A DNA stretch of 64,000 nucleotides from contig CM059432.1 of the NCBI GenBank assembly GCA_030390025.1, forward strand, positions 48,238,001-48,302,000, given 5' to 3'. This stretch comes from Squalus acanthias (lineage: Eukaryota). The first letter of the stretch is position 1. Every line of letters begins with the position of its first letter. The position numbers were made by a program, and so were the translations under genes. The notes under the pieces are model-generated. The model saw only the letters and a list, made by a program, of their open reading frames with translations. It did no database searches and was not told where the DNA came from. Below, in pieces: positions 1 through 64,000 of this stretch.

Positions 1-350
1 TTGCCACTTTCCCTTGGATCCCATGGGCTTTTACTTTTCTGACCAGTCTGCCATGTGGGATATTGTCAAAAGTCTTGCTAAAATCCATGTAGACTACATC
101 AAATGTGTTACCCTCATCGACCCTCCTTGTTACATCTGCAAAAAATTCAATCAAGTTAGTCAGACACAAGCTTCCCTTAACAAATCCATGCTGACTGTCA
201 TTGATTAATCCGTGCCTTTCTAAATGACGATGAATACTGTCCCTCAGAATTTTTTCCAATAATTTGCCCAGGTTAGGCTGAATGGCCTATAATTACTCGG
301 TCTAGCCCTTTCTCCCTTTTTAAACAAAGGTACAAAGTTAGCAGTCCTCC
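1..350 (-). mobile_element. Degenerate CR1-type LINE RT fragment
   Basis: Reverse strand resembles the CR1 RT segment (QHGF..GK.CLTNLIEF) seen intact in other copies in this window; disrupted. Confidence 0.55.
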
Positions 351-445
351 GAAGTACACAGATAGTGGGGAATATTTTAAACAGAAAGTGCTTCCCCTAC
401 AGTTTTCTTCCCTTTTAACTAGTCTGTCTCTCTGAAATATTGAGA

Positions 446-2727
446 GGTCGCACAACACCAGGTTATAGTCCAACAGTTTTATTTGAAATCACAAGCTTTC
501 GGAGCTTACTACTCCTTCGTCGGGTGAAGTAAAAAGATACAGAATCGCCAAAGCATATATAGATAGAGAACAATGCATGTGTACCTTACAATTGCAGACA
601 ACTAAATTAAATCATCCTGACTATCTGCCGAGGTGTGATAAAGTTAATCAGGTCAGCCAGGAAGGTACCACATCAAAGACATAGCAAGATACAACTGAGA
701 CAATGAGGTGGAGTCGCAGGGGGTCTAACGTGTCAAAAGCTGCCGTCTGTATGTAAAACGATAAGCTTTAGAATTTTTACTTTTTTACTGGGAAAATTTT
801 TACTTTTTTACTGGGAATCACATCTGTGAACAAGCCAACGACGACTCGAGTCCGGATCACGTCATGTATCGTGACATAAACCCAAGATCCCGGTTGAGAC
901 CGTCTTCATGAGTGCGGAACTTGGCTATCAGTTTCTGCTCGATGATTTTGCGTTGTCGTGTGTTCCTAAGGTTGCCTTGGAGAACGCTAACCCGCAGATC
1001 CGAGGCTGAATGTCCTTGACTGCTGAAGTGTTCCCCGACTGGGAGGTAACAATCCTGCCTGGCGATTGTTGCGCAGTGCTCGTTCATACGTTGTCTCAGT
1101 GTCTGCATGGTCTCGCCGATGTACCATGCCGCGGTGCATTTTTTCCTGCAACGTATGAGGTAGACAACGTTGGCCGAGTCACATGAGTATGTACCATGTA
1201 CCTGGTGGGTAGTGTCCTCACGTGTGATGGTGGTATCTGTGTTGATGATCTGGCATGTCTTGCAGAGTTTGCCGTGGCAGGGTTGTGTGGTGTCGTGGTC
1301 GCGGTTATCCTGAAAGCTGGGTAATTTGCTGCGAACGATGGTACTTCTGAGGTTAGGCAGCTGTTTGAAGGCAAGTAGTGGAGGCATGGGGATGGCCTTA
1401 GCGAGGTGTTTGTCGTCATCGATGACATGTTGAAGGCTGCGAAGAACATGGCGTAGTTTCTCCGCTCCGGGGAAGTACTGGACGACGTAGGGTACCCTGT
1501 TGGTTGTGTCCCGTGTTTGCCTTCTGAGGAGGTCTATGCGATTTTTCGCTGTGGCCCGTCGGAACTGTCGATCGATGAGTCGAGCGTCATATCCCGTTCT
1601 TACGAGGGCATTTTTCAGCGTCCGTAGGTGTCCATCGCGTTCCTCCTCATCTGAGCAGATCCTGTGTATTCGCAGGGCTTGTCCATAGGGGATGGCTTCT
1701 TTAACGTGGTTAGGGTGGAAGCTGGAGAAGTGGAGCATCGTGAGGTTGTCCGTGGGCTTGCGGTAGAGTGAAGTGCTGAGGTGTCCGTCTTTGATGGAGA
1801 TTCGTGTGTCCAGGAATGAAACCGATTCTGAGGAGTAGTCCATGGTGAGTTTGATGGTGGGATGGAACTTGTTTATGTTATCGTGTAGTCTTTTCAGTGA
1901 TCCTTCGCCATGGGTCCAAAGGAAGAAAATGTCGTCGATGTATCTGGTGTACAGCGTTGGCTGGAGGTCCTGTGCAGCGAAGAAGTCTTGCTCGAACTTG
2001 TGCATGAAGATGTTGGCGTATTGGGGTGCGAATTTGGTCCCCCTGGCTGTTCCGTGTGTTTGGGTAAAAAAATGGTTGTCGAAGGTGAAGACATTGTGGT
2101 CAAGGATGAAGCGGATGAGTTGTAGGATGGCGTCTGGAGATTGGCTGTTGTTGGTGTTGAGTACTGAGGCTGTCGCAGCGATGCCGTCATCGTGGGGGAT
2201 ACTGGTGTAGAGTGCCGATACGTCCATCGTGGCAAGGAGTGTTCCTGGTTCAACTGGTCCGTGGGTGCTGAGTTTCTGTAAGAAGTCTGTAGTGTCGCGA
2301 CAGAAGCTGGGGGTTCCCTGTACGATGGGTTTCAGAATGCCCTCGACGTATCCAGAGAGGTTCTCACACAGGGTTCCATTGCCTGATACGATAGGACGTC
2401 CGGGTGTGTTGGCTTTGTGTATCTTTGGGAGGCAGTAGAAGTCTCCCACGCAGGGAGTACATGGGATGAGAGCGCGTAGGATGTTTTGAAGGTCTGGATC
2501 GAAGGTCTTGATCAGTCTATTGAGTTGGCGGGTGTGTTCTTTGGTCGGATCTGCGGGTAGCTGTCTGTAGTGTTCCTGGTTATCCAGTTGTCGGTATGCT
2601 TCTTTACAATAGTCCGTTCTGTTCTGTATGATGATGGCTCCTCCTTTGTCCGCTGGTTTGATGACGATGTTGCGGTTGGTCTTGAGAGCGTGGATGGCGT
2701 TGCGTTGTGCTCGGGTGACATTCGGCT
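446..2727 (-). mobile_element. Penelope-like retroelement, 5'-truncated, with 3' UTR/pLTR
   Basis: Open RT + GIY-YIG ORF followed by a ~400-bp 3' region with a hammerhead-like motif and AATAAA (minus strand, ~478-483). Confidence 0.92.
490..526 (-). ncRNA. Minimal (Penelope-type) hammerhead ribozyme motif, core variant CCGACGA
   Basis: Minus strand CAC-CCGACGA-AGGAG-TAGTAAG-CTCC-GAAA-GCTT-GTG: stem I CAC/GTG, stem II GGAG/CTCC, palindromic AGCT stem III, CUU cleavage triplet. Confidence 0.7.
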
Positions 2728-2809
2728 GAAATATCCCATAGCTCCATATCTTGCCCTTCTGCTCACAGCCATGCTTCAGCATTGGCACAAATGCCAACGC
2801 TTTCACCAT
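857..2809 (-). CDS. Penelope polyprotein: reverse transcriptase + C-terminal GIY-YIG endonuclease (first ~27 aa probably read in from flanking DNA)
   Basis: Motifs IKPADKGG, YCLPKIHK, GRPIVSG, MDVSALYTSIPH, YTRYIDDIF, FLDT, YRKPT, then CxxxxCKTC and NVVYLIRC...WYIGET...R...H (GIY-YIG); 650 codons with no stop. Confidence 0.9.
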   Translation of the reverse strand: MVKALAFVPMLKHGCEQKGKIWSYGIFQPNVTRAQRNAIHALKTNRNIVIKPADKGGAIIIQNRTDYCKEAYRQLDNQEHYRQLPADPTKEHTRQLNRLIKTFDPDLQNILRALIPCTPCVGDFYCLPKIHKANTPGRPIVSGNGTLCENLSGYVEGILKPIVQGTPSFCRDTTDFLQKLSTHGPVEPGTLLATMDVSALYTSIPHDDGIAATASVLNTNNSQSPDAILQLIRFILDHNVFTFDNHFFTQTHGTARGTKFAPQYANIFMHKFEQDFFAAQDLQPTLYTRYIDDIFFLWTHGEGSLKRLHDNINKFHPTIKLTMDYSSESVSFLDTRISIKDGHLSTSLYRKPTDNLTMLHFSSFHPNHVKEAIPYGQALRIHRICSDEEERDGHLRTLKNALVRTGYDARLIDRQFRRATAKNRIDLLRRQTRDTTNRVPYVVQYFPGAEKLRHVLRSLQHVIDDDKHLAKAIPMPPLLAFKQLPNLRSTIVRSKLPSFQDNRDHDTTQPCHGKLCKTCQIINTDTTITREDTTHQVHGTYSCDSANVVYLIRCRKKCTAAWYIGETMQTLRQRMNEHCATIARQDCYLPVGEHFSSQGHSASDLRVSVLQGNLRNTRQRKIIEQKLIAKFRTHEDGLNRDLGFMSRYMT

Positions 2810-3661
2810 CTGCGCATACGTCTAAATCCAGAACTTTTATTGCTAATGGGTCTTGTATGAGTATAATACAGTTAAGTTAATCCTTCATCACGTTCTTATT
2901 CCTATTTCATCCTTTTAATTATGCATTTGCATTTCTTTCTTCTCCTGTCTCTTGATCTTCCAGATTTGCTCAGGGTATTACTTTCCTCCCCTTTTCTAAA
3001 TTTAGCTTAAATTAACTCAATTGCTGCTTCATGATTTGTAGCAACAGCTTACTTCTTCCTACGGTTATCCCATCCTTCCTATACAAGACCCTCTAGCCTA
3101 AGAAACTTGCCCGATTATCAACAGTCCCCGTACATATCCTACTAATCATTCATTGAAGTTAATTACCTTGTTCATTCTTTTAATGCGCTCAGTTAACACC
3201 GATAAGAACCCAGATACTGCCATATATATATATATATATACCCACAGTACCTTTATATTTCTCCTTTAGTTCCTCAGACATTCTATCCATGATATAATAC
3301 AATTTGTTGCTGCATATATTGGTACTGGTTTATCGACAGCATCTCTCATTCATGCTAAGTGAATAAAATGTAGTGGGAAAATACACCGTTCACTTAAGAC
3401 TTCACCGTTGTTCCTGACGTCAGTGATTTTTCTGGTGCACATTTTTAGTTGAAATGGGAGATTTTCAAATAACACTAATGACCTTAATGTGTTTTTTTAA
3501 AACTTACGGACTCTGGAATTCCACAGGGTCCATTCTGTGGTCTGCACCATTGAGCCGGGACTGTGCCCACTGACATTCTTCAGCGCTGACCTTGCATTCA
3601 TTGGCAGAGTAAGCTCATTTAAATATCATTTGGAAGTTCAGTAATGCAAATCCCTTGTACT

Positions 3662-4990
3662 CTTTTTTGAATCGACCAATCAAATGTAACTTAACCAAAA
3701 CATTAAAGTAAACTTAACAGCTTAAATTAAAATTTTGTTATTGGGGGTGATGATGCACTCTAGTCCATCCGGTGCCCACCGGTCCCGGAAGGCCTCGAGC
3801 GTGCCGGCGGACACCGCGTGCTCCATCTCCAGGGCCACCCAGGTGCGAACGTGGCCGTGGAAGAGAGGCAGGCAGTTGGGCTGAACGACCCCCTCGACCG
3901 CCCGCTGCCTGGACCAGTTGATGGCCACTTTGGCCGGGCCCAGGAGTAGTCCCACGATCCCCCTCGACCTGCCCGCTCCCCTCCGCCCTGGGTGACCAAA
4001 GATCAGGAGCATGGGACTGAAGTGCAGCCAGAAATCGAGGAGCAGCCCCTTCAAATAATGGAAGAGGGGCTGCAACCTCTCGCACTCCATATAAACGTGG
4101 AACATGGGCTCCTCCAGACCGCAGAAAAGGCAGGCGCCCTGGGAGTCCGTGAACCGACTTAAAACCTTATTGCACGGGATTGCCAAGTCCCCAATAGATA
4201 AAGGGAGGACTCCTGCATGGACAGCCCTCCATTGGGGACCCCCGCCTCCTCCGGACAGCAAGATGGTGCACCAAGGCGTGTCCGTACGGCAGACGAGGAT
4301 GGCAAAATGGAGGGTGTTTAAGAGCAGCCCGTACAGGAAACCGCTCCGTGCAGGATGGAAAGGCACGGAAGGGATTTCCCGGAGAAGGCTCAAGTTGTGA
4401 GGCGCCGGCTCCCGAGAGGGGTTTTGGGGCCGGGCGCCGATGAGGAATTCTGTCCGTCCGGGGGTCAGTTCGGACGGGATCGTCCCACGTGCTTGAGCCT
4501 CCTCGATACACCTAGTGGAGTCGGGGCCCAATGCCACTTTTAGCGACTCGATGGCTCTGGCCGCGAGCCGGACGTCAGCCCAGGACAGGCACTGCGCCAG
4601 CTCCTCCGGTGCCATCCAACCCACTCGTCCGCCATCCAGTAGGTTCCTGACTCTGGTCACCTTGCCAGACACAGCCCTGCCCTCCACCAGCCACTCGAAC
4701 CTGCGGTTGTGGAGGTGCGGATTCCTGAGCAGCGGCTCCTGAAGGACAGCCGCCACTCCTGGCGGGGGAGAACTCCGTCTGCAGGCGACCATGTTCCAGA
4801 CCCTTAGTAGTTCCTGGTAGAAGACAGGCAGCTCCCGCAAGGAGGCACAGGTACCCCTCAGTTTCACAAACAGGAGCTGCGTGTCATAATTGAGGCCGTG
4901 CAGCTAGCGGAAGAAATACATCGCCAGCGCACACCATCTGGGAGGATCCTTGACATACAGGTATCTCTGCAGGGTCTGAAGATGGAAAGT
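3662..4990 (-). mobile_element. Tx1 (L1 clade) LINE 3' fragment
   Basis: ORF 3722-4867 has LPVFYQELLRVW, EPLLRNP and a C-terminal zinc knuckle CLFCG...MFHVYMEC typical of L1/Tx1 ORF2; GC-rich, sharply distinct from the flanks. Confidence 0.8.
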
Positions 4991-5199
4991 CGCAGCCTGG
5001 GCAAATCCCGTGTAAAGCGGAAGAATTGTGATGAGGGGGGAGGGCTTGAAAATTTAAAAGGCACCATCTGGTCGAAAATTGCAGTAGCAAGCTGAGGGGA
5101 CAACAGCGAAGTAGGAAAGTACTTGGCTGGCGGCTAGCTGGACTGGATAGCTCATATATGATTCAATGCTTTATTTAAAGAATTTTGTACTCTGGGAGA

Positions 5200-6230
5200 A
5201 GGGCATTGCACAGAAGGAGAAAAGAAGAGGGCACAATTTTAACGAGACTGACCTACAAACCTTTCTGAATCAGATTTAGCAAAGGAGAGAGACACTGCTG
5301 GATATCCAAGCATCAAAAAAAAAGTGTGCTTGTGGCATATTGAGGGAGTTGGAAATGACACTGAGTGCCATCTTTCTCGCCCTCAGAACTAGAAACCAGT
5401 GACATAAAAAGTTTAATAACCAGACGAGTGCAGGCAAGGTAACAGACTGGCCATAGTCAATTTTCTTCCTTGAATACGAACACGCTGCTCACCGTCTATA
5501 ATTAGCAGCACCAGTCAGGGCTACACACTGCACTGTGGTTCAGAGAGTAACTAACTCTGGATCTTGCAGTATGTGTCGGCATCTCTCTTAACAGAAATTA
5601 CTCGAATGCAAAACTTTACAACCCTTCCTTTACTTTAACAGTGATATCAGTAGATCTGCTAACAAATAATAGCTATCACCTAATTTACTCAGTCTTGATG
5701 CAGGAGAAAATTTCATACAATGTCTGTGAAAAGCAGAAGACCACTTTGCATGGGTCTCATTGTAGCACTCCTCTGCTGCTGTTTGTGTAACTCCCAACAA
5801 GCCATCCATTCACATGATTTTGTTCCTTGAAGAGCCCAGAGATGGCCAAATTCTGAAGAATGAATATTTGCTAGCAACTTTCAGTAAATCAAGATTATCT
5901 GCATCTGGTCACACACAATTTGGACTTTGAGCAATGGCAATGCTTTCTGGTTCAGTGGGAGTTGACCGTGGGAGCTTGCAAAGCAACATGGGTTCCATCT
6001 ATGGCACTGTGCACCTTTGGATAGCCAACAGCTCCATAAAACTGGATGGCCCCATCTCGCTACTGCCTTGCTGTGATGCCAAAGTTGATGAATTTCCCAG
6101 CTCTGTGGAATAGTTACCTGATGAATACAGTCCCAGATGGCACCCTGGCTGATCTTGCACAGACCCCCTCGTGGGATGGGCCAAAACACAATTGCAAATT
6201 CAGGCACATCATTTTTAGGGTGAACACCAG
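5200..6230. mobile_element. Decayed PIF/Harbinger remnant (Myb/SANT fragment on +, HARBI1-like transposase fragment on -)
   Basis: Minus strand near 5970-6010 encodes a GAIDGTHVAL-like DDE motif; plus strand 5220-5440 resembles the Myb/SANT ORF ending KKFN...AGK|gt. Confidence 0.55.
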
Positions 6231-7779
6231 TGGAAATGCCTTATGCCCAATTTCAAGGCCAGATAAAAATGCCAGATTTTAGGAGCCAGAAATGGCGAAA
6301 ACAACATAGAATTTCGGGGTTAATATATTTAACAAGTTAAGTCGTGCAACAGATTATGAAAATGGAGATTGTACACAGTACTGTGAACATAGTGAAATGT
6401 GTTAAATGGCAATATTGTTTGGAAAATATTGTATTTGGAAATGACAAGTGACAGCAGTTCTGAAATGAGTCAATGGTGTTAAATTCATATCCACTGGGCT
6501 CTGGATTAGGACTGGCCACATACTTCAGCAAATATGTGCTGCGTGGTACACATCTAGCTGTCTTAACACTAAAGCCTGTTTCTACAGCACAGTACAGTCC
6601 AGATGGCAGTACATTATTAAATCAAGAGTTATACTGGGCAGTCTATCATTTTAAGAGATGGTTGGGAGCTACTTGCAGCCGACTGGCATTTTTCTGAAGG
6701 GAATAATCTCTCGCCACTTCACCTTCCGACAGTTGCCATGTAATTGCAATCGGCACAGAGCCAACTTGTTAACCTTTAACATTCAAGTTTAAAAAGAGCC
6801 TGAGCAGTCTTCTGACTGCTCTTAAATTTTTAATGTTACAAAAGAGCAGCCTGCTCCAGTAGCTCTTTTCTAACCTTAGAAATGTTGCTGGCAGCAGAAG
6901 ACTAGGGAGCAGATCTCCTTGTATGCAGTTATGGACAGGGACATGTCGACATAGCTCTGATTTCCCCTAACTAAAGAGGGGGAGGAAAGATATAACTCTG
7001 TGAGTCAACTTACACCACTCCAAAAACATTACTGGTGTCATGTAATAACCTGCACTATAACTGCATCAATAGCCACTTCAGTTCCAGTCTCTGGAAGAAA
7101 AGGAAATTGGATAAATACTTGAAGGGGAAAAAATTGCAAGGATATGAGGAAAGAGTGGGGGAGTGGAACTAACTAGATTGCTCTTCGAAAGAGCCGGCAC
7201 AGACTCGATGGGCCGAATAGCCTCCTTCTGTGCTGTACTATTCTATGATTCTCTGACATGCACTATTCTTACCTTAAGTGAGATTAGAGATTATAATCTA
7301 CAAAAGTGGAAAAAAACTGAGTTAGCTATTCTGAATTTTAGTGATTTATTAGTAAAACACCAGTATACAATTGTGAAGAAACCATTTACTCATTTGACCT
7401 TGAGCATATGCCAAACCTATAACAACGTTGGATCCATTAATCATTGATTCTCAGTTATTTAGCGAGGTTTCCTTTCTAGGAAAGAACAAAACTAATACAC
7501 ATGACAAATACAACATTGATATCAACTAACAATGATCAGGATCCTCACAGCTTCCCCTTGTGTTGATTATTTTTCAACAAATGCCTTTTTATCAAAAAGG
7601 GAAAAGACATCCTTTGTTTGCATTTGTAGAAAAATCTTTATTAACACATTCACAATTTAACTACAAATAGGACACATTAGAAATTACATAAAAATTACAA
7701 CATAAAACAAATCGTTCAGTCCAACCAGTCCTTGTTGGTGTTTAGCCACCACATCAGCAGTAATCCTAATCCTATGTAC

Positions 7780-9439
7780 TGTAAAGTTTCGCAATTATCG
7801 CGATTCGAAATAACATAAGAGAAGCAGATTCGTTTGATCAGTTTTATTAAACGAAATGCTGTCCTGATAATAAAGGACACAGAAGCCTGTAAAATGGCCA
7901 CCGCGCATCGTGGCAGAAGCTTCCAGAAACACAGTGGGCAGACAAGATGGCGTCGAATAAACATTCAGGATAAGATTGGATCATACTCGGTAAACACTGA
8001 TAAAGACAGGATGCAACCCGTTTGCATTTGGAACAATAGCAAAGATATAAGTGCTGGAATCGTTTTCCTATGCACAGTAAGGATCATTGTACTGGGTAAT
8101 CGAAGGCCCATCCAGACACATCAATACACAAATACCCCCCCGGCTCTACAATGAGAGAGACATCGACGGGTGATTAAGCAAGTATTCGGGGGGCCCCAAA
8201 ACCAGTCAGGGAGACGATTCATACACATCCTGGCTGGTTCAACAATGGGGAAAACATTAACGGATAGTTGGCCAGTTTCAGGTGCTACCGAAACCCGTTA
8301 AAGAAGATAACCGCCCCATGCTGGGAGTTTTGAGCGCCAATATTACACAAAGGACAAACATTAAGATTTGAGCGGGAGATAAGCGGACACATCACTATAA
8401 CTATAGAGAACAAATGTCCATCGCTCTCTTATCTCGATGCTGGCTGCTGAACGCTCTTATTCTCTTATTCGCTTGCCTCTTCATGAACTCGCTTGACTTG
8501 TGGGCTCTTGATTTTCTCTCTGGACTTTGTTGACTCTTGACTCTTAGCCGTACTGGTCGGTTATGCGAGTGTTGGGTCGAGCTCAATCGGAACGAGCTGC
8601 CCCGACAAGGGCAAGTAACAGGGTACACCATCCCGAGTGTCGGTAAACGGTGTCTGGACCCGGAGGCCCGAGGAGACGAGACGAGAAGAAGACGAGAAGA
8701 AATTCCACGTGCCGCCACGGTCAGTAAACCCCAACCGCGCCCGAAAATATAAATACAGGACTCTTCTTTGAGTTCTACAGACTACAACCTGTGTCGAACA
8801 CAGGAAGACTCTTCTTTGAATTTTACAAATGTTCCAAGTTCTGTCGAGTTCTTCATGACAACAGGGAGTCTGGCCTGCTTGTCGCAGCAGCGAAAATAAA
8901 CAAGTGGGGTGCAGAGACCCTTCCAAACACGTGACAGTCAGGCGCTGCAGCGAAACGAGCCGAGTGCCTCATTTTAAAAATCTCCGAACTAACACGAGTG
9001 GTGAGCATGTTTTCCGATCCTACAAATCTAGACGTAGTGTAGGTATTGTTACGGGAGGGTGGTTTTTAATAAGGTTAAGGTATAATGTGTTCCCCTTTCT
9101 ACGATGTGCCGTGTGTTCTTCATTTCCATAGACCAAGCTTTATGAATGTATGTATACTTATACTATCTTTGATTTGCGCCTATGACATGTACTTCATGAT
9201 TTTAGACGCCATGCAATAAAGATTTCCATTTCGTACTATTCAACCGAATCTATTTGAGTTTTTCTCTGCATTACTGCTCCTTGCACCTAAGTCCAGTGTT
9301 AGAACCGTAAGGGCGAGTGGGTCGAACCACTCACAGGTGCTTATTGCAAAAAGGCTGGCCGGAGACCAGAGCAAGCAATAGTATAGGCAACGAAGGCCTA
9401 ACCTCGCACCAGCACCATCTGAGACACGTCCCCCTTACA
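7780..9439 (+). mobile_element. Solo LTR, 1660 bp (copy A), inserted in a CR1 3' tail
   Basis: Ends TGTAAAG...CCTTACA; flanks GTAC/GTGC (4-bp TSD, 1 mismatch); TATAAA 8748-8753; AATAAA 9215-9220; homologous over its full length to 10111-11795. Confidence 0.85.
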
Positions 9440-9999
9440 GTGCCCACTTTGTCCCCATATCCCTTTATTCCCCTTTCCATCCACCACCTATCTAACTTAT
9501 TCGTAAATGGTGACACGGGCCTGGAATTTCCTTGGAGCTGCTCCCACTTTGCCACTGTAAATTCACCAGATGTGTGGTGGAAGCTCCATCCACGCACGTC
9601 AACGGGGTTTCCGCTGCATTTGTGGCACATTTACAGTGGTGAAGGGAGAGCATCTGAGGAAATTCCACCTCATGGTTCCTGCTTCAGTCACTAATACTAG
9701 TAGTGCATTCCACATCCTCACAACCCTCTGTGGAAAAAGGCTCCTCCTGCTCGCTGTCCTATATCTCATATTTAATCTTGTATCTATGTCCCCTTGTTCT
9801 AGATCCTTCAACTGCTGCAAGCAGTCTGTTTCTATCGACTCTGTCCCATCCCTTCATGTTAATCAGCTCTATCAAATCACCTCATAATTGTCCCTGTTCC
9901 AATGAAAACAGCCCCAATTTTTCAAGTCTATCTTCATATTTGTATATCCTCATACCAAGCAGAATCTTAATGAATCTGCACTGAACTCTCTATTTTTTA

Positions 10000-12772
10000 A
10001 AATATTCGTTCATGGGATGTGGGCGTCACTGGCAATGCCAGCATTTATTGCCCATCCCTAGTTGCTCTTGAGAAGATGGTGGTGAGCCGCCTTCTTGTAC
10101 CGCTGCAGTCTGTAAGGGGTTTGCTTGCGTCGTGCTTGTATCGCAGACGATGCTGGTACGGGGTTAGGCCTTCGTTGCCTAATACTATTGCTTGCTCTGG
10201 TCTCCGGCCAGCCTTGTTGCAATAAGCACCTGTGAGTGGTTCGACCCACTCGCCCTTACGGTTCTAACACTGGACTTAGGTGCGAGAGCAGTAATGCAGA
10301 GAAAGACTCAAATAGACCCGGTTGAATAGTACGAAATGGAAATCTTTATTGCATAGCGTCTAAAATCATGAAGTACATGTCATAGGCACAAATTAACGAT
10401 AGTACAAGTATACATACATTCATAAAGCTTGGTCTATGGTAATGAAGAACGCACGGCACATCGTAAAAAGGGGAACACATTATACTTTATCCTTAATAAA
10501 ACCACCCTCCCCTATCAATCCCTACACTATATCTAGATTTGTAGGATCGGGAACATGCTCACCACTCGTGATACTTCGGAGGATTTTAAAGTGAGGCACT
10601 CGGCTCGTTCGCTGCAGCGCCCGACTGTCACATGTTTGGAGGGGTCTCTGTAGCCCACTTGTTTATCTTCGCTGCTGGGACAAGCAGGCCAGACCGTCTT
10701 TTGTCATGAGGAACTGTGTAGAACTTGGACACGTTGGTAAAATTCGAAGAAAAGTCTTCCTGTACCAGTTCGTGGAGTAACCGATGGAGTTCGAAAATGG
10801 TCTTTATATTTTATGGCGCGGTCGGGGTTTACTGACCGCGGCGGCACGTGTCTTCTTCTTCTTCTCGTCTCGTCTCCTTTTGTCTCTTCGGGCCTTCGGG
10901 TCCAGACACCGTTTACCGACTCTCGGGATGGTGCACCCGGTCACTTGCCTTTGTCGAGGCGGCTCGTTCCGTTTGAGCTCCACCCAACATTCGAATAACC
11001 GACCAGTACGGTTAAAAGTCAACAATGTCCAGCCCTCAAAAGAGCTTCATCAGTCCGCAGCGGGTCCAAACAAGAGTTCAGCCCGAGTCAAAAGTCAGCA
11101 GCGATAAGGGCGCCAAGGAATATGAGCCGAATCAAGAGAATAAGAGACCGATGGACGTTTGTTCACTATAGTTATAGTGCTGTGTTTTCTTATCTCCCGC
11201 CCAAATCTTAATGTTTGTCCTTTGTGAAATATTGGCGCTCCAAACTCCCAGCATGGGGCGATTCCTGTCTTTAATGGGTTTCGGTAGCACCTGAAACTGG
11301 CCAACTACCCGTTAATGTTTTCCCCATTGTTGACCCAGCCAGGATCGTATGAATCGTCTCCCTGACTGGTTTTGGGGGCCCCCGAATACTTGTTTAATCA
11401 CCCGTCGATGTCTCTCTCATTGTAGAGCCGTGGGGGCATTTGTGTATTGATATGTCTGGATGGGCCTTCGATTGCCCAGTACAATGAACCTTACTTGTGC
11501 ATGGAAAACGATTCCAGCACTCATATCTTATGCTATTGTTTCGAATGCAAACAGGTTGCATCCTGTCTTTATCAGTGTTTGCTGAGTATTATCCAATCTT
11601 ATACTGAAATGTATATTCGACCGCCATCTTGTCTGCCCACTGAAAATTCTGGAAGCTTCTGTCACGATGCGCGGCGGCCATTTTACAGGCTTCTTGTGTC
11701 CTTTTTAATCATGACAGCATTTCGTTTAAATAAACTGATCAAACGAATCTGCTTCTCTCTCGTTATTTTGAATCGTGATAATTGCGAACTTTACAAGTCC
11801 GCGTGGTGAAGGTACTCCCACAGTGCTGTTAGGGAGGGAGTTCCAGGATTTTGACCCAGCGACGATGAAGGAACGGTGATATACTTCCAAGTCAGGATGG
11901 TGTGTGACTTGGAGGTGGCGGTGTTCCCATGCGCCTGCTGCCCTTGTCCTTATTGGTGGTAGAGGTCGCAGGTTTGGGAGGTGCTGCCGAAGAAGCCTTG
12001 GCTAGTTGCTGCAGTGCATCTTGTAGATGGTACACACTGCAGCCATGGTACGCCAGTGGTGGGGGGAGAGAATGTTTAAGGTGGTGGATGGGGTGCCAAT
12101 CAAGCAGGCTGCTTTGTCTTGGATGGTGTCGAGCTTCTAGAGTGTTGGAGCGGCACTCATCCAGGCAAGTGGAGAGTATTCCATCACAGTCCTGACTTGT
12201 GCCTTGTAGATGGTGGAAAGGCTTTGGGGAGTCAGGAGGTGAGACACTCGCTGCAGAATACCCAGCCTCCGACCCGCTCTTGTTGCCACAGTATTTATGT
12301 GGCTGGTCCAGTTAAGTTTCTGGTCAATGATGACCCCCAGGATATTGATGGTGGGGGATTCAGCAATGGTAATGCCGTTGAATGTCAAGGGGCGGTGGTT
12401 AGATGCTCGCTTGTTGGAGATAGTCATTGCCTGGCACTTGTGTGGCGCGAATGTTACCTGCCACTTATCAGCCCAAGCCTGAATGTCGTCCAGGTCTTGC
12501 TGCATGCGGGCATGGACTGCTTCATTATCTGAGGAGTTGTGAATGGCACTGAACACTGTGCAGTCATCAGCAAACATCCCCACTTCTGACCTTATGATGG
12601 AGGGAAGGTCATTGATGAAGCAGCTGAAGATGGTTGGGCCTAAAACACTGCCCTGAGGAACTCCAGCAGCAATGTCCTGTGGCTGTGATGATTGACTCCA
12701 ACCACCACAACCATCTTCCTTTGTGCTAGGTATGACTCCAGCCAGTGGAGAGTTTTTCCCCCGATTCCAATT
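10000..12772 (-). mobile_element. LINE 3' fragment (CR1/L2 group, second family), split by LTR copy B
   Basis: ORF 12137-12583 MFADDCT...WADKWQVTFAPHKCQ...YKAQVRTVMEYSP; same family as 31085-32780 and 57245-63690. Confidence 0.85.
10111..11795 (-). mobile_element. Solo LTR, 1685 bp (copy B), inserted in a LINE 3' end
   Basis: Minus-strand ends TGTAAAG...CCTTACA; perfect TSD AGTC (10107-10110 / 11796-11799); the interrupted LINE is contiguous in the paralogous copy at ~57300-57390. Confidence 0.9.
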
Positions 12773-12779
12773 GCCTCAT

Positions 12780-13200
12780 CATCCTTCTGTGGAGCCCAAA
12801 ACTGCACACAGTCTCCAACTGTGGTTTTGCTAAGATTTTATAAAGATTCACCATCATATTTTGACTTTTATATTCAATACATCTTGCCATAAAACCTAAT
12901 ATTTTATGGTCTTTTCCACTTGAAGTGCTGCTATTAGTATCTTGTGAATCTGAACCCCCAAAGTCCTCTGCTCTTCCAACATACTCAGCCTTTCCCTTTT
13001 CAGAGTATAATTATTATTATTTTTTACCAAAATGTACCACCTCACATTTACTGACATTGAATTCCATCTGCCACTTTTTGCCCATTCCATCAATATCCCT
13101 TTGCAACTACCTTTGGCCCTCAGAATGATTTACTATGCCTCCTATTTCAGTATCGTCTGAAAATTTGGACACCACTCCCTCTAGCCCTATATCCAAATGA
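12780..13200 (-). mobile_element. Degenerate CR1 RT fragment
   Basis: Minus strand encodes KFSDDTEIGG...WQMEFNVSKCEVVHFGK-like sequence with frameshifts. Confidence 0.6.
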
Positions 13201-13481
13201 TTACACAGTGAACGTAACAGAATGCTGTGCGACACTTCTAATCACTCTGAGAAACTGCCCCAAACTCATTGTTCAGGCAAGTCATGTGGCAGACCCGACA
13301 GCCTGCAATCTGTGGTGTAGCCTGTCTGCATGAACATACCTCACCAATTCAAGGTTGAATTTGGAGGACTTTGCAAACATCACATTGTCTTCATTATTAT
13401 TGAGATTCAGATACTTGAAGAGCAACAATGAGATTTTTCAGATAATTACAATAATGGGCAAGCAAATGAGGTAATTAGATA

Positions 13482-13570
13482 CAAAAGCAAAATACTGCGG
13501 ATGCTGGAAATCTGAAATAAAAACAGAAAATGCTGGAAATACTCAGCAGGTCAGGCAGCATCTGTGAAGA
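13482..13570 (-). mobile_element. Short Penelope-type 3'-terminal fragment with ~14-bp TSD
   Basis: CAAAAGCAAAATACTGCGGATGCTGGAAATCTG... flanked by GAGGTAATTAGATA / GAGGTTATTAGATA; same repeat at 14140 and 47566. Confidence 0.6.
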
Positions 13571-14139
13571 GAGGTTATTAGATAGCTGCACAAGGTCAGT
13601 ACTGTGTGCAAAGCACGACAGCACCTGCAGCAAGCAGTGAATGCGAGTTTCAATCCAAATGCCACTGAGTTCTTGATCTCAGCCATGGCAGTGTGGGGTG
13701 GTGTCAGGCAAAGCCACAACAAGCATAAATCAAAGGGAGAGTTTTTGCTGAGTGCCTCTTGTGAATTCTTTAGCAGTTGGTCCAGAGAAAGATTGGCTTA
13801 GGCTGTGGAGCAGGCCTCCTGTGTGCTCTCTTGGCAGCAGTTGGTGTGTGGCCAGGGGAGAAAATAAAGAACTTACCTGCCTTGGCTATAATTTGCTCTG
13901 CTAATTGGATGGTCAATATTGAGTACAGACACTTTCAAATACCCCTTATGATAGTTAATTGATGTGCAGCTACTTTATTGGCTTCAAAATGTTTCACTTA
14001 GTTACATCAGATTGATGTTCATTTTTTATTCTACATTAATAATTCAAACGCAATGCAAAGAAGTAAATGGCATTGTTATCTTAACTCAGCTTCTTTCTTC
14101 TGTAAAATCAGATTAACATCTCAAGATGCAATTAAGGAA

Positions 14140-14190
14140 ACATATTTTCTGTTATTTCAGATTTCCAGCATCCGCAGTATTTTGCTTTTG
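14140..14190 (+). mobile_element. 51-bp Penelope-type terminal fragment with 15-bp TSD
   Basis: Reverse complement of the 13482 repeat, flanked by perfect GATGCAATTAAGGAA direct repeats (14125-14139, 14191-14205). Confidence 0.65.
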
Positions 14191-15012
14191 GATGCAATTA
14201 AGGAATCTGCTTACCATAAATGTACCTAAAATGTGGCTAACTTCTTAACGGTAAGGGTGACTTATGTCTTCCAGCATCAAGATCCATGTTTTTAACACCA
14301 ATTTTAATTATTTTATAAAAATTGAAATTAAATGAGATGCTGTCCTAAATGGGATATATTAGCAGTTTGGATTCCGAAATTCTAACGAGCGATCAGATCA
14401 ATAAAATCCATTTTGAAAAAATCAAGAAGAAAGATATTTCGAACACGGATTGTTAAGGCAGGTTCTGTACGTAAAGTTTCACTGATTTTAATAATGTCAC
14501 AAAGGTTCTATAAATGTGCATATACAGAAGATTACAACAATATATTATACCAACCTGTGTTAAAAAAAATCAAATGGCATCAGTAAATTTCAAGGTAACA
14601 GATAACATATTACATGTTTCTATCAGTCAGCAATTGTGGGAGTTTATATTGGCCACTAAATGGTTTCAAAGTTCTAGTGAGCACAGAACAAAATACTAAT
14701 GTTAGATTTTTCCAGTTACAGTAGATTCAGAAAGAGAGCTTTTATCAGCAGAAACCCATTTCTGGTTTGTTGAGCATTGTTTTATAAGTTTGAAAGATTG
14801 TACAGCCACAAGAAATTTGTGAAAAAAACTAGTGAATAGCTTGAATTTTTTTTTATCTTCAATTTTAAATGAAGCAACTTTTCTATTGTGAAGATATTGC
14901 AGGTAATTTGGTGATGATTGACTACATGGTTTCAATATTACTGCAGTCACAAGTTGGCAGGTAATCTTGTCCAATTTAAAGACAAGGAAAGATAATTATA
15001 GTGAGATATATA

Positions 15013-15189
15013 GGCCTTGAAATTATGCGATGGGATATTTGCATAAGAATGCCTTATGCAGTGGTCTGAGATTCCTCGCTACTATTTTGACAGTAGGGTT
15101 AACACTTTCACTAAAATAACAGTGAGAGAAATTTCAAACAAACATGTTAAACGTTCATACTTAAGCATTCATGGCTTAATTTCAGGGCC
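15013..15189. mobile_element. Harbinger-type MITE, 177 bp
   Basis: TIRs GGCCTTGAAATT / AATTTCAGGGCC, 3-bp TSD ATA. Confidence 0.7.
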
Positions 15190-15789
15190 ATAATATAATA
15201 TACAGATTGAGAATAGATTGAGATAGGAAGAGAGTTATATAATTCCATTAAGAGGAAATATTTGTACTTCATGGTTAGATCCCTGGCAAATCATAAAAGT
15301 AATGCATCCAGTGACGACATCAGAATTAATTATAATTTATTTGAATGAAGCTGTTTCCTTTTTTTAGTTTGTTGCTTTAAGTATGTTTGCAAAAGTTAAA
15401 CAACATGTTGTCACATCATATTGTTCAGCTTAAAGCTACAGGTTAAATGTATTTAGGATAATTAGGACTGCAGAGAAATAAAAGAAATCAGCAAATACTG
15501 ATGGCACAAATGCTTATTAAAAAAGCAGGAATTGAACCAAGCTACAAAAATGTAAACAGGTCTCTTCTCTGCTTATTTTTTCAAACAGCACAACTTATAG
15601 AGGACACTGAGTGCTGGAACCTTCCTGATAAGGTGCTTGTACATGGGTGAGGCTATGTTCTTGCCATCTACATGGAGCACAGCTACCTTTAGACACAGCC
15701 AAAACTGAAATGAAGCTATCACAAAAAGCCTGCTGTATATATCTCGACCAGCAGGCCTCCGAACACTCAGCAACACTTATTTGCTTTCA

Positions 15790-16374
15790 GATAGTGCCTC
15801 TCACACACAAAAACATCTCAAGGTACTTTACAGAGGAGAAAAAATGCACAGCTTTTGTGGAAAGGTTAGGCTAGATGACTGAAAGCTTGGCCGAAGAGAT
15901 GGGTTTTGAGAGGCTTTTAAAGGTGGGAGGCAGGGAGAGAAGTAGAAGGATTTAGAGAAGGAGTTCTAGGGAATGGGGTCTAGATGGCTGGAAGATTTCC
16001 CATCAAAGTTGGAGCAGAGTGAACATACACAAGAGGCCAGAGTCAGATGACCAGATAGCATGGGCGGCAACATAAGGCTGGAGAAGATTGCAGACATAGC
16101 ATGAGGCGAGACTTTGGAGAGATTTACAGAAGAGGGTAAGAATTTTAAATTTGATCCATTGGGGGACAGGGAGCCAGTGTAAGTCAATGATGATGGTGGC
16201 CATTGGGCAGGTGAGGCTTATTATACAATAATATGAGGGGTTTGGGCTTTTTGGAATTTATACAGGACACAGGTTGGGAGATAAGCAAAGAGGGCAGTGG
16301 AGAAGTTGAATCTAGAGGTGGCAAAGGCATGGATAAGCATTCTGCTGGCATTAGGAATAATATAGGGGCAGAAA
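15790..16374 (-). mobile_element. L2-type LINE 3' fragment
   Basis: Minus-strand peptide LHWLPVPQWIKFKILTL, typical of the L2 ORF2 C-terminus. Confidence 0.65.
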
Positions 16375-17486
16375 AGGACAATGTTACAGAGATGGAAGTA
16401 AATATTCCTGGATATAAGGTGTTCAGGAAAGATAGGGAGGGAAGGAACAGAGGTGGGGTAGCAGTATTGATTAAGGAGAATATTACAGTGCTGGAGAGAG
16501 AGGATGTCCTGGAGGGGTCAAGGACAGAATCTATTTGGTTAGAGTTGTATTCTATAGGCCGCTACTAGGTGTATTCTATAGCTCGCCAACTAGTGGGAAG
16601 GATATTGAGGAGCAAAGTTGCAGGGAAATTACAGAGAGGTGCAAGAACTATAGAGTAGTGATAATGGGGGACTTCAACTGTCCTAATATAGACTGGAATA
16701 GTAATAGTGTAAAGGGCAGAGAGGGGGAAGAATTTCTGAAGTGTGTTCAGGAGAACTTTCAGTACGTTTCTGGCCCAACAAGGAAGGAGGCATTGCTGGA
16801 TCTGTTTCTGGGGAATGAGGTGGGTCAAGTAGAGCAAGTGTCAGTAGGGGAACATTTAGGGAACAGTGATCACAGTATCATAAGGTTTAGACTAGCTATG
16901 GAAAAGGATAGGGAGCAGTCTAGAGTAACAATACTTAATTGGCAGGCAAAACTGTAATCGAACAATGGGCTGCCTTTAAAGAGGAGATGGTTCGGGTACA
17001 GTTGAGGTACATTCTCACCTGGGGGAAAGGTAGGGCAACCAAAGCCAGAGCTCCTGGATGCCGAAAGAGATAGAGAGTAAGATGAAGCAGAAAAAGGGGG
17101 CATATGACAGATGTCAGGTAGGCCCCACAGCAGCAGCAGAGGCGACGGCAGTGCGGACCTGGGAGGAGCGGCGAGGCGGCGGCGGCGATAAAAGGAGAGC
17201 CCAAGGCGCAGGTAGGCTTACCAATCTAAGCTCCGAGAGCGGAGAGAGAAGTAAAAAGTAATCGAAGTGTGACGTCACCAGAAAGCAGGTAAGTGATTGG
17301 TTGGTGAGTATTTCTTTCTTTCTCGTTTTTTCCAAACTTAAATTTTGTGGTTTATAGTTTCTAAGGTCTCTGTTGTGTAGCGGGGACTGCTGTTAAACAA
17401 GGGCCCTTGAGTATAACATTTAATTGTAGTGTAATTGGTGGGATTGATTTGATTTAACTTAATTTGAATTAATTAAAGGGTAAGTC

Positions 17487-18435
17487 ATGGCAGCACAGCT
17501 CGGCGCCGTGATAGGCTCCTCCTGCACTATGCGGGAAATCGGAGACACTTCTTGTGTCCCTGACGACCGTGTGTGCAGGAAGTGTATGCAGCTGCAGCTA
17601 CTGACAGACTGCATTGCGGCGCTGGAGCTGCGAATGTATACATACTGGAGCATTCGCAATGCTGAGGACCTCGTGGATAGCACGTTTAGGGAGGTGGTCA
17701 CACCGCAGGTAAAGGCTGCACAGACAGGAAGGGAATGGGTGACCACCAGGCAGAGTAGTAGGCACAGGCAGGTAGTGCAGGGGTCCCCTGTGGCCGTCCC
17801 CCTCTCAAACAGATATACCGCTTTGGATATTGTTGAGGGAGATGGCTTATCAGGGGAAGGCAGCAGCAGCCAACTTCCTGGCACCGTGGGTGGTTCTGCT
17901 GCACTGGACGGGAGGAAAAAGAGTGGGAGAGCTATAGTGATAGGGGATTCTATTGTAAGGGGAATAGATAGGCGTTTCTGCAGCCGCAAACGAGACTCCA
18001 GGATGGTATGTTGTCTCCCTGGTGCAAGGATCAAGGATGTCTCGGAGCGGCTACAGAGCATTTTGGAGGGGAGGGTGAACAGCCAGTTGTCGTGGTGCAT
18101 ATAGGTACCAACGATATAGGTAAAAAACGGGATGAGATCCTAAAAGCTGAATATACGGAGTTAGGAGGTAAATTAAAAAATAGGACCTCAAAGGTAGTAA
18201 TCTCAGGATTGCTACCAATGCCACGTGCTAGTCAGAGTAGAAATAGAAGGATATTTCAGATGAATATGGGCTAGAGGCATGGTGCAAGGGGGAGGGATTC
18301 AAATTCCTGGGACATTGGAACCGGTTCTGGGGGAGGTGGGACCAGTACAAAATGGACGGTTTGCACCTGGGCAGGACTGGGACCGATGTCCTAGGGGGAG
18401 TGTTTGCTAGTGCTGTGGGGGAGGGTTTAAACTAA
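17487..18435 (+). pseudogene. CR1 ORF1 (zinc finger/coiled coil + SGNH esterase), frameshifted
   Basis: VCRKC, NRYTAL, IGDSIVR, CLPGA, VHIGTND and DGLHL spread across three frames. Confidence 0.85.
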
Positions 18436-18542
18436 AATGGCAGGGGGTTGGGAACCTGTGCAGGGAGACAGAGGAAAGGGAAACAAGGATAGAAGCAAAA
18501 GACAGGAAGGAGAAAAGCAAAAGTGGCAGTCAGAGAAATCAA

Positions 18543-19435
18543 GGGGTAGAAATTAGGTCGCGCCCCATTTGGGGCGCAAATATCGTCCGGACGCAAATAT
18601 TAGCGCATGGCGCTAATTATCGGCACTGACAGGAAACTTCACTTTTACCGCCCCGGGAGGTGAGTGGAGCGCTAAAGCAGGCGCTGCACACCTCTCTTAA
18701 GGCGCAAAGGCCGAGCAGTGAGGCGCTAACTCGGAGCGCTGGCGAAGCTCATGTAATGTCAGTCAGCAATGGAACACACACACAATGGCACGGGCCAGTT
18801 CTTAAAGGGGATGGTTAATCTTGCTTTCCATCCACATCCTGTTCATTGCTGCCTTGAATCTTGGCCTGGAGAGACTTGCACATCAAATGTGCTGGAAAGA
18901 ACAATGGAAAGTACCAGGCAAAGAGCTCAGAGTGCAGCTCCCACAGTCTCTGCTAAATCGATACAAGGAATGGCAAATCAAAATGAACCTGCAAAGTGCT
19001 GCTCAGTACCCAAAACTCCTTCACACAACGTTGAATCTCTCCAGAAGTCTCTCCCTCTCTCTCTCAGAATGCGTAGTTCAAAAATGCCACCAACAATAAA
19101 AGACAGGAAGAGGCCCCCTTTAAATAGCGCCCCCCCCAGCCCCACAGCGATTGATAGCGTTCCAGTCTTCTGGTCGTTGGAAGCGCCAGGCGGTAAGGCA
19201 GGGGGCGCCACTCAATTTCCGCTACGGGGCGCCACAAGGGCGTTGCACCATGGAATGACGTCACAATCTGCGCGCGCAGGTGGTCGCAGCGGTAAGTTTT
19301 AGCGCCGCTGCACAATCTCAAGTTAAGTTCTCGAGCGGCGCAAACATCGCTGCGCCCGGGCGTTAGCGGCTTTGCGCCCCATTAGCGCCCTCTTAAGGCG
19401 CTAACAGGAGGCGCAACCAAGTGAATTTTTACCCC
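18543..19435. mobile_element. Non-autonomous Harbinger element inserted between CR1 ORF1 and ORF2
   Basis: TIRs GGGGTAGAAATT / AATTTTTACCCC, perfect 3-bp TSD CAA, CpG-rich subterminal regions. Confidence 0.85.
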
Positions 19436-19453
19436 CAAGGGTGTAAATCAAAC

Positions 19454-22274
19454 ATGGCCACAGTAAATAATAATTCTAAAAGGTCTAAGATTGTTAAAAA
19501 AACAAACCTGAAAGCTTTGTGTCTTAATGCGAGGAGCATTCATAATAAGGTGGATGAATTAGCGGCGCAAATAGATGTGAACGGATATGATATGATTGGG
19601 ATTATGGAAACATGGCTCCAGGGTGACCAGGGCTGGGAACTCAACATCCAGGGGTATTCAATATTCAGGAAAGACAGGCAAAAAGGAAAAGGAGGTGGGG
19701 TAGCATTGCTGGTTAAAGAGGAGATTAACACAATTGTAAGGAAGGATATTAGCTCTGATGATGTGGAATCTGTATGGGTAGAGCTGAGAAATACCAAGGG
19801 ACAGAAAACGTTAGTGGGAGTTGTATACAGACCCCCAAACAGTAATGCGGAGGTTGGGGATGGCATTAAACGGGAAATTAGAGACGTGTGCAATAAGGGC
19901 ACTGCAGTTATCATGGGTGACTTTAATCTACATATGGATTGGGCTAAGCAAATTAGTAACAATACTGTGGAGGAGGAATTCCTGGAGTGTATACGGGATG
20001 GTTTCCTGGACCAATATGTCGAGGAACCAACTAGAGATCAGGCCATCTTAGACTGGGTATTATGTAATGAGAAAGAAATAATTAGCAATCTTGTTGTGCG
20101 AGGCCCCTTGGGGCGGAGCGATCATAATATGATAGAATTCTTCATTAAGATGGAGAGTGAAGTAGTTGACTCAGAGACTAGGATACTGAATTTAAATAAA
20201 GGAAACTACGATGGTATGAGGCGCGAATTGGGTAGGATTGATTGGGGAATGTTACTCAAAGGGTTGATGGTGGATAGGCAATGGCAAACATTTAAAGATC
20301 GCATGGATGAACTACAGAATTTGTTCATCCCTGTTTGACATAAAAATTAGGGATAGCATAAGATCAAAGGAGAGGACATATAAATTGGCCAGAAAAAGCA
20401 GCAAACCTGAGGATTGGGAGCAGTTTAGGATTCAGCAAAGGAGGACAAAGGGATTAATTAAGAGAGGGAAAATAGAGTATGAGAGTAAGCTTGCAGGGAA
20501 CATAAAAACTGACTGTAAAAGCTTCTATAGATATGTGAAGAGAAAAAGATTGGTGAAGTCAAGCGTAGGTCCCTTGCAGTCAGAATCAGGGGAATTTATA
20601 ATGGGGAACAAAGAAATGGCAAACCAATTAAATACATACTTTGGTTCTGTCTTCACAAAGGAGGACACAAATAACCTCCCAGAGATGTCGGGGAACATAG
20701 GGTCTAATGAGAGGGAGGAACTGAAAGAAATCAGTATTTGTAGGGAAATGGTGTTAGGGAAATTGATGGGATTGAAGGCCGATAAATCCCCAGGGCCTGA
20801 TAATCTACATCCTAGGGTACTTAAGGAAGTGGCCCTAGAAATAGTAGATGCATTGCTGGTCATCTTCCAAAATTCTATAGACTCTGGAACAGTTCCCATG
20901 GATTGGAGGGTAGCTAATGTTACCCCACTATTTAAAAAAGGTGGTAGAGAGAAAACGGGGAATTATAGACCGGTAAGCCTGACATCAGTAGTGGGGAAAA
21001 TGCTAGAGTCCATTATAAAAGATGTAATAGCAGAGCACTTGGAATACAATGACAGGATCGGTCAAAGTCAACATGGATTTACAAAAGGTAAATCGTGCTT
21101 GACTAATCTACTGGAATTTTTTGAGGATGTAAATGGTAAAATAGATAAGGGAGAACCAGTGGATGTGGTGTATTTGGACTTTCAGAAGGCTTTCGATAAG
21201 GTCCCGCATAAGAGATTAGCGTGTAAAGTTAAGGCACATGGGATTGGGGGCAGGGTACTGACTTGGATAGAGAACTGGTTGGCAGACAGGAAGCAAAGAG
21301 TTGAGATAAACGGGTCTTTTTCTGAGTGGCAGGCAGTGACTAGTGGGGTACCGCAGGGTTCGGTCCTAGGACCCCAGCTATTCACAATATATATTAATGA
21401 TCTAGACGAGGGAACTAGATGTAATATCTCCAAGTTTGCAGACGACACAAAGCTGGGTGGGCGTGTGTGCTGTGAGGAGGATGCCGAGAAACTCCAGTAT
21501 GATTTGGATAGGTTGGGTGATTGGACAGATGCATGACAAATGCAGTACAATGTGGATAAATGCGAGGTTATCCACTTTGGTGGCAAAAACAGGAAGACAG
21601 ATTATTATCTGAACGGCAATAGATTGGGAAAAGGGGAAGTGCAACGAGACCTGGGTGTCCTTGTGCACCAGTCGCTGAAGTTAAGCATGCAGGTGCAGCA
21701 GGCGGTTAAGAAGGCAAATGGTATGTTGGCCTTCGTAGCGAGAGGGTTCGAGTACAGGAACAAGGATGTCTTGCTGCAGTTGTACAGAGCCTTGGTGAGA
21801 CCACATCTTGAGTATTGTGTGCAGTTTTGGTCGCCTTATCTGAGGAAGGATGTTCTTGCCATGGAGGGAGTGCAGCGAAGATTCACCAGAGTGATACCTG
21901 GGATGGCAGGAATGACGTATGAGGAGAGATTAGGTCGATTGGGCTTATACTCGCTGGAGTTTAGAAGAATGAGAGGGGATCTCATTGAAACTTATAAAAT
22001 TCTAACAGGACTCGACAGACTAGATGCAGGAAGGATGTTCCCAATGGCCGGGGAGTCCAGAACCAGGGGTCACAGTCTAAGGATAAGGGGTGAGCCATTT
22101 AGGACAGAGATGAGGAGGAATTTCTTCACCCAAAGAGTGGTAAACCTGTGGAATTCTCTACCACAGAAGGCAGTTGAGGCCAACTCATTAAATATATTCA
22201 AGAAGGAGTTAGATATATTTCTTAAGGCTAAAGGGATCAAGGGATATGGGGAGAAGGCAGAGACAGGGTACTGA
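19454..22274 (+). pseudogene. CR1 ORF2 (APE endonuclease + reverse transcriptase), disrupted
   Basis: NARSI, ETW, GDFN, SDH; then [31 protein letters not shown]; stop/frameshift near 20338 and in-frame TGA at 21534-21536. Confidence 0.92.
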
Positions 22275-23716
22275 ATTTGGATGATCAGCCATGATCTCAT
22301 TGAATTGCGGAGCAGGCTCGAGGGGCCGAATGGCCTACTCCTGCTCCTATCTTCTATGATTCTATGATTCTATGAGAATGCAAGTGAGAACCAGGCTGAA
22401 TATAGAAAGTTCAGAGGGGAAGTGAAAAAGGAAATAAGAGGGGCAACGAGAGAGTCTGAGAATAGATTGGGAGCTAACATAAAAGGGAATCCAAAAGTCT
22501 TCTATAGGCATATAAATAGTAACCGGGTAGGAAGAGGGGGGGTGGGGCCAATTAGCGACCAAAATGGAGACCTACGCATGGAGGCAGAGGGCATGGCTGA
22601 GGTACTAAAGGAGTACTTTGCATCTGTCTTTACCAAGGAAGAAGATGCAGCCAAAGTCACAGTGAAAGAGGAGGTAGTTGAGATACTGGATGGGATCAAA
22701 ATTGATAAGGAGGTACTGTACTAGAAACGCTGGCTGTACTTTAAGTAGCTAAGTCACCAGGACTGGATGGGATGCATCCTAGGATGCTGAGGGAAGTAAA
22801 GGTGGAAATTGTGGAGGTACTGGCCATAATCTTCCAATCCTCCTTGGATATGGGGCTGGTGCCAGAGGACTGGAGAATTGCAAATGTTACACCATTGTTC
22901 AAAAAAGGTTGTAAGGATAAACCCAGCAACTACAGGCCAGTCAGTTTAACCTCGGTAGTGGGGAAGCTTTTAGAAACGATAATCCGGGACAAAATTAACA
23001 GTCACTTGGACACGTGTGGATTAATTAAGGAAAACCAGCACGGATTTGTTAAAGGCAAATCGTGTTTAACTAACTTGATTGAGTTTTTTGATGAGGTAAC
23101 AGAAAGGATTGATGAGGGCAATGCGGTTGATGTGGTGTACATGGTTTTCCAAAAGGCGTTTGATAAAGTGCCACATAATAGGCTTGCCAGCAAAGTTGAA
23201 GCCTGTGGAATAAAAGGGACAGTGGCAGCATGGATACGAAATTGGCTAAGTGACAGGAAACAGAGAGTCGTGATTAACGGTTGTTTTTCGGACTGGAGAA
23301 AGGTATACAGTGGTGTTCCCCAGGGGTCGGTCCTAGGCCCAATGCTTTTCTAGATATATATTAATGACTTAGACTTGGGTGTACAGGGCACAATTTCAAA
23401 ATTTGCAGATGACACAAAACTTGGAAGTATAGTGAACAGTGAGGAGGATAGTAATAGACTTCAAGAGGACATAGACAGGCTGGTGGAATGGGTGGACACG
23501 TGGCAGATGAAATTTAACGTAGAAAAGTGTGGAGTGATACATTTTGGTAGGAAGAACGAGGAGAGGCAATATAAACTAAAGGGTACAATCCTAAAGTGGG
23601 TGCATGAACAGAGAGACCTGGGGGTATATGTGCACAAATCGTTGAAGGTGACAGGGCAGGTTGAAAAAGCGGTTAAAAAAGCATACAGGATCCTGGGCTT
23701 CAGAAATAGAGGCTTA

Positions 23717-25247
23717 GGGCTCGATTTTAATAGCCCTGAGGAGGCGGGTTTGGAGGCGAGTCGGCAGCGAAAATCAGAAAAAATGGCTTCAGACTGCCAA
23801 CCTGCCTCCATCCCGTCCCCATGTGATTTTCGTGAGTGTCAGGTCAGCCGTTCCCAAACTGACCCAACGGGAACCGGTGGGACAGGTAGTTAAGGCAGTT
23901 AAGAGCCTGTTAACTGCCTTGCTAATCCTATTTTTATAGTGGTTTCCCATTTTCGTGCTTCTGGCTCCTGTTTCCCGTCTTGTCAGAAACACGCCAGCTG
24001 CAAGGAGACGAGTTTCTCGCGGACATGATTTGTAGTCATTGGTGCAGCACTTTAAAAGCGCTCCTGTAACATGGCTGACATTCAAATGCAACAACTTTGT
24101 TGTTGGAGGTTTGGGATAAGATTTTGCAAATCTACTGACCTTGTGACTGTTCAAGCTGACACCCATCTGCAGTGTTACCTGATTGGAATAATTTCAGGCC
24201 ACTTTGAGTGTGCGCTTGCAAGCTTCTTGCCTCAACTGAAATCTATAGCAGTGGGATGGGAACCATTTATATCCTCTCATCCTGGCCGTCGGATTCGGAG
24301 GAAGAGCAGCCGCGGCAGCACCACAATCAGCCACAACAGCAGCACCAGCAGCACCAACCTGCTCCTCACCCACCTGATGCTGCACTGGACACAGGGCATC
24401 AGCCCCTGAAAAAATTGCTGGCCGGGAGGCCAGCGATAGCATCACCATAGCCAGACTTTCTTCACTTGATGTTGTAAACCCTGGCTGCCACATGATGCAC
24501 CAGGTTGACACCATCCCACACCAGCACCATGAAGCATCCCTTTAATGTCAAAGCCATTCCATGCACACACATCACTATAGCGGGGCGGGGGGTGGAGGGG
24601 AGTTATGACTGAACAATCATTGGAACTCAGTAAGACACTTCTCAATGTGCGCTCAGATCTGTCCAATAAGGGGCACTTTTGGAAAAAGATATTACACTGT
24701 ATGACAACACGTTACCAGAAACTTCACATGGACATTGTCTAAACCTCTCAAGTGCCTACCCTTGTGTGTTGTTAGTTGGTATGCTTGCAGTAGGATGAGG
24801 GTGAGTATGAGGGGTGGCTAGTGAGATGGGGAAGTGATAAAGTAGATAGAGAGGGTTGGGTGGAGGTTCAAGGTAAGTTGGTGTCCTGGGGAGGTCTCTT
24901 CTGCCCTTGGAAGGGAAGAGAACCTCCCCGTGTGCTGTGACTCCCTCCATAAGCGTATGGAGGGAGTCATTGGAGAGCCTGAGTGCAAGTGTTCACATTT
25001 GTACAGTGATTGTCAGTGTTTGCAGCACTTCAATGCTGTCAAACACTACAGATCAACTATCAAAATAAAATTGTGCATGGTCCCTTTAAGGAAACTGGCA
25101 GATGACGCATCATCAAATGACATCATCAGACCTGCTTCCTGTTAATTGGCCGGTAAGCCCGCAGAGTGGAGGCAGCTGGGGGTGGGACCGGAACCCGGAA
25201 ACCAGCTGACCCGCCCCCATCCCATCTCCAGAATTAAATTTGTGGCC
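23717..25247. mobile_element. Internally deleted Harbinger element (transposase N-terminal remnant on +, Myb/SANT remnant on -)
   Basis: Interrupts the CR1 RT frame; imperfect TIRs GGCTCGATTTTAAT / ATTAAATTTGTGGCC; minus-strand MEGVTAHGEVLFP resembles the Myb ORF at 27.8-28.3 kb. Confidence 0.7.
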
Positions 25248-28004
25248 ATAAAGCACGGAAGTTATGATGGACCTTTATAAAACACTGGTTCGGCCTCAAC
25301 TGGAGTATTGTGTCCAATTCTAGGTACCGCACTTTCGGAAGGATGTGAAGGCCTTAGAGAGGGTGCAGAAAAGATTTACAAGAATGGTTCCAGGGATGAG
25401 GGACTACAGTTACGTGGATAGACTGGAGAAGCTGGGGTTGTTCTCCTTAGAGCAGAGAAGGTTAAGAGGAGATTTGATAGAGATGTTCAAAATCATGAGG
25501 GGGCTAGACAGAGTAGATAGAGAGAAACTGTTCCCATTGGCGGAAGGGTCGAGAACCAGAGGATACAGACTTCAGGTGATTGGCAGAAGAACGAAAGGCG
25601 ACATGAGGAAAAACTTTTTTACACAGCGAGTGGTTTGGATCTGGAATTCACTGCCTGAAAGGGTGGTGGAGGCAGATTTAATTGTGGCTTTCAAAAGGGA
25701 GTTGGATAACTACCTGAAAGAAAAAAAATTGCAGGGCTACGGGGAAAGGGCGGGGGAGTGGGAGTAGCTGAAGTGCTCTTGCCAAGAGCCAGCACGGGCT
25801 CGACGGGCTGAATGGCCTCCTTCTGTGCTGTAACCATTCTATGATTCTATGATTTAAAAGTTTAGTGACTGTTGTTGCACTTCATGTATCAGAATGTTCA
25901 AGCCACTTTTGCTTGTAATGCTTTATTTGTTCTCTGTACACACATTTGTCATGCCAAATAGAAAACCAGCAATAACAGTGCAAAAAAAGGGATAATCAAC
26001 TTAACTCAGTTACTGCAATCAGAGTTTTGTTCAGAAAATACAGACAGGGAGTTACTACACTACTGGATAATTTAAACCAATCATTAGAGGTTAGGTTTGT
26101 ACGTTCATGTAAACTTTTAACAGAATCCTGTTGAGTTGAATAGGGCTCATGACTGTCAACTTACTAAATCTTTTAGAAAGCAGCTTCAGTAATTCGTGAC
26201 TGTCTAATATTGTTGGAAAAATAACTCTGAAACATTCCAGCAATATGAGGAAATTGCAATAAATGCATAAAGTTATCCACAAGATCAATGCCAGTACGAT
26301 ACATATTGACAGAGTGAATAGTAGCTAAGGTAATTGCAGCAATAAATCTTTGAGCGATACCATTTGGGAATTTTGCAAAGGCTACAGATTTTATTGTACT
26401 TGTAATCTATAATCTAAACTGTTTCTAATCATTGTGTTTTACAACAACGTTTAGAAGACAAGTCTGCACACAATGCAATAACCTAAGTTTATAAGTCATA
26501 TATAAAAATATTACACAATAGACGATTTCAACCTAGTCCAAATGGCAGAAATCAGGCAGGTGGACAGTAAACGTCACCCATGGGACATAACCATCAAGGT
26601 CCTGCTTTCTTCCCGTAGGTTACTATTTTAACCTGCTTTTCTGAGCAGATGAACATGTCACCCAAAGGTAACTAGCAGGATCCTTCTTTAAATGTGCACA
26701 TTGGGCCTGACTGCTATTTTAACCAGAGGCTTGCGTGGGTTAGCGATTGCGGTTTTCCCACCAGGCCACTCTAACAGGAAGAGGAGTCGGGGCCAGAAGA
26801 GGCCCTAAAAGGTAAGTGGTTTTACTTTTTTTGTTTTAAACTTTACTTTGTGGGGCTGAGAGGCAGGACAAGCCAAGAAGAAGGAAAGTTAAGGCTTCGC
26901 CGCCCTGGGCTTTCACCTCTACCACGACCACAAGGCCCTCCCAAAGCCCTCTCAGCCACTTTCCCAAGTGCTGGGAACCTTTCCCTTGGTCCCTGGTGCT
27001 GGCCATGCTGCTTCTCACCAGTTTCAGGCAGGACCCATGCAGATGAAGCCTGTGAGTTAAAATCTCTTAGGCCTCATGCTGCCGAGGTCGGGACCATTGC
27101 TGTCCACCTCAAACCCCGCTCGCACGACTTGAGTTAAAATCAGGGCTACAGTCTGCAAAAAGAGTCTGGAAAGTAAGATGTCATTGGATCAGTAACTTCC
27201 CAACATTGCGTGCAGGCAATCCACTGCATCGAGCAGTTGGTGATCCACAGCTTTCTTTTGTAGGTTGGGCTCTGGAGGTTTCTATCTGTGCCCTCTGCAG
27301 CAAGGTTAGGATGTGAACTTGCTGTCTGGTGAGCTGGTTCCTGAGCCGTCTCATGCCCTGGCACAGTTGCTCTTGTGCTCTGTGAATCTCGCAGTGCAGA
27401 CCCCTCTAACTAACCCTCTAAAGTATGCGAGGTGTCAGTTTCTGAGGTGCTGCTTGCAACGGCAAGCTCAAGTGATGGTATATCTTCAAATTGACTGTCA
27501 TCCTCTTCCTCTGTATCAACTAGGCCCGAAACTTGCATTGGATCTTGGAAAGAGAAGCGAGTGACAAGATTTAGCAATTAGTGGCAAAGGTTAGCAGATG
27601 AATGGCAGCTCAAAACACCAGGTTGTCATGCAGAAAAGGAGGGGTGGAAAGCCATAAACCCTGGGGAAGTGTATCCTCTGGCCTCGCCAGTTGCAAAACT
27701 TCTGACCCACCCTCTGCCCATGAAATCAATGGCGGCCTCTTTCATTGCGGACAGCACTTGAAATGATGCTGGCCCTCCTCCTGTGCGCATCTGCCCACTC
27801 TTGTGTGCCAGCTTGCCCTATAAGAAGAAAGGGAGTGTGTTAGTGTGGCATGCTGAAGGGTTGTGAAGATACATGTGGCAGGGAAAAGTGTGATGGTCCG
27901 TGAAAGATGCACATGTGTGGGAAAGTGTGGGGAGTAATTGTAAGGACAGTAACAGCTGCAGAGTGTGCAGGGCTAACCAAAGAGTAAGAGATGTGAGTAG
28001 GAGT

Positions 28005-28261
28005 CTTATCTTAGCAGCTCTAGTCAGATCATTGAATCTTTTTTGGCAATGCTGCCAGGTCCCGGGTGCTATTTTACATGTATTCACCTGCTTAGCCACA
28101 TCTGACCACTGTTGCTGTGTGATTAGACTGGATACCCTTCTTCTGTGAGCCAAAAACAGGACCTCCTGCCTCCTGATGACCTCTTCTACAAGGACTTCCA
28201 TGGTGTTGTCCAAAAATTGAGGAGCTTTTGCATAACTCACAGTGAATCTTCCCTGTTCCAA
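28005..28261 (-). pseudogene. Harbinger-associated Myb/SANT-like DNA-binding domain exon
   Basis: APQFLDNTMEVLVEEVIRRQEVLF...QQWSDVAKQVN...TWQHCQKRFNDLTRAAK fits the trihelix Myb/SANT pattern of Harbinger ORF2. Confidence 0.75.
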
Positions 28262-28309
28262 GTTTCAAGTCTGAACCTTGTGTAGCTTCCAAAAGCTCTT
28301 ATAATAATT

Positions 28310-29056
28310 TGTCCATGACTACACATACCACTCTGGGTACAGGTATATTGTGTACAAGTAAAACAGGTTTATTAAGCATTAAACATCCAGTACAAAGAAG
28401 TAATACTTAACAAGGAGATAGTCACAGTCTTGTTCGTTTGAGCCTTGGCGTTCTTTCCGAGTGACTGTGGCGCGGTCTCTTTCTTCTCTTGCTGTTTTCT
28501 CTCGACTGAAGCTCGCTTCTCTTGTTTCTTGCTGTATTCTGTCGACTGAAGCTTCTTCAACTCTGGTTCGCGCTGCCTTCAGTGTTCAAAATCTTTATAC
28601 ACCTTTTTCCCTTTGCCTACGTGACTTCAAACAGCTATCCGACACCTGGTACATGTTTCATGACCTTGTTGATCCCACTAGATCTCGCTTTGTGCATATC
28701 AAAGTGCTTTTTATCTTTTGATGTTCTCTTTCCAAAGACCATTTCCCAAGAAGTTGTCTAAACAATCTGTCGATTTTATAGTGTTATCACTGAGGGGTGC
28801 TCTCTCTTCTCCAACTCTTATCTCTTTTCAATCACATTATTGAATACCACGTTCGTGATAGTCCCCCATAAACTTAGCATTACATTCCATTACTTCAGTA
28901 ATTGCAAACAGAGCGAGTTTCAGTCAGGTTAGCACAATTTCCCATCCTGCTTTTCTCTCAGCCATTCGCCATTTTATACAGGCTTTTAACATACAATTTC
29001 ACATATTATAGTTTTACAAAAATGCTTTACTAAATCATACAAATACACTTGCAACA
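28310..29056 (-). mobile_element. Possible solo LTR (~750 bp)
   Basis: Minus strand starts TGTTGCAAG, has TATAAA-like motifs and AATAAA (~28369-28374) near its 3' end, and interrupts a Harbinger remnant; no clean TSD found. Confidence 0.4.
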
Positions 29057-31084
29057 CAGTCAAAGTGCAGCTCCCCTTTATGAGGTGCAGGCTCCCTTTA
29101 AATGGCATCACTGCCGCCTAAATTCCTGCCCCCAATGGGCGAGCTGCATCATAAGTAGTGCTGACAGCTGGCCCATCATATGGAAATGAAGCATGCATCC
29201 AAAATTGGTTCATGCCTCTAACCCATGTCATTGGATGGGCGCAGCAGTCATCCTGACCACTTCACGCTCGTTTTGGGTGGAAGTAGAAGCTCTTGTCCAT
29301 ATATTTTCAAATTTAAGATAGTAACAGTTGATAAAGAACAGTAGTAAAATTTGGTTCATTGAAGGAAGCGAAGTGAAAATGAAAATAAAGTTCTTTAGAA
29401 AAAGCGTGACAAGAAATAACTCAGTATTAAAATGGACTGTACAACCAACCTGACTCCGTTCATTTTTTTGTCTTAGTTACCTTAATATCGAAGGGTAGAA
29501 CCTACATCCAATGTTTGGAAGAGCTGAGACATTGCCTCCTTACTGCTGCCACCCTCTTCCCCCACCTCCCCAACCCCCCTGCCCCCCCCCACCACTCTTT
29601 TACATGCTCGCACAATTGTTTGTTTTCCAACGTGTGAAGTTTGACTGCAGGTATCAGTCTATCTGTACAAAAGGTGCCAATGTTATGATTCAGGTGCTCT
29701 CTTGATACACATTTTTACGTCCAACACAAAATCAGTTTCCATAAGCTAGCGTTCACTTCCAATGAATCAAAACATGACTTTATGTAAAAAGTAAGCAGGG
29801 CAAACAGTTAACCCATTTTATTGTTAATATATGCACTGGAAATATGAAATCTCACCATACACTCCTGATCTATCTGACTGATAGACAAATAAAACTCTGA
29901 CAGACCATATATCACATCCTAAAAACTAGAAATTAATTTTAAGAAATAAGATTAACAGTAACAAGAATAAAGTACACTATAAAGATACTGTTTATTTTAC
30001 CCCACGCAGCATGTCTTATAGAATCAGAATTTTCAAATAGCTGCAGGTGCAGATTGCTCGTGTGTGTGGAAATAGTATCATGCACTGATCTTACCATAGC
30101 ACAGAGCTGCATTTTAAATCTGAGTCCCACTGTTGCAGGTAAATCCCTTGTGAGTAAACACTACATTTAGACTATATAGCTCGCATAGGCCTAGTTACAC
30201 ATGTCAAAATAAACATGGTAAAGATTCAACTTCTTAATAGATCTGCAGTCTGCTCCTGTCATATAAACCCAACTCCCCAAGGTAACTTTCGTCCCAGTAA
30301 AACTGCAGAAATTTCACGGTGTAAATAATATCTTGGGTTAAAGCCATTATTTATCCTGTCAGACATCGAGGTTGCCTGGCACCAAGGTGACATTAACTGT
30401 GCCTGATTTAACTCTGCTGACATCTGTCCACAATTGTTGTGTTTTCATACATAATTGAAGATATACAAACGAGAAGGAGCAATTGGAAATTGCAGTGGGG
30501 GGTACAGGAAGCAGCTGGTGATGTTCCAGGCGTTCCTCAACTGCAGCAGCCAGAGATTGGTACCATTGGTCCTGTCTTCAGAAGGGAGCTAATGAGTGCC
30601 TTCTTAGACAGCGCTAAAACTCTGCAGATTGTAAAACAGTGCACCTCTGACATCTCTGTAGCCATGCCTGACAGATTTACACAGTTGCAGTCTAGCTCGG
30701 AGCACGTGGCAACTCTGTAATCATTTGCACAGGAGTACCTAAGAACAGAAAGCCAAGCCCGAACACTAGTGATGATTTTAATTTGCTCCACCTGATGGCA
30801 ACGGTAGCAGCCCTAAAATCAGAATGCTGCACTTATCGCCTCATTCCCACTCTGATCCCACCTGCAGCCATTTTGCTCAGGGCCTTCAGAAAGGTGGCCC
30901 ATGTGCCCAACTGAAGCAGGCAGGAGCCTCATTAAAGTATGTACTTTAGAGTCCTATGATGTCAATTAGGACCCTGACACCATTTTAATGTGTGAAAGTG
31001 GAAGTAGTGTGCAATGCTGGACCCACCCAGTACCGGAATCAAACGGCAATTGGAACTGGTATTTAAAGGGGCACTTAGCACAGA

Positions 31085-32775
31085 GCTAAGCGATCCCACA
31101 ACAAATGGATCAGGTCAAAGCTCTGCAGTCCTGCCACATCCAGTCATGAATGGTGGTGGACAATTAAGCAACTAATGGGAGGAGGAGAATCCATGAACAT
31201 CCCCATCCTTAATGATGGCGGAACCCAGAACACAAGTGCAAATGATAGGGCTGAAGCATTTGCAAGCATCTTCAGCCAGAAGTTTCAAGTGGATGATCTT
31301 TTTCGGCCTTCTCCTGAGGTCCCCACCATCACAGATACCAGTCTTCAGCCAATTCGATTCACTTCACATGATATCAAGAAATGGCTGAGTGCACTGGACA
31401 CAGCAAAAGCTACATGTCCCGATAATGTCCCGGCTGTAGTGCTGGAGACCTGTACTCCAGAATTAGCCGCATCTCTAACCACGTTGTTCCAGCACAGCTA
31501 CAACACTAGCATCTACCTGACAATGTGGAAAATTGCTTAGGTATGTCCTGTCCACAAAAAGCAGGACAAATCCAAACCGGCCAATTACTGCCCTATCAGC
31601 CTACTCTCAATCATCAGCAAAGTTATGGAAGGTGTCGTCAACAGTGCTATCATGTGGCACTTGATCACCAATAACCTGTTCACCGATGCTCAGTTTGGGT
31701 TCCGCCAGGACCACTCGGCTCCAGATCTCGTTATATCCTTGGTCCAAACATGGACAAAAGAACCGAATTCCAAAGGTGAGGTGAGAGTGACAGCCCTGGA
31801 CATCAAGGCAGCATTCAACCAATTGTGGCATCAAGGAGCCCTAGTTAACCTGAAGTCAATGGAGATCAGGGGGAAAACTCTTCAGTGGTTAGAGTCATAC
31901 CTAGCACAAAGGAAGATGGTTGTGGTTGTTGGAGGCCAATCATCTCAGCCCCAGGAGTTCCTCAGGGCAGCATCCTTAGCCCAACTATCTTCAGCTGCTT
32001 CATCAATGAGCTTTCCTCCATCATAAGGTCAGAAGTGGGAATGTTCTCTGATGATTGCAGTATTCAGTTCCATTTTCGATTCCTCAGAAAATGAACCAGT
32101 CCGTGCCTGCATGCATCAAGACTTGGGCAACATCCAGGCTTGGGCTGATAAGTGGCAAGTAACATTTGTGTCACACATTGCAGGCAATGACCATCTTCAA
32201 CAAGAGAGAGTCTAACTACCTCTCCTTGAAATTACCATTGTCGAATCCCCCACCATCAATATCCTGGGGGGTTGCCATTGGCCAGAAACTCAACTGGACC
32301 AGCCACTCAAGTGCCTTGGCTACTAGAGTAGGACAGAGGTATTTTGTGGCAAGTGGCTCTCCTGATTCCCCAAAGCCTCTCCAACACGTACAAAACACAA
32401 GTCAGGGGTGTGATAGAATACTCTCCATTTGCCTGGATGGGTACTGCTGCAACAACAATCCAGAAGCTCAACACCATCCAGGACAAAGCAGTCCACTTGA
32501 TCGGCAGCCCATCGACCACCTTAAACATTCACGCCCTCCACTACTAGTGCACCGTGGCTGCAGTGTGTACTATCTACAGGATGCACTGCAGCAACTCTCC
32601 AAGGATTCTGCAACAGCACCTCCCAAACCCATGACTTCATCACCTAGGACAGGACAGCAAGTGCATGGGAACACCATCATCTACAAGACACACACAATCC
32701 CAACTTGAGTATATATTGCCATTCCTTCAGTCACTGAGCCAACACTGTGGCAGTGCCTTCACCACATGAACTGCA
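31085..32775 (+). mobile_element. LINE 3' portion (CR1/L2 group, second family), degenerate
   Basis: RT fragments AQFGFRQDHSAPD, ALDIKAAF, GVPQGSILSP, MFSDD with frameshifts. Confidence 0.85.
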
Positions 32776-32776
32776 G

Positions 32777-33195
32777 AAAGAAAAAAAATGCATTTATATA
32801 GCACCTTTCATGACCTCAGGATGTCCCAAAGCATTTTAAATTAATGAAGTACTTTTGCAGTGTAATCACTGATGTAATGCAGGGAAGCACAGCAAGGTGC
32901 CACAAATATCAATGAGATAAATGACCTGGTAATTTGTTTTGGTGTTACTGGTTGAGGGATAAATGTTGCCCAGACACTGGGCTAACTCCCCTGCTCTTCT
33001 TCAAATAGTGCCATGGGATCTTTTATGTTGACCTCAGGGAACAGATGGGAGCCACAGTTTAATGTTTCATCCGAAAGACGGCACCTGACAGTGCAGCACT
33101 CCCTCTGTATAATGTGGTCAAGTCTCAAATGGGGCTTGAACCCACGACCTTCTAATTCAGAGGTGACTGTGCTACCACTGAGCCAAGGCTGACAT
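32777..33195 (-). mobile_element. tRNA-derived DeuSINE-like SINE
   Basis: Reverse complement of the family at 58081-58547, with tRNA-like head and conserved core. Confidence 0.75.
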
Positions 33196-33519
33196 CTCGA
33201 TGATTGACACTTATCAGATTAAAGGAGAAGACTAATGGGAGAATGTTTCCATCCAACTACTCCAGCATTTTACATTCAAAAAGCATGTGGATCAGAAGAT
33301 CAATCTGGTCATCAGCTTTCCCGAGGCTGGCGCTCTGGGTACCCCCACTGCTTTTACTGGATCCACTTTGGTCACCGCCACATCAATGACGACAAGATAC
33401 AAGTCGGCAGGTATCTGTTGGAGGCAAAGGTTAGACATAAAGATAATATATTTCACTTTTAATAAAAAAAACTTAACTTCCACTTTGCTACAGTTTAAGT
33501 GCAGTGAACTGACCACCAT

Positions 33520-33845
33520 CCACCAGTCTTTCGGAAGAGACGTTAACCTGAGGTCCCGTCTGCCCTCTCAGGTGGACTTAAAAGATCCCATGGCACTATT
33601 AGAACAAGAGCAGGGAAGTTCTCCCCGGTGCCCTGGCCAATATTTAATCCTCCATCAACATCACTAAAAAAATGATCTGGTCATCGTAACATTGTTGTTT
33701 GTGGGAGCTTGCTGTGCACAAAATTGGCAGCCGGGTTTCCTACATTACAACAGTGACTACACACCAAAAAAAAGTACTTCATTGGCTGTAAAGCGCTTTG
33801 GGACGTCAGGTGGTCGTGAAAGGCGCTATATAAATGCAAGCCTTC
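33520..33845 (+). mobile_element. DeuSINE-like SINE, 5'-truncated
   Basis: Core AAAGATCCCATGGCACTATT and 3' end GCGCTATATAAATGCAAG, as in 58081-58547. Confidence 0.75.
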
Positions 33846-33879
33846 CTTCAAGTCAGATCAAGCCCAAGACTAGCTTTAA

Positions 33880-34175
33880 CTTCGCGTGCCCGTCGGTCTC
33901 CTGTTGCATCTTTGTGAAGCGGGCAGCCTCTCGGGCAGCCCACTGCGGGGGCTTTCTCGTGCGTGCGGCGCGCTGTTTGTGAGGTGGCGGAGTGGCGCAC
34001 GCGGCTGGCAGGTCATCAGTCAGCGCTTTCTTCTCAGCACCGGGCCCAGGTCCACCTGAACCTGAACCGAGTCCGGTAGCGTTCAGCCAGATTCAGTACC
34101 CAGTTTGGAAACTGCTGGAACTTCAAAAGCCCGAGTACTCGGCGTCTGAAAAAGGGAGGCTAACGTGTCGGGTGA
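33880..34175 (+). promoter_or_regulatory. CpG-rich unique segment, candidate RBIS promoter/non-coding first exon
   Basis: Dense CpG without the TIR structure of the CpG-rich MITEs, ~3.9 kb upstream of the first coding exon, which begins with a splice acceptor. Confidence 0.45.
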
Positions 34176-34204
34176 ACGTTTACCAGATCCATTACACTTA
34201 CTAG

Positions 34205-34430
34205 AAAGAAAAGAAAGACTTGCATTTTCTACAGCGCCTTGCACTACCTCAGGACGTCCCAAAGCGCTTTACAGCCACTGTTGTCAGGTAGGAAACGCGG
34301 CAGCTAATTTGCGCATAGCAAGATCCCACAAGCAGCAGTGTGATAATGATCAGATAATCTGTTTTAGTGATGTTGATTGAGGGATAAATATTGGCCAGGA
34401 CACCGGGGATAACTCCCCTGCTCCTCTTCG
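34205..34430 (-). mobile_element. DeuSINE-like SINE 3' part
   Basis: Homologous to the other copies of the family. Confidence 0.7.
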
Positions 34431-35395
34431 AATTGGTGGTACTAAGATGGTGCATTACTTAAAATTGTAAAATTCTGTTTTGTGTCAGTAAAATTAGCTG
34501 AACGTGTAATAAAGGGAAATTTTCTGCTTGTGTATTTTGCAGTGTCTGTTAATTTAAAGAATTATTTTCACTTTGTGATATTCATTAGTTGCACTTGTTC
34601 CTTATTCAACGTGATAAACTAACTAGTTTAGTTGGAGGGCAAAGACTTACTCTGAAAATGGCCCTCACCTTTAAAGACCAAATCAGCAAAGCTGTCACTG
34701 CCCACTGAAGATGTTGAGATTTTCAGTGGCAGAAATAGCATGCAGTATCTACTAAATGTGTGATGTTGTGCTTAATTTTCAGGAACACAGATCAAAGTAA
34801 CTTTTATTTAGATTGAAGTGATTGTTACAGACACTGGTTTAGTATTAGTAAGTTGGTTACCAAAGTGTTGCAATTTTTAAATTGTTTTTGTATAACTGAG
34901 GCGGTGTTAAATGTTCTGCAATCACATGAAATCTGCTGTATTGAGTTTCTGGTGCTCTTAACTATTAATAAACCTGATTTGTAATTTATAGCCTAAGTTG
35001 TATGGTTCTGATGGAGCAATCTATTGTCTCACTATTCAAAGACTAGGAGACACAAGGGCTCTTGTCAATTCTGTGAGCTGATTACAGTAACTGGGTTTCT
35101 GTTTGACCAGGGGCAACTCTACATCACCAAATATTGTGTATAATGTCCCCCCTTATTAGGAGCGAGGGCCTGCTTACAGGAGTAGCTTTTGCTGCTGGTC
35201 ATAAGGGAAAACTACAAAATACAATAATGTTTTTCATCTAATAAAAAAAGGGAATGTTCTGGTTCCTCTGTAGATTGCAGGAAATTCCAGTGTTGGTACA
35301 ATATCCTCTGATTTGATATTTTAGCACTAAGAATGAGGGATTTCAGTTATGTGGAGAAGCTAGAGAAACTGGGATTATTCTCCTTTTGAGCAGAG

Positions 35396-35870
35396 AAAGA
35401 AAGACTTGCACTTGTATAGCGCCTTTCACCACCTCAAGACGTCCCAAAACGCTTTACAGGCAATGAAGTATTTTTGAAGTGTAGTCACTGTTGTAATGTA
35501 GGAAATGCAGCAGCCAATTTGCGCACAGCAAGCTCCTACAAACAGCAATTTGATAATGACCAGATAATCTGTTTTTAGTGACATTGATTGAGGGATAAAT
35601 ATTGGCCAGGACACTGGGGGGATAACTCCCCTGCTCTTTAAAATAGTCATGATGCGGAGTGCCATAAGATCTTTTATGTCCACCTGAGAGCACAGACAGG
35701 GCCTCGGTTTAACATCTCCTCTGAAAGATGGCAGCTCTGACCGTGCAGCACTCCCTCAGTATTGCCCTGGAGTGTCAGCCTAGATTTTTGTGCTCCAGTC
35801 TCTGAAGTGGGACTTGCACCCACAACTTTCTGACTCAGGTGAGGGTGCTACCAACTGAGCCACAGCTGAC
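35396..35870 (-). mobile_element. DeuSINE-like SINE, full length, inserted in a CR1 remnant
   Basis: tRNA-like head at 35800-35870 on minus strand, conserved core and tail. Confidence 0.78.
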
Positions 35871-36107
35871 CCAAGTTAAGGGGAGATTGCTCACAGGAAC
35901 AATTATGATCAGTAAGAGAGACAAGGATTGTAACCCTATTGAAACAAAAAGGAGTTGCATTTCTTTTTCAGGGTAAGATATATCAAAATAGGTTATACTT
36001 CTAAATTAAAATGTTCATCTGTCACTCCTAATAAATGAAAACTGCCAGGATTGCTTTAGTGCCCTATTTCTTAGAGTATCCAGTTTGTAAAATTACAATT
36101 TTAATAT

Positions 36108-37040
36108 CATAGAATCATACAGCACAGGAGGCCATTCGGCCCATTGTGCCTAGGCTGGCTCTTTGGTAGAGCTGTCCAATTAATTCTACTCCCTGCTCTT
36201 TTCCCATAGCCCTGTAAATTTTTTCCCTTCAAGTATTTATCCAATTTGCTTTTGAATGTCACCATTGAATCTACTTCCACCTTCCACCACCCTTTCAGGC
36301 AGTGTATTCTAGATCATAACACCTTGCTGCGTTTATAAAAAAAAAAAAAAAATTCATCTCCCCTTTCGTTCTTTTGCCAATTACCTTAAATCTGTGTCCT
36401 CTGGTTACCGACCCTTCTGCCACTGGAATCCGTTTCTCCTTATTAACTCAATCAACACCATTTTCTTTTTACCTCAGTTCCAACATTGTCTTACAGTTTC
36501 TTCAGTTTTGCTGGTTAGTTGTAAAATTGTTCATTATCATGATTAATTCTTGTTTCAGTTTCAGCAGTTCTGCTTAACCTTTTGACAATGATTATAGATT
36601 CTGCTTCCACCATTGTTTTTGGTAGGGCATTACATGTCCCAGCAACCCACTGCATAAAAAAATTCTCCTAACCCCCCTCTTTTTGTTCTTTTGGTGATGA
36701 ACAGAAATTTATGCCCTCTAGTTACTGACTCACTGGCCAGTGGAAGTAGATTTTGCCTGTTTACCTCATCAAATCCTTTGCCATTTTGAGCATGCCTATC
36801 AGATTTTTTCTTAACCTTCTTTGTTCTGGAGAATAGAGCTCCAGTATCTCTTGTTCTTCCAATAGCTAAAGCCTTAGTAAATCTCTTCTGCACCTTGAAA
36901 TCCTACCTAAACTAACGTACCAAAAACTGGACTCTGTATTCTAACTAGCCTAATCAATGAATTGTATAGGCTAAACGGTACCTATTTGCTTTTGTACTCT
37001 TTTTTTTATACCCCAACTTATAAAACCTAGCCTTCCATAT
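36108..37040 (-). mobile_element. Two degenerate CR1 3' fragments
   Basis: CR1 tail motif (ATCATAGAATCAT, GGCCATTCGGCCC) and RGHKF-like C-terminal segments. Confidence 0.6.
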
Positions 37041-38027
37041 GCAAAATGGATTTGTGGCAAAAAGGGGAAATGGTTGCAGGAAGGGAGGGCTCTGGCTGTC
37101 ACTGAGTACCTTGAAAGAAATGCCAGCCTCTTTACTAAAGCCCTTAAGTACCTAGTTTAAGCGGTTTGTGAGGAGTCTGGGCCATGGCATTAGACTAGGA
37201 TGTCTAGAACATCAGGGTGGCTCATGTCACAGGTAGTCATGTGTCAGCCTTTCCACTGTTTAGAAGGTGCATGGCAGCTGCTGGAAAGCATTACCTGGAG
37301 GCCAGGTATTAAAACATACACTTGTATATCCAGGGCTTCATTCTTATCATGCTTCACTTTCAGAGAGGTGCGCAGGTATGGCTGAAACGCTGCACCTCCC
37401 AATTAGTTGAATGAGGTAAGTCCATACAGGATGCTGGTAATATAGTTAGTTGACCTGGTAATGCGAAACTTGAGCCAAACGGGTCTGCAACTCTCCAGAG
37501 TAGACCTGGTTCACTACTGGAAACTAGTGAGGTAGACCTGTAATTGGGGGTTGGGATTCTTCCCACTTGGCTTCAGATAACTTTGCAAAGACCACAACAG
37601 ATAGGTTGGTTCTGGCTGGCCGAGCAGTGGCAAACAGTCAGCTGGTTAAGTGCCAGCAATAGCCCTCTGTGAATGTGGGGACCCTTTAGCCTTATTCCTA
37701 TCATCTTGTGCCTGACCTTTCTAGACTGTGCCCCTACTTGGTGAGTATGTGCACAGTATATTGAACAAATAGAAGTTCTGCCTGTGTGGATTTCTCAGTG
37801 ATTTGGATTTGGACATTTAAATGTGGTAAATTTCTACTTGTGTCAAGCAACCAGCTGATCAAAAAAAGGGAAGTAACTGTGCCAGTCTTTATTAAGTGAG
37901 GAGGAGAATTCTCCTAGATTTTCTAAGTCAAGGCTGTAAAATAGTGAGTTATGGTCCATAGGTAAAAAAACAATAGTAGATTGATTCTGTGAATGTTTGT
38001 TTATTTTCTAGTAAGCTATTAGAAAGA

Positions 38028-38141
38028 ATGGCAAAGAACAAATCAAAGGCACAGAAACACAAAGATGTGTTCAAAGTTGCCAGCAGCAGAAGTCTAAAGC
38101 TCAAAAGCAAAACCAAACCTGTAACTACAAGTCTCAAGAAG
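38028..38141 (+). CDS. RBIS: Ribosomal biogenesis factor (C8orf59 homolog), coding exon 1
   Basis: MAKNKSKAQKHKDVFKVASSRSLKLKSKTKPVTTSLKK; acceptor ttttctag at 38011, donor gttagt at 38142; matches the recalled RBIS N-terminus (MAKNK...VF.IAS...K.KPVTT.LKK). Confidence 0.92.
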
Positions 38142-38619
38142 GTTAGTATACATCATATTGTCAAAGCAATGACTTTAACCTATACTTTTTTAAACTCGTG
38201 TTTCTTGGGGTCCTCATGATTATCTGATTTATGGATTTATGTCTTTATGCCATTGGCTTTCTTTCTTTGATTTGCTAGCTTATTTTAGTTGATGTATGTA
38301 TACTAATTCTTTTGGGTATCTGATACTGTTTTTCAAAAATTAGGACGGGGATGGGGGGTGCCAAGAATATGTTAATATCTGTGGGTCGCTGGGCACCTGT
38401 TAATATCTGTGCGTAACCCTGGGAGCATGTTGATATTTGTAAAGGATTCCTGAAACCGCTTTTCTAATGCTAGCTACTTGCCGAAACACTTTCTGACTGA
38501 CTGATCTTTTCACTGTATTTCTGCTGAAGTGATTCTGCTTGATAGAAAGTTATTAATCACCGTGTACCTCTTTACCTCTAGTCTGAAGTAATTATGTCTG
38601 ATTATTAGGCTATGATTTA

Positions 38620-39110
38620 GGAAATAGATGCTGATACTATCAAATTATCCACTATATCAGTGGCGGTAAGAGGCACATTAGTCAGGCAGCATTTCATCAC
38701 TGTATAGAGAAGGTGACTGATACATTCTTCAATGAGACCACACGGTTCATTTCCTTCTCAATAGAATCAGAGACGCAGATCTATCCAGTTTTACAGACTG
38801 CCAGGATCCCAGAGGTGCTAGGAGCAATGGACCGATTACATGTAGCACTGAGCCTCATTCGGGAACCCCCTCAATTCCTGAAAAATAAAGGCTTTTATTG
38901 AATTAATGTGCAGCTAGTATATGATGCCAACTAGCTTATCCTGCGCATGAATTCTCGTTGCCCTGGAAGCTGTCAATGACACTTGCATCATATGCTAATC
39001 CATCTTACCAGCCCTAATGACTCAAAGTCTTGGATTGGGATGGTTGATTGGTGATCAGGACTATCTTGTGTAGTCATGGTTTATGACTCAATAAGGCTTC
39101 CACAGACCAA
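38620..39110 (+). mobile_element. Decayed HARBI1-like Harbinger transposase fragment
   Basis: P.VLGAMD.LHVAL...F..NKGFY..NVQLV.D, PGS.. and LIGDQDY motifs with stops. Confidence 0.65.
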
Positions 39111-39114
39111 GGGG

Positions 39115-39553
39115 AACATAAGAACATAAGAAATAGGAGCAGGAGTAGGTCATTCGGCCCCTCGAGCCTGCTCCGCCATTCAATAAGATCATGGCTGATC
39201 TGATCTTGGCCTCAACTCCACTTCCCCGTAACCCTTGACTCTCCTGTAGCTCAAATATCTGTCTATCTCCGCCTTGAATATATTCACTGACTCAGCCACC
39301 ACAGCTCTCTCGGGTAGAGAATTCCAAAGATTCACGACCCTCTGAGAAGAAATTCCTCCTCTCCGTCTTAAATGGGCGACCCCTTATCCTGAAACTATGC
39401 CATTTCCCCCACGAGGGGAAACATCCTCTCGGCATCTACCCTGTCAAGCTCCCTCCGAATCTTATGTTTCAGTAAGGTCACCTCTCATTCTTCTAAACTC
39501 CAATGAGTATAGGCCCAGCCTGCTCAATCTTTCCTCATTAGACAACCCTTTCA
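39115..39553 (-). mobile_element. CR1 3' fragment
   Basis: Tail (AACATAAG)n and LSRLGLYSLEFRRMRGDL on minus strand. Confidence 0.85.
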
Positions 39554-40761
39554 CAACAGTCTCCAGAATCACTGTAGCTGGGAAAGTTCCCTGAAGTCTT
39601 AGAGATTTGAAGTGACTCTTGTCACAGTGAAGCTGCTGTTCCAGAGGGGCCAGCCTTTCTCCCGCAAAGGGTGCTAGGCCCATGTCTGAAGCCCCACCAT
39701 ATGTTGGCATTGGAGGGAGCCTTGAGGAAGCAGGCTCATTGCCACTCTCTGAAGAGACAGTGACATCTGCGATCACACCTTATGCCCTTGTGTGCTGGGT
39801 ACAGGCTCAGAGGAGCTACTAGTTAATCTTATCATAGACTAAATAGTGCCAACGAGGTTTTGAAAGCCCTGTGAAAGTGTCTTGTCCAAAACATCTAATG
39901 CAGCACTGCTTGTTTCCACTCCTTAGATGCTCTTCCAGACATCTCAATGCTGCAGAAATCTCCTGGGCTGTCAGTGTCTAAGGTGTTCTACAGGTTGTGA
40001 AAAACTTCCTGCAATGTGTTACAGATGTGGATAGCAAACAACTCCCATCTGCCAATCATCTCCGTCATATAGGTGGAAACTGTCTCCACTACCTGTATGA
40101 GATCGATGCTCTCTAATCATAGTTCTTTTTGAAGATCTGGGTCCCTAGGCTCCTCAGCAGTCATTTCTCCCCTCCATGAAGGAAAGGCACTCTTTTCCTC
40201 TTCCACTCCCAGGTTCTCATGCTCACTTGGGCTCTGTGCTTCACCTGGTGACAATCCTTTTGACTCGCAGCTACTTGCTTCTGACTGGGTATCCATGGAT
40301 TAGTGCTGAAGTTGGTGAGAATGGGGCAGCAGTTGTTCTTCTGGATGTGCCACCAGATTCCGGTCTGGAAGTGCCTGGATAGTCATTGTTGTAGTCAGCC
40401 TCTTCCTGCAATTTTGATTTGAAAAACTGAAGAGCTTGTTTAGCTGCACGAACAGTGATCTTCCTCCTTGAAGTAGCAGCTGAGTGTAAAGGACATTGCA
40501 ATACTTTGAGAAAGCACATGAAGCTGAGGCTACCTATGATCATTTCCCAGCCTTTACCAACCTTCTCTTGCCACCTCGCCTCCAACGTCACCATTCTATG
40601 ATGTGTAATGCCTCTCCTTCATGTGTACTCAAATACTTTAAGTCCTGTTGCTTCTCCCATGGTTATGTGTTTCGTGATGGTTATGGGCGAGCATTTCCTT
40701 TGGAGGGAAATATAATGTTACAAGGTATGAGAGGGGCATGGACATTTCCTCCATATGAGTG

Positions 40762-41518
40762 TGTTAGATTCGAATTTGGAGAAACTCTAGACGGAGACGG
40801 AATTGAGGACAAGAACAAAATTTATTAAAACAACTAAGAGAGACTTGTGCACAAGGGGAGCCACCCAGCTTCCTCAAGCTTGAGGTGTACTCACAAAGGA
40901 AAAACAGCGGTTCATTCAAGATATACAGTTCTATAATCAACGCCCGCTTACTACAGAATGGGGGCATACACATACAAACAACGTCACCACAGTTACTCTT
41001 TATTGGTTTCGGTGTTTAGTCACTCAACTGTTGGGCCCATCCCCTGAACTCAGGTGCCCCTCCCCTGCCCATGCTGGACACAGATGTTGGGAGTAACCCT
41101 ACCTCCACATTCCTGTTGTTATCTCTTCCTCACTATAAGCATAGTTTATTGTTCGAGAGGACCGGTTTTACCCTTCACTGCCGACCAAGCACAAAGCCAC
41201 AGTGATTCATGTGTCCAGCGAACTCGTACCATGTTTGATAATTGGTTCCCTTTTCTCCTGGGAGGACAGGCCGTGCTTGGACAGTGACTCCACTAAGGCG
41301 CTGTGAATACACATCCCGAAGTTTTAATTAGTGAAGAGATGCCTTGCAGCCTGCAAAAGTGCCTGTTCCTTGCATTTTACGATCCCCTTATCACTTTTAC
41401 TGGTCTCTGATGTTCGATATTCGACCTCGCTTACATCCCTGCTATCTGTTCCCAGCTGCATGTTGTCAGTCTCCATTTTAATTAAGCCCCATCTTTGAAT
41501 CTACAGCTATTCCTTACA
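40762..41518 (-). mobile_element. Solo LTR of another family (~757 bp; may extend to ~41692)
   Basis: Minus ends TGTAAGG...CTAACA, TSD AGTG/AGTG, AATAAA near the 3' end (40821-40826); the right boundary overlaps an ~88-bp tandem duplication. Confidence 0.6.
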
Positions 41519-41682
41519 AGTGCCTTTTTTATGAGGGTTAAGCATAGTCAAATATCCCAGAATTCTTTGGGAACAAGCTGAACCTTTCAGTGAGCTATTT
41601 CTTACAGTTACCTTCTTTGGGAGGGTTAAACCTAGCCAAGTATCCCAGAATTCTTTGGGAACTAGCTGGATCCTTCAAGTGC
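41505..41682. repeat. Two-copy ~88-bp tandem repeat
   Basis: AGCTATT.CTTACA...GAGGGTTAA...TATCCCAGAATTCTTTGGGAAC.AGCTG occurs twice in tandem. Confidence 0.75.
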
Positions 41683-42339
41683 ATGTATCACATGATGGTA
41701 AGCGTAGGTACATTGTCCCTTTAAATCATGTGTCCCTGAAGACTAGCAGAAATACTTTGTGGCAAGCTATGGGAGTTTTGGGTTTGAGTACATGTGGTGC
41801 TGTTTGCAGAGGTGACCCTTTTGACTAAGTGAGGTGCCCTACACCCAGGTGCTGACAGAAATAATGATAGGTAAGGAGTTGGTGGAGGTTGGGGTATGGC
41901 AGTGTAGTGTTATGTTACTGGATTAGTAATCCAGAGAATGAGTTCAAATCCCACCATAGAAGTTTGAGAATTTGAATTCACTTTAAAAACTGGTATCAGT
42001 AAAGTGACCACAAAGCTGTCTGATTGTCGTAAAAGCCCAATTCGTTCACCCTTAGGGAAGGAAAGCTGTCGTTTTACCCAGTATGACATTTCTCTTGTGT
42101 CTTTGCTTGCTGACATTATTTTTTGGCATTGTCCCTACATCTTTCAAAACAACTGTTATCACTCCCTTTTCAAAATACCCACCTCAAAGCCCTTCACTCT
42201 GTCTAATTACTGCCCTTCCTCAAATCTTACTGTCCTCTCCAAAGCCCATTTCTCCAGGTTTGAGATCCTGCCCAAAGTTTAGAGATTGCTCTTGTCAAAG
42301 TCAGTAACATCATCTGATTGTGACCATGGTTTGGAGTTG

Positions 42340-42990
42340 TCATGGGTCAGCCTGAGACTGGCAGGGGATGGAATCAGTGGCAATGTTATGGAATTTGTGC
42401 TGGGTGCAGACTATGGCTTTGGTTTTCCCAGTGTTTAACTGGGGAAAATTGGCTCATCCAAGACTGGATATCGGACAGGTAGTTTGACAGCAACAGAAAC
42501 CGTGGGGGGGTCGGGAGAAGTCCAGCTGGGTGTTGTCGTCATACATGTGGAAGCCGACCCGATGTCTAAGGATGATGTTGCTAAGAAGCAGCACATAGAC
42601 GAGGAAGTGGAGTGGGGCAAGAATAGATCCTTGGGGTTCCAGAGGTAACCGGGGCAGGAAGGGAAACCATTGCTTGAGATGCCCTGGATATAATTGGATA
42701 GGTAAGAGTGGAACCAATCGAGTGCAATGGAGGAGAGAAGTTGGAAGAGGATGGTGTGGTTGACTGTGTCAAAGGCTGCTGAGGGATGAGATGGGGAAAT
42801 GCACCAAGGTCGCAATCACAGAAGATGTCATTTGTGACTTTCAGTAGGGCCGTTTGAGTACCGTAGCAAGACAGAAACCGGATTGGTGAGATTTAAACAT
42901 GCAGCTGTGGGAAAGACGGGAACAGAATTGTATGTTGACAAATACATTCAAAGACTTGAGAGGAAAGGGAGGTTGGACATGGTTGTACTT
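42340..42990 (-). mobile_element. L2-type LINE RT fragment
   Basis: SAAFDTVNH, PQGSILAP, HMYDDNTQL on minus strand across frames. Confidence 0.7.
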
Positions 42991-43157
42991 GGATGGTGGC
43001 CTTCAGCTCCAAATGTGGCCACCCTCTTTTTCACTCCTGCAACAGAATTTCCAATTATTCAGCATCAAAGGAGCAATGTTGCCCACATGACTCCACTGTC
43101 CCATTGTGAGCAATTAGTCCGTTTTTCTGTAACCACAACTTCTCCTTTTAATTGGAA

Positions 43158-44187
43158 TTAACGGGTCTTTTTCTGAGTGGCCGGCAGTGACTAGTGGGGT
43201 ACTGCAGGGATCGGTGCTAGGACCCTAGTTATTCACAATATATATTAATGATCTAGACGAGGGAACTAGATGTAATATCTCCAAGTTTGCAGATGACACA
43301 AAGCTGGGTGGGCGTGTGTGCTGTGAGGAGGATGCAGAGAAACTCCAGTATGATTTGGACAGGTTGGGTGATTGGGCAGATGCAGTATAATGTGGATAAA
43401 TGCGAGGTTATCCAGTTTGGTGGCAAAAACAGGAAGGCAGATTATTTTCTGAACGGCAATAGATTGGGAAAAGGGGAAGTGCAACGAGACCTGGGTGTCC
43501 TTGTGCACCAGTCACCTGAAGGTAAGCATGCAGGTGCAGCAGGCGTTTAAGAAGGCAAATGGTATGTTGGTCTTCATAGCGAGAGGATTCGCGTACAGGA
43601 GTAAGGATGTATTGCTGCAGTTGTACAGGGCCTTGGTGAGACCACACCTTGAGTATTGTGTGCAGTTTTGGTCGCCTTATCTGAGGAAGGATGTTCTTGC
43701 CATGGAGGGAGTGCAGTGAAGATTCACCAGACTGATACCTGGGATGGCAGGAATGATGTATGAAGGGAGATTGGGTCGATTAGGCTTATATTCGCTAGAG
43801 TTTAGAAGAATGAGAGGGGATCTCATTGAAACTTACAAAAATTCTAACCGGACTAGACAGACTAGATGCAGGAAGGATGTTCCTGATGGCCGGGGAGTCC
43901 AGAACCAGAGGTCACAGTCTAAGGATAAGGGGTAAGCCATTTAGGACTGATGAGGAGGAATTTCCTCACCCAGAGTGGTGAACCTGTGGAATTCTCGACC
44001 ACTGAAGGCAGTTGAGGCCAATTCATTAAATATATTCAAGAAGGAGTTAGATATATTTCTTAAGGCTATGGGGAGAAAGCAGGGACAAGGTACTGAATTT
44101 GGATGATCAGCCATGATCTCATGAAATGGCGGAACAGGCTCGAGGGGCCGAATGGCCTACTCCTGCTCCTATCTTCTATGTTTCTAT
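43158..44187 (+). mobile_element. CR1 3' fragment, same subfamily as 17120-22373
   Basis: Near-identical to 21308-22360; tail TTCTATGTTTCTATG. Confidence 0.9.
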
Positions 44188-45279
44188 GGCTAACTGCAGC
44201 TCTAGGCAAGCTGTTCATCTATCGTAGCCTATTCAAATTTGGGGGAGAAACACTATCTCAAAATTAATGCAACCCCCCCCCCAAAATTAGCTGTCAGTGA
44301 GGTGAACATGGGCAAGGCCATTGTACCATTATTACAAATTTGGGGATTATGTCTGTTTTTGGTCACTGGTCCTGATGTCCTTGAGTGTCTTCTGGGAGTG
44401 TGAAGTTAAATATCCTCTGTTCCATTTTCTGTGCATATTGGCTACGTCTCCCACAGCATTCTCTAAACTCCTATTTAATTTAACATTTTTGGTAACTTCA
44501 GCAGACAGCAATGTTGGATAGTGATCCAATTGCCAGTCTGTTTATTCTGGGCTGTGAATTGTGGATCCACATCTAACCTGTGTCGGGTGGGAAGATGGAA
44601 AGAGACTAACTGGCCTTGCAGTCTGCTAATAGGTGGCTCTATTGGGCTTAATGTTGATCAGAATGTGGTGGTTTTAATTGCGTTGATTCTGATGTAAATA
44701 TGTTCTCTTCAGATGGGTTTTATCTGCTCCTTATGGTTGATCCTCTGCTCTTACCTTGTATTGTATTTATCAAACTTTAAAAGAGAAAATGCTTTCCTAA
44801 TTTTCTAACAGGAAAGTGGCACCATTTTGACCGCAATGCTAAGCTGGCTGCTTTAAAAATTCTGTTTCCATGGTAAACTCTTTGCTTGTGCCTTCGTCTC
44901 AACCAGTTAGTCACATTTTTTTCACCTTCATGCGTGTGGAAATATTCTCAAATTAGTCAACCCTGTAATTAATGGTTATATTTCACAACTTAGTGACTCA
45001 TTGTGATAAATGGAGGACTTCTCACGAGGTGGTTAAAGCATGTTTATTCCATGAGTGTGAAAGAGAACATAAGTCAGGAATGATAATGTCATGTGTTGTA
45101 CAGCTCTCACTCTCAAATGGGATAAGCATACACTGCAGATAATGCTACTGAATGTTATCACAGTACCTTCACCACATGAATTGCAGTGGTTCAAGAAGGC
45201 GGCTCACCACACCTTCTCAAAGGCAATTGGGGATGGCCTTGCTAGCAATGCCCACATCCCATGAATGAATAAAAAAAAT

Positions 45280-46030
45280 ACATTTTGATAAGAAAATGAG
45301 GTCAGATATTACTTGGAAAATAAGAATCTAAATAGGGTAGAGGAATAAAGGGATACAAATACACGAATCATTAAAAGTAGCGACGCAGGTTAATAAAGCA
45401 AACCAAGCACTAGGGTTTATTTCTAGAAGGATAGAATTGAAAAGTAGAGAAGTTATGCTAAACATGTATCGAACCTTGGTTAGACTGCACTTGGAGTACT
45501 GCGTACAATTCTGGTCGCCATGTTATAAAGAATATAGAGGCACTAGAGAGGGTACAAAAACAAATTTGCAAGGAAAGGGATCAGAAATGGGAGGTTACAC
45601 CTATCAGGAAGGGATGAATAAACTGGGTCTCTTTTTTCTCTTGAAAAGAGAAGGCTGAGGGGTGACCTAATAGAGGTCTTTAAAATTATGAAAAGTTTTG
45701 ATAGCGTAGATACAGAGAATGTTTCCACTTGTGGGGCAGAGCATAACTAGAGGCCATCAATATAAGATAGTCACCAAGAAATCAAATAGGGAATTCGGAA
45801 AAAACTTCATTACCCAGAGAGTGGTGAGAATGTGGAACTTGCTACTTCAGGGAGTGGTTGAGACGAATAGTATAGATATATTTAAGGAGAGGCTAGATAA
45901 ACATATGAGGAAGAAGGGAATAGAGGGTTATGCTGCGAGTTAGATGAGGAAAGATCGAGGAGGCTCGAGTGGAGCTTAAACTCCAACATGGACTAGTTGA
46001 GCCGAATGGCCTGTTTCTGTGCTGTATATT
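45280..46030 (+). mobile_element. CR1 3' fragment, preceded by a short LINE tail (45160-45278)
   Basis: LVRLHLEYCVQFWSP, TRGHQYK, QRVVRMWN. Confidence 0.8.
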
Positions 46031-47565
46031 CAGTGTAAGACAATGCAGTTGCAGTTGTGTATGTGTGCATGCGAATCCGTATGTTTGTGTATGCACATTT
46101 CTTAATACATAATGTTGGTTAAGGAGACTTATGTGGTTCAACTTGTCTATTTTTGTGTAAGTTATTTTCATCACCAACAGGACTTCTTTTGCAACTCTGA
46201 CCCTCAGAATATATGCAAGGGGAGGGGAGACTAGATGCCATAGTTTTCAAAGTCATCCCCAATTTCACAGTGAGGAAAGATACACAGCTAAACATTTTGG
46301 ATGATTTAAAAAAAAAAGTAGCTTAGCTGACGGACCAGTGGCAAATTGTAGATCCGTTAACTTGCCACATACCTGAGAATAAACCTAGGTAGTTTTGGCT
46401 TTTATGGCTCAGTACTACATTTTGCCTACCAAACTATCTGGAGTGCTCCCAGTATGTCTAGAAGAAATTAGCCAGTGGTGTGTAAAAATAAATAAATAAA
46501 TAAATAATGATTAAGTATTGAACAGTTGTAGATAATGCAGTGAAACAAAGGGCTCTGTTGCTCAAATTTCTGTTACTGACTATTCTATCATAGCTGAAAG
46601 AGAGAGCTTTCAAAGTACTGTACGTTAACTGTTTACTGATGCATTGAACCCATTTCACTGCTGCTACTTACTTGGTTACACCCATCTGAAAATGTTTGGC
46701 AGGCATCCATCTGTTCAATGCGACAGATCCTCTGTCTGTGCTTTTTGATGAATACATTTCTTAGGCCGGTTTGATGGGTTGAATGATTTACAAAAGTAAT
46801 CTTTAGAATTTCAAAACTATTATCATATTGGGCAAATTTGTTTGAGATAGTTAAGGTATTTTAGATGTTAGTCTAGGGATGTTAGATGCTAAAATGCAAA
46901 CTAAACTTCATAAAAGGTAAATGTACCTTTTTTGTGAATTGTAGCATTTTTGGAATATTTTTTTAACCGGTCCAGGGACTGTACAGTTGTATGCAGTTAT
47001 CATCCATTGTCCCTGGGTTTGAATGCAGTCCAGACTGATTGGGTGAACACTTCCCTCTTGGGTGTAGGGTTGCCAATTTTGGTTTGACCTATTCCTGGAG
47101 GTTTGGTCACATATTCGCCACAGTCTGCAAATGTTGATTGCATTTACTTAATGGCTTTATAACTGCTCTCAAATTTCAACTACAAGTGACGGGTAACAAA
47201 TTGTGTTCCAAGTGGTGAATACACAGGTATGTCTTGACAAATTGGCCACTGCAATGTCATTTGTCACTCAGTCCATTATGCCATGACATCATCATGAGAT
47301 TGGCAGGCATGTGCTAATGTATTTAAAATGCGTCTGCAGGGAGCATATGAGACAGGTTTCAAATCTACGAAGATCACACTGGTGCAAGTGTTTTTGCTGA
47401 CTACAGTTAGATCAGTGACCACTAAAGTAAAGGGGAAAAAAGTGGGTCTTTCTGAGCCACCTGTCAAAACAAAATCTGCCAGTTTTACAGTTCATCTGAC
47501 CATGATCTGCAGGAGATCAGGGCTGTATGAGCCTGTGGTCAAAGAACAATATAAAAGAAGCTATA

Positions 47566-47693
47566 CAAAAGCAAAATACTGCAAATGCTGGAAATCTGAA
47601 ATAAAAACAGAAAATGCTGGAAATACTCAGCATGTCGGGCAGCATTTGTGGAGAGAAAGAGTTAACGTTTCAGGTCGACCTGTCATCGACCTC
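47566..47693 (-). mobile_element. Penelope-type terminal fragment with decayed hammerhead remnant
   Basis: Same repeat as 13482; minus strand ...CGATGA-CAGGTCGACCT-GAAA-CGTT; flanked by TATAAAA(G)AAGCTAT direct repeats. Confidence 0.6.
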
Positions 47694-48268
47694 TATTATT
47701 TATTATAAAAAGCTATCGTTTTCCTCCATGCATAAGACCCACTAGATTTTAAAATAATTAATTTCAGAAGGTAAATAAGATGCAATAAGCATAATAAATA
47801 TGTATAAAAATGCATTAGCAGCATCAAGCTCATATTGCTAAGTCCAATTGAAGTTAGAGGACTTGCTCCACCGTAACTTTGAAAGTGCAGTCACATGAAC
47901 ATTCAGTAGATTTTGCACATGGCTTAAGTTCACGTCATCGGAGGCATGCAGGTGTGAACTGGAACAATGAGTACTCTTCTCTCAGGTCGCCAGCAGCAGT
48001 GCCCAGGATATCGATCGTCCATCCGGAAGACTCCCAGGCAATCCAGGAAGGTTGGCAACCTTAGTTGGATATAATGGTCCCATTTTTTTTTTTCTAAATT
48101 GCCTCTCCCGATCAAGGATCTGATTTTCATATAACCACCTTTATTCACATTTGGAAGTCACTAACTTTGCATTTTCTGAATCTGGTGCGTACACCACTCG
48201 TTATGGTCGGGTAATGTGTGCAGCTCTCTGCCTACAAGGAATTAAAATTTATATTCTATTCTGAACAG

Positions 48269-48385
48269 ATTAATATTGTGAACAATGAAAAGGTCCGTAG
48301 AGTCAATAAAGCATTTACAGAAGTACAAAAAGAGATCCAGAACTTATCCAAACACACATCAACACCTCCAAAGAAACCACTGCAG
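48269..48385 (+). CDS. RBIS: RBIS coding exon 2
   Basis: ag|INIVNNEKVRRVNKAFTEVQKEIQNLSKHTSTPPKKPLQ|gt, phase 0/0. Confidence 0.92.
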
Positions 48386-49342
48386 GTGACTGTTTTTCAT
48401 CATAAATCTATTCTAATTGCTTTGGAGTTTAAGGATAACCCTGTAACTAGTTTAGCGTCCAGCTGAGTTTATGGATTAATTTATTTGTAAGATGTTTGTC
48501 TGTTTTCATGTGCTAACATTTTTGAAGTAATTTGATATACTCCCCCAGTGTGTTGACCTTTTTAATATCCGCACAGTAAGTTAAATTCGTTCCGGGAAGT
48601 TAATTTGTGAAATTTCCAGTTCTGCTTGTTACAATACACCTGCACTTCTGATGAAGTGCCATGGCAACTTGTCTTGTGCAATATAAGTGCACACATACAA
48701 ACTATTGGGGGGTTTTCTTCTCTCTCCATCTCTCCTGAAGTTGTTGGCTCCTTGCTGGGACACAGTTCCATGGGTGCCAGTTGCTTTAGTTGCCTTACAA
48801 GAATGGCCATTTTTCATGTGTAAGCCTATAAACTGAGTGTTGCAAAACTTGGAATATAGGTGGACATCACAGCTAAATCTAAAACCAACCCTGTTGTTGT
48901 CTGAGGTCTTCACACTTGCACTTCCAGCAGGGGTCACTGATGAGCGATGAGTCGAAATCCTTGATCCAGGGCTGATGAGACTTATTGTCGTGCCTCTACT
49001 GTCGGCCCAACTGAGAGTGGCTAACTCAGGATAGACGGTGATTGAACATGGGACCTTGCTGTTTTGTACAGTTCAGCTACTCACTTGATATACTTTCCAG
49101 ACAAAGGAACTGAGGGCCATATTGTTTCTTACGTGCTGTCTCCAGGAACCACCTGTGGTACAGACCTGTAGTTTTAAGAGCATGCAGGTACATCTTGAGG
49201 TTTTCAATAATAAGTGGTACACAAATCAGGAATAAATTGTGACTCGGTATCGTCTGCATTCAGAATTAAATACACATTGGATTGCAATATATTGTGACTG
49301 TTGAAAGCCCCTATTAATTTGATATTTTACTTTATATTGCAG

Positions 49343-49411
49343 ATTCCCAGACCTCCACCTGCTGAACAGCTGAATGTGGATGCTACCACTGAATTGTTTT
49401 CTCAATTATGA
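49343..49411 (+). CDS. RBIS: RBIS coding exon 3 (terminal)
   Basis: ttgcag|IPRPPPAEQLNVDATTELFSQL*; matches the RBIS C-terminal NVD.AT.L...L pattern; spliced protein is 99 aa. Confidence 0.9.
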   Translation: MPRPPPAEQLNVDATTELFSQL

Positions 49412-50340
49412 AGTTCAAAGATTGCTTTAAGTGGACTTGTACATAGAAATGTACAGTGGACAATGCCGGTGGGAGTAACCGAGAGTTTTAATGCTTTAAT
49501 CTCTCTTTCCGCCCACCCCCCTCCAAATGCCGAGTCAGTTTTCTTTGGTATAAAAATTAAATGGAATGAAGAATCCGGTCATCTACACCAGAGGCACTCA
49601 ATAGAATGCATTTACCTTCTACAAAAGACAAATTGGAGATCTTTCACGAGGGATGCCCACGGTCAAGTTTGGCCCAAGCAGATATTTAGGAAATTAAATA
49701 TAGAAAATTACAATTGAGAATTATTGCATGTTGCACATTTATTTTAATAGTGTTGGAGGAGATGGGACAAATGAATATTTTTACCATAAATTATGAAAAA
49801 CAAAACAATCCATTTACTTGTCTTTATTGTTGTGACTTCTGCAGTGGTGAGTCACCTTTGATGTATACGCAGCGATTCAATTGGTTTTTAGCACCTATTT
49901 TATATTCAGAAGACATTAGGTTGGATGTGGTTAGCTAGGTCCTTTAGTCTCTCCCAAACTTCCCTCGTGCTCAAATGATGGAAGTGAACAAAATGCAGTG
50001 AGACCATGTAGAAAAGTGAACAGCAAGGTTGATCAGCAGCTGAGATGCACTACTGGTGAAGCAACAGGAAATGGTAGTGAGTATTTTTCAGACTTCCTGA
50101 TTATGATGACTCAATAGAGGAATGTATGGCTGGAAATTTCCTCGAAGCTGCCACCTCTCCACCGCTGTAGTCTTGCTGGAAGTGCAGTGCAAATCCCATT
50201 TGCAGGGTGGAAGCAGTTCCAAGGAATGTTCTGTCTTCTAGATAGGCAGATCAGGAAGTAAGAAGAGAATTGTGGTTCCTTGTCACTTTTTGGTGCATTG
50301 GTACTGCTAGAATAATCAAACACTACTAAAGAACAAACAC

Positions 50341-50346
50341 TTTATT
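50341..50346 (-). terminator. Polyadenylation signal of the putative minus-strand gene
   Basis: AATAAA on minus strand ~130 nt past the stop at 50479, followed by GT-rich GTGTTTGTTCTTT. Confidence 0.4.
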
Positions 50347-50478
50347 TTGTAACTTCAGCATACAGCAACCACGTGTACAACAACCATAGTAGAACTGAAC
50401 TTTACACGTTATTATATGCAGTCTGCGCATGCTCATACATCCTTTTTTCACATGGTCCTCAAAACGACAGGGAACTGT

Positions 50479-50645
50479 TCATGACCGCAACGCAATCATC
50501 TCCCCTCGAGATCCTTCCTGACAACTCTCCTCTGGTCTTCCGTCGCAACTTTCCTTCGGCCCCTGTTCTTCCTCCTTCTCCGTCTGCAATGGTTTCCATT
50601 CGACTGAATTTCTTGCTTGATGGTCCTCTTGGCTTGGGTTCAATT
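50479..50645 (-). CDS. Putative terminal exon of an unrecognised small gene
   Basis: ttcag|(E)LNPSQEDHQARNSVEWKPLQTEKEEEQGPKESCDGRPEESCQEGSRGEMIALRS*; purine-rich, exon-like composition; phase matches the 55248 donor; weak polypyrimidine tract. Confidence 0.4.
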
Positions 50646-51493
50646 CTGAATTGTCATTATATGGAAGTAACTTCCACTAATGGGCTTGCCTTAAGTGTTT
50701 TCTAAGGGATACTGGGTACTGTTGCAGAGGTTACTGCTTAGCTCGTTGTGCTGTATTTTTAGTAGCTTTTATTATGTAACCTTAAAATGGGAGAAAAGCG
50801 AACGGTTACTTGAGCTCAATCACTACACCAGATGTTTACACAATTTGCTAGAACCAAATCTGTCCTCCATTTGTTAATGTTCCTCAGGAATTATTTTTCA
50901 GAAAGTACTGCTTACCTGATGCAGAATTTTGTTTAATCTGATGAGTATTGAGTCTGTTTCATGACTTCCCAAAGCACTAGGATCAGATTGTTTGCTTTCT
51001 TGATTGCCTTCAGGAATCCTGGGGCATTTTTCAAAGGTTTTCCTGCATCTGGAGTGGTGGGATTATAGTGCCATCATCCTGCGCGTCTTTTTAAAAAATA
51101 AGAGCACGATTTGTTTTTCAGTTTCATCACAGAATTTATAGGTGAAACAGCTGAATCATTGAAACCACTGCCTTTGGGTTGAGGGTAGGGTCCTGCTCCA
51201 AACAGCTCACTCACTTAGGAGTGGGTCAGCTTGGCTCAGTTTGGTCAACTTTGCATCTGAATTAATGTAGATTCATAAATTAATTGAATCACATGTAAAA
51301 ATATATGTTGGAATATTTTTTGAATATACAATTCATTAGTTAAATTGTCAATACTAATTTTCCCATTTCCACATTTTGATTTAGATATGCATAGTTAAAT
51401 AGGCTTAGCCCATGAGACAGCATGAGATTCCGTTATTGGTCCCTGTGGCTTGTATTCTTAATATGTTCAAGTTGAATTTTCTAAATTCACATT

Positions 51494-52312
51494 GGTCCAT
51501 AATTTGCTGTCAAAATAATGGTGAGACTAATGGGCACTCGCTGTTATTTATGCACAAATGCTACAGCAACTTCACATGAGGGCAGATGTACTGTCAAAAG
51601 CTTAAATCCAAAAGTGGCTGTCCGAGATACGATACTCCGCCCTTAGCTTTGCAAAAACGGCATCTCGCTGTCTGGATTGCCATTGAAATGCATTGAACGA
51701 TGTGAAGTTGCTGTACCTGCGCAGTAGATACGAACTAAATTCGCCACAAAGTTAGATCTGGTCTGAAGTGACACAAGGAGCCCGTATTGTAGCCATTTAA
51801 GGTCCGCGTGTAATTAATTAAGCCTGGATTAGCTGTCGGAGATTCTTTTTAACTGTGCTAAATGTTAGTTACTGCCAATTAACCTATTTGGCACTATTAC
51901 AAGTGTGGCGTCTCATTCTTTCAGGTTCTAATTGTTGGCTATACAGTATAATATTAAATAAAAACTTTTAACTTTTTTTTTTTTTTCCTTTTCTGTCTCT
52001 TTCTCTCAATCCAATCTTTCTTTCCCTCTTTATTTCTCTCTCTACCTGATTTGGCATTGAATTCACCCACTCTAATTTACACTTCCTTCTCAGTCTTTGC
52101 ACTGTTAATTTCACAGTTCCTCAATCTGATTGATTTAAGGTGATACACAGTTGCTTACCCTGTTCACTCAGGTCCCAGATGCCCAGTTTCCTGCGTTGCC
52201 ACGTTATCGACTCGCACTTTCTGCGCAAAATGTTGTCGAGATTAAACGAGCAAGGACAAGTCTAACTAATGGCAGATGGTGTTCATTACCCTGCTACAGT
52301 AAATTATGGGTC
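51494..52312. mobile_element. Harbinger-type MITE
   Basis: Imperfect TIRs GGTCCATAATTT / AAATTATGGGTC, 3-bp TSD ATT. Confidence 0.65.
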
Positions 52313-53018
52313 ATTAGTTCAAATGTCGAATCTAGCTTTGCACTCAATCCCCCTATTGATGATAGTAAACCTGTACATTCTATAGTCTAATCTTGCATCA
52401 AGGACTTACACCATATGTATATTTTGGCAGAAAACACTGAGAAATTAAGTTAGTTTAAGATGGTTAACAAAATGGATGCATTATACCCTGAAGACAGTTT
52501 GGGGAAACCCTGCCATTTAACTTGGACACACTAATAGTGTATAAGTAAATGAGACTGTCATGTTAAGAGATCAAGTTAAATGACTGTACTCTGCTTTTCC
52601 AAATTGTGGAAGAGCCTACTATCATCATACTCCTGCACTCTGGAATTCTCTTCCTATACCTCTCTTCCTCTTTATATCTCCACACCTTTAAAAGCTTCTT
52701 CAAAACCAAATTCTTGGGCAATGCCTTTGGTCACCGTCTGTAACTGTTTTCCTAGCACTAGGACATTTTGCAAGGTTGAAGGTAACGCATAAGTGTAAAT
52801 TGTTGAAAGGTCACCAATGCATGAGCAGACTGGCTGATTTCACCCTGCAAAAGATGTCCTACGACTGATCTAGTTGCTTCAATGACTGACTTTTAATATC
52901 CTGCGTCTTGAATTGCTGAAGAGAAAGCCTTTGTAGCCACCTTCAGGCAATCGGGGGCTACTGCCAGAATGGACAGTAGTCCCTGGAGACACAGGAAAAC
53001 AGGTTATATAAAAATAAA

Positions 53019-53746
53019 GAGGAGAAATTCATTATAGCCCCGTTTGGTGTGCTAAAACTTCAAAAGCTGAAAAATTAGCACCAGGTGCTAATAAGCTCCT
53101 GCAAAATTCAGTTGTAGCGCTCTAAGAGGGAAGTGGAGCACTTAAGCAAGTGCTACCACTTTGCTTGGAGCGATAAAGCCTGCAAGAGTGGCAGTAGCGG
53201 TGCAGCACTGCCCAATGTTGAGGGCAGCACTGCTGGGAACGGAGGCTCCTTCCCTCCCTTAAATGGAAGGGCCATCGCTGCAGGCTCTGCATTGAAACGA
53301 GGTCCCTTGTCACCGACAGCAGCCACAATCGAGCACAATCAGCCCCAAGCACTTTAGCAAAGTGCAGGGCTGATTGATCGTGGCCGAAGTAAATGCTGAA
53401 TAATGGACGTAAGGCATTAAGAGGATTTTTTTTTTCACGGAATCATCAGCTTTAAATACCGTTCCCCCAGCGGCTGGCCTTCCTGACGAAGCCTCCTGCA
53501 GCTGTCGGTGCTGTCGCCTGGCAATGCTGCAGGGGGCGGAACCGAGTTTCAGGTTCCAGGGCGATGCGCAGCACGATGACGTCACGATATCCGGGCACAG
53601 GAGATCGTGGCGCTAGGGGTTACCACCACCGCAAACCTCGACGGGAATTTTGCGGGCGTAGGTACTCTCGCTGTGCCCAGTCGCAAAGCCGGTAGCACCA
53701 CGTTATCGCTTAACGGGAGGCACAAAGGAGGCGAATTTCTAGCCCC
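53019..53746. mobile_element. Harbinger-type MITE
   Basis: Right end GAATTTCTAGCCCC resembles the TIR of 18543-19435; left end degenerate; CpG-rich interior. Confidence 0.6.
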
Positions 53747-54169
53747 CTAGTGTTTAGAAATAAAACAAAAGTACAGTTAAAATAATCAAGCAATAAAAGG
53801 AAGATTGAGAGCAGTAGAAAAGTGTTTATAGCTGTTTTAATTTAAATTGTTTCGTGTTTATTTGCGGAACACTAAGATTATTACGTTAATAATAAAGTGA
53901 CTGCTATAAGGTAGCTCTAGGGCTTATTTTAGTGTCATGGTGTATGAGTTGAAATCTCAAGAAACTGGCTGACGCAGAGCCTTGGAAGCTAGCCAGCAGT
54001 CTGAAGATTAAGCTGCACCCTTTTCTGTCTTGGAGCTATTTTAAACATGCCATATTTAATGTTTTAAGTATGGCACTTCAACAAACCCATTTTCGATTTA
54101 GTTTAACTTTCATAATGTAGTGGTAAGTTAAACAAACAGATTGATGCCTCCCTTATGTACACTCCTTTA

Positions 54170-54403
54170 ATAATGAAAATAAACTGGTTAAGATTTGGGC
54201 ATGTTTCAAGAATGGAAACGGCTTTCATGGCTCTGCATACAGAGGTACCTGGAACGAGAAGCCGAGGAAGACTAAGGAATTACTGGATAGACAATGTAGA
54301 GAGTGACTTGTCACAGAAAGCGATACAGATGACTGAAGCGGCCAGGCTAGGTCAGAGCCAACAACAACGGAGTGGATTCTTTCGGTCCAATCGTCGCTGC
54401 TGA
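54170..54403 (+). mobile_element. RTE-like LINE 3' fragment
   Basis: LRFGHVSRM...GTRSRGR.R..W.D.V..DL resembles the C-terminal signature of RTE-clade ORFs. Confidence 0.6.
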
Positions 54404-55099
54404 GCTGACAAAAAGGAATTTAGCAGTAGCAAGGAAGGATATTAACAGCTTCAAAAAGGAAAAAACAAACCCTTGTGTAAAAGGGAGTATTTGCATCTGT
54501 TCAAAGCATATATGATGACCAATGCAATTAAAAGTTCAAATAAGATAATGCTATCACTACTTTACACAATTTGTTATGCGTAACATTTAAAACCACACCC
54601 TTGAAATGCAAAGCCAACTATTTTACTCATTTATATGGCACATTTGTATTGGTATTTTTTTTAACAATTTAGAGAAATTAGAACTTGACTTGTGAACCAA
54701 TCTGTTTTAGATTTACACTTGCTTTTGAAGATGTATTGATTAAATAATATTTTGTGTCACAGCAGAACCAGGTTTTTTTATGTTGTAATGTAATTTTGTA
54801 CATTGATAATTTGCTGATTAGTTCCCAAACCATTTAAAATAGTTTCACCCCAAACATTTCATGATCTTGTTCATTTATTAATGAATTGGATCTTCCCTAT
54901 TCAGGTTAGATTTCTAAACTTAATAAATGATAACAGGTACAAGTTTCTTTTAGATGGTTGCAACATCACATTTTTAATAAGTATATGTACAGAAATATTC
55001 TTAAAGGGGATTTCCTCATTTTTCTAAAGAAATCTAATTGGTTACATTTACAATATTGACTTAAGATCTTCATATATCAGGTTTAACTTTTAAGTTCTG

Positions 55100-55118
55100 T
55101 AGTGCCACCTGGTGGCTA
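55100..55118 (-). promoter_or_regulatory. CTCF consensus site
   Basis: Minus strand GCCACCAGGTGGCACTA matches the CTCF core CCASYAGRKGGCRS within AT-rich unique DNA. Confidence 0.55.
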
Positions 55119-55247
55119 GGCTCAAAACACAATTCATAACATTCCATGTAGTTTTTGAAGTCATAATTAAAATGCCCAAAAATAACCCCAGTGTCATGTA
55201 ACATCAATATAAATTTCAGTGGCAATTGATGCACATTTAAAACTCAC

Positions 55248-55341
55248 CATTATATTGCATGAATTCAACATAATCAGCTGGTGTGAAAACACTTTCATCA
55301 TCCTTTGCATGTACAAGTCTCTTTCCATGGAATCTTTCCAT
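55248..55341 (-). CDS. Putative first coding exon of the unrecognised small gene
   Basis: AGT-ATG-G Kozak context with in-frame stops upstream; MERFHGKRLVHAKDDESVFTPADYVEFMQYN; consensus donor G|GTGAGT, phase 1. Confidence 0.4.
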
Positions 55342-55803
55342 ACTGTTTTACCACTATGATCTAAGCAATGACTGATCCATCTGCTGATGGGGTATCCTCA
55401 ATTTATCTATTATATATCTGCAATCTTGTTTTGTCTTGCAATAATGGTTACTAATCACTGATTATGATTTATCTCTATCGCTCCTCTCGCTGTGCTCCAT
55501 TTGAACAAATGTACAACTGTTTGGATTTGGTTTTTTCCTGTTGATTTCCAACCTGTACTGTATAAATACTGTATGAATTTTCCTGTCCTAGAGCATAGGT
55601 CTCCAGACAGGAGTTTTAAGAGACATTACTAGCACCTTACCAAGATAGAACATAAAGTCTGGTCCAAGGAAAGGCCATTTAGCCCATGGAGACCATTCTC
55701 TCCAGTGTGCCATATACAGTGGCCTCTTATTTAAATTTCCTGAGGGAGATGTTTAAACACAAGTAAAATTTCCAAGGGGCCAAAACAACATTCTGCAGAT
55801 AAT

Positions 55804-56560
55804 GGCCCAGAAATTGGAGTTCGATGGTTGCCGCGGGGGTAAGTATCCCCCGCGATATCGCACTCCGCGCCTACCTTTATGGTTTTGGCCCACACGCACT
55901 TCAGTTCCTGGGCCTCTCCCTGGTGCCGGCGCGCAGTGTGTGCGTGTCCCAGAGGCGCAGTTCGATGCTACCTCTGGGATCACGTGGGCCAGTTAGAGCC
56001 AATGGCAGCACACCATCTTTCATTCATAGTTTTGACAGCAAGAGCTGTCAAAACTATGAATACAACAAGCCCCCAAAAGAACAGCTAAACCTCAATTAAA
56101 TTTAAAAAAAGCCATCACATTAATAAAATAACTATAGTTAAATAAATTAACCACTTTAAACAAAAATTTAAATTTTTGAAAAAATTTAAATTCTTTTTAA
56201 AAGTTATAAAAATAAACTTACCTTTCTTTAAAGTCTCTAAAAAAGATAAACCTGTTGAAAAATTTTTAAAATACTTAATTAACTACTTACCTTGTTAAAA
56301 GGGGGTCTTACGCCTGCTTTCTTTATGTGTAAAATCTTCAACACTTACCTGCGCGTTCAAACCTGAAAAAAAAACTAAGTGTGCTGCGTGTGCGCAACCT
56401 GTAGCGCGCACGCGGTTCACTTAGGAACCGCCCCCTTTGCCATACACGAAGTGCCGGTTTCCCGCGCATGCGCAGTGCATGCAGGAAACCGGCACTTCGG
56501 GACCTAATACGCGAGAGTACACAGTGCGTACTCTCCCGCATTAGGTCTAATTTTCGGGCC
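55804..56560. mobile_element. Harbinger-type MITE with AT-rich core and internal hairpins
   Basis: TIRs GGCCCAGAAATT / AATTTTCGGGCC; flanks AAT/ATT; palindrome GAAGTGCCGGTTTCC...GGAAACCGGCACTTC at 56448-56498. Confidence 0.7.
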
Positions 56561-58080
56561 ATTGTCACTATATTGCAAATCACCTCCCTCATGATGCCCT
56601 CAAAGTTATTTAATCATGTCTGGCTAAATTTATCATTAGAACTGAGGGTCCGTTCCTAGCCACATAATCGTCCAACTCCTCTTTAAAGGAGTTCATTGAT
56701 TTAGCATTAACTTTGATGGAAATCTATTCCATGCATCAATCAATCTGTAAGAAAAAAAGCTGTAGCACAATTTAATGCACTTGTGTTAACATGATGTGTA
56801 AGATTTCAATGTTTCATTGATTTTAAATCCACAACATCCATCTTTTAAGGATGCACATCAGGAGGTGGCACATTAGGAATTAGACGCAGTTGAAGTGTCT
56901 ATTCAAGAGAGTATTTCTCAGCTACCACAACAGTTTGAGACAAGGAGATTCATTAAACACCTGAGAGGAAATTGAGTGATATGCTGGGCTTCATTCATGT
57001 GAGTTCAACAGAGGATGCTTCCAGGGAACCTTACACCTTGGAGGGCAGTTTGATTGGGAGTTCAACTGGCCAATCCTTGGACACAGAGCTGAGAGAACTT
57101 CAGAGGTCAAGACTTTGCCTTCCTGATCAACTAAAAGAAACATGGTCTGCGATCCTTGGTAAAGAAGTCACGCCAAGAGAGAGAAAGCTCGCTTCTTAAA
57201 CTTAGTACTGACCAGTTTCAGAGAGATTACTAGTCAGAAAAGTTTTCTTTTATTCATTTCTGGGCTGTGGGTGTCGCTGGCAAGGCCAACATTTATTGCC
57301 CATCCCTAATTGCACTTGAGAAGGTGGTGGTGAGCCGCCTTCTTGAACTGCTGCAGTTCACGTGGTGAAGGTACTCCCACAGTGCTGTTAGGTCAGGAGT
57401 TCCAGGATTTTGACTCAGCGATGATGAAGGAACAGCGATATATTTCCAAGTCAGGATGGTGTGGAACTTGGAGAGGAACTTGGAGGTGGTGGTGTTCCCA
57501 TGCGCCTGCTGCCCTTGTCCTTCTAGGTGGTAGAGGTCGCAGGTTTGGGAGGTGCTGCCGAAGAAGCCTTGGCAAGTTGCTGCAGTGCATCTTGTAGATG
57601 GTACACACTGCTGCCACGGTGTGCCGGTGGTGGAGGGAGTGAATGTTTAAGGTGGTGGATGGGGTGCCAGTCAAACGGGTTTCTTTGTCCTGGATGGTGC
57701 GAAGCTTCTTAAGTGTTGTTGGAGCTGCACTCATCAGGCAAGTGGAGAGTATTCCATCACATTCCTGACTGGTGCCTTGGAGATGGTGGAAATACTTTGG
57801 GGAAGTCAGGAAGTGAAACACTCGCCGCAGAATACCCAGCCTCTGGCCTGCTCTTGTAGCCACAGTATTTATGTGGCTGGTCCAGTTAAGTTTCTTGTCA
57901 ATGGTGACCCCCAGGATGTTGATGGTGGGGGATTTGGCGATAGTAATGCTGCTGAATGTCATGGGGCGGGGGTTAGACTCTCGCTTGTTGGAGATGGTCA
58001 TTGCCTGGCATTTCTGTGGCGCAAATGTTACTTGCCACTTATCAGCCCAAGCCTGAATGTCGTCCAGGACTTGCTGCATT

Positions 58081-58547
58081 TGTCAGCCAGTGACTCAGTG
58101 GGTAGCACCCTCGCCTCTGAGTCAGAAGGTTGCGGGTTCAAGTCCCACTCCAGAGACTTGAGCACAAAAATTCTAGGCTGACACTCCAGTGCAGTACTGA
58201 GGGAATGCTGCACTGTCGGAGGTGCTCTCTTTTGGATGAGGCGTTAAACCAAGGCCCCGTCTGCACTCTCAGGTGGACGTAAAAGATCCCATGAGACTAT
58301 TTTGAAGAATAGCAGGGGAGTTATCCCCGGTGTCCTGGCCAATATTTATCCCTCAATCCAAATAACAAAAACAGATTATCTGGTCATTATCACATTGCTG
58401 CTTGTGGGAGCTTGCGGAGTGCAAATTGGCTGCTGCGTTTCATACATTACAACAGTGACTACACTTCAAAAAGTACTTCATTGGCTGTAAAGTGCGTTGG
58501 GACTTCCGGTGGTCATGAAAGGTGCTATATAAATGCAAGTATTTCTT
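58081..58547 (+). mobile_element. Full-length DeuSINE-like (SacSINE1-like) SINE
   Basis: A box TGACTCAGTGG, B box GGTTCAAGTCC, conserved central core, tail ATGCAAGTATTTCTTT. Confidence 0.8.
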
Positions 58548-58808
58548 TCATGTGGGCATGGACTGCTTCATTATCTGAGGAGTTGCGAATGGAACTGAAC
58601 ACTGTTCAATCATCAGCGAATGTCCCCACTTCCGACCTGATGATGGAGGGACGGCCATTGATGAAGCAGCTGAAGATGTTTGGGCCTAGGACACTGCCCT
58701 GAGGAACTCCTGCAGCGATGTCTTGGGGCTGAGATGATTGACCTCCAACAACCACATCCATCTGCCTTTGTGCTAAGTATGACTCCAGCCAGTGGAGAGT
58801 TTTCCCCT

Positions 58809-61565
58809 TACATAAGAACATAAGAAATAGGAGCAGGAATAGGCCACTTGGCCCCTTGAGCCTGCTCCGCCATTCAATAAGATCATGGCTGATCTTGGGC
58901 TCAAAGCCACTTCCCTGCCTGCTCCCCATACCCTTCACTCCCTTATCTTGCAAAAATCTGTCTATCTCCACCTTAAATGTATTTAATGACCCAGCCTCCA
59001 CGGCTCTCTGGGGCAGAGAATTCCACAGATTTACGACCCTCTGAGAGAAGACATTCCTCCTCAGCTCAGTTCTAAAAGGGTGACCCTTTATTCTGAAACT
59101 ATGCCCCCGAGTTCTAGATTTCCCCATGAGGGGAAACATCCTCTCTGCATCTACCTTGTCGAGCCCCCTCAGTATCTTATATGTTTCAATAATATCACCT
59201 CTCATTCTTCTAAATTCCAATGAGTATAGGCCCAACCTGCTCAACCTTTCTTCATAAGTCAACCCCCTCATCTCAGGAATCAACTGAGTGAATCATCTCT
59301 GAACTGCCTCCAATGCAAGTATATCCTTCCTTAAATGAGGAGACCAAAACTGTACACAGTACTCAAGGTGTGGTCTCACCAATACCTTGTACAGTTGTAG
59401 CAGGACTTCTCTACTTTTATACTCCAACCCCCTTGTAATAAAGGCCAACATTCCATTTGCCTTTTAATTACTTGCTGTACCTGCATGCTAACTTTTTGTG
59501 TTTCATGCACAAGGACCCCCAGGTCCCTCTGAACTGTAGCATTTTGTAATCTCTCTCCATTTAAATAATAGTTTGCTTTTTTATTTTTCCTGCCAAAGTG
59601 GATAACCTCGCACTTTCCCACATTATACTCCATCTGCCAAATGTTTGCCCACTCACTTAGCCTGTCTATATCCCTTTGCAGATTCTTTGAGTCCTCTGCA
59701 CAACTTGCTTTCCCACCCATCTTTGTATCATCCGCAAACTTGGATACATTACACTTGATCCCTTCATCCAAGTCATTAATGTAGATTGTAAATAGTTGAG
59801 GCCCCAGCACCGATCCCTGTGGCACCCCACTAGTTACCGTTTGTCAACTGGAAAATGACCCATTTATCCCGACTCTCTGCTTTCTGTTAGTTAGCCAATT
59901 CTCTATCCATGCTAATATATTACCCTCAACTCCGTGAGCTCTTATCTTATGCAGTAACCTTTTATGTGACACCTTATCGAATGCCTTCTGGAAATCCAAA
60001 TACACCACATCCATTGGCTCACCCTTATCCACCCTGCTCATTACAACCTCAAAGAACTCCAGCACATTTGTTAAACATGATTTCCCTTTCATAAAACCAT
60101 GCTGACTCTGCTTGACTGCATTATGATTTTCCAAATGCCCTGCTACTACTTCCTTAATGAAGGACTCCAGCATTTTCCCAATGACAGTGGGCAACACGGT
60201 GGCATAGTGGTTAGCACTGTTGCCTCACAGCGCCAGGGACCCGGGTTCAAATCCAGCCTCAGGTGACTGTCTGTGTGGAGTTTGCACATTCTCCCCGTGT
60301 CTGCGTGGGTTTCCTCCAGGTGCTCCAGTTTCCTCCCACAGTCCAAAGATGTGCGGGTTAGGTTGAGTTGGCTATGATAAATTGACCCTTAGTGTTAGGG
60401 GGATTAAATACGTGGGGTTACGGGGATAGGGTGGGATATGTGTCGGTGCAGGCTTGATGGGCCGAAATGGCCTCTATCTGCACTGTGGGGATTCTGTGAC
60501 AGATGTTAGGCTAACTGGTCTATAGTTTCCTGCTTTCTGTCTCCCTCCTTTCTTAAATAGGGGTGTTACATTTGCGGTTTTACAATCCGCTGGGACCTCT
60601 CCAGAGTCCAGGGAATTTTGGTATATTGCAACCAATGCTTCCACTATCTTTGCAGCCACTTCTTTTAAGACCCTGGGATGCAGGCTATCTGGTCCAGGGG
60701 ACTTGTCATCTTTTAGTCCCATTATTTTACTGTTTCCTTAGTGATAGTGATTGTCTTTAGTTCCCCCCTCCCTGTGGGCCCTTGATTATCCATTATTGGG
60801 ATGTTGTTAGTGTCTTCTATTGTGAAGACAGATACAAAATATTTGTTCAGAGTCTCTGCCATTTCCCCATTCCCTATTATTAATTCCCCATTCTCATCCT
60901 CTAAGGGACCAACATTTACTTTAGCTACTCTCTTCCTTTTTATATACCTGTTGACGCTCTTACTTTCTGTTTTAATATTTCTTGCCAGTTTATTCTCATA
61001 ATTCATCTTCTCTCTGTATTTTTTTTTAGTCATCCTTTGCTGGTTTTTAAAAATTTCCCAATCCTCTGGCCTCCCACCAATCTTGGCAACATTGTATGCC
61101 TTTGTTTTCAATTTGATACCATCCTTTACTTCCTTAGTTAGCCACGGATAGTGCTCCCTTCTCTTAAAATCTTTCTTTCTCACTGGAATATATTTTTGTT
61201 GAGAGTTATGAAATATCTCCTTAAATGTCCGCCACTGCATTTCAACTGTCTTACCTTTTAATTTCTTTTTCCAGTCCACTTTAGCCAGTTCTGCCCTCAT
61301 GCCATTGTAATTGCCTTTAAGATCAGGACACTGGTTTGAGATACAGCTTTCTCACCCTCCAACTGAATTTGAACTTCAACCATGTTATGATCACTCTTTC
61401 CTAGAGGATCCTTTACTATGAGATCATTTATTAATTCTGTCTCATTACACAGTACCAGATCCAAAATAGCCTGCTCCCTGGTTGGTTCCATTACATACTG
61501 TTCTAGGAAACCATCCCGGATACACTCTATGAACTCCTCCTCAAGGCTACCATGGCCAATTTGAT
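58809..61565 (-). mobile_element. CR1 LINE (5'-truncated ORF2) nested in the preceding LINE
   Basis: ORFs 58606-61605 give APE C-terminus and RT motifs; tail (ACATAAGA)n at 58810-58825. Confidence 0.9.
60188..60496 (+). mobile_element. V-SINE (HE1-like) inserted in CR1
   Basis: A box TGGCATAGTGG, B box GGTTCAAATCC, V-domain TGTGGAGTTTGCACATTCTCCCCGTGTCTGCGTGGGTTTCCTCC, CR1-like tail; TSD TGACAG. Confidence 0.85.
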
Positions 61566-64000
61566 TCCCATTGACTTCAGTTTTACTCGGGCTCCTTGAT
61601 GCCACACTCGGTCAAATGTTGCCTTGACGTCAAGGGCAGTCACTCTCACCTCACCTCTGGAATTCAGCTCTTTTATCCATGTTTGAACCAAGGCTGTAAT
61701 GAGGTCTGGAGCCGAGTGGTCCTGGTGGAACCCAAACTGAGCATCAGTGAGCAGGTTATTGGTGAGTAAGTGGTGCTTGATAGCACTGTCGACAACACCT
61801 TCCATCACTTTGCTGACGATTAAGAGTAGACTGGGGTGGTAATTGACCGGATTGGATTTGTCCTGCTTTTTGTGGACAGGAAATACCTGGGCAGTTTTCC
61901 ACATTGTCGGATAGATGCCAGTGTTGTAGCTGCACTGGAACAGCTTGGCTAGAGGTGCGGCTAGTTCTGGAGCACAAGTGTTCAGCACGACAGCTGGGAT
62001 GTTGTCGGGGCCCATAGCCTTTGTTGTATCCAGTGCGCTCAACCGTTTCCTGATATCACGTGGTGTGAATCGAATTGGCTGAAGACTAGCTTCTGTGATG
62101 GTGAGAACCTCAGGAGGAGGCCGATATGGATCATCCACTCGGCACTTCTGGCTGAAGCTGGTTGCAAACGCTTCAGCCTTGTCTTTTGCACTCGTGTGCT
62201 GGACTCCGCCATCATTGAGGATGGGGATATTCATGGAGCCTCCTCCTCCCGTTAGTTGTGTAATTGTCCACCACCATTGACGACTGGATGTGGCAGGACT
62301 GCAGAGCTTTGATCTGGTCCGTTGATTATGGGATCGCTTAGCCCTGTCTATAGCATGCTGCTTCCACTGTTTAGCATGCACGTAGTCCTGTGTTGCAGCT
62401 TCCCCAGGTTGGCACCTGATTTTTAGGTACGCCTGGTGCTGCTCCTGGCATGATCTTCTGCACTCATTGAACCAGGGTTGGTCCTCTGGCTTGATGGTAA
62501 TGGTAGAGTGAGGGATATGCTGGGTGATGAGGTTATAGATTGTGGTGGAATACAATTCTGCTGCTGCTGATGGCCCACAGCACCTCATGGATGCCCAGTT
62601 TTGAGCTGCTAGATCTGTTCTGAATCTATTCCATTTAGTATGGTGGTAGTGCCACACAACACAATGGAGGGCGTCCTCAGTGTGAAGACGGGACTTCGTC
62701 TCCACAAGGACTGTGCAGTGGTCACTGCTACCAATGCTTTCATGGACAGATGCATATGTACCAGGTAGATTGGTGAAGACAAAGTAAGTTTTTCCCTTGT
62801 GTTGGTTCTCTCACCACCTGCCCCAGGCCCAGTCTGGCAGCTATGTCCTTCAGGACTCGGCCAGCTCAGTCAGTAGTGGTGCTACCAAGCCACTCTTGGT
62901 GATGGACATTGCAGTCCCCCACCCAGAGTACATTTTGTGCCCTTGCTACCCTCAGTGCTTCTTCCAAGTGGTGTTCAACTTGGAGGAGTACTGATTCATC
63001 AGCTGAGGGAGGCGGTAATTGGTAATCAGCGGGTGGTTTCCTTGCCTATGCTTGACCTTCATGAGTTCCGGAGTCAATGCTGAGGACTCCCAGGGCCACT
63101 CACAACTCTATACCACTGTACCGCAACCTCTGCTGGATCTGTCCTGCCGGTGGGACAAGATGGTGCTGGAGGAGTCCGGGACATTGGCTGAAAGGTATGA
63201 TTCTGAGAGTATGACTATGTCAAGCTGTTGCTTGACTAGTCAGTGGGACAGCTCTCCCAATTTTGGCACAAGTCCCCCGATGTTAGTGAGGAGGACTTTG
63301 CAGGGTTGACCGGGCTGGGTGTGCCGTGTGAAGCCAATGCTGGATGGTCTATCCGGTTTTATATTCATTATTGTTTTTTGCAGCGGTTTGTTCAGTGGCT
63401 TGCTAGGTCATTTCAGAGGGCAGTTATGAGCCAACCATATTGCTGTGGGTCTGGAGTCACATATAGGCCAGACCAGGTAAGAACGGCAGATTTCCTTCCT
63501 TAAAGGACATTAGTGAACCAGATGGGTTTTTACGACAATCCGATAGTTTCATGGCTACCATTACTGATACTAGCTTTTTATTTCAGATTTATTTAATTAA
63601 CTGAGTTTAAATTCCCCAGCTCCCGTGGTGGGATTTGAACTCAAGTCTTGGGATCATTAGTTCTGGCCTCTGGATTACTTGTCCAGTAATATGCTTTGTT
63701 ATTTTCTATGTTTCGAAGATCATTATGAAATAAATTGGAATTCTCTGTAATTGTTACTCTGTTCACGTATTATTTGTAAAATAAATTAACTTATTGGTTT
63801 ATGATTGGCCTGTTCTCGCTAAAAAAATCTGCCTTTTGGGAGAATCGCAGGTGTTGACATATGTAAGTTTATAGTATCTAGTTGAAATAACAAACAATGT
63901 CAATGTTTGGGCCACCCTTGCGTCACGCAATCGGATGACTAGATATTGGACAGTAAAGGTAAACTTCTAATGATAAGGGACACGGGATCTGCCTATGAGA

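What the first reader, a model, noticed from the sequence alone, without database searches (positions are those of the whole stretch)
7780..11795. Two exceptionally long solo LTRs of one family inserted as a ~4-kb inverted pair
Seen: 7780-9439 and 11795-10111 are homologous over their whole length, both end TGTAA...TTACA, each has its own 4-bp TSD (GTAC/GTGC; AGTC/AGTC), and each interrupts a different LINE. TATA and AATAAA are conserved, implying ~1 kb U3, ~0.45 kb R and ~0.2 kb U5. Known: most vertebrate ERV LTRs are much shorter; LTRs this long with 4-bp TSDs occur in spumaviruses and some Gypsy elements. Inference: solo LTRs of a possibly undescribed complex retrovirus or LTR element of cartilaginous fish. 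Two independent hits 0.67 kb apart suggest a hotspot or local re-insertion, and the convergent promoters could yield a long dsRNA hairpin.
Basis: partly seen in the sequence, partly recalled or inferred. Interest (0 to 1): 0.75.

Follow-up and report, generated by a model that had tools for sequence, protein, structure and literature searches.

The report
Chance pair of shark-retrovirus solo LTRs
These are two separately inserted leftover end-repeats of a very abundant endogenous retrovirus of a probable shark or ray, and they most likely lie close together by chance; the virus itself, whose envelope is predicted to fold like the fusion protein of measles-type viruses, is the more interesting part.

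Summary
Observation confirmed: two 1.66-1.69 kb solo LTRs (85.9% identical), convergent, 671 bp apart, each with its own 4-bp target duplication and each splitting a LINE. The genome holds at least 7,531 such LTRs and at least 355 interiors. The two copies fall in different subfamilies, so this is not local re-insertion. Similar inverted pairs recur elsewhere; about 3 convergent pairs this close are expected from random placement alone. Two-LTR proviruses (12.6-13.4 kb) carry a tRNA-Arg(TCG) primer site, gag-TGA-pol in one frame with tether plus RNase H, and an envelope predicted to be F-type with an Ig-like head, homologous to snakehead retrovirus (SnRV) Env. Reverse transcriptase lies inside Retroviridae, unresolved near the base. 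Lokiretrovirus and class I placements are rejected, Gypsy is excluded, and foamy features are missing. Best filed as an SnRV-related (class III/Huo-grade) endogenous retrovirus with unusually long LTRs. The hairpin would need read-through transcription, which is not shown. The scan had already noted what is probably this family elsewhere in this genome. The pair is ordinary; the family is moderately interesting.

The parts
7780..9439 (+). Solo LTR copy A (subfamily A), 1,660 bp, TG...CA
7776..7779 (.). Left target-site duplication of A (GTAC)
9440..9443 (.). Right target-site duplication of A (GTGC, one mismatch)
8396..8400 (+). Candidate TATA box 1 of A (TATAA; present in 54 of 55 copies); would give U3 of ~0.65 kb and R of ~0.8 kb (inferred)
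8748..8753 (+).
9215..9220 (+). Poly(A) signal AATAAA of A (present in 54 of 55 copies)
10111..11795 (-). Solo LTR copy B (subfamily B), 1,685 bp, TG...CA
10107..10110 (.). Target-site duplication of B, inner side (AGTC)
11796..11799 (.). Target-site duplication of B, outer side (AGTC)
11172..11176 (-). Candidate TATA box 1 of B
10345..10350 (-). Poly(A) signal AATAAA of B
7682..9995 (-). Old LINE 3' part (CR1-like by a recalled ORF2 motif) split by LTR A; approximate limits
10003..12776 (-). Second LINE, with an RT remnant at 12775-12140, split by LTR B; an unbroken relative lies at 57251-58079
9440..10110 (.). 671-bp spacer between the two LTRs, made of LINE fragments

Best explanation
Both repeats are solo LTRs of one very abundant endogenous retrovirus family, left by two separate integrations of different subfamilies into old LINEs, and their inverted closeness is most likely chance. 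Shown: the ends, the 4-bp duplications, the split LINEs, the copy counts, the subfamily split, and two-LTR proviruses with an 18-nt primer site matching a host tRNA-Arg(TCG), a purine tract, gag-TGA-pol in one frame and an env gene. Inferred: each provirus lost its interior by LTR-LTR recombination, keeping one LTR between the duplicated 4 bp. Pol would be made by read-through of the UGA-CUA stop. The Env is predicted to be an F-type (class Ib) fusion protein whose Ig-like N-terminal domain probably binds the receptor. The family is a basal, SnRV-related (class III / Huo-grade) retrovirus of cartilaginous fish with LTRs about three times as long as SnRV's. The pair is probably inert; a fold-back RNA would arise only from a transcript that reads through A's or B's poly(A) signal.
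For: Copy number: 7,531 exact matches to one LTR 21-mer, control 0; 355 matches to the gag-pol junction. TSDs: 37 of 42 solo copies with clean ends have a perfect 4-bp duplication, none 5 bp (31 of 36 distinct sites); length 1,593-1,736 bp. Subfamilies: A's nearest copy is K2P 0.028 away on another contig, B's 0.044, A to B 0.147, in separate starred clades. Chance: uniform placement gives ~10 neighbours within 671 bp, ~2.6 convergent. Among the first 100 hits on C1, 3 of 99 intervals are opposite-strand pairs under 5 kb; one is a convergent pair with a ~750-bp gap and unrelated flanks (L072), one nested, one divergent. Interior: PR, RT, tether-type RNase H, RNase H and IN; primer site complementary to a genomic tRNA-Arg(TCG); TGA at the junction in 98 of the first 100 listed copies. 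RT tree: inside the retrovirus node at 100/99, Loki-type rows outside; AU rejects Loki (p=0.011) and class I (p=0.001). Env: Foldseek best hit hPIV3 F, E=3.6e-11; VIA Z 11.8 to NDV F (rmsd 18.9, 358 aligned), 9.2 to RSV F (rmsd 5.5, 286 aligned), 8.6 to foamy Env (rmsd 9.7, 272 aligned); profile match to SnRV Env, probability 95.4, E=1.7e-8. SnRV also has gag-stop-pol in one frame.
Against: Close pairs on C1 exceed the uniform expectation (4 observed under 5 kb against 0.86), so some regional clustering exists. SnRV is not resolved as sister: RT-tether identity is only 36% against ~50% for frog and coelacanth elements, and the AU test is neutral (p=0.18). A foamy sister position is not rejected either (p=0.088). 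The quick tree's 95* clade with frog/coelacanth elements dissolved in the careful tree. The Env model has mean pLDDT 64.3 and pTM 0.44; the Ig-like head matches only at Z 5.3-5.8 in a low-confidence region; single-sequence BLASTP to SnRV Env is not significant. Read-through, promoter position and expression are untested.
Confidence: 0.85

Rival explanations
1. The pair marks an insertion hotspot or a local re-insertion, with one copy derived from or targeted next to the other.
For: Gap of only 671 bp; 4 of 99 C1 intervals under 5 kb against 0.86 expected, and one copy nested in another.
Against: A and B are K2P 0.147 apart and each has much closer relatives on other contigs; the partner ranks 50th and 45th of 54. 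No third copy in the window or in 10 kb on either side. About 2.6 convergent pairs this close are expected genome-wide without any targeting.
Confidence: 0.08
2. The inverted pair is functional: it yields a long dsRNA hairpin that feeds small-RNA or A-to-I editing pathways and silences the family.
For: A + strand RNA over 9050-10500 folds into a long stem, MFE -822.8 kcal/mol, with no shuffle control at that length. An earlier AI note reports A-to-G hypermutated LTRs of a provirus in this genome (unchecked).
Against: Each LTR's poly(A) signal lies before its inner end, and both LTR-driven RNAs would be LTR-sense. Any inverted repeat folds this way, and on the C1 rate such pairs would number in the hundreds (extrapolated). 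Private changes show no A-to-G excess: A 0 of 12; B 3 A>G and 5 T>C of 27, though that speaks only to editing before integration.
Confidence: 0.07
3. The family is a lokiretrovirus, which would be the first from cartilaginous fish.
For: Dual RNase H, F-type Env, long LTR and a spacer before the primer site as in the published Loki-Bsp consensus (about 1.75 kb by my line count). Wang and Han found Loki in 0 of 6 chondrichthyan genomes.
Against: RT has LPQG/QYVDD rather than the CPFG/IYVDD of the published Loki rows. It falls inside the retrovirus node at 100/99 and AU p=0.011 rejects the union.
Confidence: 0.03
4. The family is a foamy-like (spuma) ERV or an env-bearing Gypsy element.
For: Long LTR and 4-bp TSD; Env shares the foamy/F fold; the AU test does not reject a foamy sister position (p=0.088).
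Against: gag and pol share one frame across a stop codon; primer site for tRNA-Arg; CCHC-type motif in Gag (weak); no ORF room after env and no conserved LTR ORF; Gypsy rows lie outside two fully supported nodes.
Confidence: 0.05

Closest known systems
Snakehead retrovirus (SnRV) and SnRV-like / clade Huo / class III ERVs, including CmiERV lineage I of elephant shark (PMC4422223, part 1 of 2 read; PMC6001957, PMC4977317 and PMC12193657, passages)
   Same: gag-stop-pol in one frame; homologous Env by profile (E=1.7e-8); U5 ending in TTACA; PR-RT-RH 32% identical over 786 aa; SnRV's primer site looks like a tRNA-Arg type (identity recalled, not tested); SnRV-related ERVs are already known from a cartilaginous fish.
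   Different: LTR 1.66 kb against 518 bp; stop context UGA-CUA against UAG-GGC; 5-nt against 1-nt spacer before the primer site; no 3' ORF; shorter Env (~780 aa); RT not resolved as SnRV's sister and closer to unnamed frog and coelacanth elements (~50%).
Lokiretroviruses (Wang and Han 2020, PMC7947760; parts 1-3 of 4 of the text and supplement parts 1, 8 and 68 plus searches read)
   Same: gag-pol-env with tether plus RNase H; F-like Env with an RxxR-type cleavage site; long LTRs in at least one published consensus.
   Different: RT motifs and tree position (AU p=0.011); Ig-like N-terminal Env domain predicted here; none reported in 6 chondrichthyan genomes.
Foamy viruses (Spumaretrovirinae; Env structure PMC11468914, passages read)
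   Same: Class Ib / F-type Env fold; long LTR; 4-bp TSD (the foamy values are recalled).
   Different: In-frame gag-stop-pol, tRNA-Arg primer site, zinc-knuckle motif, no tas/bet-like ORFs; the extra Env domain sits at the N terminus rather than inserted.
Close inverted pairs of any abundant repeat, such as inverted Alu pairs (recalled)
   Same: Independent insertions that happen to lie close and opposite, able to fold back if co-transcribed.
   Different: Here the arms are 1.7-kb LTRs with their own promoter and poly(A) signals.

Membership tests
Solo LTR of an ERV | TG...CA ends, short TSD, no primer site or purine tract beside it, two-LTR proviruses of the same family elsewhere | tested here: met
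Retroviridae (excluding Loki) | RT inside the retrovirus clade; tether plus RNase H; env | tested here: met
   node 100/99; Pfam domains; Env
SnRV-like / Huo / class III ERV | RT forms a clade with SnRV | tested here: inconclusive
   unresolved in the careful tree; AU p=0.18
SnRV-like / Huo / class III ERV | gag and pol in one frame across a stop codon | tested here: met
   the codon differs (TGA against TAG)
SnRV-like / Huo / class III ERV | Env homologous to SnRV Env | tested here: met
   HHalign probability 95.4, E=1.7e-8; single-sequence BLASTP not significant
SnRV itself (complex genome) | 3' ORF and accessory ORFs; 518-bp LTR | tested here: not met
   ~0.4 kb from env stop to LTR in 2 of 2 copies printed; best shared LTR ORF ends in 28 of 55 copies, antisense and running off the end; short spliced ORFs not tested
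Lokiretrovirus | RT in the Loki clade, sister to other retroviruses | tested here: not met
   Loki represented by two eel proteins assigned by motif match to the supplement
Lokiretrovirus | Dual RNase H and F-like Env | tested here: met
Spumaretrovirinae | RT in the foamy clade | tested here: inconclusive
   separate in both trees, AU p=0.088; only mammalian-type foamy genomes were available
Spumaretrovirinae | Separately expressed pol, tRNA-Lys primer, Gag without Cys-His box, tas/bet (features recalled) | tested here: not met
Ty3/Gypsy (Metaviridae) | RT in Gypsy clades, single RNase H | tested here: not met
Class I (gamma/epsilon) ERV | RT in the gamma/epsilon clade | tested here: not met
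   AU p=0.001
A named Dfam/Repbase family (e.g. ERV4) | Nucleotide match to a curated entry | not testable with these tools
   no repeat library is held; PMC4455052 passages only list ERV4 as a group

The most novel reading that the evidence does not exclude
The LTRs belong to an unnamed, near-basal retrovirus lineage of sharks and rays, with relatives in frogs and coelacanth. It combines an ordinary retroviral polymerase with an F-type envelope carrying an Ig-like head, homologous to SnRV Env, and reads through gag by an alphavirus-type UGA-CUA signal that a 2026 review does not list for retroviruses. With foamy and Loki Env, this would make the F-type fusogen the ancestral retroviral envelope.
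Probability: 0.45. Interest if true: 0.62.

Novelty: new member of a known kind. Interest (0 to 1): 0.3.

Why it matters
The pair itself matters little: it is one of many close inverted pairs of a family with thousands of copies. The family matters more. Wang and Han (PMC7947760) left open whether the ancestor of retroviruses had an F-type envelope, and foamy Env was later shown to have that fold (PMC11468914). An F-type Env in a lineage with an ordinary retroviral RT, homologous to SnRV Env, favours an F-type ancestor. At roughly 12 Mb of LTR DNA (7,531 x 1.66 kb, a lower bound), the family is also far more abundant than the 100-700 ERV insertions quoted for elephant shark (PMC4977317) and is a large supply of CpG-rich promoter sequence.

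Tried and rejected
Lokiretrovirus was my first guess from the gene layout; RT motifs and the AU test rejected it. Pfam found no family for the Env (one relative hit Baculo_F at E=0.0011), PDB sequence searches gave nothing significant, the ESM Atlas gave one unnamed cluster at 0.84, and the single-sequence fold was unusable (pLDDT 33). No conserved LTR-encoded ORF was found. No RNA holder is on record in the run search. The guessed-RNA runs are contigs and showed neither start sites nor usable splice joints, so they are not evidence on expression. SnRV Env was not among the 50 BFVD rows shown, which excludes nothing. The exact primer-site motif was not found in the CmiERV supplement (line breaks could hide it), so identity with CmiERV lineage I was not tested by alignment. 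Paper searches: 'lokiretrovirus' 15 papers; Loki + endogenous retrovirus + cartilaginous fish 0; foamy-like/shark 36. None of the listings or passages seen described this family; most subscription papers, bioRxiv supplements and Dfam/Repbase were not searchable. Rows left out: 5 of 60 LTR loci lacked clean ends; the careful tree used 23 of the 45 rows.
Full report
Observation. Both repeats are at the stated coordinates. A (7780-9439, +) and B (11795-10111, -) start TGTAA and end TTACA and are flanked by GTAC/GTGC and AGTC/AGTC. They align over their whole length at 85.9%, with two poorly aligning internal patches. B interrupts a LINE that is continuous at 57251-58079 of the window. A's flanks are adjacent in 10 of 14 other loci of a second LINE. 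The rest of the window is mostly LINE remnants.

The family. A search of the own genome (3.7 Gb) gave 5,144 candidates for A and 6,277 for B, of which 40 each were scored. One exact LTR 21-mer occurs 7,531 times, control 0, and the gag-pol junction pattern 355 times; both are lower bounds, so most copies are solo. Of 60 fetched LTR loci, 55 had clean ends (1,593-1,736 bp, median 1,660). Thirteen were proviral ends and 42 solo. Of the 42, 37 have a perfect 4-bp duplication and none a 5-bp one; seven share one duplicated flank, leaving 31 of 36 distinct sites. The LTRs keep their CpG (observed/expected 0.91 and 0.97 against 0.40 in the rest of the window).

Is the pair special? A and B are K2P 0.147 apart and sit in different starred clades. 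A's nearest copy is 0.028 away and B's 0.044, both on other contigs, so neither came from the other. No further copy lies in the window or in 10 kb on either side. Uniform placement of 7,531 copies predicts about 10 neighbours within 671 bp, 2.6 of them convergent. Among the first 100 listed hits on C1, 4 of 99 intervals are under 5 kb (0.86 expected) and 3 are opposite-strand. I fetched those three: L072 is an unrelated convergent pair with a ~750-bp gap, L073 a copy nested in another, and L074 a divergent pair. Mild regional clustering plus abundance explains the window.

Hairpin. An RNA crossing the gap would fold into a long stem (MFE -822.8 kcal/mol for 9050-10500, no shuffle control). 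But each LTR has its poly(A) signal before its inner end, and RNAs started in either LTR would both be LTR-sense, so only read-through or a host transcript could form the duplex. No RNA data here can show that. Private substitutions show no A-to-G excess.

LTR anatomy. AATAAA at A 9215 is in 54 of 55 copies. I favour U3 ~0.65 kb, R ~0.8 kb and U5 ~0.2 kb, but this is inference. No ORF is conserved across copies.

Proviruses. Same-strand LTR pairs enclose 12.6-13.4 kb elements on C1125, C13, C20, C2561 and C29. After the 5' LTR come 5 nt and an 18-nt primer site complementary to a tRNA-Arg(TCG) gene found in this genome plus CCA. A purine tract precedes the 3' LTR. Gag has a weak zinc-knuckle hit (E=0.0026, below the curated cut-off), and Pol has protease, RT, a tether-type RNase H, RNase H and integrase. 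gag and pol are in one frame across TGA-CTA in 5 of 5 junctions printed, and 98 of the first 100 listed junctions have TGA (the CTA was fixed by my pattern). A 2026 review (PMC13517186, passages) lists UGA-CUA for alphaviruses and, for retroviruses, UAG contexts plus UGAAGA, UGACGA and UGAAGU. All six interiors examined carry at least one broken gene. 5'/3' LTR distances are 0.016-0.046. That is 4-10 My at the mammalian rate used in PMC7947760, 16-46 My at the rate in PMC10699275 and 36-104 My at the rate in PMC4422223, so the age is open.

Env. The ~780-aa ORF has a signal peptide, an RQRR site and a C-terminal membrane helix (read from the sequence). It has 49 relatives at E<=0.001; named ones come from skate (77%), sawshark (74%, 61%), other sharks and frogs, which is the basis for calling the host a cartilaginous fish. 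An alignment-based model (43 rows, pLDDT 64.3) matches paramyxo- and pneumovirus F (E=3.6e-11, Z 11.8 to NDV F, 9.2 to RSV F at rmsd 5.5) and foamy Env (Z 8.6). Residues 16-160 match Ig folds weakly (Z 5.3-5.8). The family profile matches SnRV Env (probability 95.4, E=1.7e-8); SnRV was fetched as L078 and identified by its RT matching the SnRV row of the supplement. Walleye epsilonretrovirus Envs also appear among the BFVD hits.

Placement. The nearest Pol relatives are unnamed frog and coelacanth proteins at ~50%. In the careful tree of 23 rows the element lies inside Retroviridae (100/99), with Loki-type rows and Gypsy outside, and is unresolved at the base. AU tests reject union with Loki (p=0.011) and with class I (p=0.001) but not with foamy (p=0.088) or SnRV (p=0.18). 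Genome features side with SnRV and against foamy viruses. It works like an SnRV-type retrovirus; strict membership of an SnRV clade is not shown. That the frog Env and frog Pol relatives belong to the same elements was not tested.

What is known. SnRV-related ERVs in elephant shark (PMC4422223, part 1 of 2 read) and clade Huo in all major vertebrate lineages (PMC6001957, passages) are published. Wang and Han found no Loki in 6 chondrichthyan genomes (supplement). My searches showed no description of this family, but Dfam, Repbase and most subscription papers were out of reach. After my own analysis, the scan's index returned several unchecked AI notes on what is probably the same family elsewhere in this genome; nothing was indexed by sequence or near this place, nor for the read-through words.

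Verdict. The feature is real. The pair is an ordinary by-product of a very abundant ERV family. The family is a new member of a known kind, with some unusual traits. Interest 0.3.

Noticed in passing
G000:C26:38996704-42214859 (L039-L041): Long tandem arrays with a ~1,623-bp period carrying tRNA-Arg(TCG) and tRNA-Ser(GCT) genes; 427 matches of the tRNA-Arg 3' pattern genome-wide. This is the primer tRNA of the ERV family.
   Followed up: partly
L035, L037 and L075, just after the 5' LTR; L078:75-105: The primer site is 5 nt from the LTR's terminal CA, against 1 nt in SnRV and 2 nt on the purine-tract side, which would imply asymmetric end trimming by integrase (inferred).
   Followed up: no
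G000:C13:72622728-72647510 (L005-L007, L035-L037): Three LTRs in a row: two 5' LTRs share the same upstream flank (K2P 0.003), pointing to a tandem duplication of a provirus with its flank or an assembly duplication.
   Followed up: partly
L017, L021-L024, L026, L028 (also L025, L027, L029): Many near-identical copies on small contigs share one insertion site (AATC flank), some solo and some proviral, which suggests an amplified larger repeat unit.
   Followed up: no
G000:C1:35293500-35301500 (L073): One LTR nested inside another, which is inserted in the same LINE family as copy B, about 550 bp from B's site.
   Followed up: partly
BFVD ranks 6 and 8: Walleye epidermal hyperplasia and dermal sarcoma virus Envs score as structural matches to this F-type Env (E 1.9e-11 and 1.1e-10; TM-scores low, 0.24 and 0.12), hinting that exogenous epsilonretrovirus Env is also F-type.
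   Followed up: no
G000:C9:80705565, C2:57536392, C20:19625323, C3:60106215, C9:22920447: Five LTR matches break at the same point (query ~1305-1308), three with the rest resuming ~700 bp on: a sub-lineage with a shared insertion inside the LTR.
   Followed up: no
window 860-2821 and 3725-4903 (- strand): Long open frames (654 and 393 aa) of other non-LTR or Penelope-like retroelements (type guessed from the translation only).
   Followed up: no
window 41505-41677: An ~88-bp head-to-tail duplication.
   Followed up: no
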